Assembly: GCA_001787585.1 (NCBI GenBank)
Contig: MFXW01000047.1
Location: 1 to 42,161, forward strand
Source: Candidatus Peribacteria bacterium RIFCSPHIGHO2_02_FULL_53_20
GTDB taxonomy: Bacteria; Patescibacteriota; Gracilibacteria; Peribacterales; Peribacteraceae
Direction: 5' to 3'
Length of the DNA stretch: 42,161 nt
Each line of letters opens with the position of its first letter. Position 1 is the first letter of the stretch. Positions 1 through 42,161 of the stretch are shown piece by piece. Made by a program: the position numbers and the translations under genes. The notes below the pieces were generated by a model, which did no database searches, was not told where the DNA came from, and saw nothing but the letters and a program-made list of their open reading frames with translations.

Positions 1-730
1 GACCTCCCACAATGCAGTACTTCACGAACGTGAGCGGGATCCAGTTTCCGAGACTCACGTCATAGAGGTATTCCAGAAATTCCAGCTGCACTCTGCGCGA
101 GAGCTTGCTTTCCCCATGCCGACGCGTGGCAAACGTGAACGGCAATTCGGAAACATGCGTCGTCTTCGGAACATGCACGAGGAGATCAAGAAGAATTTTG
201 AAGCCTTTGGGATTGAGCCGCGGAAGAACTTCTTCAAATGCCTTGCGGTCAATCGCGAAAAAACCACTCATGGGATCTTTGGCTTTCACAGCGCAAAGAG
301 AAAGCGCCATCTTTGTCGCGATCCGGCTGAGCATGTACCGACGCTCATCCCACTCTCCCACACTCCCCCCGGAAACATAGCGTGACCCGATGGCAATGCC
401 GGACCGCTGCTTCACCGCACCATGAAGTTTTTGTAGCAGTCCCGTGTCATGCTGCCCATCGGCATCCATGACCGCAAGCACATCGCCCTTCGCTGCGAGA
501 AACCCCTCGATGACCGCGGAAGAAAGACCTCTGCGACCCATGCGACGGATGACATGAACATCGCCAAGCTGCTGCGAAAGCTCTTGCGCTACTTTCCATG
601 TGCCATCCGGAGAGTCGTCGTCGACAACGATGATCTCATGGGGAACATGTGAAAGAGCAGCACGGATCTTCGGGAGAAGTTCCGGCAGATTTTCCGCTTC
701 GTTGAATGTGGGGAGAATGAGGGAGAGCAT
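1..730 (-). CDS. GT2 polyprenol-phosphate (DPM1-like) glycosyltransferase with start of a C-terminal GtrA-like domain; runs off the left edge
   Basis: Manual minus-strand translation from ATG 730 (not in the ORF track because it has no stop in the window): MLSLILPTFNEAENL...IIVVDDDSPDGT...RRGLSSAVIEG...VMDADGQHD...ELPFTFATRRHGESKL...FVKYCIVGG. These are DPM1-like motifs followed by a GtrA-type start. Confidence 0.88.
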   Translation of the reverse strand, partial: MLSLILPTFNEAENLPELLPKIRAALSHVPHEIIVVDDDSPDGTWKVAQELSQQLGDVHVIRRMGRRGLSSAVIEGFLAAKGDVLAVMDADGQHDTGLLQKLHGAVKQRSGIAIGSRYVSGGSVGEWDERRYMLSRIATKMALSLCAVKAKDPMSGFFAIDRKAFEEVLPRLNPKGFKILLDLLVHVPKTTHVSELPFTFATRRHGESKLSRRVQLEFLEYLYDVSLGNWIPLTFVKYCIVGG

Positions 731-742
731 GCCATGACATTG

Positions 743-769
743 TAGAGACGCACTGGCAGTGCGTCTCTA
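743..769. repeat. GTAG-type REP-like palindrome
   Basis: TAGAGACGCACTG-G-CAGTGCGTCTCTA: perfect 13-bp arms, beginning with GTAG at 742, between divergent genes. Confidence 0.65.
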
Positions 770-785
770 TGAAAAAACCATAATC

Positions 786-817
786 CCGTAGCGGAGGTTC
801 CTAAACCTCCGCTACGG
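786..817. repeat. Second GTAG-type REP-like palindrome
   Basis: CCGTAGCGGAGGTT-CCTA-AACCTCCGCTACGG: perfect 14-bp arms. Confidence 0.65.
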
Positions 818-825
818 TATGTGGG

Positions 826-1740
826 ATGAAAATCTTGGTCACTGGTTCATCAGGAACGATTGGCACCCGCCTCTGCGAAACGCTCCTGCAAAAAGGCTAC
901 GACGTTGCCGGTGTCGACTGGGTACCCAATAAATGGCAGCCGGCTGTGCAAAAAATCACCACGATCCTCGACCTCCGGGACAGAGAAGCTCTCATAGCGC
1001 ATAGCTCACAGCTCACAGCTGACGTGATCATCCACCTCGGCGCCAATGCCCGCGTCTATGAACTTGTGGAAGATCCTCCACGTGCGCTGGATAATTTCAT
1101 CACGCTTTTTAATACGCTGGAATTCGCACGCAACAATGGTATCAAAAAATTCTTCTTCGCTGGTTCTCGTGAAGGATATGGCAATATCCAGGTCGACAGA
1201 CTCACAGAGGACTTGGTGCGCGTCGAAAACTGCGAGAGCCCCTACACCGCAAGCAAAGTCGGCGGCGAAGCGCTCGTTCATGCCTACACACGCTGCTACG
1301 GAATTGATCATGTGATCATCCGCTTTAGTAATGTATACGGCGCCTACGACGATTCCGTCCGCGTCGTGCCCCTCTTCATCCGTCAGGCGCGCAAGAATGA
1401 AACGCTGAAAATCTTCGGCAAAGACAAATGTCTCGACTTCACCTACATCGACGACGCCGTCTCCGGCGTGATCAAGGCACTTGAAAAATTCGATGCTGTG
1501 AAAAATGACACCTATAACCTCGCATTTAGCGAAGGCACGACAATCCTGCGACTCGCGGAGATGATCATCGAACTCACGGGATCGAAGTCGAAAATTGAAC
1601 TTGGGGAGTCGCGAACGGGAGAAGTCATCCGGTATGTGGCGGATATTTCAAAGGCGAAGAAGGCCTTCGGATATGATCCCAAAACACCGTTTGCAGAAGG
1701 AGTGAAGAAGACGGTGGAGTGGTATGCCAAACATACATAG
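826..1740 (+). CDS. NAD-dependent nucleotide-sugar epimerase/dehydratase (extended SDR)
   Basis: ILVTGSSGTIG Rossmann motif, YTASK (YxxxK), RFSNVYG, DFTYIDD. Confidence 0.92.
   Translation: MKILVTGSSGTIGTRLCETLLQKGYDVAGVDWVPNKWQPAVQKITTILDLRDREALIAHSSQLTADVIIHLGANARVYELVEDPPRALDNFITLFNTLEFARNNGIKKFFFAGSREGYGNIQVDRLTEDLVRVENCESPYTASKVGGEALVHAYTRCYGIDHVIIRFSNVYGAYDDSVRVVPLFIRQARKNETLKIFGKDKCLDFTYIDDAVSGVIKALEKFDAVKNDTYNLAFSEGTTILRLAEMIIELTGSKSKIELGESRTGEVIRYVADISKAKKAFGYDPKTPFAEGVKKTVEWYAKHT
993..1020 (+). repeat. Degenerate heptamer tandem repeat inside the epimerase CDS
   Basis: CATAGCG CATAGCT CACAGCT CACAGCT, encoding the IAHSSQLTA segment. Confidence 0.55.
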
Positions 1741-1780
1741 AACAGAAGTTTCTGTTGTTAGAAATGGAGCATAGAGCAAT

Positions 1781-1808
1781 TTGACAAATATAATAAATGA
1801 ATTATAAT
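1781..1808 (+). promoter_or_regulatory. Consensus sigma70 promoter
   Basis: TTGACA (1781-1786), 16-nt spacer, TATAAT (1803-1808) in AT-rich DNA. Confidence 0.7.
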
Positions 1809-1939
1809 AATATTATAGATAAGGATCGAGAGGATGATTTGGAGATCAGAACTGCGGACATCGACGCATTTTTGGCACCACTCCTAGAAAACCGAACTTG
1901 GAGAAAACCTTGAATCCTGTACTTTCATAACTAAACCTT

Positions 1940-2194
1940 ATGACCAACAATCTTCCGACTGAAGATATTGATACTGCATTCATTGATCCGCAATTTGCGA
2001 ATGTCGTTGCAGATGCGACAATGCGACAGGCAGTGACAGCATTGCATAATGAGGGGCTTCAGGAACTGCAAAAGATTTTTGATGAAAAAATACCAAAGAA
2101 ACCAGGTGATACAAGTCCTTGCACTGATATTGCTCAAACTTTTCCAGGACATATGGCAGAGAAAGGTTGGGGATTTAGGAGAAGAAGAAAATGA
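1940..2194 (+). CDS. Hypothetical protein (84 aa), possibly truncated at its 3' junction
   Basis: AT-rich ORF downstream of the promoter. Its TGA abuts the duplicated epimerase 3' end. Confidence 0.45.
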   Translation: MTNNLPTEDIDTAFIDPQFANVVADATMRQAVTALHNEGLQELQKIFDEKIPKKPGDTSPCTDIAQTFPGHMAEKGWGFRRRRK

Positions 2195-2298
2195 AAGTGA
2201 TCCGCTACATAGCGGATATTTCGAAGGCGAAGAAAGCCTTTGGGTTTGATCCAAAAGTACCGTTTGGGGAGGGAGTGAAGAGGGCGGTGGAGTGGTAT
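2194..2298 (+). pseudogene. Orphan duplicate of the epimerase 3' end (35 codons)
   Basis: KVIRYIADISKAKKAFGFDPKVPFGEGVKRAVEWY versus EVIRYVADISKAKKAFGYDPKTPFAEGVKKTVEWY at 1621-1725. Hand count: 19 differences in 105 nt, no indels. Confidence 0.85.
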
Positions 2299-2343
2299 CA
2301 AAAAAAATGTATTAATGGCTTAATGAAACAAATGGGAAGATAC

Positions 2344-2372
2344 TTGACAAATTTGAAAAATAAATTTAAATT
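2344..2372 (+). promoter_or_regulatory. sigma70-like promoter, likely leaderless
   Basis: TTGACA (2344-2349), 17-nt spacer, TAAATT (2367-2372), then 6 nt to ATG 2379. Confidence 0.6.
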
Positions 2373-2378
2373 TGCTTT

Positions 2379-3407
2379 ATGGATAGTATTACCCCTATGG
2401 AACGCTCCACTGCGGCAAGGGGCCGACTCACCTTCGCATTCAATAACTTCGTCAATGCAGAGACCACCGACATGCGAAATGCTGCCAGACAACACACGCA
2501 TTTTGAAATATTGAATTATACGAATGATGCAATACAAACCATCCCGGGTGCGCTGCCCCTACTAGCGATGCAAGAAGCAAGCGGGGATGTACGACGACTC
2601 ATTAAAAATGTAAATGAAGTTGATGAGAACCAGACTGCGAATCAAATTTCCTTATACAGAGAGGCTGCTCGAATGGCACACCTGGAAGCAGTTGCAGAAG
2701 AAGTTAGCCACAATCGATGGGATATCCTCCTTCTCATCAACTCCTCAGGTGGAGACATCGAAGCTTCATTGTTGATTGAGACTCTCATTGCCAACCAAAA
2801 AAAGGAAGCGACAATTACCAGTCTTGCGACAACACACGCGGAGAGTAATGCGGCATATCTTTTCCAATTTGGAAAACAGCGAATTGCGAAGCCAGATACG
2901 AGATTTACATTGCACTATCCACTGATGGGAAACCAGATTGTATCTCCTGCTTCCATGCAACCAGGCATGTTACGTAATCACATTCGCGCTTCATATGCTT
3001 TCGTAGCGGATCAGGTTAGAGGAGAAAATGCCGTACTCGCATGGCAATTGGAACAAGCAGCAATAACTCCTGGCGAAGATGGAAGAGGAACGATGACATG
3101 GCAAGGACAGGAAAGTCCCGGGTATGTCACAGAATTTTTTGACGCACGATCATCTATACGTGATCAATTAGAAATTCTTGTTGGAAGAAAGGTGGATTTC
3201 CAAAATTTTCAGACAGATGTTGTTGCGCGATTTGCATTGGAATCAATCATTGAGCAGAAATTACAGACTGCAGGTTGGGATCCACAAACAACTGTTTCAT
3301 CACTCGGCGGACAATTTCATGTGCCCTACACAGGTCAAGGCACTTATATGGTGGAAGATATTATCCCAGAACTTTTTGGAGATTCGGCTCTCATAACACA
3401 CAATTGA
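2379..3407 (+). CDS. Divergent ClpP/crotonase-fold peptidase-like protein with N-terminal extension
   Basis: ILLLINSSGGDI...ITSLATTHAESNAAYL...GKQRIAKPDTRFTLHYP aligns by eye with ClpP motifs IxLxINSPGG...AASMA...RxAxPxSxxMIHQP. Confidence 0.6.
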   Translation: MDSITPMERSTAARGRLTFAFNNFVNAETTDMRNAARQHTHFEILNYTNDAIQTIPGALPLLAMQEASGDVRRLIKNVNEVDENQTANQISLYREAARMAHLEAVAEEVSHNRWDILLLINSSGGDIEASLLIETLIANQKKEATITSLATTHAESNAAYLFQFGKQRIAKPDTRFTLHYPLMGNQIVSPASMQPGMLRNHIRASYAFVADQVRGENAVLAWQLEQAAITPGEDGRGTMTWQGQESPGYVTEFFDARSSIRDQLEILVGRKVDFQNFQTDVVARFALESIIEQKLQTAGWDPQTTVSSLGGQFHVPYTGQGTYMVEDIIPELFGDSALITHN

Positions 3408-3610
3408 CACTAAAAAATTCTGAAGCCATGTCCGAAGCAGTTCCCAGTTTACAGCAGTGGTAAAAAAGACGTGGAGCGGTATAAGGCACATACACAGTTT
3501 TTCAGCGTGGTTTGCAGATATTTGTTAATATACGTTTTTATGATATAATAGTATATTCATGGGTGACGCTCTCCCCATGCTCATCACACACATCCTTTTC
3601 CACTATCCAC

Positions 3611-6600
3611 ATGAAAACCGCACACAACGCGTGTTTCAAACGTCCGGTCAGCACGATCACCATCGTCGGTCTCACGCTCGTCGCATCGGTTTCCGTACGT
3701 TTATGGCACAGTGCCGCTACGGGGCAAGTCGCCCAAAGCTGCGGGGACAGTATTACCGTTGCACCGGAGCAGTGTGACGATGGCAATTATGACGCCCGGG
3801 ACGCATGTGCAAGCTGCCGCTGGACGTTTACGTGTGGTGATCGCAGTCTTTCCAATTACGAAGAGTGTGAAGACGGCAACACAGCAGACGGTGACGGATG
3901 CAACAGTGTATGTGTAAGGGAGAATGCCCCCGCAGGGCTTTCCCTGTCTTGGAATCCAGAACCAAGTTTGCCTACGACCGGAGGGGAATTCGCCGCTACC
4001 GTTGCACTTGGGAAGATGTGGATTATTGGCGGCACAGCACCGGGAGCCGGCATCTCAGACAAAGTATTTGCATCAGCGGATGGAGCAACGTGGCCGCAGA
4101 TAGGCACACTGCCCTATAAAGTCTACGGAGCATCAGCAATCGAATGGAATGGAGAGTTGTGGGTGATCGGGGGTGCGGGCTGCGGACAGAACTGCTACTA
4201 CAAGACGACATATCACTCTTCCGACGGAATAATCTGGTTGCCGGGACCAACTCTCCCCACTACCGCCATCGCATACAATGCCCCCATCTACATATACAAT
4301 GGAACGCTTTTTGCTCCGACAAGTTCAGCGACGGGTCTCCGCAAGACATACGGTCTGGCAAATGCCTCAGCTCAATGGACCCATCTTGCTTCCTGGTACG
4401 GCGGATCGATCACCACATTCCAAAATGCCTTATGGGGAATCAGCGGACGCATGATCTCCACCTCCACAAATGGAACGAGCTGGCAGTCTGCGAGCATTTT
4501 TCCTTCCTGGCTCAGTACGGGGCGCTATGTGGTGAACCCCGGTCAGCTCGTGGCACATGGGGGATATCTTTTCGCTATCGGCAATGCGAATGATCCGAAT
4601 GCCACGATGAGGAGCCCCAACTGTTTCAAGGTGATATTGTCTTCAGTCGATGGCAGGAACTGGGGGAAAACAGCCACATCACCATGTCAAAAACCCATTG
4701 CCAATCACCAGCTTCTTTCTTTTCACGATCGTCTTTGGATGATCGGGGGAGGATTGGCATTTTCAGCCACTGTTCCAAGTAGCAATGCAGTGTGTGGCAA
4801 TGGAGCTATGGAAAGCAATGAGCAGTGTGATGATGGTAATCGAGATACTAGTGACTCTTGTAGTAACGATTGTCGGCGCTTGGGCTGCGGCGACGGTATC
4901 GTTCAAGGCGGAGAACAGTGTGATGACGGAAACCAGGTGAATACCGACACCTGTACAAATGTCTGCCAATCCGCACGATGCGGCGACGGTATCAGGCGCC
5001 CTTCCGAACAATGTGACGATCAAAATATCATCGCCGGAGATGGCTGCTCTGCTCTGTGTACCGTGGAACCGGGATTCAGCTGCACTGGGGAAACACTGAG
5101 TACCTGCGTACGGATGTGTGGTAATGGAACACTGAATTCCGGCGAAACATGCGATGACCGGAATTTCACGGGTGGTGACGGATGTTCTGCGGCATGTGGA
5201 CTGGAATTCGGCTTCACTTGTAACGGTACCCCCAGTGTGTGCACTCCTCTTCCGCAGGGAACTTGTCTTCTCAATCGTCTGGTGAGTCACTGGAAACTTG
5301 ATGAACCGATGACCAGCGGTGCTCAGTTTCACCCACGGTCGCACAAAGATAGCCACGGATCGATCTCTCTCATCGAAGAAACAAGCGACGCGGCAAACGG
5401 CATTGGGACAGGGCCTGGACAGATCAATCTGGGGCTCGGTCTCGAAACAAGCTACTCCGGTGAGCGCCTTCGCGCGGAATCCCCTCTACTGTCACTCGGA
5501 GATACTCGTACAAGCGGATTCACCTTCGCGCTGTGGATCTATCCTTCTCTACGAATGAACAACCAGTCGTACGCACAGGGAATCGCGGAGAAGCCAGGAG
5601 AATTTAAGATCGCCATGACGAATAGCAATGTTATCTTTACCGTCATGAACGGCGCGCAAAGCCAAACAGTATCAACACCAATCACGCCCATCAATGGGAC
5701 ATACAAATACTCGCTCCTGACGGTATGGATGGATCCGCAGACACAGACCATCGGTATCCAAACGGGCAGGTCTGATCTGCAGTGGAACCCTGCTGTGACC
5801 GCATCATGGAACGGAGGAATAGGAGATAGAACGCAGCCCATGAAAATCGGTGCTGTTGCCGGTCAACCGCAGTATGGAGGATCTGTGGACTCGATCAGTC
5901 TCTGGAAGCGGACACTCACATCCGAAGAGCGCAGTAAGCTTTTTGCATTCGGAGCAGGTCTCGATTATGCATCCTTCGGTCATGTATGCAGTGCGACTCC
6001 CATCTGCGGCGATGCCATCGTTCAGGTTGGTGAGCAATGTGACGAGGGCGCGATGACGGATACAGGAAGGTGTACAAGAAACTGTCGCCTGGCTGTCTGC
6101 GGTGACAGTCTCACACGCACAGGAACGGAAGAATGCGACGACGGCAACCAGGTAAATACCGATGCATGCACGACTACCTGCAAGCGAGCTGCATGCGGAG
6201 ATAGATTCATTCAGCCGGGTGAAGAATGTGATGACGGGAATACGACGGCAACCGATGCCTGCACGCGAACGTGTAGAAACGCCCGCTGTGGTGATGGAGT
6301 CGCGCGCGCCGGCGTCGAGCAATGTGATGACGGAAATGCCGTAAGTAATGATGGTTGCGACGCACAGTGCAGATTCGAAACGATGACCCGCGACCGCTGT
6401 CTGCAGAACGTCAACAAACTCTGGGATCTCGCGCGCGGATGCATCGACAAAATCCGCTGCTACGAATACAACCGCAGCACTTGCCCGTCCTTTATTCCGT
6501 CCAACTACAAACCATGCAAAGTGGTGGGACAAACGTGCGCAGACGATTTCTCCCGCAACGGCCCAGGGGCGCCGAAGCGCTGCAATCAGATGAATCAACA

Positions 6601-6907
6601 GGAATGCGGCAATCGCGATACCAACGGCAATTTATGTATCTGGAATGGGGCGGTCTGTATCGCGGCGACCTACCAGGATCGATGCCTCCCTATCCGGGAT
6701 ACCGCGCAGTGCCTGCAAAATGATTTGTGTGTCTTCGGAAAGACGCGCAGCGGTCCCTATTACACTGGCTATCCGTACTGCTCGGAAAAATATACCTGCT
6801 CAGCAATCCGCACACAGGCAAACTGCACAAACGGGTTGCGCGCCAATATCTTCGCGCGCTGCCGTTGGAGTGCGGGAGCGAACAGATGCGAGAATACACC
6901 GCGGTAA
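3611..6907 (+). CDS. Large secreted/surface protein: 10 Myxococcus-type Cys-rich (DUF4215-like) repeats, a Kelch-like region, a LamG/ConA-like domain and a Cys-rich C-terminus
   Basis: N-terminal hydrophobic segment; repeats of CG(D/N)...EqCDDGN...DgC...C; MWIIGG/LWVIGG/LWMIGG Kelch motifs; LVSHWKLDE...FTFALWI...YGGSVDSISLWKRTL LamG-type motifs. ATG 3611 preferred over TTG 3512. Confidence 0.85.
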   Translation: MKTAHNACFKRPVSTITIVGLTLVASVSVRLWHSAATGQVAQSCGDSITVAPEQCDDGNYDARDACASCRWTFTCGDRSLSNYEECEDGNTADGDGCNSVCVRENAPAGLSLSWNPEPSLPTTGGEFAATVALGKMWIIGGTAPGAGISDKVFASADGATWPQIGTLPYKVYGASAIEWNGELWVIGGAGCGQNCYYKTTYHSSDGIIWLPGPTLPTTAIAYNAPIYIYNGTLFAPTSSATGLRKTYGLANASAQWTHLASWYGGSITTFQNALWGISGRMISTSTNGTSWQSASIFPSWLSTGRYVVNPGQLVAHGGYLFAIGNANDPNATMRSPNCFKVILSSVDGRNWGKTATSPCQKPIANHQLLSFHDRLWMIGGGLAFSATVPSSNAVCGNGAMESNEQCDDGNRDTSDSCSNDCRRLGCGDGIVQGGEQCDDGNQVNTDTCTNVCQSARCGDGIRRPSEQCDDQNIIAGDGCSALCTVEPGFSCTGETLSTCVRMCGNGTLNSGETCDDRNFTGGDGCSAACGLEFGFTCNGTPSVCTPLPQGTCLLNRLVSHWKLDEPMTSGAQFHPRSHKDSHGSISLIEETSDAANGIGTGPGQINLGLGLETSYSGERLRAESPLLSLGDTRTSGFTFALWIYPSLRMNNQSYAQGIAEKPGEFKIAMTNSNVIFTVMNGAQSQTVSTPITPINGTYKYSLLTVWMDPQTQTIGIQTGRSDLQWNPAVTASWNGGIGDRTQPMKIGAVAGQPQYGGSVDSISLWKRTLTSEERSKLFAFGAGLDYASFGHVCSATPICGDAIVQVGEQCDEGAMTDTGRCTRNCRLAVCGDSLTRTGTEECDDGNQVNTDACTTTCKRAACGDRFIQPGEECDDGNTTATDACTRTCRNARCGDGVARAGVEQCDDGNAVSNDGCDAQCRFETMTRDRCLQNVNKLWDLARGCIDKIRCYEYNRSTCPSFIPSNYKPCKVVGQTCADDFSRNGPGAPKRCNQMNQQECGNRDTNGNLCIWNGAVCIAATYQDRCLPIRDTAQCLQNDLCVFGKTRSGPYYTGYPYCSEKYTCSAIRTQANCTNGLRANIFARCRWSAGANRCENTPR

Positions 6908-6924
6908 ATTTTGCTCTCGATACG

Positions 6925-8679
6925 TTATGTAGCTCTTTTACGGTCTTCTTCGCCGACCTCACTCTGTCCTTTCTCCTCGTGATACACCCGATCAGCATTC
7001 ACATTCCAGACATTAAGATTATCCGATGATCCAGCGACAATATTATCCACCGCCGTCATCGCTGTGAGCATGCTGTGATCCTGATTATTATAGCGATGCA
7101 TGCCGTTGCGACCAATGAGATAGAGATTGGGAATGGTGAGCGTGAAGTCCCGCACGACGTCGAGTTGATCGTAGCTACCGAAGTACGCAGGATACGCCTT
7201 GGGCATCCGGAGCACGCAGGCATCGAGGATGTCCGCTTTTTGGGCAAAGCCAATCTTCTCCATCTCCCCTACCCCGAGATCAATGAGATCCTTGTCGGGC
7301 ATGACCCAGAGCTTGTCCCCTTCGTTCACAAAGTACTCGAGCCCGATCCAGACGGAATTCTTGCGGTCCGCGACCATGTAGGGGCTCCAATTATTGAAAA
7401 TCTGAATGCGCCCGACATGCACGCCACCATCTTGTACGTAAATCCAGTTGTCGGGCACTGTTGATGCAGGCTTCTTCCCTGTTTCCTGCACGTGCAATTG
7501 TTTGAGGAGCAATCCAACCGTCAAAAAATCGCGATAAACCAATCCCTCGGCAACTTCGCACACCCGATCATTCGGCTTCGGATGCATCATCGTCACCAGA
7601 TGCCTTATCGGCATTGTGGAGAAGAAATAATCACACGGTATTTCTTCTGTTTCGCCGGTTTCTACATTTTCAACAGTAACAGAGACAATATTGGAAGTAT
7701 TGCGCCCTTGCGCCCTTGTGTCCTTGCGCCCTTCTTCCCATCGAAGACCAACTACTCTTCTCTTGATACGTACTTCTCCCCCGCACGCCCGTATCTGCTC
7801 CGTCACCGTCTCCCACATCTGTCCCGGACCGAACTTAGGATAGAAAAATCGGGTAATGAGACTCGTCTCGCGTTCCTCCTGGGCTTTTGTAAAATTACTC
7901 GTGAGAAGATCTTTTACAGCATGAACCACGGCTCGTTTCAGCGATAATCCCTTGATCCGTTGCGCTCCCCAGTCCGCACGAATTTGATTGCAGGGAACTC
8001 CCCAGACCTTCTCAGTGTAATCCTTGAAAAAGGTTTCATAGAGTCGCCGACCAAAACGATTGATGAAGAATGCGTCGAGGTAGGTTTCATCCTTTAGAGG
8101 GAAAAAATGGGATTTGATATAGCTGAAGCCAATGAGCATAGTGTTAAACACACCCAATCGTCTCGCAACTGTGAAGGTAATCCCGATGGGATACGGAAAG
8201 AAATTCTTATGATAGTAAATGCGACTCAGACGCGGGCGCTGGAGCATGACAAGATCGGTCTTTTCGGGATCAGGAGCTGGAAAAACCACTTGTTGCAAGT
8301 TGCAGGTTGCAGAATCGCTTTTTTGTAACCTGCAACCTGCAACCTGCAACTCTTCCGGAATGCAATCTTTGCAAAGATATCCGACGATCGCCTCCGCCGC
8401 CAAATCCACCTCATGTCCCTTCTCAATATCGTCTGCCGAAGGTGCCCCCTGACGTGGCAGAATGTTGAACCACCAATCCATCACGCGCTTGCTCTTTGAG
8501 AAAAACCTGTGCCCTCCAATGTCGATGCGATTGCCTTTGTAGTTGAACGTCTGCGCTATACCTCCGATTGCCTGCGTCGATTCCAGAACGATCGGATGAA
8601 CATCCGTACGCTTGAGCAATTCATACGCAGCAGTTAATCCCGCGGGACCGGCTCCGGCGATGATGGCGATCTTGACCAC
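6925..8679 (-). CDS. FAD-dependent oxidoreductase (UDP-galactopyranose-mutase/protoporphyrinogen-oxidase-like family found in glycan clusters)
   Basis: [48 protein letters not shown]. Confidence 0.88.
7700..7731. repeat. Octamer tandem repeat inside the oxidoreductase CDS
   Basis: TTGCGCCC TTGCGCCC TTGTGTCC TTGCGCCC, encoding [10 protein letters not shown] on the minus strand. Confidence 0.6.
8292..8350. repeat. Heptamer-array hairpin element, intragenic in-frame copy
   Basis: (GTTGCAR)x3-AATCGCTTTT-(YTGYAAC)x4. Confidence 0.85.
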
Positions 8680-8697
8680 AGGAAAAGCTTACAGGTT

Positions 8698-9102
8698 TTA
8701 ATGAAATACGTAGATTTTTCGCATGCCAAAATTCCATAGGAGTACCAGCACCTGCGAAACCATCTTCGCTACGACTTCATGCATTCCCAAGATGTCGATC
8801 ATGATATAGAGAAGAAGCCACGTCCAAAGAAGACCTCCGACGGCAATGCCAAAGACAATCAGAAGCTCCTTGTGCCGTACGTGCTTGCTTGCCTTAAAGA
8901 CCCAAAGCACGCTGAGAAGATGATTCCAGACGAGCCCGAGCATATATCCCACAAACGCGGCGATTGCATAGTGCAGATCGAACGCGGTGACGAGGATTGT
9001 GTATGCGACGAGATCGACAACGGCTGAGCTGCCACCGACGAAAAAATAGCGGAAGAACTGCACATGAGCGGATTGGGTCCGACCGAAAACAAGGTGACGC
9101 AC
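8698..9102 (-). CDS. GtrA family membrane protein
   Basis: QFFRYFFVGG, about four hydrophobic helices, WVF, and C-terminal WNFGMRKIYVF. Confidence 0.9.
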   Translation of the reverse strand: MRHLVFGRTQSAHVQFFRYFFVGGSSAVVDLVAYTILVTAFDLHYAIAAFVGYMLGLVWNHLLSVLWVFKASKHVRHKELLIVFGIAVGGLLWTWLLLYIMIDILGMHEVVAKMVSQVLVLLWNFGMRKIYVFH

Positions 9103-9115
9103 GCGGGAAACTCTA

Positions 9116-9188
9116 GGCAGGAAAGCTTAGAAAGGCAAAAACGTTTCTGCCCTTTCTGCCTTTCCTGCCCTTTCTTACCTTCCTGCCC
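9116..9188. repeat. Degenerate 9-mer repeat array with an inverted arm, between divergent genes
   Basis: GGCAGGAAA GCTTAGAAA GGCAAAAA followed by TTTCTGCCC TTTCTGCCT TTCCTGCCC TTTCTTACC TTCCTGCCC. Confidence 0.6.
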
Positions 9189-9206
9189 CTCCCCTACACT
9201 CTTCCT

Positions 9207-10475
9207 ATGAAACCACTCCCGACCGTCTGTATCGTTGGTCTCGGCTACGTGGGACTTCCCCTCGCTCACGGATTTGCAAAAAAAGGCTATCCCACTATCG
9301 GATACGACATTGATGCTGGGCGCATCGGCGAATTGCAGGCGGGACAAGACCGAACGAAGGAATTGAATGCGAAGGAATTGAAAGAAGTGGAGATGCGCCT
9401 GAGCAGTGACCCAAAGATCATTGCTGAAGCGGCTATCGTGATTGTCGCGCTTCCGACCCCAGTCGACGAACGGAACAAACCGAATATCTCGATCCTCAAG
9501 GCGGGCTCGAAGACTGTCGGGGAGAATATGAAAAGTGGCACAATCGTCGTCTTTGAATCTACCGTCTGGCCGGGAACCACCGAAGAAATCTGCGGTCCGA
9601 TTTTGGAGAAGGTCTCTGGGATGAGGTGCGGCAAAGATTTCTTCCTTGGATACAGCCCGGAGCGCATCAACCCCGGAGATAAGAAACACCGACTGCATAC
9701 GATCGTAAAAGTTGTCTCCGGACAAACGCCGGAAGTGCTTGAAACGCTCGCCACGCTTTATGGATCAGTGGTGAAGGCGGGCATCCACAAAGCGCCGAAT
9801 ATCAAAGTCGCGGAAATGGCGAAGGCGATTGAGAATGCCCAGCGTGATTTGAACATCGGCTATATCAACGAGATCGCAATGCTCTGCGGTAAAATAGGCA
9901 TCGCAAGCAAGGACGTGCTCGACGCGGCATCAACGAAATGGAACTTTCTCCGCTTCACCCCCGGTCTCGTCGGAGGGCACTGCATCGGCGTAGATCCGTA
10001 CTATCTTGTGGAAAAGGCAAGGTCGATCGGTATGAATACTCAAGTGATCACTGCAGGGCGCGCAGTGAATGAGGGCATGGCGCAGTTCGTTGCAAAGCAA
10101 GTTCAAGACGCCATAGGGGCAAGCGAGAAACGGATATTGGTCCTTGGACTCACATTTAAAGAAGATGTGCCAGATACTCGAAACAGTAAATCTGGCGATG
10201 TTATTCGTACCCTGGAAAAAGAAGCACACGCGGTGTTGGTGCACGACCCGTACATGTCATCTGCGACAATTAAACGCAACGGATGGAAGCCGGGAACACT
10301 GGAAGAAGGACCGTATGACGCGATCGTTCTCCTCGTGCCGCACAAGGAATATCTCGCACTCGGAACCGAAGGACTACTCGGAGCGACAAAAAACGGAGGA
10401 TTGATCTACGATTTGAAATCAGTGTTGGATGGAAAGGCGATTGCGAAAGCGGGGAGAAAATATCTGGCGTTGTAA
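9207..10475 (+). CDS. Nucleotide-sugar 6-dehydrogenase (UDP-GlcNAc/GalNAc dehydrogenase, WbpO/TviB-like)
   Basis: GLGYVGLPLA, ESTVWPG, SPERINPGD, GGHCIGVDPYYL, GLTFKEDVPDTRNS. Confidence 0.93.
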   Translation: MKPLPTVCIVGLGYVGLPLAHGFAKKGYPTIGYDIDAGRIGELQAGQDRTKELNAKELKEVEMRLSSDPKIIAEAAIVIVALPTPVDERNKPNISILKAGSKTVGENMKSGTIVVFESTVWPGTTEEICGPILEKVSGMRCGKDFFLGYSPERINPGDKKHRLHTIVKVVSGQTPEVLETLATLYGSVVKAGIHKAPNIKVAEMAKAIENAQRDLNIGYINEIAMLCGKIGIASKDVLDAASTKWNFLRFTPGLVGGHCIGVDPYYLVEKARSIGMNTQVITAGRAVNEGMAQFVAKQVQDAIGASEKRILVLGLTFKEDVPDTRNSKSGDVIRTLEKEAHAVLVHDPYMSSATIKRNGWKPGTLEEGPYDAIVLLVPHKEYLALGTEGLLGATKNGGLIYDLKSVLDGKAIAKAGRKYLAL

Positions 10476-10477
10476 TA

Positions 10478-10621
10478 ACCTCCTCCCCTACCCCCTCCTC
10501 CTTCGGAGGAGGGGAATGTGTGCTGTGTGTTGTCTGCATGCAACAAGGAAAACCATACTTATTCACTCTTGAAACAAAGCTCTCTCTCCTCCGAAGGAGG
10601 AGGGAGCCGGAGGGAGGAGGT
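10478..10621. repeat. Inverted pair of REP-like C/T-rich hairpin units between convergent genes (possible terminator)
   Basis: ACCTCCTCCCCTACCCCCTCCTCCTTCGGAGGAGGGG (10478-10514) and its near reverse complement CTCTCTCCTCCGAAGGAGGAGGGAGCCGGAGGGAGGAGGT (10582-10621). Confidence 0.7.
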
Positions 10622-10642
10622 AATACCAGAGAATGTGAAATA

Positions 10643-13270
10643 TCACTCCACCGCCACCACTCCCCCACTCTCTTCCTGCATCTCTTCCCCATTATCCACA
10701 AACACCGTTCCATTCGCGACGATGGATCCAGGACCGAATGCGGGAGAACCGCCACCCGCAGAAAATCCGATCTGATTTCCGACTAACGTGACATTCTTGG
10801 CAACCACATGCCCGCCATCTTCAGAAAGAATTCCCACTGCGCATCCCTGTAATCGTGAATCCTCGATCAATGGTGCAGAGCGATCGGCGACATGAATGCA
10901 GGCTGACGAGGATCCCTCTACGACAACATTACGGATGACAATCGGGGAACCGCGAAGATCAATCGCATGACCGGAAGATGTAGAGACCGCCACGGATTCC
11001 ATGCGACCGGCGAGGGCAGACTCCACGAGCACTCCCCTGCCCGCACTCCCGCGGATCACCGTATCGCGCATATCGACAAATATCTGTGAGAGAGCAATCG
11101 CGCTATCCCCCTCCGCATGATCGACGGTCACGTTGGTAATACTGCCGGGGCTTCCCGCAAGCGTAATAGAACCTGGGAGTTTCTTTCCGCCCGCTCTTCC
11201 TCCTCTTCCTCCAACAACTGTCACAAAATGCAGGTCGCTCGGTTCAGAGGCATCGATAACGGCGATGGTTCCCCATGTGACACCTTCCTTTGCAGGAAGA
11301 ATGCGAATCGGCAGAGCCTCTTCCCCGAGCATCGTCACGGATCCGTAGGAAAGAAGTATCGCACCGCTGCCCATTCGCATCTGCGTTCCCGGCGCGACAT
11401 GCAAGGAGATTCCCGTCGGGATCGCAATGGTGCCCTCGAGCGTCACGGAACCCTTGAGCAGCACGCCACTGCTCCCTTGAGCGGTAAATTGCGGATTACG
11501 ACTGAGGAATTCCGGGCGTTTCATCTGTAGGGGCAATATCGTCCCGTACACGCGATCATCGACGAGAGCCGTGCCGAGTACTTGTCCGTCTCCGCCGGTC
11601 ACCGCATTGCCGATGCCCACCGGCAGAGGCAGCGCGTCCATCGTGATACGAGGCATCGCCGGCGTTCCGACGAGGAAGAACCTGTGCCGGCGGTGCGGCG
11701 GACGCAGCAGTTCACCTTCGGAAGTAACCGCAGGATTGCCCGGCCACAGAAGCCGCTCCTGACCTTCCAAAAATTGCAGCGTGCTTCCGGAAGCGATCAT
11801 AGGGATAGGCAAATCTCCTTCTCCGTAGACTCCATCACCGGTATCGCGAAACACGTGAATCTGACCGCTCGAAAGAATCTCTGCGTACCGTGGCGGAAAG
11901 GTGATCGAAGAAAGCAGACCTGCAACCGGACCGCGGGCATTGGCGTCGATAACGAGCAGTACTTCGCTTTCCTCTGCGGGAATGCGTTCGTTGATCAGCA
12001 CTTCGGCCGAGGCCAATTGCGCGCGGATAGCATCAAGGCTTTTTTTCAATAGATCCTGTTGAGTATTGAGTGCATTACGGACGATGCGGTTGCTCGGCAG
12101 TTTCCACTGATCGCTGTAGAACGGCGCCTCGATATTTCTACGGGTTGTCTGAAAAGATTGCAGATCGGTGCTGGCTTCGATTTGGAGATATTCCTGGAGT
12201 TGTGCCTGTGCACGACTGCGAAGTGCTGGCACGCGCGATGCGGCATCGAGAAGAGGGATACCCGCTGGTGCCAGAATTGATCGCGGTTCGCTGAGGGCGA
12301 TATTCCACGGCACCGGTTCAAAACGTCCGTTGACACTGCGGTAAAGCAGTCGCATTTCATCCGCACGGGCAACGGGATTGCCCATCAGCAACCGCAATGC
12401 CATATACGAGGAAAGCCGGTCGAGATCCATCACCTGGCTGAGTTTTGTCAGATAATCCGGATCAGTTTCTGCTCCTGGACGGGAAAGTTCTATGAGGAGT
12501 CCCAGTGCATCATCAGAAGCGCGAACTTCGGAAGACCCCGACCTTTCCCAATAAGCCGCATCCGGTAACGATTCGGATCCTGCTCCTTGCAGAGAAATCC
12601 TGTAGAGCGCGACATCACCACCCCTCCCCTGACGCTTCGCTGAATCTTCCGACCATCCTTCGCTGCTCAGATAAATCATCGGTCCGCGACCGTTGAGGTG
12701 GAGATCAATGAAAGAAACTTCGGGATGCACGAGCCCCATCATGCGGCTGCGGCGCATCCGGAGGAGATCATTCACCCATTCGCGTTCCTCAGGTAGAAGA
12801 AGTTGCAGCTGCCGCATTCCGTGAAACGGAGCATCATCGGCAAAGCGCACTTCATAGGATTTTTTTGGCCACAACCAATGCGCAGGGGTTTCCCCATGCA
12901 CACGTACATGTACTTCCCACTGCTTTCCTTCGGCAGAAAATACTGCAGGAACCCACGGCGCAAGATCTTCGTTAAATGCGGTCTCCGGCGTGGGAAGGCT
13001 TTGCAATAATCGACCCCACTGATCAGGAGAAATATCCAATGCGTACTGCGGCAATGTCTCTTCGGGCGTTGGTCCCTTGTAAAATGCACTAACCCACCGA
13101 TCAACTGTTCGACCAAACTCCAGAAACGGAGAAAGCCTGCTTGATGTTTCCGCGGAAGGAATCGTCGCAAGCTCCGTACGCAGGAGAACGACTGCATATC
13201 CCGACAGAATAAGAAGCTGGACAACGACCAGTGCAGCTATCCCTCCGATGATTGCCGCTTTTCGGCGCAT
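10643..13270 (-). CDS. Membrane-anchored CotH-kinase-like domain plus C-terminal right-handed beta-helix
   Basis: N-terminal TM; VRVHG...HWLWPKKSYEV...FHGMRQLQL...GRFEPVPWN (CotH-like); C-terminal LHVAPGTQMRM...WGTIAV pectate-lyase-like repeats. Start placed at ATG 13270 because the longer ORF runs into the heptamer element. Confidence 0.75.
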   Translation of the reverse strand: MRRKAAIIGGIAALVVVQLLILSGYAVVLLRTELATIPSAETSSRLSPFLEFGRTVDRWVSAFYKGPTPEETLPQYALDISPDQWGRLLQSLPTPETAFNEDLAPWVPAVFSAEGKQWEVHVRVHGETPAHWLWPKKSYEVRFADDAPFHGMRQLQLLLPEEREWVNDLLRMRRSRMMGLVHPEVSFIDLHLNGRGPMIYLSSEGWSEDSAKRQGRGGDVALYRISLQGAGSESLPDAAYWERSGSSEVRASDDALGLLIELSRPGAETDPDYLTKLSQVMDLDRLSSYMALRLLMGNPVARADEMRLLYRSVNGRFEPVPWNIALSEPRSILAPAGIPLLDAASRVPALRSRAQAQLQEYLQIEASTDLQSFQTTRRNIEAPFYSDQWKLPSNRIVRNALNTQQDLLKKSLDAIRAQLASAEVLINERIPAEESEVLLVIDANARGPVAGLLSSITFPPRYAEILSSGQIHVFRDTGDGVYGEGDLPIPMIASGSTLQFLEGQERLLWPGNPAVTSEGELLRPPHRRHRFFLVGTPAMPRITMDALPLPVGIGNAVTGGDGQVLGTALVDDRVYGTILPLQMKRPEFLSRNPQFTAQGSSGVLLKGSVTLEGTIAIPTGISLHVAPGTQMRMGSGAILLSYGSVTMLGEEALPIRILPAKEGVTWGTIAVIDASEPSDLHFVTVVGGRGGRAGGKKLPGSITLAGSPGSITNVTVDHAEGDSAIALSQIFVDMRDTVIRGSAGRGVLVESALAGRMESVAVSTSSGHAIDLRGSPIVIRNVVVEGSSSACIHVADRSAPLIEDSRLQGCAVGILSEDGGHVVAKNVTLVGNQIGFSAGGGSPAFGPGSIVANGTVFVDNGEEMQEESGGVVAVE

Positions 13271-13302
13271 CGGAGAAAAGAGTAGCACGAGACTTGTTTT
13301 TG

Positions 13303-13354
13303 GTTGCAGGTTGCAAGTTGCAGAAAAGCGATTTTGCAACCTGCAACTTGCAAC
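13303..13354. repeat. Heptamer-array hairpin element, intergenic copy
   Basis: (GTTGCAR)x3-AAAAGCGATT-(YTGCAAC)x3. The loop is the exact reverse complement of the loop at 8313-8322. Confidence 0.85.
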
Positions 13355-13360
13355 TTTGTC

Positions 13361-14401
13361 TCAGAGAGAGATCCCCTGCTCCCTACAATCCGCCTCCAAC
13401 ATGATCCTCGCTAATTCTTCGATGGTCGTCTTCGCCTCCCATCCCAGCTTTCTCTTCGCTTTCGATGCATCCCCGAGCAAGAAATCCACTTCCGCAGGGC
13501 GGTGATACAGCGGATCGAGCGCAACGATGGTCCTTCCTGTTTTCGTATCGGTGTACGTTTCGTCTTTGCCGGATCCTTTTCTCTCGTAGCGGATATGCAA
13601 GTGCTTCATGCACAGCTCCAGGAAATCACGAACCGATGCCGTGCGACCGGTCGCGAGTACGTAATCCTCCGGCTCCGGCTGCTGCATGATCTTCCACATG
13701 CCCTCGACAAATTCGGGAGCGTATCCCCAATCGCGTTTCGCTTCGAGATTTCCCAGATAGAGACACTCCTGTTTGCCCGCGAGAATGTTTGCGAGACTCA
13801 GGGTGATTTTGCGCGTAACGAAGTTCTCTCCGCGACGAGGGGATTCATGATTGAAGAGAATGCCGTTCACCGCATACATGCCGTAACTCTCGCGATAGTT
13901 TCTCGTGAGGTAGTACGCGTACGCCTTCGCACACCCATAGGGACTCCGCGGATAAAACGGCGTTTCCTCGTTTTGCATAGGACTCGTTGTCTTCCCGTAG
14001 AGCTCGGAGCTGCTGGCTTGATAAAACTTCGCAGGAAGTTTGCTCGTGCGCAGCGCTTCGAGAAGACGTGTCGTTCCGAGCGCAGTGATGTCTCCTGTGT
14101 ATTCCGGCATATCAAAGCTCACGCCGACGTGACTTTGCGCGGCGAGATTATAGATTTCGTCGGGTTTCACATCACTCAGAATACGCAGGAGCGAGTTGCT
14201 GTCGCCGAGATCACCGTAGTGCAGGTAAATAGCAGCATCCGGATGCCCCACATCGGAACAGAGATGATCAATGCGTCCACGGTTGAAGGTAGAAGCGCGA
14301 CGAACCACTCCATGGACTTCGTAGTCTTTCTGGATAAGGAGCTCTGCCAGGTACGAGCCATCTTGCCCTGTAATGCCCGTAATGATCGCTCTCTTTTTCA
14401 T
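13361..14401 (-). CDS. gmd: GDP-mannose 4,6-dehydratase
   Basis: [55 protein letters not shown]. Confidence 0.97.
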
Positions 14402-14413
14402 AAGACTGCGTAA

Positions 14414-14481
14414 GTATTACGTATTATGTATGAAGTATCATGTATATCTATACTTAATACGTAATACATCATACGTAATAC
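14414..14481. repeat. AT-rich heptamer inverted array between divergent genes
   Basis: GTATTAC GTATTAT GTATGAA GTATCAT GTAT-ATCT-ATAC TTAATAC GTAATAC ATCATAC GTAATAC. Confidence 0.7.
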
Positions 14482-14494
14482 TTGATGCACTGCT

Positions 14495-15193
14495 ATGCAA
14501 TTCCTCACTTCCTGGGACGACGGCTATGTTCTCGACCTCAAGGTCGCAGATCTCCTTGATCGGTATAACACAAAGGGAACCTTCTATATCTGTCCCCATG
14601 CCCAGCACAGTGCGGAGATGATGACCGAAAAACAGATCCAGGATCTTTCTCACCGTCACACCATCGGCGCACACTCTCTTTCGCATCCTCATTTGACGCT
14701 GATCTCCAAAGAACGTGCGACCGAAGAAATTCGTGGAAGTAAACAATGGGTGGAAGAAGTGACCGGCAAACCATGCACAATGTTCTGCTATCCCTATGGA
14801 GCGGTGAATCCGCAGATACGCGATCTAGTAAAAGAATCGGGATTCACTGGAGCGCGTACGACGAAAGATCTGGAATTTTCTGCACCCGATCCTTTTCTAC
14901 AGCCGATCACCTTACAAATCTTCCCCTTCCCATATCGCAGGCGTTTGCAGTTGAGCTGGAAAGTGCTCGACCCTCTCGGACCGCTACGAGCCCGTTATTT
15001 GCGCTTACAGAGATTGAAAACGCCGCATAGCGCGATGGGGTCGTGGATGGCGCTCGCAAAATATTTGTATGGGTACTCGAAGGAGACGAACCAGCCGTTC
15101 TTTCATCTCTACGGGCACAGTAGAGAAATCGAGATGTATGGAATGTGGGGGGAGTTGGAGGAGTTTTTGTCGTATGTACATAAAAATTCCTGA
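14495..15193 (+). CDS. Polysaccharide deacetylase (NodB homology)
   Basis: TSWDDG, KGTFY, GAHSLSHPHL, FCYPYG, FHLYGHS. Confidence 0.9.
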   Translation: MQFLTSWDDGYVLDLKVADLLDRYNTKGTFYICPHAQHSAEMMTEKQIQDLSHRHTIGAHSLSHPHLTLISKERATEEIRGSKQWVEEVTGKPCTMFCYPYGAVNPQIRDLVKESGFTGARTTKDLEFSAPDPFLQPITLQIFPFPYRRRLQLSWKVLDPLGPLRARYLRLQRLKTPHSAMGSWMALAKYLYGYSKETNQPFFHLYGHSREIEMYGMWGELEEFLSYVHKNS

Positions 15194-15270
15194 TGATGAG
15201 ATCCTGTTGTATGTATTACTGTATTAATACAGTTCCACAAATATGACCCGAGAATTTCTCCATTGGTCAA

Positions 15271-16314
15271 TCACACTCCATAAAACTTCTCCAGCATCTC
15301 CCTATTCTCCTGTAACCAATCATTCAACTTCTTCAATCCCTCTCGTACGGGCGTCTGCGCCTTCCATCCCGTATCCGCCGCAAATTTCCCATTATCCGCA
15401 ATAAAGATCGGCTGGTCTCCCGGGCGTTCCGGAGAGTGCGCCGGAGATAATTTCTGCCCGAAGTCCTTTTCGAGAATCGCGAAGAATTCCAAGAGTGATA
15501 ATGCATTCTCGGATCCTCCTCCGAGATTATAGGCTTGCCCCGAGCACTTATCGATGTGGGCAATCGCCTGAACGTACGCTTCGATCAGATCATCGACGAA
15601 CAGAAGATCGCGCACTTGTTTGCCGTTACCATAAAGCGTCACCGACCGCCTGAACATCGCCGCAATCATGAACCACGCGACCCAACCCTGATCTTCAATG
15701 CCGAGTTGCCGAGTGCCGTAGATGCATGATTGCCGGAACACGACGGTCTTGAGACCGTAGATGCGGCTGTAATCACGCACGTACTGATCCGCTGCTCCTT
15801 TGCTACAGCCATAAGGCGAGTGGAAATCGAGTGGTTGAGATTCATCCACAGCGCGCAACCCTCCCCCGAATGTGTATCGGTTTTTCTCTTCAATCACCGA
15901 GAGATGCTCCAATGAACCGTAGACCTTGTTTGTCGATGCGTAGATCACGATGGGTTTTTTGCCACTTGCCCGCACCGCTTCGAGGACATTAAAAGTCCCG
16001 AGCGCATTGATAGCGAAATCCGTCCGGGGATCGGAGACAGACGTGGTGACAGCGACTTGCGCGGCAAGGTGCAGAACGACATCTGCCTTTTTACAAAGCT
16101 TCACGAGGAGATCCTGATCTTTCCGAACGTCGCCGCGGTGAATCGTAAGCTGCTTCGCATTTGTAACACCCTGAAGATATTGCTCATTGAGTTCTACTCC
16201 CCTTCTTGAAAAGTTATCGAAGATATCGACCTGCCAGCCTTCACGCAGGAATCGTTCCGCGGCATTCACGCCGATGAAGCCGACACCACCGGTAATAAGA
16301 ATATTCTTGGGCAC
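15271..16314 (-). CDS. NAD-dependent epimerase, CDP-paratose 2-epimerase (RfbE/Tyv)-like
   Basis: ITGGVGFIG, HLAAQVAVTTS, STNKVYG, DFHSPYGCSKGAADQY, RQSCIYG...EDQGWVAWF. GTG 16314 preferred as start. Confidence 0.88.
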   Translation of the reverse strand: MPKNILITGGVGFIGVNAAERFLREGWQVDIFDNFSRRGVELNEQYLQGVTNAKQLTIHRGDVRKDQDLLVKLCKKADVVLHLAAQVAVTTSVSDPRTDFAINALGTFNVLEAVRASGKKPIVIYASTNKVYGSLEHLSVIEEKNRYTFGGGLRAVDESQPLDFHSPYGCSKGAADQYVRDYSRIYGLKTVVFRQSCIYGTRQLGIEDQGWVAWFMIAAMFRRSVTLYGNGKQVRDLLFVDDLIEAYVQAIAHIDKCSGQAYNLGGGSENALSLLEFFAILEKDFGQKLSPAHSPERPGDQPIFIADNGKFAADTGWKAQTPVREGLKKLNDWLQENREMLEKFYGV

Positions 16315-16384
16315 GGGCAAATCGTAGCCGACTGGTGCTTATTTGTCTCTTGTATCTTGTTTCTTCAGCCTGAATACTCTGCCT

Positions 16385-17272
16385 ATGTCGCTCCGTTCCT
16401 CTTTGGGATCACTCTGGTCCAAAGTCAGAGTGCGCGGGAGCCCTTTCCGCGTCATCCGCTGCTATGCAATGCGCATCGCTCATCCACTTGCATACTGTAA
16501 GAGACGGCGCATCGCGAAACGGAAAATCGCGGAGCTGACCCCGGAACAGCAAACACGCCTGCCGGGATTGATCCAAGACGGCTGCGGACCCGCTGGACCA
16601 GATCAAAATTCTGCGATGCTTCAGGAGCTCTGTGCGGAGTTGCGCAGGCGCGCGCAGGAAGTGGAAATCGACATGCAGCAACGACCGGGGAAGAACTTCT
16701 GGGAACGGTTGCAGACGCCGGAGGATCTGCGGAGTGACAGCCTCTTCATCCGTTTCGCCATGCAGCCTGCAGTGCTCAAAATGATGTGCGGCTACTTTGG
16801 CGAGCTGCCGTATTTATCCAGGATTTCCGTGTACCGGTCGCACGGGACCAATAATGCCTCCTGGCAGGATTCACAGTTGTGGCACCAGGATTACGATGAC
16901 CGCAAGATGCTCAAACTCTTCGTGTACTGCACCGATGTGCGCGATGAGCAGGACGGAGAATTCACTTATATCCCGAAAACCATCTCGCAACGCATCAAAA
17001 ACACGTTTTTCCCTGGACGCATTTCCGACGAGGAAATGACGCGACAGGGAGGTACGCAACATGTACGGAAAATCCGCGGTCCAGCCGGTTCCACGTTCTA
17101 CATCGATACGCGCGGCTGTTACCACTTGGGCAGTCGCATGGGAATGGGGCACACCCGCATCGCGTTTGTTGCGAGCTTCATCACGCACGCAAGTCCCCAG
17201 CCGTTCTTCAATGACATTACAATCGTGCATCCGCTTACGGACGTGGAAAAGATGGTACTGCGGTGTCCGTGA
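16385..17272 (+). CDS. PhyH-like Fe(II)/2-oxoglutarate dioxygenase
   Basis: SQLWHQD (HxD), LKLFVYCTDV, GEFTYIP, GPAGSTFYIDTRGCYHLG (distal His). Confidence 0.75.
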   Translation: MSLRSSLGSLWSKVRVRGSPFRVIRCYAMRIAHPLAYCKRRRIAKRKIAELTPEQQTRLPGLIQDGCGPAGPDQNSAMLQELCAELRRRAQEVEIDMQQRPGKNFWERLQTPEDLRSDSLFIRFAMQPAVLKMMCGYFGELPYLSRISVYRSHGTNNASWQDSQLWHQDYDDRKMLKLFVYCTDVRDEQDGEFTYIPKTISQRIKNTFFPGRISDEEMTRQGGTQHVRKIRGPAGSTFYIDTRGCYHLGSRMGMGHTRIAFVASFITHASPQPFFNDITIVHPLTDVEKMVLRCP

Positions 17273-17283
17273 CGCAGTTGAGC

Positions 17284-18315
17284 TTACGATGCCTGTCCGG
17301 ATTTCTCAGCTTCCGCTTGTTCCAGCTTTGCAAGAATCTCCGTAAACACATCGCCCTTCACCGCCGTTGCTCCATCTTTGGCGATGGTAGTAGTGGAAAG
17401 GTAGATGGGATTGGCTCGCAGCACCGCCATCATCTGGCGTGCGAGAGCAAGATCTCCTTGCAAACCGGCAATCTTCATCAGGTGCATGGCATTGTTCGAC
17501 TCCACGCGATCAAAGTTCTTTCGATCAGGTGTGTCCTCAGCAATCTGTGCCTGTGTCGTTTGTAAATCCTCTTCGAGCACCGGACGACCTTCGTTGATAA
17601 GAGTTGCATATTTCGGATCGCCAGCACCAAGAGACTTCGCCCATGTGTACCGGAACGACCCCGCGACATTCCCGCGAGCCTGAAGAACACCATAGAGATC
17701 CCCCGCACGCTCGCAAAGTGCGATCGATTCTTCGGCAATGGCAATGGCTTGCTCATAGTCTCCCTCATTGAATGCGTGCATGGAAAGTTCATAGGCAACT
17801 TTGCCCTGCTGACCGAGTGCCAGAGTGTCATTCTCCGCCACGCGCTCCCGGAGTTCATTGGTCACCCGCTCTGCGAACGCGCGCATTTGATTTTCATTCC
17901 TGCCACGACGGTGATGCTCTACCAAACGAATGAGCACAGGAAGTTTTGCCATTTCTGCAAGCTCAGGTTCCTTGTCCGTCAGTTCTCCCATGCGCCTTAT
18001 TACTGCAGCAAAAAATGAACTTCCACCCGCGAGTAGCGAAGATTGAAAGTTGAAATCTGTGAGTACGTCCGATTGCTGGAAGAGTCGCCGCGCAGTTGTC
18101 TCAACAAATGTATTGGTCAAGGAACCAGCTTCCTTGTACAACTCGTCGAGTTTCTGCAATTCTTGAACAGAATTTGCTTTCTTTGTGAGGAATGCCACAA
18201 GAACGCGATCGAGCTGCATCCCAATATCCACAGACGTAGCTGCCATATCTGGCGCTGCATGTCCTTCCGGCAGTGCGTCCGGTGTTGAGTTTACTTCTGG
18301 AGGCTGTGCAAACAT
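17284..18315 (-). CDS. Hypothetical helical protein with a TPR-like segment
   Basis: 343-aa ORF; GKVAYELSMHAFNEGDYEQAIAIAEESIALCERAGD is TPR-like; it has its own promoter. Confidence 0.65.
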   Translation of the reverse strand: MFAQPPEVNSTPDALPEGHAAPDMAATSVDIGMQLDRVLVAFLTKKANSVQELQKLDELYKEAGSLTNTFVETTARRLFQQSDVLTDFNFQSSLLAGGSSFFAAVIRRMGELTDKEPELAEMAKLPVLIRLVEHHRRGRNENQMRAFAERVTNELRERVAENDTLALGQQGKVAYELSMHAFNEGDYEQAIAIAEESIALCERAGDLYGVLQARGNVAGSFRYTWAKSLGAGDPKYATLINEGRPVLEEDLQTTQAQIAEDTPDRKNFDRVESNNAMHLMKIAGLQGDLALARQMMAVLRANPIYLSTTTIAKDGATAVKGDVFTEILAKLEQAEAEKSGQAS

Positions 18316-18321
18316 AGAACC

Positions 18322-18350
18322 ATATTATAAATAATATGCATATTTGTCAA
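18322..18350 (-). promoter_or_regulatory. sigma70-like promoter, likely leaderless
   Basis: Minus strand: TTGACA (18350-18345), 17-nt spacer, TAATAT (18327-18322), then 6 nt to ATG 18315. An overlapping TATAAT gives a 15-nt spacer. Confidence 0.65.
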
Positions 18351-18392
18351 GTTCTCCAAGCGCAGTGATTGGTCGGCTGGTATTGTTTTTGT

Positions 18393-19385
18393 ATGTACAT
18401 CATTGCCGAAATGGCATGCTCCCACGAGGGGGATCCAGCTCTCGCTCAGGCGATCATTGATGGCGCCGGGAAAGTCGGAGCAAATGCGATCCAATTTCAG
18501 ATCTGGCGTCTTGAACTTGCATCGGCTCCCAGTCTCCCAAACTACGCCGTGCTGCAGAATCTCGAGATGTCTTTTGATGTATGGCGCGATCTCCATACCT
18601 ACAGTAAAAAACACTACCCTGAGATGGAGATCATCGCCTGTGTGAGCGAGCGCGAGAGCCTTGCATTTGCCGAGACACTCGGGGTGGACGCATACAAAAT
18701 TCATGCGAGCGATCTGGAGAATCCCGTGTTCATCTCTGCGGTCGCGAAAACGGGCAAACGCATTGATCTTGCCGTGGGCGCAACAACGAAAGAAGAAATC
18801 ACCCGGGCGATCGGATGGATCCGCGAGACATCCAGTTCGCCGGTATGGCTGATGTACGGCGTGCAGAATTTTCCCACGCGCAGTGCGGACGCCCACCTGC
18901 TGCACATGCTGCAACTCCGGGAGGATTTTGCGCTCCCGGTGGGATACCAGGACCACAGCGACGCTGAAACCCACGCGGCATTCTGGATTCCCGCGGCATC
19001 GGTGGGCATGGGCATCGACATTCAGGAAAAGCACATTACCCATGACCGATCCAAGAAAGGCATCGATCACGAGGCGGCACTCAATCCCGATGAATTTACT
19101 GAGTTTGTCCGCATGTGCAACGAAGTGCAGGCTGCACGCGGCAAGAAAGAGTGGCGCCCCTTCTCCCCAAATGAAGAAAAATACCGGGCATACGCGCGAA
19201 AAAGCATTGTCGCGGCGCGAGATCTCGCTAAAGGGACGGTGCTCATGGAGGACGACCTTCTCGCGCTCCGCGCCTCTCCGCCAGGACTGCCTCCTGTCGA
19301 TCTGCCACGTTTTTTGGGCAAGACGCTGGAATGTGCAAAGTCACGGTACGAACACCTGATATCCGATGATGTGCGTGGAGACTGA
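18393..19385 (+). CDS. NeuB-family nonulosonic acid synthase, divergent, with SAF domain (NeuB1)
   Basis: YIIAEMACSHEGD, VGYQDHS, EKHIT...DH, RKSIVAARDL SAF domain. Confidence 0.88.
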   Translation: MYIIAEMACSHEGDPALAQAIIDGAGKVGANAIQFQIWRLELASAPSLPNYAVLQNLEMSFDVWRDLHTYSKKHYPEMEIIACVSERESLAFAETLGVDAYKIHASDLENPVFISAVAKTGKRIDLAVGATTKEEITRAIGWIRETSSSPVWLMYGVQNFPTRSADAHLLHMLQLREDFALPVGYQDHSDAETHAAFWIPAASVGMGIDIQEKHITHDRSKKGIDHEAALNPDEFTEFVRMCNEVQAARGKKEWRPFSPNEEKYRAYARKSIVAARDLAKGTVLMEDDLLALRASPPGLPPVDLPRFLGKTLECAKSRYEHLISDDVRGD

Positions 19386-19415
19386 AAAATTGTTGCTATA
19401 CTCCGCCGTGCTTCC

Positions 19416-20243
19416 ATGTCCGACCTCTTCACTCTCTCCGGCAAAGTAGCACTCGTCGTGGGTGGACGGGGCTACCTGGGGCAACGGTTCTGCACTGTAA
19501 TGACTCAAGCCGGAGCAACGGTATTTTCCGCGGATCTTCCCAAGCAGTCTTTGGCCGCGAAAAAAGCCGGGAAAGGTACAGAACCCCCCGCCATCACGCA
19601 GAAAAATGTGGATGTGACCGATGCGTCATCGGTCTCTACGCTGGTCGCAGATATTGTCGCGGAGACCGGCAGACTTGATGTCCTCGTGTATGCCGCCACG
19701 GCGAAAGCTAAAGACTTTTTCGCGCCGTTTACCGAGTGTTCCTTGGAGGGATGGAAAAGGGTTTTGGCCGCCGAACTCGACGGCGCATTTCTGGTCGCGC
19801 AGGCGACGGGGAAAATTATGGAGAAACAGAAAAAAGGTTCTATCATTTTCCTCTCGTCTATCTATGGCATAGTGGGAAATGATCAACGTATCTACGAGGA
19901 CTCCAATCTGGCCAGCCTGTACGCGGACGACGATCAGAGAAAAGGGGAAATTGTTTCTCACGGCGCGTATAACACCGCCAAAGGAGGCATTATTGCGTTC
20001 ACGCGGTATCTTGCGGCGTACTGGGGTCATATCGGCATTCGCGTGAACTGCATCAGCCCAGGGGGCATGTGGCATCCCGGCGAGAGCGAGGATTTCGTGC
20101 GCAAGTACTCCCTGAAGGTACCGATGGGACGCAAGGGGAAGACCGAAGAACTCGACGGCGCACTCCTCTACCTAGCGTCGGACGCATCGAGCTACGTGAC
20201 CGGCCACAATCTCATCGTTGATGGTGGATGGACCGCCTGGTAA
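19416..20243 (+). CDS. Classical SDR oxidoreductase (PtmA-like)
   Basis: GGRGYLG, SSIYG, YNTAKGG, IRVNCISPGG, NLIVDGGWTAW. Confidence 0.88.
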   Translation: MSDLFTLSGKVALVVGGRGYLGQRFCTVMTQAGATVFSADLPKQSLAAKKAGKGTEPPAITQKNVDVTDASSVSTLVADIVAETGRLDVLVYAATAKAKDFFAPFTECSLEGWKRVLAAELDGAFLVAQATGKIMEKQKKGSIIFLSSIYGIVGNDQRIYEDSNLASLYADDDQRKGEIVSHGAYNTAKGGIIAFTRYLAAYWGHIGIRVNCISPGGMWHPGESEDFVRKYSLKVPMGRKGKTEELDGALLYLASDASSYVTGHNLIVDGGWTAW

Positions 20244-20259
20244 TTCCTTTCTCTTTGCC

Positions 20260-20979
20260 ATGAATCTTTTGATCACCATCTGCGCCCGCGGCGGTTCCAA
20301 AGGAATCCCCGGGAAGAATGTCCGGTTGGTGAATGGAACGCCGCTCATCGTCTACACCATTCGCCATGCGCTCGCCTATGCGAAAAAGACCGGCGCGGAC
20401 GTGGAACTCTCTACTGACGATGCAAAGATCAAACAGATAGCCGCAGAGGTCGGTCTAGCCACGGACTACACACGGCCACCGGAACTTTCAACGGATACCG
20501 CGGGCAAGCTCGAAACGATCCAAGATGCTGTCTTGCATGCGGAAAAAAAACATGGCAAGCGGTACGACTACATTCTCGATCTGGATGTGACTTCTCCGCT
20601 GCGCACCATGGAAGATCTCGATAAAGCCTTCCGGATGATTGATGGAAACCTGGGTGCCCGCAATCTCTTCTCCGTCAGTTTTCCCAAGCACAATCCCTAC
20701 TTCGACATGGTGGAGCTGAAAGAGGATGGTTTTGTGGATCTGGTGAAGAAGCCAGGAAAACAGATGGTGACGCGCCAGCAGGGACCGCGCGTGTACGACA
20801 TGAATGCGTCGTTCTACTTCTACCGCCGGGCATTTTTCGATGAAGTTCCCCTCATCATTATCAAACAGACCCTTGCCTACGAGATGCCCCACATGTGCTT
20901 TGAGCTGGATGATATGATGGAGTACGAGCTGCTCGATTATCTGCTGCGGGAGAAGAAGCTGGATTTCCTATTTTCATAA
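20260..20979 (+). CDS. neuA: Acylneuraminate cytidylyltransferase (NeuA/PtmB-like; NeuA1)
   Basis: ITICARGGSKGIPGKN, STD, DLDVTSPLR, TRQ...YDMNASFY. Confidence 0.9.
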   Translation: MNLLITICARGGSKGIPGKNVRLVNGTPLIVYTIRHALAYAKKTGADVELSTDDAKIKQIAAEVGLATDYTRPPELSTDTAGKLETIQDAVLHAEKKHGKRYDYILDLDVTSPLRTMEDLDKAFRMIDGNLGARNLFSVSFPKHNPYFDMVELKEDGFVDLVKKPGKQMVTRQQGPRVYDMNASFYFYRRAFFDEVPLIIIKQTLAYEMPHMCFELDDMMEYELLDYLLREKKLDFLFS

Positions 20980-20987
20980 GAACATTC

Positions 20988-21527
20988 ATGGATTTTGCAA
21001 AGACAACAATGGCGTTTGAGGGGTCTAGAGTCACCCTGCACACCATGGAAGACCGTGATGCGACGGAGCAGTACGTCGGGTGGCTCAATGATCCGGAGGT
21101 CAACCGATATTTGGGTACCAAGCATGCGACCATTCAGGAGTTACGTGACTACATCGGGCAGAAAGATCTCCAGCCCAATGCCCTGTTTTTCGGTATTTTT
21201 TTGAAGCAGGACGGCATGCACATCGGCACGGTGAAGCTCGAACCCATCGAACCGGAAAAAAAATGCGCGACAATCGCCGTACTGATCGGAGAAAAAACCT
21301 GTTGGGGCAAAGGATACGCCGCTGAGGCGATGCAGGTCTTGATCGACTGGTGCTTCCGTACACTAGGATTTGATGAAATGAATCTCGGAGTGATCGCAAA
21401 AAATGCTGCGGCGATCCGGGCATACCAGAAATTGGGGTTCCGGGAAGTGAAACGGGACCTCGGATATGTGCGCTACGGCGATGAATTGCACGATCAAGTG
21501 TGGATGACGCTGACATGCCCGGCATAA
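20988..21527 (+). CDS. GNAT N-acetyltransferase (RimJ/RimL/PseH-like)
   Basis: WLNDPEVNRYL, HIGTVKL, WGKGYAAEA, NAAAIRAYQKLGF. Confidence 0.88.
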   Translation: MDFAKTTMAFEGSRVTLHTMEDRDATEQYVGWLNDPEVNRYLGTKHATIQELRDYIGQKDLQPNALFFGIFLKQDGMHIGTVKLEPIEPEKKCATIAVLIGEKTCWGKGYAAEAMQVLIDWCFRTLGFDEMNLGVIAKNAAAIRAYQKLGFREVKRDLGYVRYGDELHDQVWMTLTCPA

Positions 21528-21537
21528 GCTTGCCTTT

Positions 21538-22716
21538 GTGGCCAAGAAAAGGGCAAAATGCGGCCCTATGCGACGCTGTACGAAATGCGTGATGCTTGAA
21601 ACACAGGACATGATCAGCTTTGACGAGGCGGGCGTCTGTGCCACGTGCCGCCAGATCGAATTCAAACAAAACAAGATCGATTGGAAGACGCGGGACCGCG
21701 AGTTCCGGGAAATTCTGGAGCAGAGCCGCGGCAAAGGACCATATGACTGCATCGTCCCATTCAGTGGCGGAAAAGACAGTACGTTCACCGCGCTTGCGCT
21801 CGTGAAGGATTTCGGATTGAAACCTCTCATCGTTTCCTTTGACCACGGCTTCTATCGTCCGAAGGTACTCGCAAATAACGAGCGTACTGTAAAGAAGCTA
21901 GGCGTGGACTATCTGAAATTCAAATCGGACTGGCAGACGGTGAAAAAACTCATGCGCGAATCGTTGATCCGCAAGGGAGACATCATGTGGCACTCACACT
22001 GCGGGATTTACGCGTATCCCATGCATGTTGCCGTCCAACTCAACGTCCCTCTACTCATCTGGGGCGAACCCACGTCCGAATACGTGAGCTACTACAGCTA
22101 CGAAGAGAACGAACAGGTCGACGAGAAGCGATTCAACCGCGTGGTGAACCTCGGCATCAACGCCGAAGACATGGTCGGCATGCTCGATGGGTCGGTCACC
22201 GCACGCGACCTCCTCCCGTACACGTATCCGAAGGCCGCCGACTTGCGGGGGATCGGTTACCGCTCCATTTGTCTGGGAACCTACATTCCATGGGACACGC
22301 GCGAACAGTCCGAACGGATCCGCAAGGAATTGGGGTGGGAAGGAGACCGTGTCGAGGGCATCCCCTATGAACGCTACTGGTACGAAAAAGTGGAAGATGC
22401 CTTCCAGGGCATTCAGGATTATTTGAAATGGCTGAAGCGCGGGATGTCACGGATGACGCATCTGGCCTCGATCGATATCCGCAACGGTCGCATGACCAGA
22501 GACGAGGGATTGAAGATGATCGAGAAGTACGAAGGATACCGCCCGGCAAGCCTCGACGTGTTCCTCAAGGCGATCGATATGAGTGACAAAGAATTCCATG
22601 AAATTGCAGCGCTGCACGTGGTGAGCCCGCATGTCTTCCCCGACTGGCGCACACTCCCCCGCGGACCGGAGTTACCCGACCAGAAAGACTGGATGATCAA
22701 TATTGATCTGGAGTGA
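21538..22716 (+). CDS. N-acetyl sugar amidotransferase (WbuX/PseA-like)
   Basis: CTKC...CATC, YDCIVPFSGGKDS PP-loop, IWGE, SIDIRNGRMTRDEG. Confidence 0.9.
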   Translation: MAKKRAKCGPMRRCTKCVMLETQDMISFDEAGVCATCRQIEFKQNKIDWKTRDREFREILEQSRGKGPYDCIVPFSGGKDSTFTALALVKDFGLKPLIVSFDHGFYRPKVLANNERTVKKLGVDYLKFKSDWQTVKKLMRESLIRKGDIMWHSHCGIYAYPMHVAVQLNVPLLIWGEPTSEYVSYYSYEENEQVDEKRFNRVVNLGINAEDMVGMLDGSVTARDLLPYTYPKAADLRGIGYRSICLGTYIPWDTREQSERIRKELGWEGDRVEGIPYERYWYEKVEDAFQGIQDYLKWLKRGMSRMTHLASIDIRNGRMTRDEGLKMIEKYEGYRPASLDVFLKAIDMSDKEFHEIAALHVVSPHVFPDWRTLPRGPELPDQKDWMINIDLE

Positions 22717-22759
22717 TGCTATAGCACGGCGTTTGGAAACGCCGTGCTATAGTCTTCGC

Positions 22760-23377
22760 ATGATCGTCATTGTCGATTACGGCTTGGGCAACCTCTTTTC
22801 TGTGCAAAAAGCATTCGAGATACTTGGAGCGCCGGTAAAGATTTCAGGTACGGCGGAGGATATCCATACGGCAGAGCGCATTGTGCTGCCTGGTGTGGGT
22901 GCCTTTGGCGACGGAATGGAGTTTCTGCGCACCAAGGGACTCGACCGTGCGTTGACGGAGGAAGTGATCGGAAAGAAAAAGCCGTTTTTGGGAATCTGTC
23001 TCGGCTTGCAATTTCTTGCGGAAACGGGCGAGGAACATGGGGAGCACCGTGGTCTTGGTTGGATCAAAGGCCGCGTCCGAAAACTCGCTGCGGAGAAACA
23101 AGGTCTTAAGATTCCACACATCGGATGGAACGAACTCACGATGGTGCGCGCAAGTCCGATGTTTACCGGCATCAACCCCGATGCCGATTTCTACTTCGTC
23201 CACAGTTTCCAGTTGCAGTGCGCAGACCCAACAGATCTTGTCGCGACCGCGACCTACGGCGAGAAGATCACGGCCGCCGTGGAGCGTGGGAATATTTTTG
23301 CAACGCAGTTTCATCCCGAAAAAAGCCAGGATAACGGATTGAAGCTTCTTGAAAATTTTATCCAGTGGAATCCCTGA
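22760..23377 (+). CDS. hisH: HisH-like glutamine amidotransferase (glycan-amidation associated, WbuY-like)
   Basis: IVDYGLGNL, LPGVGAF, GICLG, PHIGWN, FYFVHS, QFHPEKS. Confidence 0.92.
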   Translation: MIVIVDYGLGNLFSVQKAFEILGAPVKISGTAEDIHTAERIVLPGVGAFGDGMEFLRTKGLDRALTEEVIGKKKPFLGICLGLQFLAETGEEHGEHRGLGWIKGRVRKLAAEKQGLKIPHIGWNELTMVRASPMFTGINPDADFYFVHSFQLQCADPTDLVATATYGEKITAAVERGNIFATQFHPEKSQDNGLKLLENFIQWNP

Positions 23378-23379
23378 TT

Positions 23380-24138
23380 ATGCTCAAAGTCCGCCTCATC
23401 CCCACCATACTTCTCAAAGACGGTCGCATGATTAAAACGCGGCAGTTTAGCGAATACCGCGACGTAGGAAATCCCCGCACGGTCGCTAAAGTCTACGACG
23501 CCCAGCGCGCGGATGAACTGATTTTTCTGGATATCACTGCCACTGTGGAGAACCGGCATTTTCTGTTCGATATCATCGCCGCCGTAGCACAGGAGTGCTT
23601 CATGCCGCTCACGGTTGGCGGCGGCATCCGTGATGTCGCGCAGGCGCGCGCAATCCTCACGCACGGCGCCGACAAAGTGGCGATCAATACTGCCGCAGTG
23701 GAGCGACCGGCATTCATCACGGAGCTGGCCAAGAAATTCGGCAATTCCACGGTGGTGGTTTCTATCGATTATAAGAAGAATGCAAAGGGCAAGAATGAAG
23801 TCTTCACACACCGTGGCACACATCCCACGGGACTCGATCCGGTTGCGTGGGCCAAAGAAGCGCAGAAACTCGGAGCTGGCGAAATACTCCTCACTTGCGT
23901 GGATCGCGAAGGCATGATGACGGGCTACGACTTGGAGACGCTAAAGCAGATAACCTCCAGTGTTTCAATCCCTGTGACCGCCTCGGGAGGAGTGGGGACC
24001 ATCCAGGATCTGGTGGATGGAATTGTTATTGGAGGCGCTTCGGCGGTCGCTGCTGCGAGTATTTTTCACTTCACCGATCAGAGCATCTTCAAAGCACACT
24101 CACATATGAAACAGAAGGGGCTTTCTGTGAGGAAATAA
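23380..24138 (+). CDS. hisF: HisF-like cyclase subunit (glycan-amidation associated, WbuZ-like)
   Basis: RLIP, ADELIFLDI, PLTVGGGI, GADKVAIN, GAGEILLT, DREGMMTGYD. Confidence 0.92.
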   Translation: MLKVRLIPTILLKDGRMIKTRQFSEYRDVGNPRTVAKVYDAQRADELIFLDITATVENRHFLFDIIAAVAQECFMPLTVGGGIRDVAQARAILTHGADKVAINTAAVERPAFITELAKKFGNSTVVVSIDYKKNAKGKNEVFTHRGTHPTGLDPVAWAKEAQKLGAGEILLTCVDREGMMTGYDLETLKQITSSVSIPVTASGGVGTIQDLVDGIVIGGASAVAAASIFHFTDQSIFKAHSHMKQKGLSVRK

Positions 24139-24174
24139 ATTGGCACTAAAAAACAGGAACGGTATGCTGCCGCT

Positions 24175-25488
24175 ATGGAAGGCACCGGACAATCTCTCTA
24201 TCGGCACGCGAAGAAGCTGATCCCCGGGGGAACACAACTCCTTTCCAAGCGCCCCGAGTTTCTACTGCCGGAGCAGTGGCCAGCGTACTTTAGCCGCATC
24301 AAGGGCGTGGAGGTGTGGGATCTGGACGGGAAAAAATACATCGACATGTGCCAAAACGGCGTTGGTGCCTGCGTACTCGGAGCGGGCGATCCAGATGTGG
24401 ATGCAGCGGTACTCGGTGCTATCGCCAATGGAACGATGTCCACGCTCAACTGCCCGGAAGAGGTGGAACTCGCGGAGCTTCTTATAGAGCTGCACCCCTG
24501 GGCGCAGATGGCGCGGTTTGCGAGATGTGGAGGCGAAGCGATGGCGATCGCCGCACGCATCGTACGCGCCGCAACCCGCAAGGAGGTGATCGCCTTTTGC
24601 GGCTACCACGGCTGGCACGACTGGTACCTCTCGGCAAATCTCGCCGATGATCGTACGCTCGACGGGCATTTGCTTCCTGGGCTACACCCACTCGGGGTAC
24701 CGCGGGGGCTCAAAGGCACCACGTTCCCTTTTCGGTACAACCACTTGGAAGAATTGGAGGCTATTGTGAAACTGCATGGCAACAATCTGGCTGCAATCAT
24801 TATGGAGCCGTTCCGAAGCAAATATCCCGATCCCGGTTTCCTGGAGAGCATCCGTGCGATTGCATCCAAAACGGGTGCTGTACTTGTCTTTGATGAAGTC
24901 ACATCCGGATTCCGGGTCTGCCCCGGCGGTGTGCATACAACCCTCGGAGTAGAACCGGACGTCACGGTATTCGCGAAAGGGCTCGGCAACGGGTACCCGA
25001 TGGCCGCCATCATCGGTCGGGAGAAGGTGATGACGGTGGCGCAGGATACATTCATCAGCAGCACGAACTGGACCGAACGCATCGGACCCACGGCGGCACT
25101 GGCAATGATCAAGAAATTCCGAAGAGAGAACGTCCACAAGCATCTGATCCGGATAGGCACCACAGTGCAGCAAGGATGGAAGGATGCAGCCACAAAGAGC
25201 GGGATTTCCGTGCACGTGGACGGCCTTCCTCCTCTGGCGCATTTCACGGTGCAAACGGAGCAGCAGCCCGCGGCACACACATTCTTTGCACAAGAAATGC
25301 TGAAACACGGATTTCTGGCCGGCCAGGTCTTCTACGCAACATACGCGCATACCGATGCGCATGTTCAGGCGTACCTGGATGCCGTCAAAGAGATCTTTAC
25401 TGACCTAGGTCGTTGCATCGCCGATGGATCGCTCCTACAAAAACTTGAAGGTCCCATCATGCATACGGGGTTCCATCGACTCACCTGA
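24175..25488 (+). CDS. Class III PLP aminotransferase (GSA-aminomutase-like, glycan associated)
   Basis: LIPGGTQLLSKRP, GYHGWHDW, FDEVTSGFR, FAKGLGNGYP (PLP-binding Lys). Confidence 0.9.
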   Translation: MEGTGQSLYRHAKKLIPGGTQLLSKRPEFLLPEQWPAYFSRIKGVEVWDLDGKKYIDMCQNGVGACVLGAGDPDVDAAVLGAIANGTMSTLNCPEEVELAELLIELHPWAQMARFARCGGEAMAIAARIVRAATRKEVIAFCGYHGWHDWYLSANLADDRTLDGHLLPGLHPLGVPRGLKGTTFPFRYNHLEELEAIVKLHGNNLAAIIMEPFRSKYPDPGFLESIRAIASKTGAVLVFDEVTSGFRVCPGGVHTTLGVEPDVTVFAKGLGNGYPMAAIIGREKVMTVAQDTFISSTNWTERIGPTAALAMIKKFRRENVHKHLIRIGTTVQQGWKDAATKSGISVHVDGLPPLAHFTVQTEQQPAAHTFFAQEMLKHGFLAGQVFYATYAHTDAHVQAYLDAVKEIFTDLGRCIADGSLLQKLEGPIMHTGFHRLT

Positions 25489-25494
25489 AACATC

Positions 25495-26541
25495 ATGTCC
25501 TTCCGACTGCCAAAGGACCGCGCCTACATCATCGCCGAGGCGGGGGTAAATCATGACGGAAAGGTAGCCAAGGCACGGCAACTCATTGACGTTGCGGCTG
25601 ATGCCAAGGCTGATGCCGTAAAATTTCAACTGTTCACGACCGATGAGATCATTTCCAAAAATGCGCCGCTCGCGGAATACCAAAAGCGTTCCGGTGAGCA
25701 ATCGCAGTACGCAATGGTGAAACGATTGGAGCTTCCCTACGAAGCGTTCCGCGATCTCAAAGCGTATGCGGAAAGCAAAGGACTCGATTTTATCGTCACA
25801 CCTTTTGATGCCACATCGGCACAATTTCTTGCGAGTCTGGGTGTAAAGACCATCAAGATTCCCTCCGGAGAAATCACCAACATCCCGTTTCTTCGGCAAG
25901 TCGCTGATCTGCATCTTTTCACCATTATCTCCACCGGCATGTCCACATTGGAAGAGGTCGCTGAGGCGGTGGAGCCGTTCCAAACCGCGGGTACGCCGTA
26001 TGCACTGCTACACTGCGTCAGTGCCTATCCCGCTCCTATAGAGCAGATCAACCTGCGTGCAATGAAGACGCTGGAAGAAACCTTCCATGTTCCCGTGGGG
26101 TACTCAGATCACACCGAAGGGATAGAGGTAGCAATTACGGCGGTGGCGCTCGGCGCACGGATCATCGAGAAACATTTCACGATCAACAGAAACGATACCG
26201 GACCGGATCATGCGGCATCACTGGAACCTGACGCATTGAAAACTATGATCAGCATCACCAGGGATAAAAATGCGTTGCAAAAAGCGAAGACAGTGCAAGA
26301 GGCATTGGGCACGGGTGAGAAACAATGTCAACCTTGCGAGAGAAACACGCGCGACGTGGTCCGCAGAAGCCTCGTGCTTTCCCGCAATGCCCGTGCGGGA
26401 GAAAAATTGAGCGCGGAAATGATCGCGCTCAAGCGCCCGGGAACGGGTTTGCCCCCGAAGATGCTCCAGGGAATTCTCGGGAAAACCCTTAAGCGGGATC
26501 TGGACGCAGGAGAGCTGCTGGCGCAGGATGACGTGGCATGA
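25495..26541 (+). CDS. neuB: Nonulosonic acid synthase (NeuB/LegI-like), canonical, with SAF domain (NeuB2)
   Basis: IIAEAGVNHDG, AVKFQ, KIPSGE, ISTGM, LHCVSAYP, GYSDHT, IEKHFT, GPDH, LKRPGTG. Confidence 0.95.
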   Translation: MSFRLPKDRAYIIAEAGVNHDGKVAKARQLIDVAADAKADAVKFQLFTTDEIISKNAPLAEYQKRSGEQSQYAMVKRLELPYEAFRDLKAYAESKGLDFIVTPFDATSAQFLASLGVKTIKIPSGEITNIPFLRQVADLHLFTIISTGMSTLEEVAEAVEPFQTAGTPYALLHCVSAYPAPIEQINLRAMKTLEETFHVPVGYSDHTEGIEVAITAVALGARIIEKHFTINRNDTGPDHAASLEPDALKTMISITRDKNALQKAKTVQEALGTGEKQCQPCERNTRDVVRRSLVLSRNARAGEKLSAEMIALKRPGTGLPPKMLQGILGKTLKRDLDAGELLAQDDVA

Positions 26542-27659
26542 AAAAGCGCAGGATTCTGGCTATAACGGGCACACGAGCGGACTACGGGATTTACCGTCCG
26601 ATCGCCAAAGCCATCGCCGCCTCGGAGTATCTTTCCCTCGGATTCATTGTCATCGGCATGCATCTGCGGTCGGAGTTTGGACATACCGTTGATGCCATCA
26701 ACGAGGACGGTTTTCTGATTGTCTCGGAGATCGATTCTCTCGACACGGAAGATACGCCGGAGGCGACGGTCGCCTACATCGGGCGCACGGTGATTGCCTG
26801 TGCGGATGTTCTCAAAAAAATACGACCCGATATCCTGCTCTTGCTTGGAGACAGAGGGGAGCAACTGGCAGGAGCTATCGCCGCAGCGAGCATGGGCATC
26901 CCCATCGCGCACCTGCACGGCGGCGAATCTTCAGGAACCATCGACGATGCCTTTCGACACAGCATTACCCACATGGCGAACCTCCATTTCACATCCGCGC
27001 AGGTGCATGCAGATGCCGTAGTGCGCATGCGCGGCGACGATAAAGGAGTATTTGTTGTGGGTGCGAGCGGTCTCGATACCATTCGTCCGTTGAAACCGAT
27101 ACCGAAGGACATTCTCTTCGCACAAACGACGTTCGATGCTGCCTTGCCGCTGCTCATCTTTGTGCAGCATCCGGACACTCTTGATCCTCTGCCTACGCAT
27201 GAGCAGATCGCCTGTTCATTGAAAGCATTGGAAAGCTTTGCGGGAAATATCCTTCTGCTTGGTGCAAACGCCGACCCGGGAGGAAGGCAATTCAACGACA
27301 TGCTGCATGCATTCACATCCGAAGGAACACACCGGACATTTTGCATGAGTGTGCCGCATGAGACATTTCTCTCCTGGCTCAGTGTTGCGGATATTCTCGT
27401 GGGCAACAGCAGCAGCGGCATCATCGAGGCCGCATCGTTTCATCTGCCCGTCGTCAACATCGGTGACCGCCAGCGCGGCAGGCTGCAGTCGGGAAACGCG
27501 ATCGATGTCCCGTACGATACGGCGCGCATCGAGGAGGCGATTTCACGCGCTCTCACGGATGAAACGTTCAAGACAAAGATACGTTCTATCCAAAATGCCT
27601 ATGGCGATGGGCACACCGCTGACAAGATTGTTGCTATCCTCTCCAAGACTCCTCTATGA
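26538..27659 (+). CDS. neuC: Hydrolysing UDP-GlcNAc 2-epimerase (NeuC/LegG-like)
   Basis: TGTRADYG, GMHL, LGDRGE, HLHGGE, GNSSSGIIEA, NIGDRQRGR, YGDG. Confidence 0.93.
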   Translation: MKKRRILAITGTRADYGIYRPIAKAIAASEYLSLGFIVIGMHLRSEFGHTVDAINEDGFLIVSEIDSLDTEDTPEATVAYIGRTVIACADVLKKIRPDILLLLGDRGEQLAGAIAAASMGIPIAHLHGGESSGTIDDAFRHSITHMANLHFTSAQVHADAVVRMRGDDKGVFVVGASGLDTIRPLKPIPKDILFAQTTFDAALPLLIFVQHPDTLDPLPTHEQIACSLKALESFAGNILLLGANADPGGRQFNDMLHAFTSEGTHRTFCMSVPHETFLSWLSVADILVGNSSSGIIEAASFHLPVVNIGDRQRGRLQSGNAIDVPYDTARIEEAISRALTDETFKTKIRSIQNAYGDGHTADKIVAILSKTPL

Positions 27660-28297
27660 AGACACGGCAATCCATTCTCCTCTACGGTGCGGGCGGACAC
27701 GGCAAAGTCGTCGCCGATATGATCGAAACGGGAGGAAAATATACCATCGCGGGATTTGTGGATGATCACAGAAACGGAAATTTTTACGGGTATCCGATCT
27801 TGGGAACAGGTGACGATCTCTCGTCAATTCTCGCAAAAGGGGTGAAAACCGCAATCGTGAGTATCGGTGATGCTGCGGCGCGCATGGACGCGGAGCGGCG
27901 TCTGCGGATAGCGGGTTTTCTGATTGCCACAATCATCCATCCCTCGGCACAGATCGCACGCACTGCAATATTGGGGGAAGGAACCGTCGTTATGCCACAC
28001 GCGGTGGTCGGTCCGGACACGCATGTGGCTGCCGGATGCATCATCAATACTGCGGCAACCGTGGATCATGACTGCACTCTTGGAGAAGGCGCTCACATCG
28101 CTCCGGGGGCACACCTCGCCGGCGGCGTTACCGTCGGGCGGGAATCCCACATTGGGATCGGATGCTCTGTGAAGGAAGGAATCTCCATCGGCAAACGTGT
28201 TATGGTGGGCGCCGGATCGGTGGTGGTGGAATCTCTACCAAGCGACTGTATTGCCTATGGAGTGCCCGCGAAACCTGTGCGCGGGAAGAGTGCGTGA
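27656..28297 (+). CDS. Hexapeptide-repeat sugar acetyltransferase (NeuD/PglD family)
   Basis: GAGGHGKV, IIHPSA, INTAATVDHDC, GVPAKPV. Confidence 0.92.
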   Translation: MKTRQSILLYGAGGHGKVVADMIETGGKYTIAGFVDDHRNGNFYGYPILGTGDDLSSILAKGVKTAIVSIGDAAARMDAERRLRIAGFLIATIIHPSAQIARTAILGEGTVVMPHAVVGPDTHVAAGCIINTAATVDHDCTLGEGAHIAPGAHLAGGVTVGRESHIGIGCSVKEGISIGKRVMVGAGSVVVESLPSDCIAYGVPAKPVRGKSA

Positions 28298-28314
28298 GGT
28301 ATCATCCTTGCTCC

Positions 28315-29433
28315 ATGCCTATCCCCCTTTCCTGTCCGGATATTTCCGAAGACGACGTCCAAGCGGTCGTTGCCGTACTCATGACCCCTCAGCTCTCTCT
28401 TGGACCTAAGCTTGCGGAATTTGAGCAGAACATGGCCGAATTTGTCGGTGCAAAGCACGCAGTAGCCGTCAGTAGCGGCACGAGCGCGTTGCATCTGTGC
28501 ATCCGAGCGCTCGGAATCGGACTAGGAGACGAAGTCATTACCACTCCCTTCAGCTTTGTGGCTTCAGCCAATTGCATGCTCTTCGAACAGGCAATCCCCC
28601 GCTTCGTGGATATTGAGCCTCGTACGTTCTGCATCGATCCAGCTCTGGTGGAGCGTGCCATCACGAAGAAAACAAAAGCAATCCTCGCGGTAGATGTCTT
28701 TGGGTACCTCGCTGACTGGGACGCCTTGCGAACTATCGCAAAGAAACATCGTCTCGCCCTCGTTGAAGACAGCTGTGAATCGCTTGGCTCTGCACGAGGG
28801 AAGAAGAAGGCTGGCACATTCGGTGACTGCGGCACGTTCGCGTTCTATCCGAATAAGCAAATGACGACTGGCGAAGGCGGGATGATCGTGACCGACCGCG
28901 ATGATATAGCTGCCCAGGCACGCATGGAACGAAACCAAGGACGCGACCCAAGTAGCACCTGGCTGGAGCACCGTACACTCGGCTTCAATTACCGCATCAG
29001 CGACATCAATTGCGCACTGGGATTAAGCCAGCTGAAGCGACTGCCGGACTTCGTAAAGCAGCGGCAGCAGATAGCGGAATGGTACCGCGAGGAATTGAGC
29101 CCGCTTGCAGAGCACATCACGCCCGCACCGGACCAAGAAGACGTGGATATCAGCTGGTTTGTGTACGTTGCCCATATGAGTTCGCAGCATTCTGAAAAAG
29201 ACCGTGACGCGCTCCTCGAACATCTACGCAGTAATGGCATCGGCTGCAACAACTACTTCCCGCCCATCCACCTGCAGCCCCTCTACAAAAAACAAGGCTT
29301 CAACAAGGGGGATTTTCCTGTTACGGAGAGGATTGCAGAGCGTACGGTCGCGCTGCCGTTTTCTTCGCATCTTTCGCGCACAGAGGTTGCGACTGTGTGT
29401 AGAATCGTGAAAGATGGCATTCTTCGCCTCTAA
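28315..29433 (+). CDS. DegT/DnrJ/EryC1/StrS sugar aminotransferase
   Basis: SSGTSALH, EDSCESLG, FYPNKQMTTGEGG, GFNYR. Confidence 0.93.
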   Translation: MPIPLSCPDISEDDVQAVVAVLMTPQLSLGPKLAEFEQNMAEFVGAKHAVAVSSGTSALHLCIRALGIGLGDEVITTPFSFVASANCMLFEQAIPRFVDIEPRTFCIDPALVERAITKKTKAILAVDVFGYLADWDALRTIAKKHRLALVEDSCESLGSARGKKKAGTFGDCGTFAFYPNKQMTTGEGGMIVTDRDDIAAQARMERNQGRDPSSTWLEHRTLGFNYRISDINCALGLSQLKRLPDFVKQRQQIAEWYREELSPLAEHITPAPDQEDVDISWFVYVAHMSSQHSEKDRDALLEHLRSNGIGCNNYFPPIHLQPLYKKQGFNKGDFPVTERIAERTVALPFSSHLSRTEVATVCRIVKDGILRL

Positions 29434-29443
29434 ACCTGTTCCT

Positions 29444-30502
29444 ATGACTTCCCTTTTCCGTGACAAGACGATCCTCGTCACGGGTGCCACCGGCTCGATC
29501 GGTTCGGAAATCGTGCGACAACTACTCGCCTTGAACCCCAAGACTGTCCGCATCTTCTCTCGAGATGAGCACAAGCAGTTCATCATGCGCCAGAAGATCG
29601 GCGATATTGATGCTATTCGCTACCTGCTCGGAGACGTGCGCGATTTCCCGCGGCTGCTGAGAGCTATGGAAGATGTAGATTTTGTGTTTCACTGTGCCGC
29701 ATACAAACATGTGCCACTGTGCGAGTACAATTCCTTTGAAGCGGTAAAAACCAATGTTATCGGCACGCAAAACGTTATCGAAGCGGCACAGCAACAAGGA
29801 GTCAAGCGTGTGCTCTTCATCAGCACAGACAAGGCAGCCAGTCCCAGTAATGTCATGGGCGCGACGAAGCTTCTCGCGGAGCGTCTGATGACCTCAGCCA
29901 TGTACTCGCGCGGTCAGCACCCGATCATCTTCAGCAGTGTCCGCTTCGGAAACGTCTTAGGGTCACGCGGATCCATGATCCCCACATTCTGCGAGCAGAT
30001 CAAAGACGGCGTCCCCGTGACCATCACCGATCCAGCGATGACGCGCTTCATCATGTCCATCCCCGAAGCCGTCAGCCTCACGTTTGCCGCCATGGAGCAG
30101 ATGCAAGGAGGAGAACTCTTCATTTTGAAGATGCCGACCTTCCGTTTGAGCGATTTCGTGGCTGTTCTCATAGAGGAAGTTGCTCCGCTCTACGGTAAGA
30201 AGCCGTCTGCCGTGAAGACAAAAACCATCGGCATTCGCCCGGGCGAAAAAATGCAGGAGCTGCTGATGACTGCGGAAGAAGCGCAGTACGCGGTGGAAAG
30301 CGACAGGATGTTCATCGTCCGTTCATCGCTCGATCCGTTCAAAGAGGATCCCTCGGTCCCGCATCGCGTTGCGCCAAAAGCCTACAATTCCTCCGAGCTC
30401 CCTCCGATGGACCGCGACAGTATGCGCAAGATTATCAGAGAATACTTCACCACATCTCCTTTGCCGCTTGCCATGACACATGCAAATGAGAGTATGGAAT
30501 AA
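29444..30502 (+). CDS. UDP-GlcNAc 4,6-dehydratase family (CapD/PseB/PglF-type catalytic domain)
   Basis: TGATGSIG, FSRDEHKQ, HCAAYKHVP, STDKA...GATK, RFGNVLGSRGS, MTRF, GIRPGEK. Confidence 0.92.
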   Translation: MTSLFRDKTILVTGATGSIGSEIVRQLLALNPKTVRIFSRDEHKQFIMRQKIGDIDAIRYLLGDVRDFPRLLRAMEDVDFVFHCAAYKHVPLCEYNSFEAVKTNVIGTQNVIEAAQQQGVKRVLFISTDKAASPSNVMGATKLLAERLMTSAMYSRGQHPIIFSSVRFGNVLGSRGSMIPTFCEQIKDGVPVTITDPAMTRFIMSIPEAVSLTFAAMEQMQGGELFILKMPTFRLSDFVAVLIEEVAPLYGKKPSAVKTKTIGIRPGEKMQELLMTAEEAQYAVESDRMFIVRSSLDPFKEDPSVPHRVAPKAYNSSELPPMDRDSMRKIIREYFTTSPLPLAMTHANESME

Positions 30503-30525
30503 TATAGTGTTGCCACGTACAACCG

Positions 30526-31971
30526 ATGCCTGCTCCCCTGAATATCCTTCTCAAAGCATTTGACGGCCCCCGCATCCGACCGATGCTCAAGGCTGCTTTC
30601 GCCGGAAAAGCCATCGGGACGTGCATCTCCATCGTCAACCGCAATGAGCCGGCGCCGGACATTCAGGCTGCACGGCATGTGTGGATGCCGGCAAACCCCT
30701 TGCGAGCAGGACAATACCCAAATGTCGACTGGAATACCATTGCGCCGCTCGATGCAGAGCTGATCGAACGCATGGTGCATTGCGAGACGATGTTTTTGGC
30801 TATGATCGAGCGCTACGCTTTGAATGCGGATATTCCGTATGCGGAGCGCAAGCGTCAGTATCTGGCGCACCTGCGCTACTGGAACCACTTGCTCCGCACG
30901 GAGAAGATCGGGCTGTATCTGCTCAATCACGGACCACACCAGGGATACGATTACGTGATTTATGAACTCTGTAAGTTGAAAAATATCCCCACCTATCATC
31001 TGGAACGCTGTTGCAATGTGGATGGCGTTTTTCTTGTGAAAGACTATGAGAAATCCGCTGAACAACTCATACCAGCACTTGCAAAATTAAAAGCGGAATA
31101 TGGGAATCCGGAAAAAGAAGTGCCGCTTTCGCCAGCATACGAGAATTTTTTCACCATGCAGACGACGCAGATGGTGCCCGCCTGGTCCGCAGGAAATCGG
31201 GATCAACATCTGACAAAGAAAACCTTTGTCACCAAATGGCTTGGAAAATCGCTGGAGTTCTTGCGCCACAAGCCCCTACGATTCTTTAAGGCAATCTCTT
31301 CTCCCAATGTCTGGTCGCGGAAAGTTACCCAGCACCGCACCGCACGATTCTATGATGAGCATGCCACAGAGCCCGACGTATCGAAGCCCTACGTGTATCT
31401 GCCACTCAGCAAACAGCCGGAGGAGGGCGTACTGCCGCGAGGAGGCGCATTCGCCAACCAGGAACTGATGGTTCAGTTGCTTGCCACATATCTTCCACCG
31501 GATGTGCACATCTACATCAAAGAACATCCCAGTCAGGGGGAAGCCTTCCGCAGCGAGGTGTTCTACCGAACATTGCTTGCATTGCGCTCCGTACGGTTCG
31601 TTCCGCGCGGGTATGACACCTTCCGACTGATGCAGCATGCAAAAGCTATCGCCACGATCACAGGTACAGCAGGATTCGAGGCAATTTTCCGCGGCAAACC
31701 CGTGCTGATGTTCGGACACCGGTTCTGCCAGTACGCTCCGGGGACGCATATGATCCGGACGGCTGCCGACTGCAAAGATGCCATAGACCGGATATTCAAA
31801 AAAAGCGATGTGCCTTCTTTGCGCAATCTGCGGCTGTTTCTGAAAGCAATAGAAGACATCACCGTGCCGATGGAAGGCGGTCCGCTACGATCGGACCAGT
31901 CTCCTCGCGAAGAGCGCGCACGTGTCATGGGGGAAATGGTCAGCAACATCCTTGCACCACTTTTCCAGTAA
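30526..31971 (+). CDS. Capsule polysaccharide biosynthesis protein (KpsS/Capsule_synth-like), candidate ulosonic acid transferase
   Basis: YVYLPLSKQPE, IYIKEHP, ITGTAGFEAIFRGKPV. Confidence 0.75.
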   Translation: MPAPLNILLKAFDGPRIRPMLKAAFAGKAIGTCISIVNRNEPAPDIQAARHVWMPANPLRAGQYPNVDWNTIAPLDAELIERMVHCETMFLAMIERYALNADIPYAERKRQYLAHLRYWNHLLRTEKIGLYLLNHGPHQGYDYVIYELCKLKNIPTYHLERCCNVDGVFLVKDYEKSAEQLIPALAKLKAEYGNPEKEVPLSPAYENFFTMQTTQMVPAWSAGNRDQHLTKKTFVTKWLGKSLEFLRHKPLRFFKAISSPNVWSRKVTQHRTARFYDEHATEPDVSKPYVYLPLSKQPEEGVLPRGGAFANQELMVQLLATYLPPDVHIYIKEHPSQGEAFRSEVFYRTLLALRSVRFVPRGYDTFRLMQHAKAIATITGTAGFEAIFRGKPVLMFGHRFCQYAPGTHMIRTAADCKDAIDRIFKKSDVPSLRNLRLFLKAIEDITVPMEGGPLRSDQSPREERARVMGEMVSNILAPLFQ

Positions 31972-31975
31972 AACT

Positions 31976-33112
31976 ATGCGCGTCGCCCTCTTCTCCTCCA
32001 CCATCGAGCCGAAGGACGGTTACGGCAATATCACCTTTGAACTCACGAAGGAATTGCATGCGCAGGGCATTGACATCACGCTCTTTCTTCCAAAGAATCA
32101 GCAAAATGCCGTGGCTGCGATGTCACTGCCTTGCACAACCATCTGCGCACTTCCGAAATACGTGTACCGAATATTTGAGAGAAATGGACCCGGATACTTT
32201 CGCACAGTAAATGTCTCTTCGTTCGATCTTGTCCATGATCTTTTCGCTTTTCCGTACTGCATTGTCGCAGCGCGATCTGCAAAAAAAGCGGGTAAACCTC
32301 TTGTCATGGGAGCTCAGGGAACACACGGCGTCCGACCGCTCGCATACTGGCCGGAACGATGGCTTTTGAAAAAATGCTACAAGAGTGCTTCTGCAATCGC
32401 TGTGCCAAGCCAATACACGAAAAAACGGATCCTAGAGGAAACCAAAGAAGATTGTGCCATTGATGTGATTCATAACGGTGTCCGGTTCGACCGGTTTCAG
32501 AAAAGTGTGGATACATTGTCCGTTCGCAATCGGTATCCTGGAAAAAAAATTCTTCTGACAGTCGGTGGTCTTTGGGGAAGAAAAGGACATGATCTTGTGC
32601 TGCGTGCACTTCCCGAAGTTCTCAAGAAACATCCAAATGTTGTGTATGTCGTCGTCGGAGATGGGAATGCACGAGCCGATCTAGAGGCGCTCGCAACGGA
32701 TCTCGGCATGCGGGCAAACGTCGATTTCGCGGGTCGCAAGTCGGGAGATGAACTGGTCGCCTACTTCCAAGCATGCGACATCTATGTCCACACGCCGAAA
32801 ATCGTTGATCAGAATAAATTTGAAGGATTCGGCATCGTCTATCTCGAAGCGAGTGCCTGTGGTAAACCGATTGTTGCAACAGATGCCGGTGGGATACGTG
32901 ATGCTGTTCTCGACAATGAAACCGGACTCATTGTTCCCGATGGAGACATCGCCGCCATCGCCAATCGCATTATTCGCTTATTGGATGATGAAGGCCTCGC
33001 GAAGCGACTCGGAGAGAGAGGGCGGGCGTATGCAAAAGAGAATGACTGGAGTGTGATCGCAAAGAGATTTATAGGGATGTACGAAAGAGTGTTAAAGGCA
33101 AATGCTGAATAA
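31976..33112 (+). CDS. Glycosyltransferase family 4
   Basis: IHNGV, TVGGLWGRKGHD, EGFGIVYLEASACGKPIV, ETGLIV. Confidence 0.93.
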   Translation: MRVALFSSTIEPKDGYGNITFELTKELHAQGIDITLFLPKNQQNAVAAMSLPCTTICALPKYVYRIFERNGPGYFRTVNVSSFDLVHDLFAFPYCIVAARSAKKAGKPLVMGAQGTHGVRPLAYWPERWLLKKCYKSASAIAVPSQYTKKRILEETKEDCAIDVIHNGVRFDRFQKSVDTLSVRNRYPGKKILLTVGGLWGRKGHDLVLRALPEVLKKHPNVVYVVVGDGNARADLEALATDLGMRANVDFAGRKSGDELVAYFQACDIYVHTPKIVDQNKFEGFGIVYLEASACGKPIVATDAGGIRDAVLDNETGLIVPDGDIAAIANRIIRLLDDEGLAKRLGERGRAYAKENDWSVIAKRFIGMYERVLKANAE

Positions 33113-33181
33113 CCGTAACGGCAGGCGTCCCGCCTGCCTCCGACCAAGTGGAAAGGCAGCCGGGACAGCTGCCGTTACGGT
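33112..33181. repeat. Inverted REP-like doublet between convergent genes
   Basis: ACCGTAACGGCAGGCGTCCCGCCTGCC (33112-33138) and GGCAGCCGGGACAGCTGCCGTTACGGT (33155-33181): 24/27 reverse-complement match. Confidence 0.75.
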
Positions 33182-34656
33182 GCATATAGCTGATCCAGTT
33201 CTTTGATGATCGCCTCGCTATTATTCTTCACATGCTCCTCTTCCGCCATATGCGATACTTTCATATGCCACGGATTCAGAATGCCGCGTATGCCCGTCTC
33301 CTCCATCGCCTGCAGATACAAACGCGCTTCGACGAGTGACGGCTTTTTGCCTTCCACAAACACTGCCCTAATCGCCGACTTCATGTCTTCTGCCGTGCGG
33401 ATGCGATAGACACCACGCGCATACTGGTAGAAGCGATACCCGAAAAGAAATACCGGCTTGCCGCGGAATAATCCTTCGAACCCGGCCGTGCCCGTCACCG
33501 TTGCAACAGCAATACACTTCTCACGTAAGGTAAAAGTATCTGCACTTCGGCGAATAAATCGCACTTTGTTCATAGCGAGCAATTCCTGGTACATCGGCAC
33601 CGTTCGCGCAAGCCAGCTGCTCGCTCGAGGATGTTCCTTCACATAGATGAAAACATCATCAGGAAGATGCGCATTAAGAAGGGCAGCGACCATGTTCTGA
33701 TCGCTGAATGCTCCACCCATAGGCACCGTGGATGCTTCGGGCTGGAAGTGGAGAGGCAGATAGACGAACCGCGCCGTGAGATCCGGGTCGATGGCATGTG
33801 CATCGTAATACGCATCACGCGCACGAATCATCCGGGAACGCTTGATTCCTTCCACGGCACGCCTGAGTCCGCCCGGTGTGCAATATCCGGCAATGAATCG
33901 AAGTCCGGACACCGGAGAGAGACACAGCGTCTTTCGCACCTGTCCCCAGTAGCCTAATCGCTTAACGCCCTCAACAGGAGGTTTTTGTCCTGCGGGAACC
34001 GAGAGCGCTTCGAAGCGCGCGGCAAACTCTTCTCCCAGTGGCATCTGTGCCAGATCCGTGACACCGCTGTATTCCCGGAGCAATTCCTCATATCGTTTCC
34101 CAATTTGCTCCGCAGATTTCTCAATGTCATGCTCGGCAAAAGAGTTGTCGCGGATGGAGGACGTATGAAAATAGAGAGCCGGAATCTTCTTCAGCTTGCA
34201 GAGATGATAAATGACGATATCCGGTATTTCGTGCGGCAGCCACGCCGCGATGTACAAATTGATCTTCTTTTTATCAATGTAATCGTTCCAGAATTGCAGA
34301 TGCCGCAGGTACCACTGTTTGCGCAAGCTATAGGAAATGGACCGTTTCCACTCCAGCCGACTCACCATCTCCAGAAATACCACTTCGCACGGTCTCATCT
34401 CCTCAACGAGAGCTTCATCGAGCGGAGAAATTGTGCTCCAATCCACTCCTGCATAATCGCATCCGCGGATTTCACTGGAAGAAAACCATTCCTGGAGGTC
34501 GCGGGGTACGTGGCTATAAAACCGCGGCTCGCCCGTGGAAATGATGCCACAAAACGCAAAAGGACATCGTTCAAAAACCGCCTCAAGCGATCGCTCGGAA
34601 AACGGAAACGAGAAGCGGGCGACGATGGCACGGATGGAAGGGGCTTGAGGAGTCAT
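33175..34656 (-). CDS. Second KpsS/Capsule_synth-like protein (paralog of 30526-31971)
   Basis: YAGVDWSTISPLDEAL (versus YPNVDWNTIAPLDAEL), FVYLPLHFQPE, YVKEHP, VTGTAGFEGLFRGKPV. Start reset to ATG 34656 because the longer ORF overlaps the opposite-strand gene. Confidence 0.78.
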   Translation of the reverse strand: MTPQAPSIRAIVARFSFPFSERSLEAVFERCPFAFCGIISTGEPRFYSHVPRDLQEWFSSSEIRGCDYAGVDWSTISPLDEALVEEMRPCEVVFLEMVSRLEWKRSISYSLRKQWYLRHLQFWNDYIDKKKINLYIAAWLPHEIPDIVIYHLCKLKKIPALYFHTSSIRDNSFAEHDIEKSAEQIGKRYEELLREYSGVTDLAQMPLGEEFAARFEALSVPAGQKPPVEGVKRLGYWGQVRKTLCLSPVSGLRFIAGYCTPGGLRRAVEGIKRSRMIRARDAYYDAHAIDPDLTARFVYLPLHFQPEASTVPMGGAFSDQNMVAALLNAHLPDDVFIYVKEHPRASSWLARTVPMYQELLAMNKVRFIRRSADTFTLREKCIAVATVTGTAGFEGLFRGKPVFLFGYRFYQYARGVYRIRTAEDMKSAIRAVFVEGKKPSLVEARLYLQAMEETGIRGILNPWHMKVSHMAEEEHVKNNSEAIIKELDQLYAP

Positions 34657-34726
34657 TCTTTGTGAGTATTGGCTGAGGAAAACGGTATTGCAAGGAAGTC
34701 CCGTGCGATATACTTCCCCAGCTCTC

Positions 34727-36436
34727 ATGCATAAACGCCTCGCAGCAATTACGATCGGCCCAAAAGAAAGCATCCGAAAGGCGATGGAGAAGATTGATGC
34801 TGCACCGAGACAAAGCCTTCCAGCACCCGCAGGAATCATTCTTGTAATGCACAAAAGTAAATTCCTAGGGATAGCGACGGACGGTGATATTCGCAATGCC
34901 ATCCTAAAAGGTAAAAATCTGGAGGAACCGATCGAGAGCATCATGACCAGAAAACCGCTGACGGTGATGCATGATGAATCCCCCGATGTGATTCTTGCCC
35001 GCTTCCACGATGTCCTTCGGGAACGGAAGCTTCCCGAAAGCCGCTTCCACCACATTCTCACCGTGGACGAAAACGGTAGCCTCGTCGATATCTTCTCGCC
35101 CTTCGAGCTCTGGAGAAGGAGTGAGGTGAAGATCAAAACGGTTTCGGTGATCGGACTCGGCTATGTCGGTCTCACACTCGCCCTCACGCTCAATGAGTTC
35201 GGCATTCGCGTCATTGGCGTGGATACCAACAATACAGTTATCAAGAAATTGAAAGGCGGCGTGCCGCACTTCTATGAAAAAGGTCTCGATCAGCTAGTGA
35301 AAAAACACGCTAACAAGAGCCTGATTCTAAGTAATTCGCTTTCCGAAAACCAGAGCGATATTTTTGTCATCTGCGTGGGGACGCCGGTTTCGGATCAGGG
35401 CAAAGTAATGTCTAAGTACCTGACGGATGCTGTAAAAGAGGTGGGCAAAGTCCTGAAACCGCATGATCTCGTCATTCTGCGATCCACGGTACCCATCGGC
35501 ACCTGCCGCGAAACCGTGATTCCCCTTCTGGAAAAGGTTTCTGGGCTGAAGGCTGGAGAAACATTTATGGTGAGCTTCGCGCCGGAACGGACAGTAGAAG
35601 GGAAAGCGCTCGAAGAGCTCCGCACGTTGCCGCAGATCATTGGGGGATGGAACAAGCAGAGCCTGGATGAAACCAGCAAATTCTTCCGGATCTTCGCCCA
35701 CACCATCGTCGCCGTCGATAATCTCGAAGAGGCCGAGGCGGTGAAGCTTCTCAATAATACGTTCCGGGATGTGAGTTTCGGATTCGCCAACGAGGTTGCA
35801 TGGTCATTGCATGGCTACGGTCTCAACGCCCGCAAAGTGATCCGTGCAGCCAATGAGGGGTACACGAGGAATCCCATCCCGGCGCCGAGTCCAGGGGTAG
35901 GCGGCATGTGCCTTGTGAAAGACCCGTATCTCTTTGTCGCATCTGCAAAAGAGAAGGGGTATCAACCAAGATTGCCGGTCATCGCCCGCGATATCAATGT
36001 ATCGATGATCAGGTTCATCGCGAATCAGGTGGATACATTTGTGAAGAAGCACAAAAAGACTCCAGGAAGAACACGTCTCTTCCTTGCCGGCATGGCATTC
36101 AAAGGCTCTCCGGAAACATCAGATCTGCGCTACTCCACATCCGTGGAAATCCTGCAGCAGCTCCAGAAACGCTATAAGCATATCGCCATTTTCGATCCCG
36201 TGGCATCCAAGGAAGGGCTCCGCACCCTCAATGCAAAAGTCGTACGTTCATTGAAAGAAGGATTCCAAGATAGTGACTGCGTCCTCATGCTCAATAATCA
36301 CCCATCATTCCGAGAAGCGAATATTTTCGCACTCGCATCGACCATGAAAACGCCGGGATTTCTCTTTGACCCATGGGGAAGCTACCGGGAAGAGCAGCTC
36401 ACGGGAGTGGAAGGTATTTTTTACGCCGGACTCTAA
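34727..36436 (+). CDS. CBS-domain-fused nucleotide-sugar dehydrogenase (UDP-ManNAc dehydrogenase-like)
   Basis: N-terminal CBS motifs LGIATDGDIRNAIL...IMTRKP...VDENGSLV, then GLGYVGL, LRSTVPIG, APERTVEG, GVGGMCLVKDP, GMAFKGSPETSDLR. Confidence 0.9.
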   Translation: MHKRLAAITIGPKESIRKAMEKIDAAPRQSLPAPAGIILVMHKSKFLGIATDGDIRNAILKGKNLEEPIESIMTRKPLTVMHDESPDVILARFHDVLRERKLPESRFHHILTVDENGSLVDIFSPFELWRRSEVKIKTVSVIGLGYVGLTLALTLNEFGIRVIGVDTNNTVIKKLKGGVPHFYEKGLDQLVKKHANKSLILSNSLSENQSDIFVICVGTPVSDQGKVMSKYLTDAVKEVGKVLKPHDLVILRSTVPIGTCRETVIPLLEKVSGLKAGETFMVSFAPERTVEGKALEELRTLPQIIGGWNKQSLDETSKFFRIFAHTIVAVDNLEEAEAVKLLNNTFRDVSFGFANEVAWSLHGYGLNARKVIRAANEGYTRNPIPAPSPGVGGMCLVKDPYLFVASAKEKGYQPRLPVIARDINVSMIRFIANQVDTFVKKHKKTPGRTRLFLAGMAFKGSPETSDLRYSTSVEILQQLQKRYKHIAIFDPVASKEGLRTLNAKVVRSLKEGFQDSDCVLMLNNHPSFREANIFALASTMKTPGFLFDPWGSYREEQLTGVEGIFYAGL

Positions 36437-37501
36437 ATGAAAAGCATCATCTGCAATCCCAGTTACGGAAATAATCCGTACATCCGGACAACGGAAATGG
36501 CTCTAAAGTTAAGCGACAAGCTCGGAGAGAATATTTCCGTGGTCGTTCCGCATCTGTATGGTGAAAAGCAGACACGCATCCTCCGCGAAACCTTCGGGGA
36601 AGATCCTCGTATTATTCTCGATGAAACATTCGGAATAATTCTCCGAAAAATATTCTTCGAGGGTACTTCGTATGCTGCGTTTCTAGAACAATGGATGGGT
36701 GAGTCAGATGCAATCAGTGAGGAAGCGCAGGAATATCTGCATGCAACGTATGACATTCTTTGTGAAATCAGCCGCTCCCCTCTTCTGAATCTCGGGATTT
36801 CACCAGCATTTTACAACTCCTGGTTCCGCACATCAGTCATTCTCGAGAGAGCGGCAACCGAACCCGCAATCGCGATCGATAAGACGCTCTTACAAACCGC
36901 AGCGGAAAAATTCCGTGCCTTGGAATCCCGATACCAGCTTCATATGATCAGCGTGCCGGGCACATTCGATCCCGGAAAAGACGATACGCCTATTCCTCTC
37001 GGCGTTTCCCTGCCCGTGGTCGATGAACAGGTTGTGCAGCACGGCGTATATGTCACCGTCAGTGGTATTCCGGATGTCGGTCCCCTGCAAAGTATCGCCG
37101 ATCGCCTGGGAATCAAAATCTACGCATCCGATTCTGCAAAGATCCAGAGGTCTGTACATGCCCTTCCCGGCATTCTCGCGCATCAGGAAATTGTTGCGCA
37201 CATCGCGCGCGCCGGATGGGGAGCCATTGGTACTTCCCTCGCCACCGGCACTCCACTGATTGTTCCCGCATATCAGAAAGACGAAGATCCGGAGATTTTC
37301 TTCAACATCCGCCGCATTGAAGAACTTGGACTTGGCGTGGAATTCCGTAATCAGACGGCAACCGAACTTTTGGCAATGATGAAGATTTTGCGACCAAGAA
37401 TCGCGGAATACCGTGAAAAACTATTGGAGCAATTCGGAACGCTGGATGGGGCACAAATGGCTGCAAACATCATTGCTGAGAAATTATTGGAAAATTATTG
37501 A
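36437..37501 (+). CDS. GT-B fold protein with a GT28/PseG-like C-terminal domain
   Basis: IARAGWGAIGTSLATGTPLIVP...E...NIRRIEELGLG. Starts on the base immediately after the previous stop (TAAATG). Confidence 0.62.
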   Translation: MKSIICNPSYGNNPYIRTTEMALKLSDKLGENISVVVPHLYGEKQTRILRETFGEDPRIILDETFGIILRKIFFEGTSYAAFLEQWMGESDAISEEAQEYLHATYDILCEISRSPLLNLGISPAFYNSWFRTSVILERAATEPAIAIDKTLLQTAAEKFRALESRYQLHMISVPGTFDPGKDDTPIPLGVSLPVVDEQVVQHGVYVTVSGIPDVGPLQSIADRLGIKIYASDSAKIQRSVHALPGILAHQEIVAHIARAGWGAIGTSLATGTPLIVPAYQKDEDPEIFFNIRRIEELGLGVEFRNQTATELLAMMKILRPRIAEYREKLLEQFGTLDGAQMAANIIAEKLLENY

Positions 37502-37509
37502 AGTAGGTG

Positions 37510-37744
37510 GGTGGGTTCCGCGCGCCACGGGGGGTGCCGGGGAAGACCCTGTTTTCCGCCCGCAGGCGGAAGTCGAGATGGAAACGCCGAATCCTTGCAG
37601 GCGTTTCCATCGAGACACAGGGTCGAGTAGTTCGAAAAACTCACTACAGGCTCCGGGGCTTGGCGCGGCCTGCCCTGAGCTGGGTCGAAGGGTGGGCTTT
37701 TCTTTGCTACTTTACTTTTGTCCGGCAGACAAAAGAAAGTAGAT
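37510..37744. ncRNA. Structured dispersed repeat / candidate ncRNA, copy 1
   Basis: Homologous to 39507-39703, with compensatory substitutions in several stems and a long terminal hairpin. Confidence 0.6.
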
Positions 37745-37771
37745 ACTGTTAGCATCGACCCAACTCAACCT

Positions 37772-38740
37772 ATGGTAAAAATTATCGCCGAACTCTGCCA
37801 AAACCACTGCGGCGACCGCTTGCTTCTTTCGGAAATGATTGCTGCTGCAGCCGAAAACGGCGCGGACATCGTCAAATCCCAGATTATCTTCTCCGAAGAC
37901 CTCATGCATCGACCACAGTTTGATGAAGGAAAAATCCTCTCAGACGGCACCGTTATTACGATCAAGCGCCCATATGCCGCGGAATATGAACGACTGAAGG
38001 TGCTCGATCTCGCAGAGGACGACCATCGGTTCTTCATCGATGAATGCAAACGCAGGAAAGTCCTTCCGATGACTACTATCTTCAGCCGCAATCGTATTCT
38101 GTTTGCCGCTTCCCTGCCCTGGCCGCGTCGCATTGTAAAAGTCGCCAGCTATGACTGTGCAAGTTTTCCGATGCTCGAGGAGCTTGCAGAGCGCTTTGAC
38201 CATGTCTACATTTCCACAGGCGCAACGTTCGACGAAGAAATCGCGAAGACTGCGGATATCATGCACAAAGCCGGAAGAACATTCTCACTGCTCCACTGCG
38301 TGACGAGTTACCCGAATACGATGGAGATGTGCAATCTCCGCCGCATGCAGTGGCTCAAGCAATTCACGCCCTCCATTGGTTGGTCTGACCATACGCTTGT
38401 GAAGCGTGACGGTCTCAAGGCGAGCAAAGCGGCAATCGCCCTTGGAGCGGATGTGATTGAGCGGCACTTCACCATCCTTCCCGAAGACAAAACCAAAGAT
38501 GGTCCTGTTTCGATCACACCTGCGATGCTGAAGGAATTGAAAGAATTTTCTGCGCTTGATGTCGCGACCCAGACAAAGGAAATCCGGAAAGAGATCCCCG
38601 ATTGGGAAACGATCCTCGGTACTGAAACACGACCATTAACGCCGACAGAGCTGCTGAATCGCGATTATTACCGTGGGCGGTTTGCGAGCAAGGTGAATGA
38701 CCAATGGGTGTATAACTGGGAACGCGCAGCGATCATATAA
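37772..38740 (+). CDS. NeuB-family synthase lacking the SAF domain (NeuB3)
   Basis: IIAELCQNHCGD, VKVASYD, ISTGA, LHCVTSYP, GWSDHT, IERHFT. Start at ATG 37772 because the longer ORF starts inside the repeat. Confidence 0.88.
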   Translation: MVKIIAELCQNHCGDRLLLSEMIAAAAENGADIVKSQIIFSEDLMHRPQFDEGKILSDGTVITIKRPYAAEYERLKVLDLAEDDHRFFIDECKRRKVLPMTTIFSRNRILFAASLPWPRRIVKVASYDCASFPMLEELAERFDHVYISTGATFDEEIAKTADIMHKAGRTFSLLHCVTSYPNTMEMCNLRRMQWLKQFTPSIGWSDHTLVKRDGLKASKAAIALGADVIERHFTILPEDKTKDGPVSITPAMLKELKEFSALDVATQTKEIRKEIPDWETILGTETRPLTPTELLNRDYYRGRFASKVNDQWVYNWERAAII

Positions 38741-38749
38741 CGGAGATTC

Positions 38750-38779
38750 CCGATACACCGATACACCGATATCCGATAT
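38750..38779. repeat. Short 7-8-mer tandem repeat, intergenic
   Basis: CCGATACA CCGATACA CCGATAT CCGATAT. Confidence 0.6.
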
Positions 38780-38792
38780 TCTCATCGCAGCA

Positions 38793-39503
38793 ATGACACG
38801 CACGCCCTCTGTCCTCGGCATCATTACTGCTCGCAGCGGCAGCAAAGGCATCCCGAATAAAAATATCGCGCCGCTCAAAGGCAAACCCCTCATCGTCTAT
38901 ACGATTGAAGCGGTACAGAACAGTAAACTCCTCACGCGTACCGTTGTTTCCACAGATAGCGAGGAGATCGCCTCGATCGCAAAGAAGCATGGTGCGGAAG
39001 TGCCGTTCCTGCGCCCTGCGGAACTCTCGACGGACAGCGCCCTCGCTCTCGACGTTCTCGCCCATGCGATCACACACTGCAAGGAACACGACGACCAATC
39101 GTATGATTACGTCATGATGCTCCAACCGACTTCTCCGCTGCGGACGGGCGAAGACATCGACGCCTGCATTCGCATCGCCGCCGAAACCGACGCCGACTCC
39201 GTCTTCAGTATGAAAGAGCTGCCCGACTTCGCTCCGCAGAAGATCAAGACGATTGAGAATGGCGAGATCAAGCCCTTCATTGCGGAGGAAAAAGGACAGT
39301 CCGCTCCACGTCACAAAGCCAAAAAAGCCTATAAGAGAAACTGTGCCGTGTACCTCACGCGCACAAATCTGATTCTCAAGGGTGATCAGTTCGGCAAGAA
39401 ATCGATGGCGTACGTGATGCCCCAGGAACGCAGTATCGACATCAATGATCCTGTGGATCTGGAACTGGCGGAGTTTTGGATGAAGAAACTCAACATGCTC
39501 TAA
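38793..39503 (+). CDS. neuA: Acylneuraminate cytidylyltransferase (NeuA2)
   Basis: ITARSGSKGIPNKN, VSTD, PFLRPAELSTD, LQPTSPLR, SIDIND. Confidence 0.92.
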   Translation: MTRTPSVLGIITARSGSKGIPNKNIAPLKGKPLIVYTIEAVQNSKLLTRTVVSTDSEEIASIAKKHGAEVPFLRPAELSTDSALALDVLAHAITHCKEHDDQSYDYVMMLQPTSPLRTGEDIDACIRIAAETDADSVFSMKELPDFAPQKIKTIENGEIKPFIAEEKGQSAPRHKAKKAYKRNCAVYLTRTNLILKGDQFGKKSMAYVMPQERSIDINDPVDLELAEFWMKKLNML

Positions 39504-39506
39504 GCC

Positions 39507-39703
39507 GGTGGGGTTCCGCGCGCCACGGGGGGTGAAGGGGGAGGCCCTGTTTTCCGTCCGCCTCAGCGGACGGAAGTCGAGCCGGGAATGCCGAATCCTT
39601 GCAGGCGTTCCCGGCGAGACACAGGGCCGGGCGGAGGGGTTCTGGCGCGCGGTGGGCTTTTCTTTGCTACTTTCTTTTGTCCGGCAGACAAAAGAAAGTA
39701 GAT
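39507..39703. ncRNA. Structured dispersed repeat / candidate ncRNA, copy 2
   Basis: Nested stems CCGCGCGCCA/TGGCGCGCGG and GGCCCTGT/ACAGGGCC, two inner hairpins, and the terminal hairpin CTACTTTCTTTTGTC-CGGCA-GACAAAAGAAAGTAG. Confidence 0.6.
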
Positions 39704-39761
39704 CTCGAATACATGGCAAATGCGGTTTAATTATCACTGCGTACGCTACAATTTCTTCGCA

Positions 39762-40709
39762 ATGCCTCTAAAAATTTTATGCACCGTCGGCGACGCCTAC
39801 CCCGCAGAAGCTAAAAGCATTCTGGAATCCATCGGCACCGTTGACTACGCACTGCCTACGCAAAAACAGATTGCCAAAATCATCGGCAAGTACGATGCCG
39901 TCGTCGCACAACTTGGAGTGACTTTCAGTGAGGAAGTCCTGAAGCATGCGAAGAAACTCCGTGTCATCGCAAGCGCCACGACGGCGACGGACCATATCGA
40001 CCATGCAGCAGCGAAGAAACGCGACATCAGGGTCATCAGCCTCAAAGGGGAAACCGCATTCCTGAAAACCATCCCCTCTACGGCAGAGCACACATGGGGA
40101 CTGCTCCTTGCGCTGCTGCGTCACATCGTCCCCGCATCGAACGCTGTTATAGGGGGAACATGGAACGGAAAGCCTTTTGCAGGTACGGAGCTTCAGGGAA
40201 AGACTCTCGGAATCATTGGCGTAGGGCGACTGGGGACGATTGTTGCCGGCTACGGAAAGGCATTCGGATTGCATGTCATCGGTTGTGATCTGAAGAAAAT
40301 CCCGCAATCGGTATGCAAGCAGGTGCCGATGGATATGCTTCTGCGCACGAGCGACATCGTCTCTTTGCATGTGCACCTCACGCCGGAAACAAAGAACATG
40401 ATCGGAGCTGCCGAACTCAACAAGATGAGACCAACCGCGGTTCTCATCAATGCCGCCCGCGGCGGCATCGTCGATCACGATGCACTCTTGCGGGCACTCA
40501 AATCTAAAACAATAGCGGGCTACGCCGCCGACGTGCTTGCGGGGGAAATGCAATTCGGCACAGATAGTTCCGCGCATCCTCTGGTGCGGTACGCCAAAAC
40601 ACATGCCAACGTTCTTCTGACGCCGCACATCGGTGGGCGCACAACAGAAGCTAGGAGGAAAACCGACGTCTTTATCGCAGAGAAACTCAGGATTGCGCTC
40701 ACTCCATAA
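39762..40709 (+). CDS. D-isomer-specific 2-hydroxyacid dehydrogenase
   Basis: TAEHT, ELQGKTLGIIGVGRLG, INAARGGIVD, LLTPHIGG. Confidence 0.92.
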   Translation: MPLKILCTVGDAYPAEAKSILESIGTVDYALPTQKQIAKIIGKYDAVVAQLGVTFSEEVLKHAKKLRVIASATTATDHIDHAAAKKRDIRVISLKGETAFLKTIPSTAEHTWGLLLALLRHIVPASNAVIGGTWNGKPFAGTELQGKTLGIIGVGRLGTIVAGYGKAFGLHVIGCDLKKIPQSVCKQVPMDMLLRTSDIVSLHVHLTPETKNMIGAAELNKMRPTAVLINAARGGIVDHDALLRALKSKTIAGYAADVLAGEMQFGTDSSAHPLVRYAKTHANVLLTPHIGGRTTEARRKTDVFIAEKLRIALTP

Positions 40710-40841
40710 CAGAGAGAAATGCCTGCCTGAAAGAGGCAAGATGAATGCATTTTTTTCTCTATCCATAGCCATTTATTGCTTTTACTTCTCCGTGCAATCT
40801 TCTGTTGCATTCACTATGGCAACCTGACAAACTGCAGCCTC

Positions 40842-41603
40842 ATGGAGCAAACGAAACCGGCTACGGCCACGTCCGTTCACGAACACGCCCTTCTGAAAAA
40901 AGTACTCCGCACACTGCACTTGTGGGAGTTTGGTTATCACGTTCGAGAATTTTTCTGCCAGTTGCTTCGTGTGGATTACATCCGACGCCTTGTGGACATT
41001 GTTCGATACCTGTATTACGCAGGTCTTCTGCGCCGCATGAGAATATTGGAACCCGATGGTCTGCGCGTGGATGCAGTGAAGCACAATATGGCACAAATGA
41101 GGAAGTGGATGGGAGTTTCACGGTCCAATCATTTGCTGTACCCGCTCTCGGCTCTCCATCTTAGTAAGGCCTCTCCGGTGCTCAGTATCGGTCCGCGCAC
41201 AGAGGGGGAGATTTTAAATCTCATGGCGATGGGATTTCACAACGTTCGGGCCGTTGACCTTATTTCTTATTCGCCATGGGTCGATCTTGGGGATATGCAC
41301 GCGATGCCTTACAAAGATCATGAGTTTGCAATCGTCATCATGGGATGGGTGCTCGCGTACAGTCTTACGCAGGAAAAAGCAGCTCAGGAGGTTATCCGCG
41401 TCACGCGCAACGGCGGCATCATCGTAGTGGGGGTTCAGTATCACACAAAGACTCTGAAGCAATTTTACAAAAAACTGGAATCTGTGCAGGAGATTCTTGC
41501 GCTTTTTGCTCCTCATGTCGATCGTGTCCTTTTTTCGCAGGATCTCCCCGATCATCCCTGCACCAAATGGGAACTCATGGTGATGTTTTCCATCAAGAAA
41601 TGA
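40842..41603 (+). CDS. Putative class I SAM-dependent methyltransferase-fold protein
   Basis: VLSIGPRTEGE, VDL...GDMHAMPY, GWVLAYS, EVIRVTRNGG. Confidence 0.68.
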   Translation: MEQTKPATATSVHEHALLKKVLRTLHLWEFGYHVREFFCQLLRVDYIRRLVDIVRYLYYAGLLRRMRILEPDGLRVDAVKHNMAQMRKWMGVSRSNHLLYPLSALHLSKASPVLSIGPRTEGEILNLMAMGFHNVRAVDLISYSPWVDLGDMHAMPYKDHEFAIVIMGWVLAYSLTQEKAAQEVIRVTRNGGIIVVGVQYHTKTLKQFYKKLESVQEILALFAPHVDRVLFSQDLPDHPCTKWELMVMFSIKK

Positions 41604-41658
41604 CCACAACCGCAGCGTGGTCATGTTCATCATGAAGCCGTATGGTTATACTCCGCAC

Positions 41659-42161
41659 ATGGCACTCGATATTTCGCTTGTAGAAAGCATTCCCGGATGG
41701 CTCACACGGAGAGAGGCAAATCTCCTGTATAACTTTGCCCGGCGGTGCACCGGCAAAGGAGTGATCCTCGAAATCGGGTCATGGAAAGGAAAATCCACCG
41801 TCTGCCTCGCACAGGGATCGCGCGACGGAGCCGGGGTACCGGTACATGCCGTCGACCCGTTCACCGGCTCCTCCGAGCATGGACAGGTCTTCACCTTCCC
41901 GGAATTCCAAGACAATATTCAGCGCTCGGGAGTCTCATCACTGATTGTTCCTCACAAAAAAACGTCAGAGGGAGCGGCACAAGGATGGACGAAACCCATA
42001 GAGCTTCTATGGATTGATGGAGCACACGAGGAGGAATTCGTCCGGCTGGACTACACCCTATGGGCACCCCACCTCGTACAAGGCGGCGTCATCGCCTTTC
42101 ATGATTCCACCGATCCCGGCGTCTGGCCGGTTATCGATGCGTTCCTCTTCATGGGGAATTC
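41659..42161 (+). CDS. Class I SAM-dependent methyltransferase (Methyltransf_24-like); runs off the right edge
   Basis: Manual translation: MALDISLVESIPGWL...ILEIGSWKGKST...AVDPF...IELLWIDGAHEEE...GGVIAFHD. Confidence 0.88.
   Translation, partial: MALDISLVESIPGWLTRREANLLYNFARRCTGKGVILEIGSWKGKSTVCLAQGSRDGAGVPVHAVDPFTGSSEHGQVFTFPEFQDNIQRSGVSSLIVPHKKTSEGAAQGWTKPIELLWIDGAHEEEFVRLDYTLWAPHLVQGGVIAFHDSTDPGVWPVIDAFLFMGN

What the first reader, a model, noticed from the sequence alone, without database searches (positions are those of the whole stretch)
37510..39703. Two copies of a ~200-235 nt highly structured element with covarying stems
Seen: copies at 37510-37744 and 39507-39703 are in the same orientation, each just after a stop codon. 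Many differences preserve pairing. GACCCTGT/ACAGGGTC becomes GGCCCTGT/ACAGGGCC. GATGGAAACGCC/GGCGTTTCCATC becomes GCCGGGAATGCC/GGCGTTCCCGGC, around an invariant 11-nt loop GAATCCTTGCA and with a tandem-GA internal loop at the stem base. TTCCGCC/GGCGGAA becomes TTCCGTCCGC/GCGGACGGAA. Both copies have a closing stem (CGCGCCA/TGGCGCG) and a ~15-bp terminal hairpin preceded by TTTTCTTTG. Inference: selection acts on a folded RNA or ssDNA, so this may be an ncRNA or a non-autonomous mobile structured element. I cannot assign it to a named family, and no mobilising enzyme is encoded in the window. This is my best candidate for an undescribed system.
Basis: partly seen in the sequence, partly recalled or inferred. 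Interest (0 to 1): 0.78.

Follow-up and report, generated by a model that had tools for sequence, protein, structure and literature searches.

The report
Folded mosaic repeat family of Peribacteria
The two look-alike stretches are copies of a folded, non-coding repeat that Peribacteria scatter between their genes, made of a branched stem domain joined to a hairpin that can take up a third strand; selection clearly keeps its shape, but what it does is not yet known.

Summary
The two copies (37510-37744, 39507-39703) belong to a family with 14 model matches in this 1.13-Mb genome. It has matches in 28 of 41 genera searched in one family of Candidatus Peribacteria, with up to 37 matches per genome. 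No Rfam family matches. Each copy has two modules. The first is a ~140-nt three-way-junction domain with strong covariation. The second is a ~55-nt 3' module: a pyrimidine tract followed by a hairpin. That tract tracks the hairpin's purine arm in parallel register across 47 sequence variants, which is the signature of an intrastrand triple helix. This module belongs to a known kind, the PIT/BoxC/TMECO triplex repeats. Joining it to a conserved branched domain has not been described. Copies are gained, lost and remodelled at orthologous intergenic sites and are rare between divergent genes. Their orientation follows GC skew (68 of 79), not gene direction. Whether they work as RNA or as single-stranded DNA is unresolved. 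This scan has noted triplex-type repeats before in other genomes, but not this sequence. Verdict: a real, new variant of a known kind, of moderately high interest.

The parts
37510..37744 (+). Copy A, whole element. It is a variant with two insertions, about 37625-37660 and 37669-37690.
   Evidence: Model R1 scores it 188.3 bits. Fold. Alignment.
37519..37668 (+). Copy A 5' domain. P1 is 37519-37527 with 37661-37668. P2 is 37545-37552 with 37617-37624. P3 is 37554-37560 with 37565-37571. P4 is 37572-37574 with 37614-37616. Tandem G-A loops are at 37575-37576 and 37612-37613. P5 is 37577-37588 with 37600-37611. The conserved loop is 37589-37599.
37698..37706 (+). Copy A third-strand (Hoogsteen-candidate) pyrimidine tract.
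   Evidence: Parallel match to the purine arm.
37707..37742 (+). Copy A hairpin. The 5' pyrimidine arm is 37707-37722 (bulged A at 37714), the loop is 37723-37727, and the 3' purine arm is 37728-37742.
39507..39703 (+). Copy B, whole element, close to the family consensus.
   Evidence: Model R1 scores it 226.6 bits. Fold.
39517..39651 (+). Copy B 5' domain. P1 is 39517-39525 with 39643-39651. The G-rich joiners are 39526-39542 and 39629-39642. P2 is 39543-39550 with 39621-39628. P3 is 39552-39561 with 39566-39575. P4 is 39576-39578 with 39618-39620. Tandem G-A loops are at 39579-39580 and 39616-39617. P5 is 39581-39592 with 39604-39615. The conserved loop is 39593-39603.
39652..39666 (+). Copy B linker (39652-39657) and third-strand pyrimidine tract (39658-39666).
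   Evidence: Nine consecutive parallel matches to 39690-39698.
39667..39701 (+). Copy B hairpin. The 5' pyrimidine arm is 39667-39681, the loop is 39682-39686, and the 3' purine arm is 39687-39701. The basal 3 bp lie below the candidate triple helix.
39704..39761 (+). Spacer after copy B, up to the ATG of the next gene. Three congeners lack it together with the element.
   Evidence: Alignment of the orthologous sites. Gene start.
36437..37501 (+). Upstream gene of copy A (354 aa, no Pfam family).
37772..38740 (+). NeuB-family gene between the copies.
   Evidence: PF03102, E 8.6e-47.
38697..39503 (+). Cytidylyltransferase gene that ends 3 nt before copy B.
   Evidence: PF02348, E 2e-26.
39762..40709 (+). 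2-hydroxyacid dehydrogenase gene downstream of copy B.
   Evidence: PF02826, E 2.1e-51.

Best explanation
The copies belong to a Peribacteria-specific family of interspersed, non-coding mosaic repeats. Each unit joins a conserved three-way-junction domain, closed by a GC stem, to a 3' module in which a pyrimidine tract lies just before a hairpin with a pyrimidine 5' arm and a purine 3' arm. On the sense strand this order (third strand, pyrimidine arm, purine arm) is the class IV intrastrand triple-helix arrangement. A short pairing between the linker and the hairpin loop may turn it into an H-type pseudoknot. Shown: the family exists. The fold of the sense strand is kept by compensatory change, including between orthologous copies. 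The third-strand tract co-varies with the hairpin. Units are gained, lost or remodelled at intergenic sites. They avoid spacers between divergent genes. Their orientation follows the strand asymmetry of the chromosome rather than the genes. Inferred: the units are non-autonomous genomic elements that act, or are constrained, as folded single strands at the replication fork. This would resemble other single-strand-dependent repeats. An unidentified host factor is assumed to recognise the shared 3' module. Where they happen to lie sense to a gene, as in this window, they are co-transcribed. There the same fold would act as a barrier at the end of, or between, cistrons.
For: Spread: 14 model matches in the own genome. 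Matches occur in 28 of 41 genomes (one per genus) of family f1, with up to 37 per genome. blastn finds it in 24 of 60 relatives, all in f1. Of 80 listed pattern hits in 185,579 species genomes, 74 are Peribacteria, Peregrinibacteria or Patescibacteria records. Fold. G-U cells outnumber A-C cells 324 to 84 in 97 distinct sequences. Orthologous copies differ by 2-10 compensatory pairs. Third strand: of 123 distinct purine-arm hairpins, 112 have a parallel run of 6 or more upstream on one strand, against 10 of 123 on the other strand. Across 47 distinct purine cores the parallel match beats the antiparallel in 24, ties in 23 and never loses. In a permutation test the observed value is 0.831 against 0.646+-0.017, reached by 0 of 2000 permutations. 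The tool count on 20 hand-picked modules gives 100% and 95% of cells, against 62-90% when slid. The tract usually ends exactly at the stem, with 3-4 basal pairs below it. Turnover: the site of copy B is empty in 3 congeners. The site of copy A is occupied in one congener and holds a different motif in another. Two sites that carry reduced forms here carry full copies elsewhere. Orientation: the sense strand lies on the locally C-rich strand in 21 of 23, 24 of 28 and 23 of 28 cases. There is no link to the majority coding strand (15 against 13). A control motif splits 11 against 10. Convergent spacers outnumber divergent ones 17 to 2, 12 to 3 and 9 to 4. The same 3' module ends at least three different repeat classes.
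Against: No mobilising enzyme was found. Y1 transposases are missing from the two genomes richest in copies. No terminal inverted repeats were seen, and no target duplication could be read. A branched fold with invariant unpaired nucleotides, kept by compensatory change at orthologous sites, is more typical of a functional RNA than of selfish DNA. In this genus every copy between co-directional genes is sense to them (for this genome; 16 sense against 3 antisense, most of the 16 from this genus by my reading of the rows). They also fill the gap from stop codon to next start. The commonest module in the unbiased sample (run of 5-6, 34 of 63) places G opposite G-C pairs. That triple was not among the stable ones in the MALAT1 tests (abstract). 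Which strand is the leading one is not settled, because dnaA is not at a skew switch in 3 genomes. Gene calls come from my own crude codon-usage caller.
Confidence: 0.5

Rival explanations
1. It is a cis-acting RNA element of polycistronic mRNAs. The unit is transcribed with the upstream gene. The triple-helix hairpin, and perhaps the branched domain, then block exonucleases or helicases. The effect would be to set 3' ends, protect the upstream cistron or insulate neighbouring cistrons, as REP elements do in enterobacteria and ENE triple helices do in eukaryotic and viral RNAs.
For: The pyrimidine-motif order on the sense strand is the one that can form in RNA (Holder et al. 2015, introduction). 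G-U cells far outnumber A-C cells. In this genome all 6 full copies lie between co-directional genes, sense to them, 0-10 nt after a stop in 5 of the 6 and 20-77 nt before the next start. The upstream gene is co-oriented in 38 of 58 elements with a call. Divergent spacers are avoided. The conserved unpaired nucleotides and the tandem G-A loop are RNA-like features.
Against: Outside this genus, sense and antisense placements between co-directional genes are about equal: 19 to 15, 8 to 5 and 10 to 5. Orientation follows GC skew, not genes. Orthologous operons do without the element. No U-tract follows the hairpin, and the simple scan finds no terminator there.
Confidence: 0.3
2. It is a regulatory or catalytic RNA. 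On this view the branched domain is a ligand- or protein-binding aptamer or a self-cleaving ribozyme, and the 3' pseudoknot is its expression platform.
For: It has a three-way junction, two invariant G-rich joiners, an 11-nt conserved loop and a tandem G-A loop. H-type triple-helix pseudoknots are known from riboswitches (review PMC13541005, passages read). The linker and the loop are more complementary than chance: 2.90 against 2.42+-0.06.
Against: The downstream gene is co-oriented in only 21 of 61 elements with a call. Neighbouring genes are unrelated in function. Orthologous genes lack it. Short forms without the junction persist. No Rfam family matches.
Confidence: 0.08
3. It is a recently active miniature transposon, and its folds are only by-products of its inverted repeats.
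For: It is multi-copy. Occupancy of orthologous sites varies. One insertion sits in frame and antisense inside a Wzy_C gene.
Against: Copies within one genome are only 69-89% alike, and their differences are compensatory. Copies at orthologous sites have persisted across species. There are no terminal inverted repeats. The structure is branched rather than a simple palindrome.
Confidence: 0.08
4. It is a simple local duplication with no wider meaning, or a short coding sequence.
For: Within the window only two copies exist, 2 kb apart. Open frames cross both copies.
Against: There are hundreds of copies in dozens of genera. Stem covariation, and indels that are not multiples of three, argue against coding.
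Confidence: 0.01

Closest known systems
Intrastrand triplex repeats of bacteria (PIT elements, BoxC, TMECO; Holder et al. 2015, NAR 43:10126, PMC4666352; I read the introduction and three result sections, and Hoyne et al. 2000 only as cited there)
   Same: Three consecutive blocks on one strand can fold into a hairpin plus a third strand. They are multi-copy and intergenic, with no partner transposase known. They are linked to variable loci. A class IV order on one strand implies a class II order on the complement.
   Different: TMECO is a ~37-nt G/C-rich purine-motif unit that stands alone and shows no strand bias in E. coli. Here the module is A/T-rich and reads as class IV on the strand that folds best. 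It is welded to a conserved 140-nt branched domain or to other long hairpins. It is also strongly oriented with GC skew. This genome carries 21 separate TMECO-pattern sites that show no such bias.
REP/BIME, BOX, ERIC and Correia-type interspersed mosaic repeats (named from my own knowledge; REP, BIME and MITE are also described in the introduction of PMC4666352)
   Same: They are modular, structured, extragenic repeats found in transcribed spacers. They are rare between divergent genes and vary between relatives.
   Different: Those are simple palindromes or have terminal inverted repeats, and REPs have a RAYT partner. This element has a three-way junction and a third-strand tract. Y1 transposases do not track it.
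H-type pseudoknots with major-groove U.A-U triples (telomerase RNA, SAM-II and preQ1-II riboswitches; review PMC13541005, passages read)
   Same: The strand order is the same: a 5' tract runs in the deep groove of the stem that follows it. The triples would be U.A-U and C.G-C. A short pairing between linker and loop is possible.
   Different: Those are single-copy functional RNAs in fixed gene contexts. The stem-1 pairing here is weak or absent in many copies (4 bp or more in 27 of 117).
ENE / MALAT1-type triple-helix RNA stability elements (PMC4836648, abstract read; PMC13541005, passages read)
   Same: A run of about 9-10 U.A-U and C.G-C triples could protect an RNA end.
   Different: ENEs clamp a 3' A-rich tail in a U-rich internal loop of eukaryotic or viral RNAs. 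Here the purine strand is an internal hairpin arm. No RNA end has been shown.
Rickettsia palindromic elements (recalled, not checked here)
   Same: A structured repeat can sit in frame inside a protein gene.
   Different: Only 1 of 41 copies does so here. The rest are intergenic.

Membership tests
Intrastrand triplex motif, class IV (as defined in Holder et al. 2015) | Three blocks on one strand in the order Hoogsteen tract, pyrimidine arm, purine arm | tested here: met
   Copy B has them at 39658-39666, 39667-39681 and 39687-39701.
Intrastrand triplex motif, class IV | 6-15 matched triads (T.A-T, C.G-C), with at most one mismatch | tested here: met
   Runs of 8-9 in 80 of 123 hairpins. In the pattern-anchored sample, 22 of 63 reach a run of 7 or more, and 34 of 63 have only 5-6, with G opposite G-C.
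Intrastrand triplex motif, class IV | Loops of 1-6 nt between the blocks | tested here: inconclusive
   The first turn is the 3-4 nt basal strand. The second loop is 5 nt only if the conserved three top pairs form, and 11 nt otherwise.
Intrastrand triplex motif, class IV | A triplex forms physically, as RNA or as DNA | not testable with these tools
   This needs melting, CD or NMR measurements.
TMECO / BoxC | The G/C-rich consensus pattern of three 9-nt blocks | tested here: not met
   The pattern, allowing one change per block, hits 21 other places in the genome and none in the window.
REP/BIME with RAYT | 20-40-bp palindromes and a Y1 transposase-like partner in the genome | tested here: not met
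   The unit is about 190 nt and branched. PF01797 is absent from G028 (37 copies) and G029 (27 copies).
MITE | Terminal inverted repeats | tested here: not met
   The folds and the alignment show that the 5' end (a G-rich leader) and the 3' end (the hairpin) are unrelated.
MITE | Target-site duplication | tested here: inconclusive
   Filled and empty sites are too diverged at the junctions to read one.
Intrinsic terminator | A GC-rich hairpin followed directly by a U-tract | tested here: not met
   The tract precedes the hairpin. The scan flags no site at either copy.
Any Rfam 15 family | A match at the gathering score | tested here: not met
   There are 0 matches in the window. At E up to 10 only chance microRNA-like hits on the hairpin appear.
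Riboswitch of the H-type triple-helix pseudoknot kind | Fixed position upstream of, and sense to, the regulated gene | tested here: not met
   The downstream gene is co-oriented in 21 of 61 elements with a call.
Riboswitch of the H-type triple-helix pseudoknot kind | Stem 1 between the segment 5' of the tract and the hairpin loop | tested here: inconclusive
   Mean complementary run is 2.90 against 2.42+-0.06 in shuffles. It reaches 4 bp or more in 27 of 117 modules, but only 2-3 bp in the two window copies.
Integron attC site | A single bulged hairpin with inverse core and core sites, in arrays of cassettes | tested here: not met
   The fold is branched and the copies are dispersed over many contigs. 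The integrase was not searched for.

The most novel reading that the evidence does not exclude
The 3' module is a true triple-helix pseudoknot used genome-wide as a general-purpose mechanical block on single strands. It would be the first bacterial counterpart of ENE-type stability elements if it acts in RNA. If it acts in DNA, it would be a fork-oriented structural signal. The conserved branched domain with its two G-rich joiners would then be a new protein- or ligand-binding fold, or a ribozyme, that processes or marks the strand next to the block.
Probability: 0.2. Interest if true: 0.9.

Novelty: new variant of a known kind. Interest (0 to 1): 0.68.

Why it matters
Candidate Phyla Radiation genomes are small and tightly packed, yet this lineage keeps up to 37 model matches per genome (24 or more module sites in this one) of an elaborate ~190-nt fold. 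Intrastrand-triplex repeats have been known for 25 years without a function. Here one is tied to a conserved partner domain. It shows three-way covariation across many sequence variants and a clear orientation rule. Together these give concrete handles for experiments. The experiments could test whether triple helices form in bacterial cells, on which nucleic acid they form, and what they do to replication or to mRNA ends.

Tried and rejected
- **RNA evidence.** No RNA holder was listed for the stretch. Laying DNA contigs of 4 runs showed only that assemblies break at the repeats, with joints to other copies, and no empty site.
- **Rfam.** It gave nothing for the window or for the second repeat class.
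- **Y1 transposase/RAYT as partner.** Present in 29 of 41 genomes but absent from the two richest in copies. TnpB, reverse transcriptase and integrase were not searched.
- **Loop-joiner pseudoknot.** A pairing between the conserved 11-nt loop and the G-rich joiners showed no consistent covariation on inspecting 41 sequences.
- **Promoter or terminator reading.** The simple scan finds neither at the copies.
- **Calling strands by ORF length or fixed windows.** Too noisy. I replaced them with a codon-usage caller trained on this genome.
- **Automatic orientation of modules by T counts.** It mis-oriented several, so I replaced it with the parallel-run criterion.
- **Fixing the leading strand from dnaA.** dnaA lies at no skew switch in G029, G028 or G015. 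Anantharaman et al. 2016 (PMC4736985, passages read) also say the origin is not apparent from gene predictions.
- **Literature searches.** 'Peregrinibacteria' with 'structured RNA' gave 0 papers. 'Peribacteria' with 'intergenic' gave 2 irrelevant papers. 'triple helix' with 'Patescibacteria' gave 6 irrelevant papers. The passages found for 'repeat' in PMC4736985 do not mention these elements.
- **Supplements.** Supplementary tables of Holder et al. 2015, and their online database, could not be seen. They may list A/T-rich class IV motifs that bear on novelty.
- **Earlier notes of this scan.** A look-up by sequence found nothing.
Full report
**What is in the window.**
- Copy A (37510-37744) starts 8 nt after the stop of ORF 36437-37501.
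- Copy B (39507-39703) starts 3 nt after the stop of the cytidylyltransferase gene 38697-39503.
- The gene order is: unknown 354-aa gene, copy A, NeuB-family gene, cytidylyltransferase, copy B, 2-hydroxyacid dehydrogenase.
- Both copies fold far better than their shuffles, with z of -5.5 and -5.8.
- No Rfam family matches at the gathering score. At E up to 10 only chance microRNA-like hits on the hairpin appear.

**It is a family, not a duplication.**
- The assembly is 1.13 Mb in 81 contigs. It holds 6 full copies, 2 short copies that keep only the closing stem, 2 with a small different 5' hairpin, and more hairpin modules.
- A covariance model built from the 6 full copies (R1) matches 28 of 41 genomes, one per genus, of the same family. 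The maxima are 37, 28, 27 and 25 matches per genome.
- blastn finds the element in 24 of 60 relatives, all within that family, and in 0 of 24 genomes from other families of the class.
- An exact 22-letter pattern from the 5' domain was scanned over one genome for each of 185,579 species. Of the 80 listed, 72 are named Peribacteria, Peribacteraceae or Peregrinibacteria. Two are 'Patescibacteria group', and 6 are unrelated organisms, about the number expected by chance.

**The 5' domain.** A GC-rich closing stem (P1) encloses two invariant G-rich joiners. Stem P2 leads to a three-way junction. From the junction run a variable hairpin (P3) and a long arm: P4, a tandem G-A loop, then P5. P5 is capped by an 11-nt loop conserved across genera.
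- On 61 distinct sequences, 95.1% of cells pair against 75.3% in shuffles. 56 of 58 pairs change on both sides. The covariation score is 0.315, against at most 0.060 when the partners are slid.
- A second set of 76 distinct sequences came from loci chosen only by the 5' pattern. It gives 91.0% against 73.1%, 51 of 58 pairs, and 0.369 against at most 0.074.
- Both alignments are fitted to the model, which favours the structure.
- The short helix between the G run and the C/U stretch varies on one side only, so it is not established.
- G-U cells outnumber A-C cells 324 to 84. The strand I call sense is therefore the one that folds.

**The 3' module.** Every unit ends with a pyrimidine tract followed by a hairpin. 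The hairpin's 5' arm is pyrimidine-rich and its 3' arm purine-rich. The basal 3-4 pairs of the hairpin covary freely.
- The tract is the mirror image of the 5' arm, so it matches the purine arm in parallel register: T for A, and C for G. When the G moves within the purine arm, the C moves in the tract in step.
- I collected all 123 distinct purine-arm hairpins in the loci held. Of these, 112 have a parallel run of 6 or more within 20 nt upstream on one strand, and 80 have a run of 8 or more. On the other strand only 10 reach 6.
- Across 47 distinct purine cores the parallel match exceeds the best antiparallel Watson-Crick or wobble match in 24, equals it in 23 and is never lower. Permuting tracts among cores gives 0.646+-0.017 against 0.831 observed, reached by 0 of 2000 permutations.
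- The pair-counting tool, run on 20 modules that I had picked for diversity, gives 100% and 95% matching cells against 62-90% when slid. That set is hand-picked, so it counts as an illustration only.
- The tract most often ends exactly where the stem begins, leaving 3-4 basal pairs below it. From the known geometry of loops that cross the deep groove in H-type pseudoknots, I infer that this spacing lets the strand re-enter the helix. This is inference, not a test.
- The segment just 5' of the tract is more complementary to the hairpin loop than chance: mean run 2.90 against 2.42+-0.06, and 4 bp or more in 27 of 117 modules. That would make the module an H-type pseudoknot. In the two window copies the pairing is only 2-3 bp.

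**Limits of the triple-helix reading.** An unbiased sample of 68 elements was anchored on the 5' pattern. In it 63 have a hairpin and 60 of those have a purine-rich 3' arm. Only 22 show a run of 7 or more. A further 34 belong to a second type, with three to five T then two G facing three to five A then two G. The remaining 7 show nothing. A G opposite a G-C pair was not among the stable Hoogsteen-position choices in the MALAT1 tests (PMC4836648, abstract). That type covaries too, for example with an extra G on both sides in one copy, but its chemistry is unclear.

**What is already known.** A word search of this scan's earlier notes pointed me to the literature on bacterial intrastrand-triplex repeats. 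I read the introduction and three result sections of Holder et al. 2015.
- Their class IV motif has the order Hoogsteen tract, pyrimidine block, purine block. That is exactly the order found here on the sense strand. The complement reads as a class II purine motif.
- They state that pyrimidine-type intrastrand triplexes can form in RNA and that purine-motif ones cannot.
- Their best-studied case, TMECO/BoxC, is a 37-nt G/C-rich unit. It is always intergenic and shows no strand bias. No promoter, terminator or regulatory role has been shown for it, and it is linked to rearranged loci.

The 3' module is therefore an A/T-rich member of a known kind. I found nothing in print on its fusion to a conserved branched domain, or on these Peribacteria elements (searches; passages of PMC4736985). 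The 2026 review of RNA triple helices names bacterial examples only in riboswitches and group II introns, in the passages I read.

**Modularity.**
- The same 3' module ends a second repeat class in this genome. It has 13 copies of a ~230-nt long imperfect hairpin with its own covariation and no Rfam match.
- The module also ends a third, smaller form.
- A model of the module alone (R2) matches 11 of 11 genomes of the family in a class-wide sample. It matches 10 of 109 genomes of other families, and there the tracts are runs of 6-8 T and A.

**Turnover at orthologous sites.**
- In congeners G001, G003 and G004 the two genes that flank copy B are 31-37 nt apart. The element and the 58-nt spacer after it are missing.
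- The site of copy A is occupied in G001. In G004 it holds a TMECO-pattern motif instead.
- The sites of three other full copies are occupied in one or two congeners.
- Two sites that hold reduced forms in this genome hold full copies elsewhere.
- Orthologous copies differ by 2 to 10 pairs changed on both sides with pairing kept. Either structure is selected in place, or copies are overwritten from other folded copies.
- One copy of 41 lies antisense and in frame inside a 612-codon frame with a Wzy_C domain.

**Position and orientation.** Gene calls here come from my own codon-usage caller, so the counts are approximate.
- In the pattern-anchored sample of 67 elements the contexts (upstream gene, downstream gene, relative to the element) are as follows: +,+ 19; +,- 17; -,- 15; -,+ 2; the rest incomplete.
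- Two further samples give convergent against divergent of 12 to 3 and 9 to 4. Their sense against antisense counts between co-directional genes are 8 to 5 and 10 to 5. These samples overlap in genomes with the first.
- The units therefore avoid spacers between divergent genes, but outside this genus they do not care about the direction of the mRNA.
- In this genome all 6 full copies are sense to both neighbours.
- Orientation follows GC skew instead. The sense strand is on the locally C-rich strand in 21 of 23 modules of this genome, with modules masked. The figure is 24 of 28 in G015 and three contigs of G028, with elements masked. It is 23 of 28 in G029 and G028 contig 6, counted by me without masking.
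- Within G028 the strand flips between contigs of opposite skew.
- There is no association with the majority coding strand (15 against 13).
- The 21 TMECO-pattern sites of this genome split 11 to 10, so the method itself does not create the bias.
- By the usual rule the C-rich strand is the lagging strand. I could not confirm this, because dnaA lies at no skew switch in three genomes.

**Reading.** It is established that this is a lineage-wide family of non-coding mosaic repeats, that the sense-strand fold is under selection, and that the 3' tract co-varies with the hairpin as a third strand would.

I favour, at about even odds, that these are genomic elements whose orientation and perhaps spread are governed by single-strandedness at the replication fork. 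RNA effects would then be secondary, arising where a copy happens to be co-transcribed.

The main rival, at about 0.3, is a primary role in mRNA as an end-forming or protective barrier. That rival fits this genus and the RNA-compatible chemistry of the sense strand, but not the orientation data elsewhere. A riboswitch, ribozyme or classical transposon reading is less likely. No mobilising or binding protein was identified.

**What could not be tested.** No RNA run holds the stretch, and laid DNA contigs only break at the repeats. Formation of the triplex, the acting nucleic acid and the function all need experiments.

Noticed in passing
Own genome outside the window, e.g. G000:C72:12215-12660, C10:17200-17640, C59:4560-4965 (13 copies): A second repeat class. 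It is a ~230-nt long imperfect hairpin with compensatory changes, followed by the same tract-plus-hairpin module and a conserved ~40-nt tail with a further small hairpin. Rfam has no match.
   Followed up: partly
Own genome, 21 sites (e.g. C15:11442-11473, C73:11939-11970); also L089 (G004:C46) at the site orthologous to copy A: G/C-rich motifs fit the published TMECO/BoxC triplex pattern with at most one change per block. They show no orientation bias with GC skew (11 against 10). One occupies, in a congener, the spacer that holds copy A here.
   Followed up: partly
L036:695-2533 (G028:C6), element at L036:1497-1688: A copy lies antisense and in frame inside a 612-codon open frame that carries an O-antigen-ligase (Wzy_C) domain downstream of the insertion. 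It adds about 63 hydrophilic codons.
   Followed up: partly
G000:C65:6929-7040 and C38:6734-6844: In these short forms the whole junction (P2-P5) is replaced by 11-13 nt, while the closing stem, the G-rich joiners and the 3' module remain. The C65 site holds a full copy in congener G001.
   Followed up: partly
G029:C1:338450, G028:C3:42905, G015:C1:370231: dnaA lies at no GC-skew sign switch in three nearly complete genomes of the family. In G029 the switches lie near 500-600 kb and near 1100 kb.
   Followed up: partly
window 3767-6336: Repeated 26-42-nt units (families D2 and D3 of the repeat scan) encode a cysteine-rich motif, Glu-Gln-Cys-Asp-Asp-Gly-Asn. They probably belong to the large cysteine-rich proteins described for Peribacteria in PMC4736985 (passage read). 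I did not test this against Pfam.
   Followed up: no
window 1622-1725 and 2195-2298: A 104-nt direct repeat, 83% alike, with copies 573 nt apart (family D1 of the repeat scan).
   Followed up: no
window 39704-39761: The 58-nt spacer between copy B and the next start codon is missing from three congeners together with the element. In several copies the ~20 nt after the hairpin share a loose motif, so the repeated unit may extend beyond the hairpin.
   Followed up: partly
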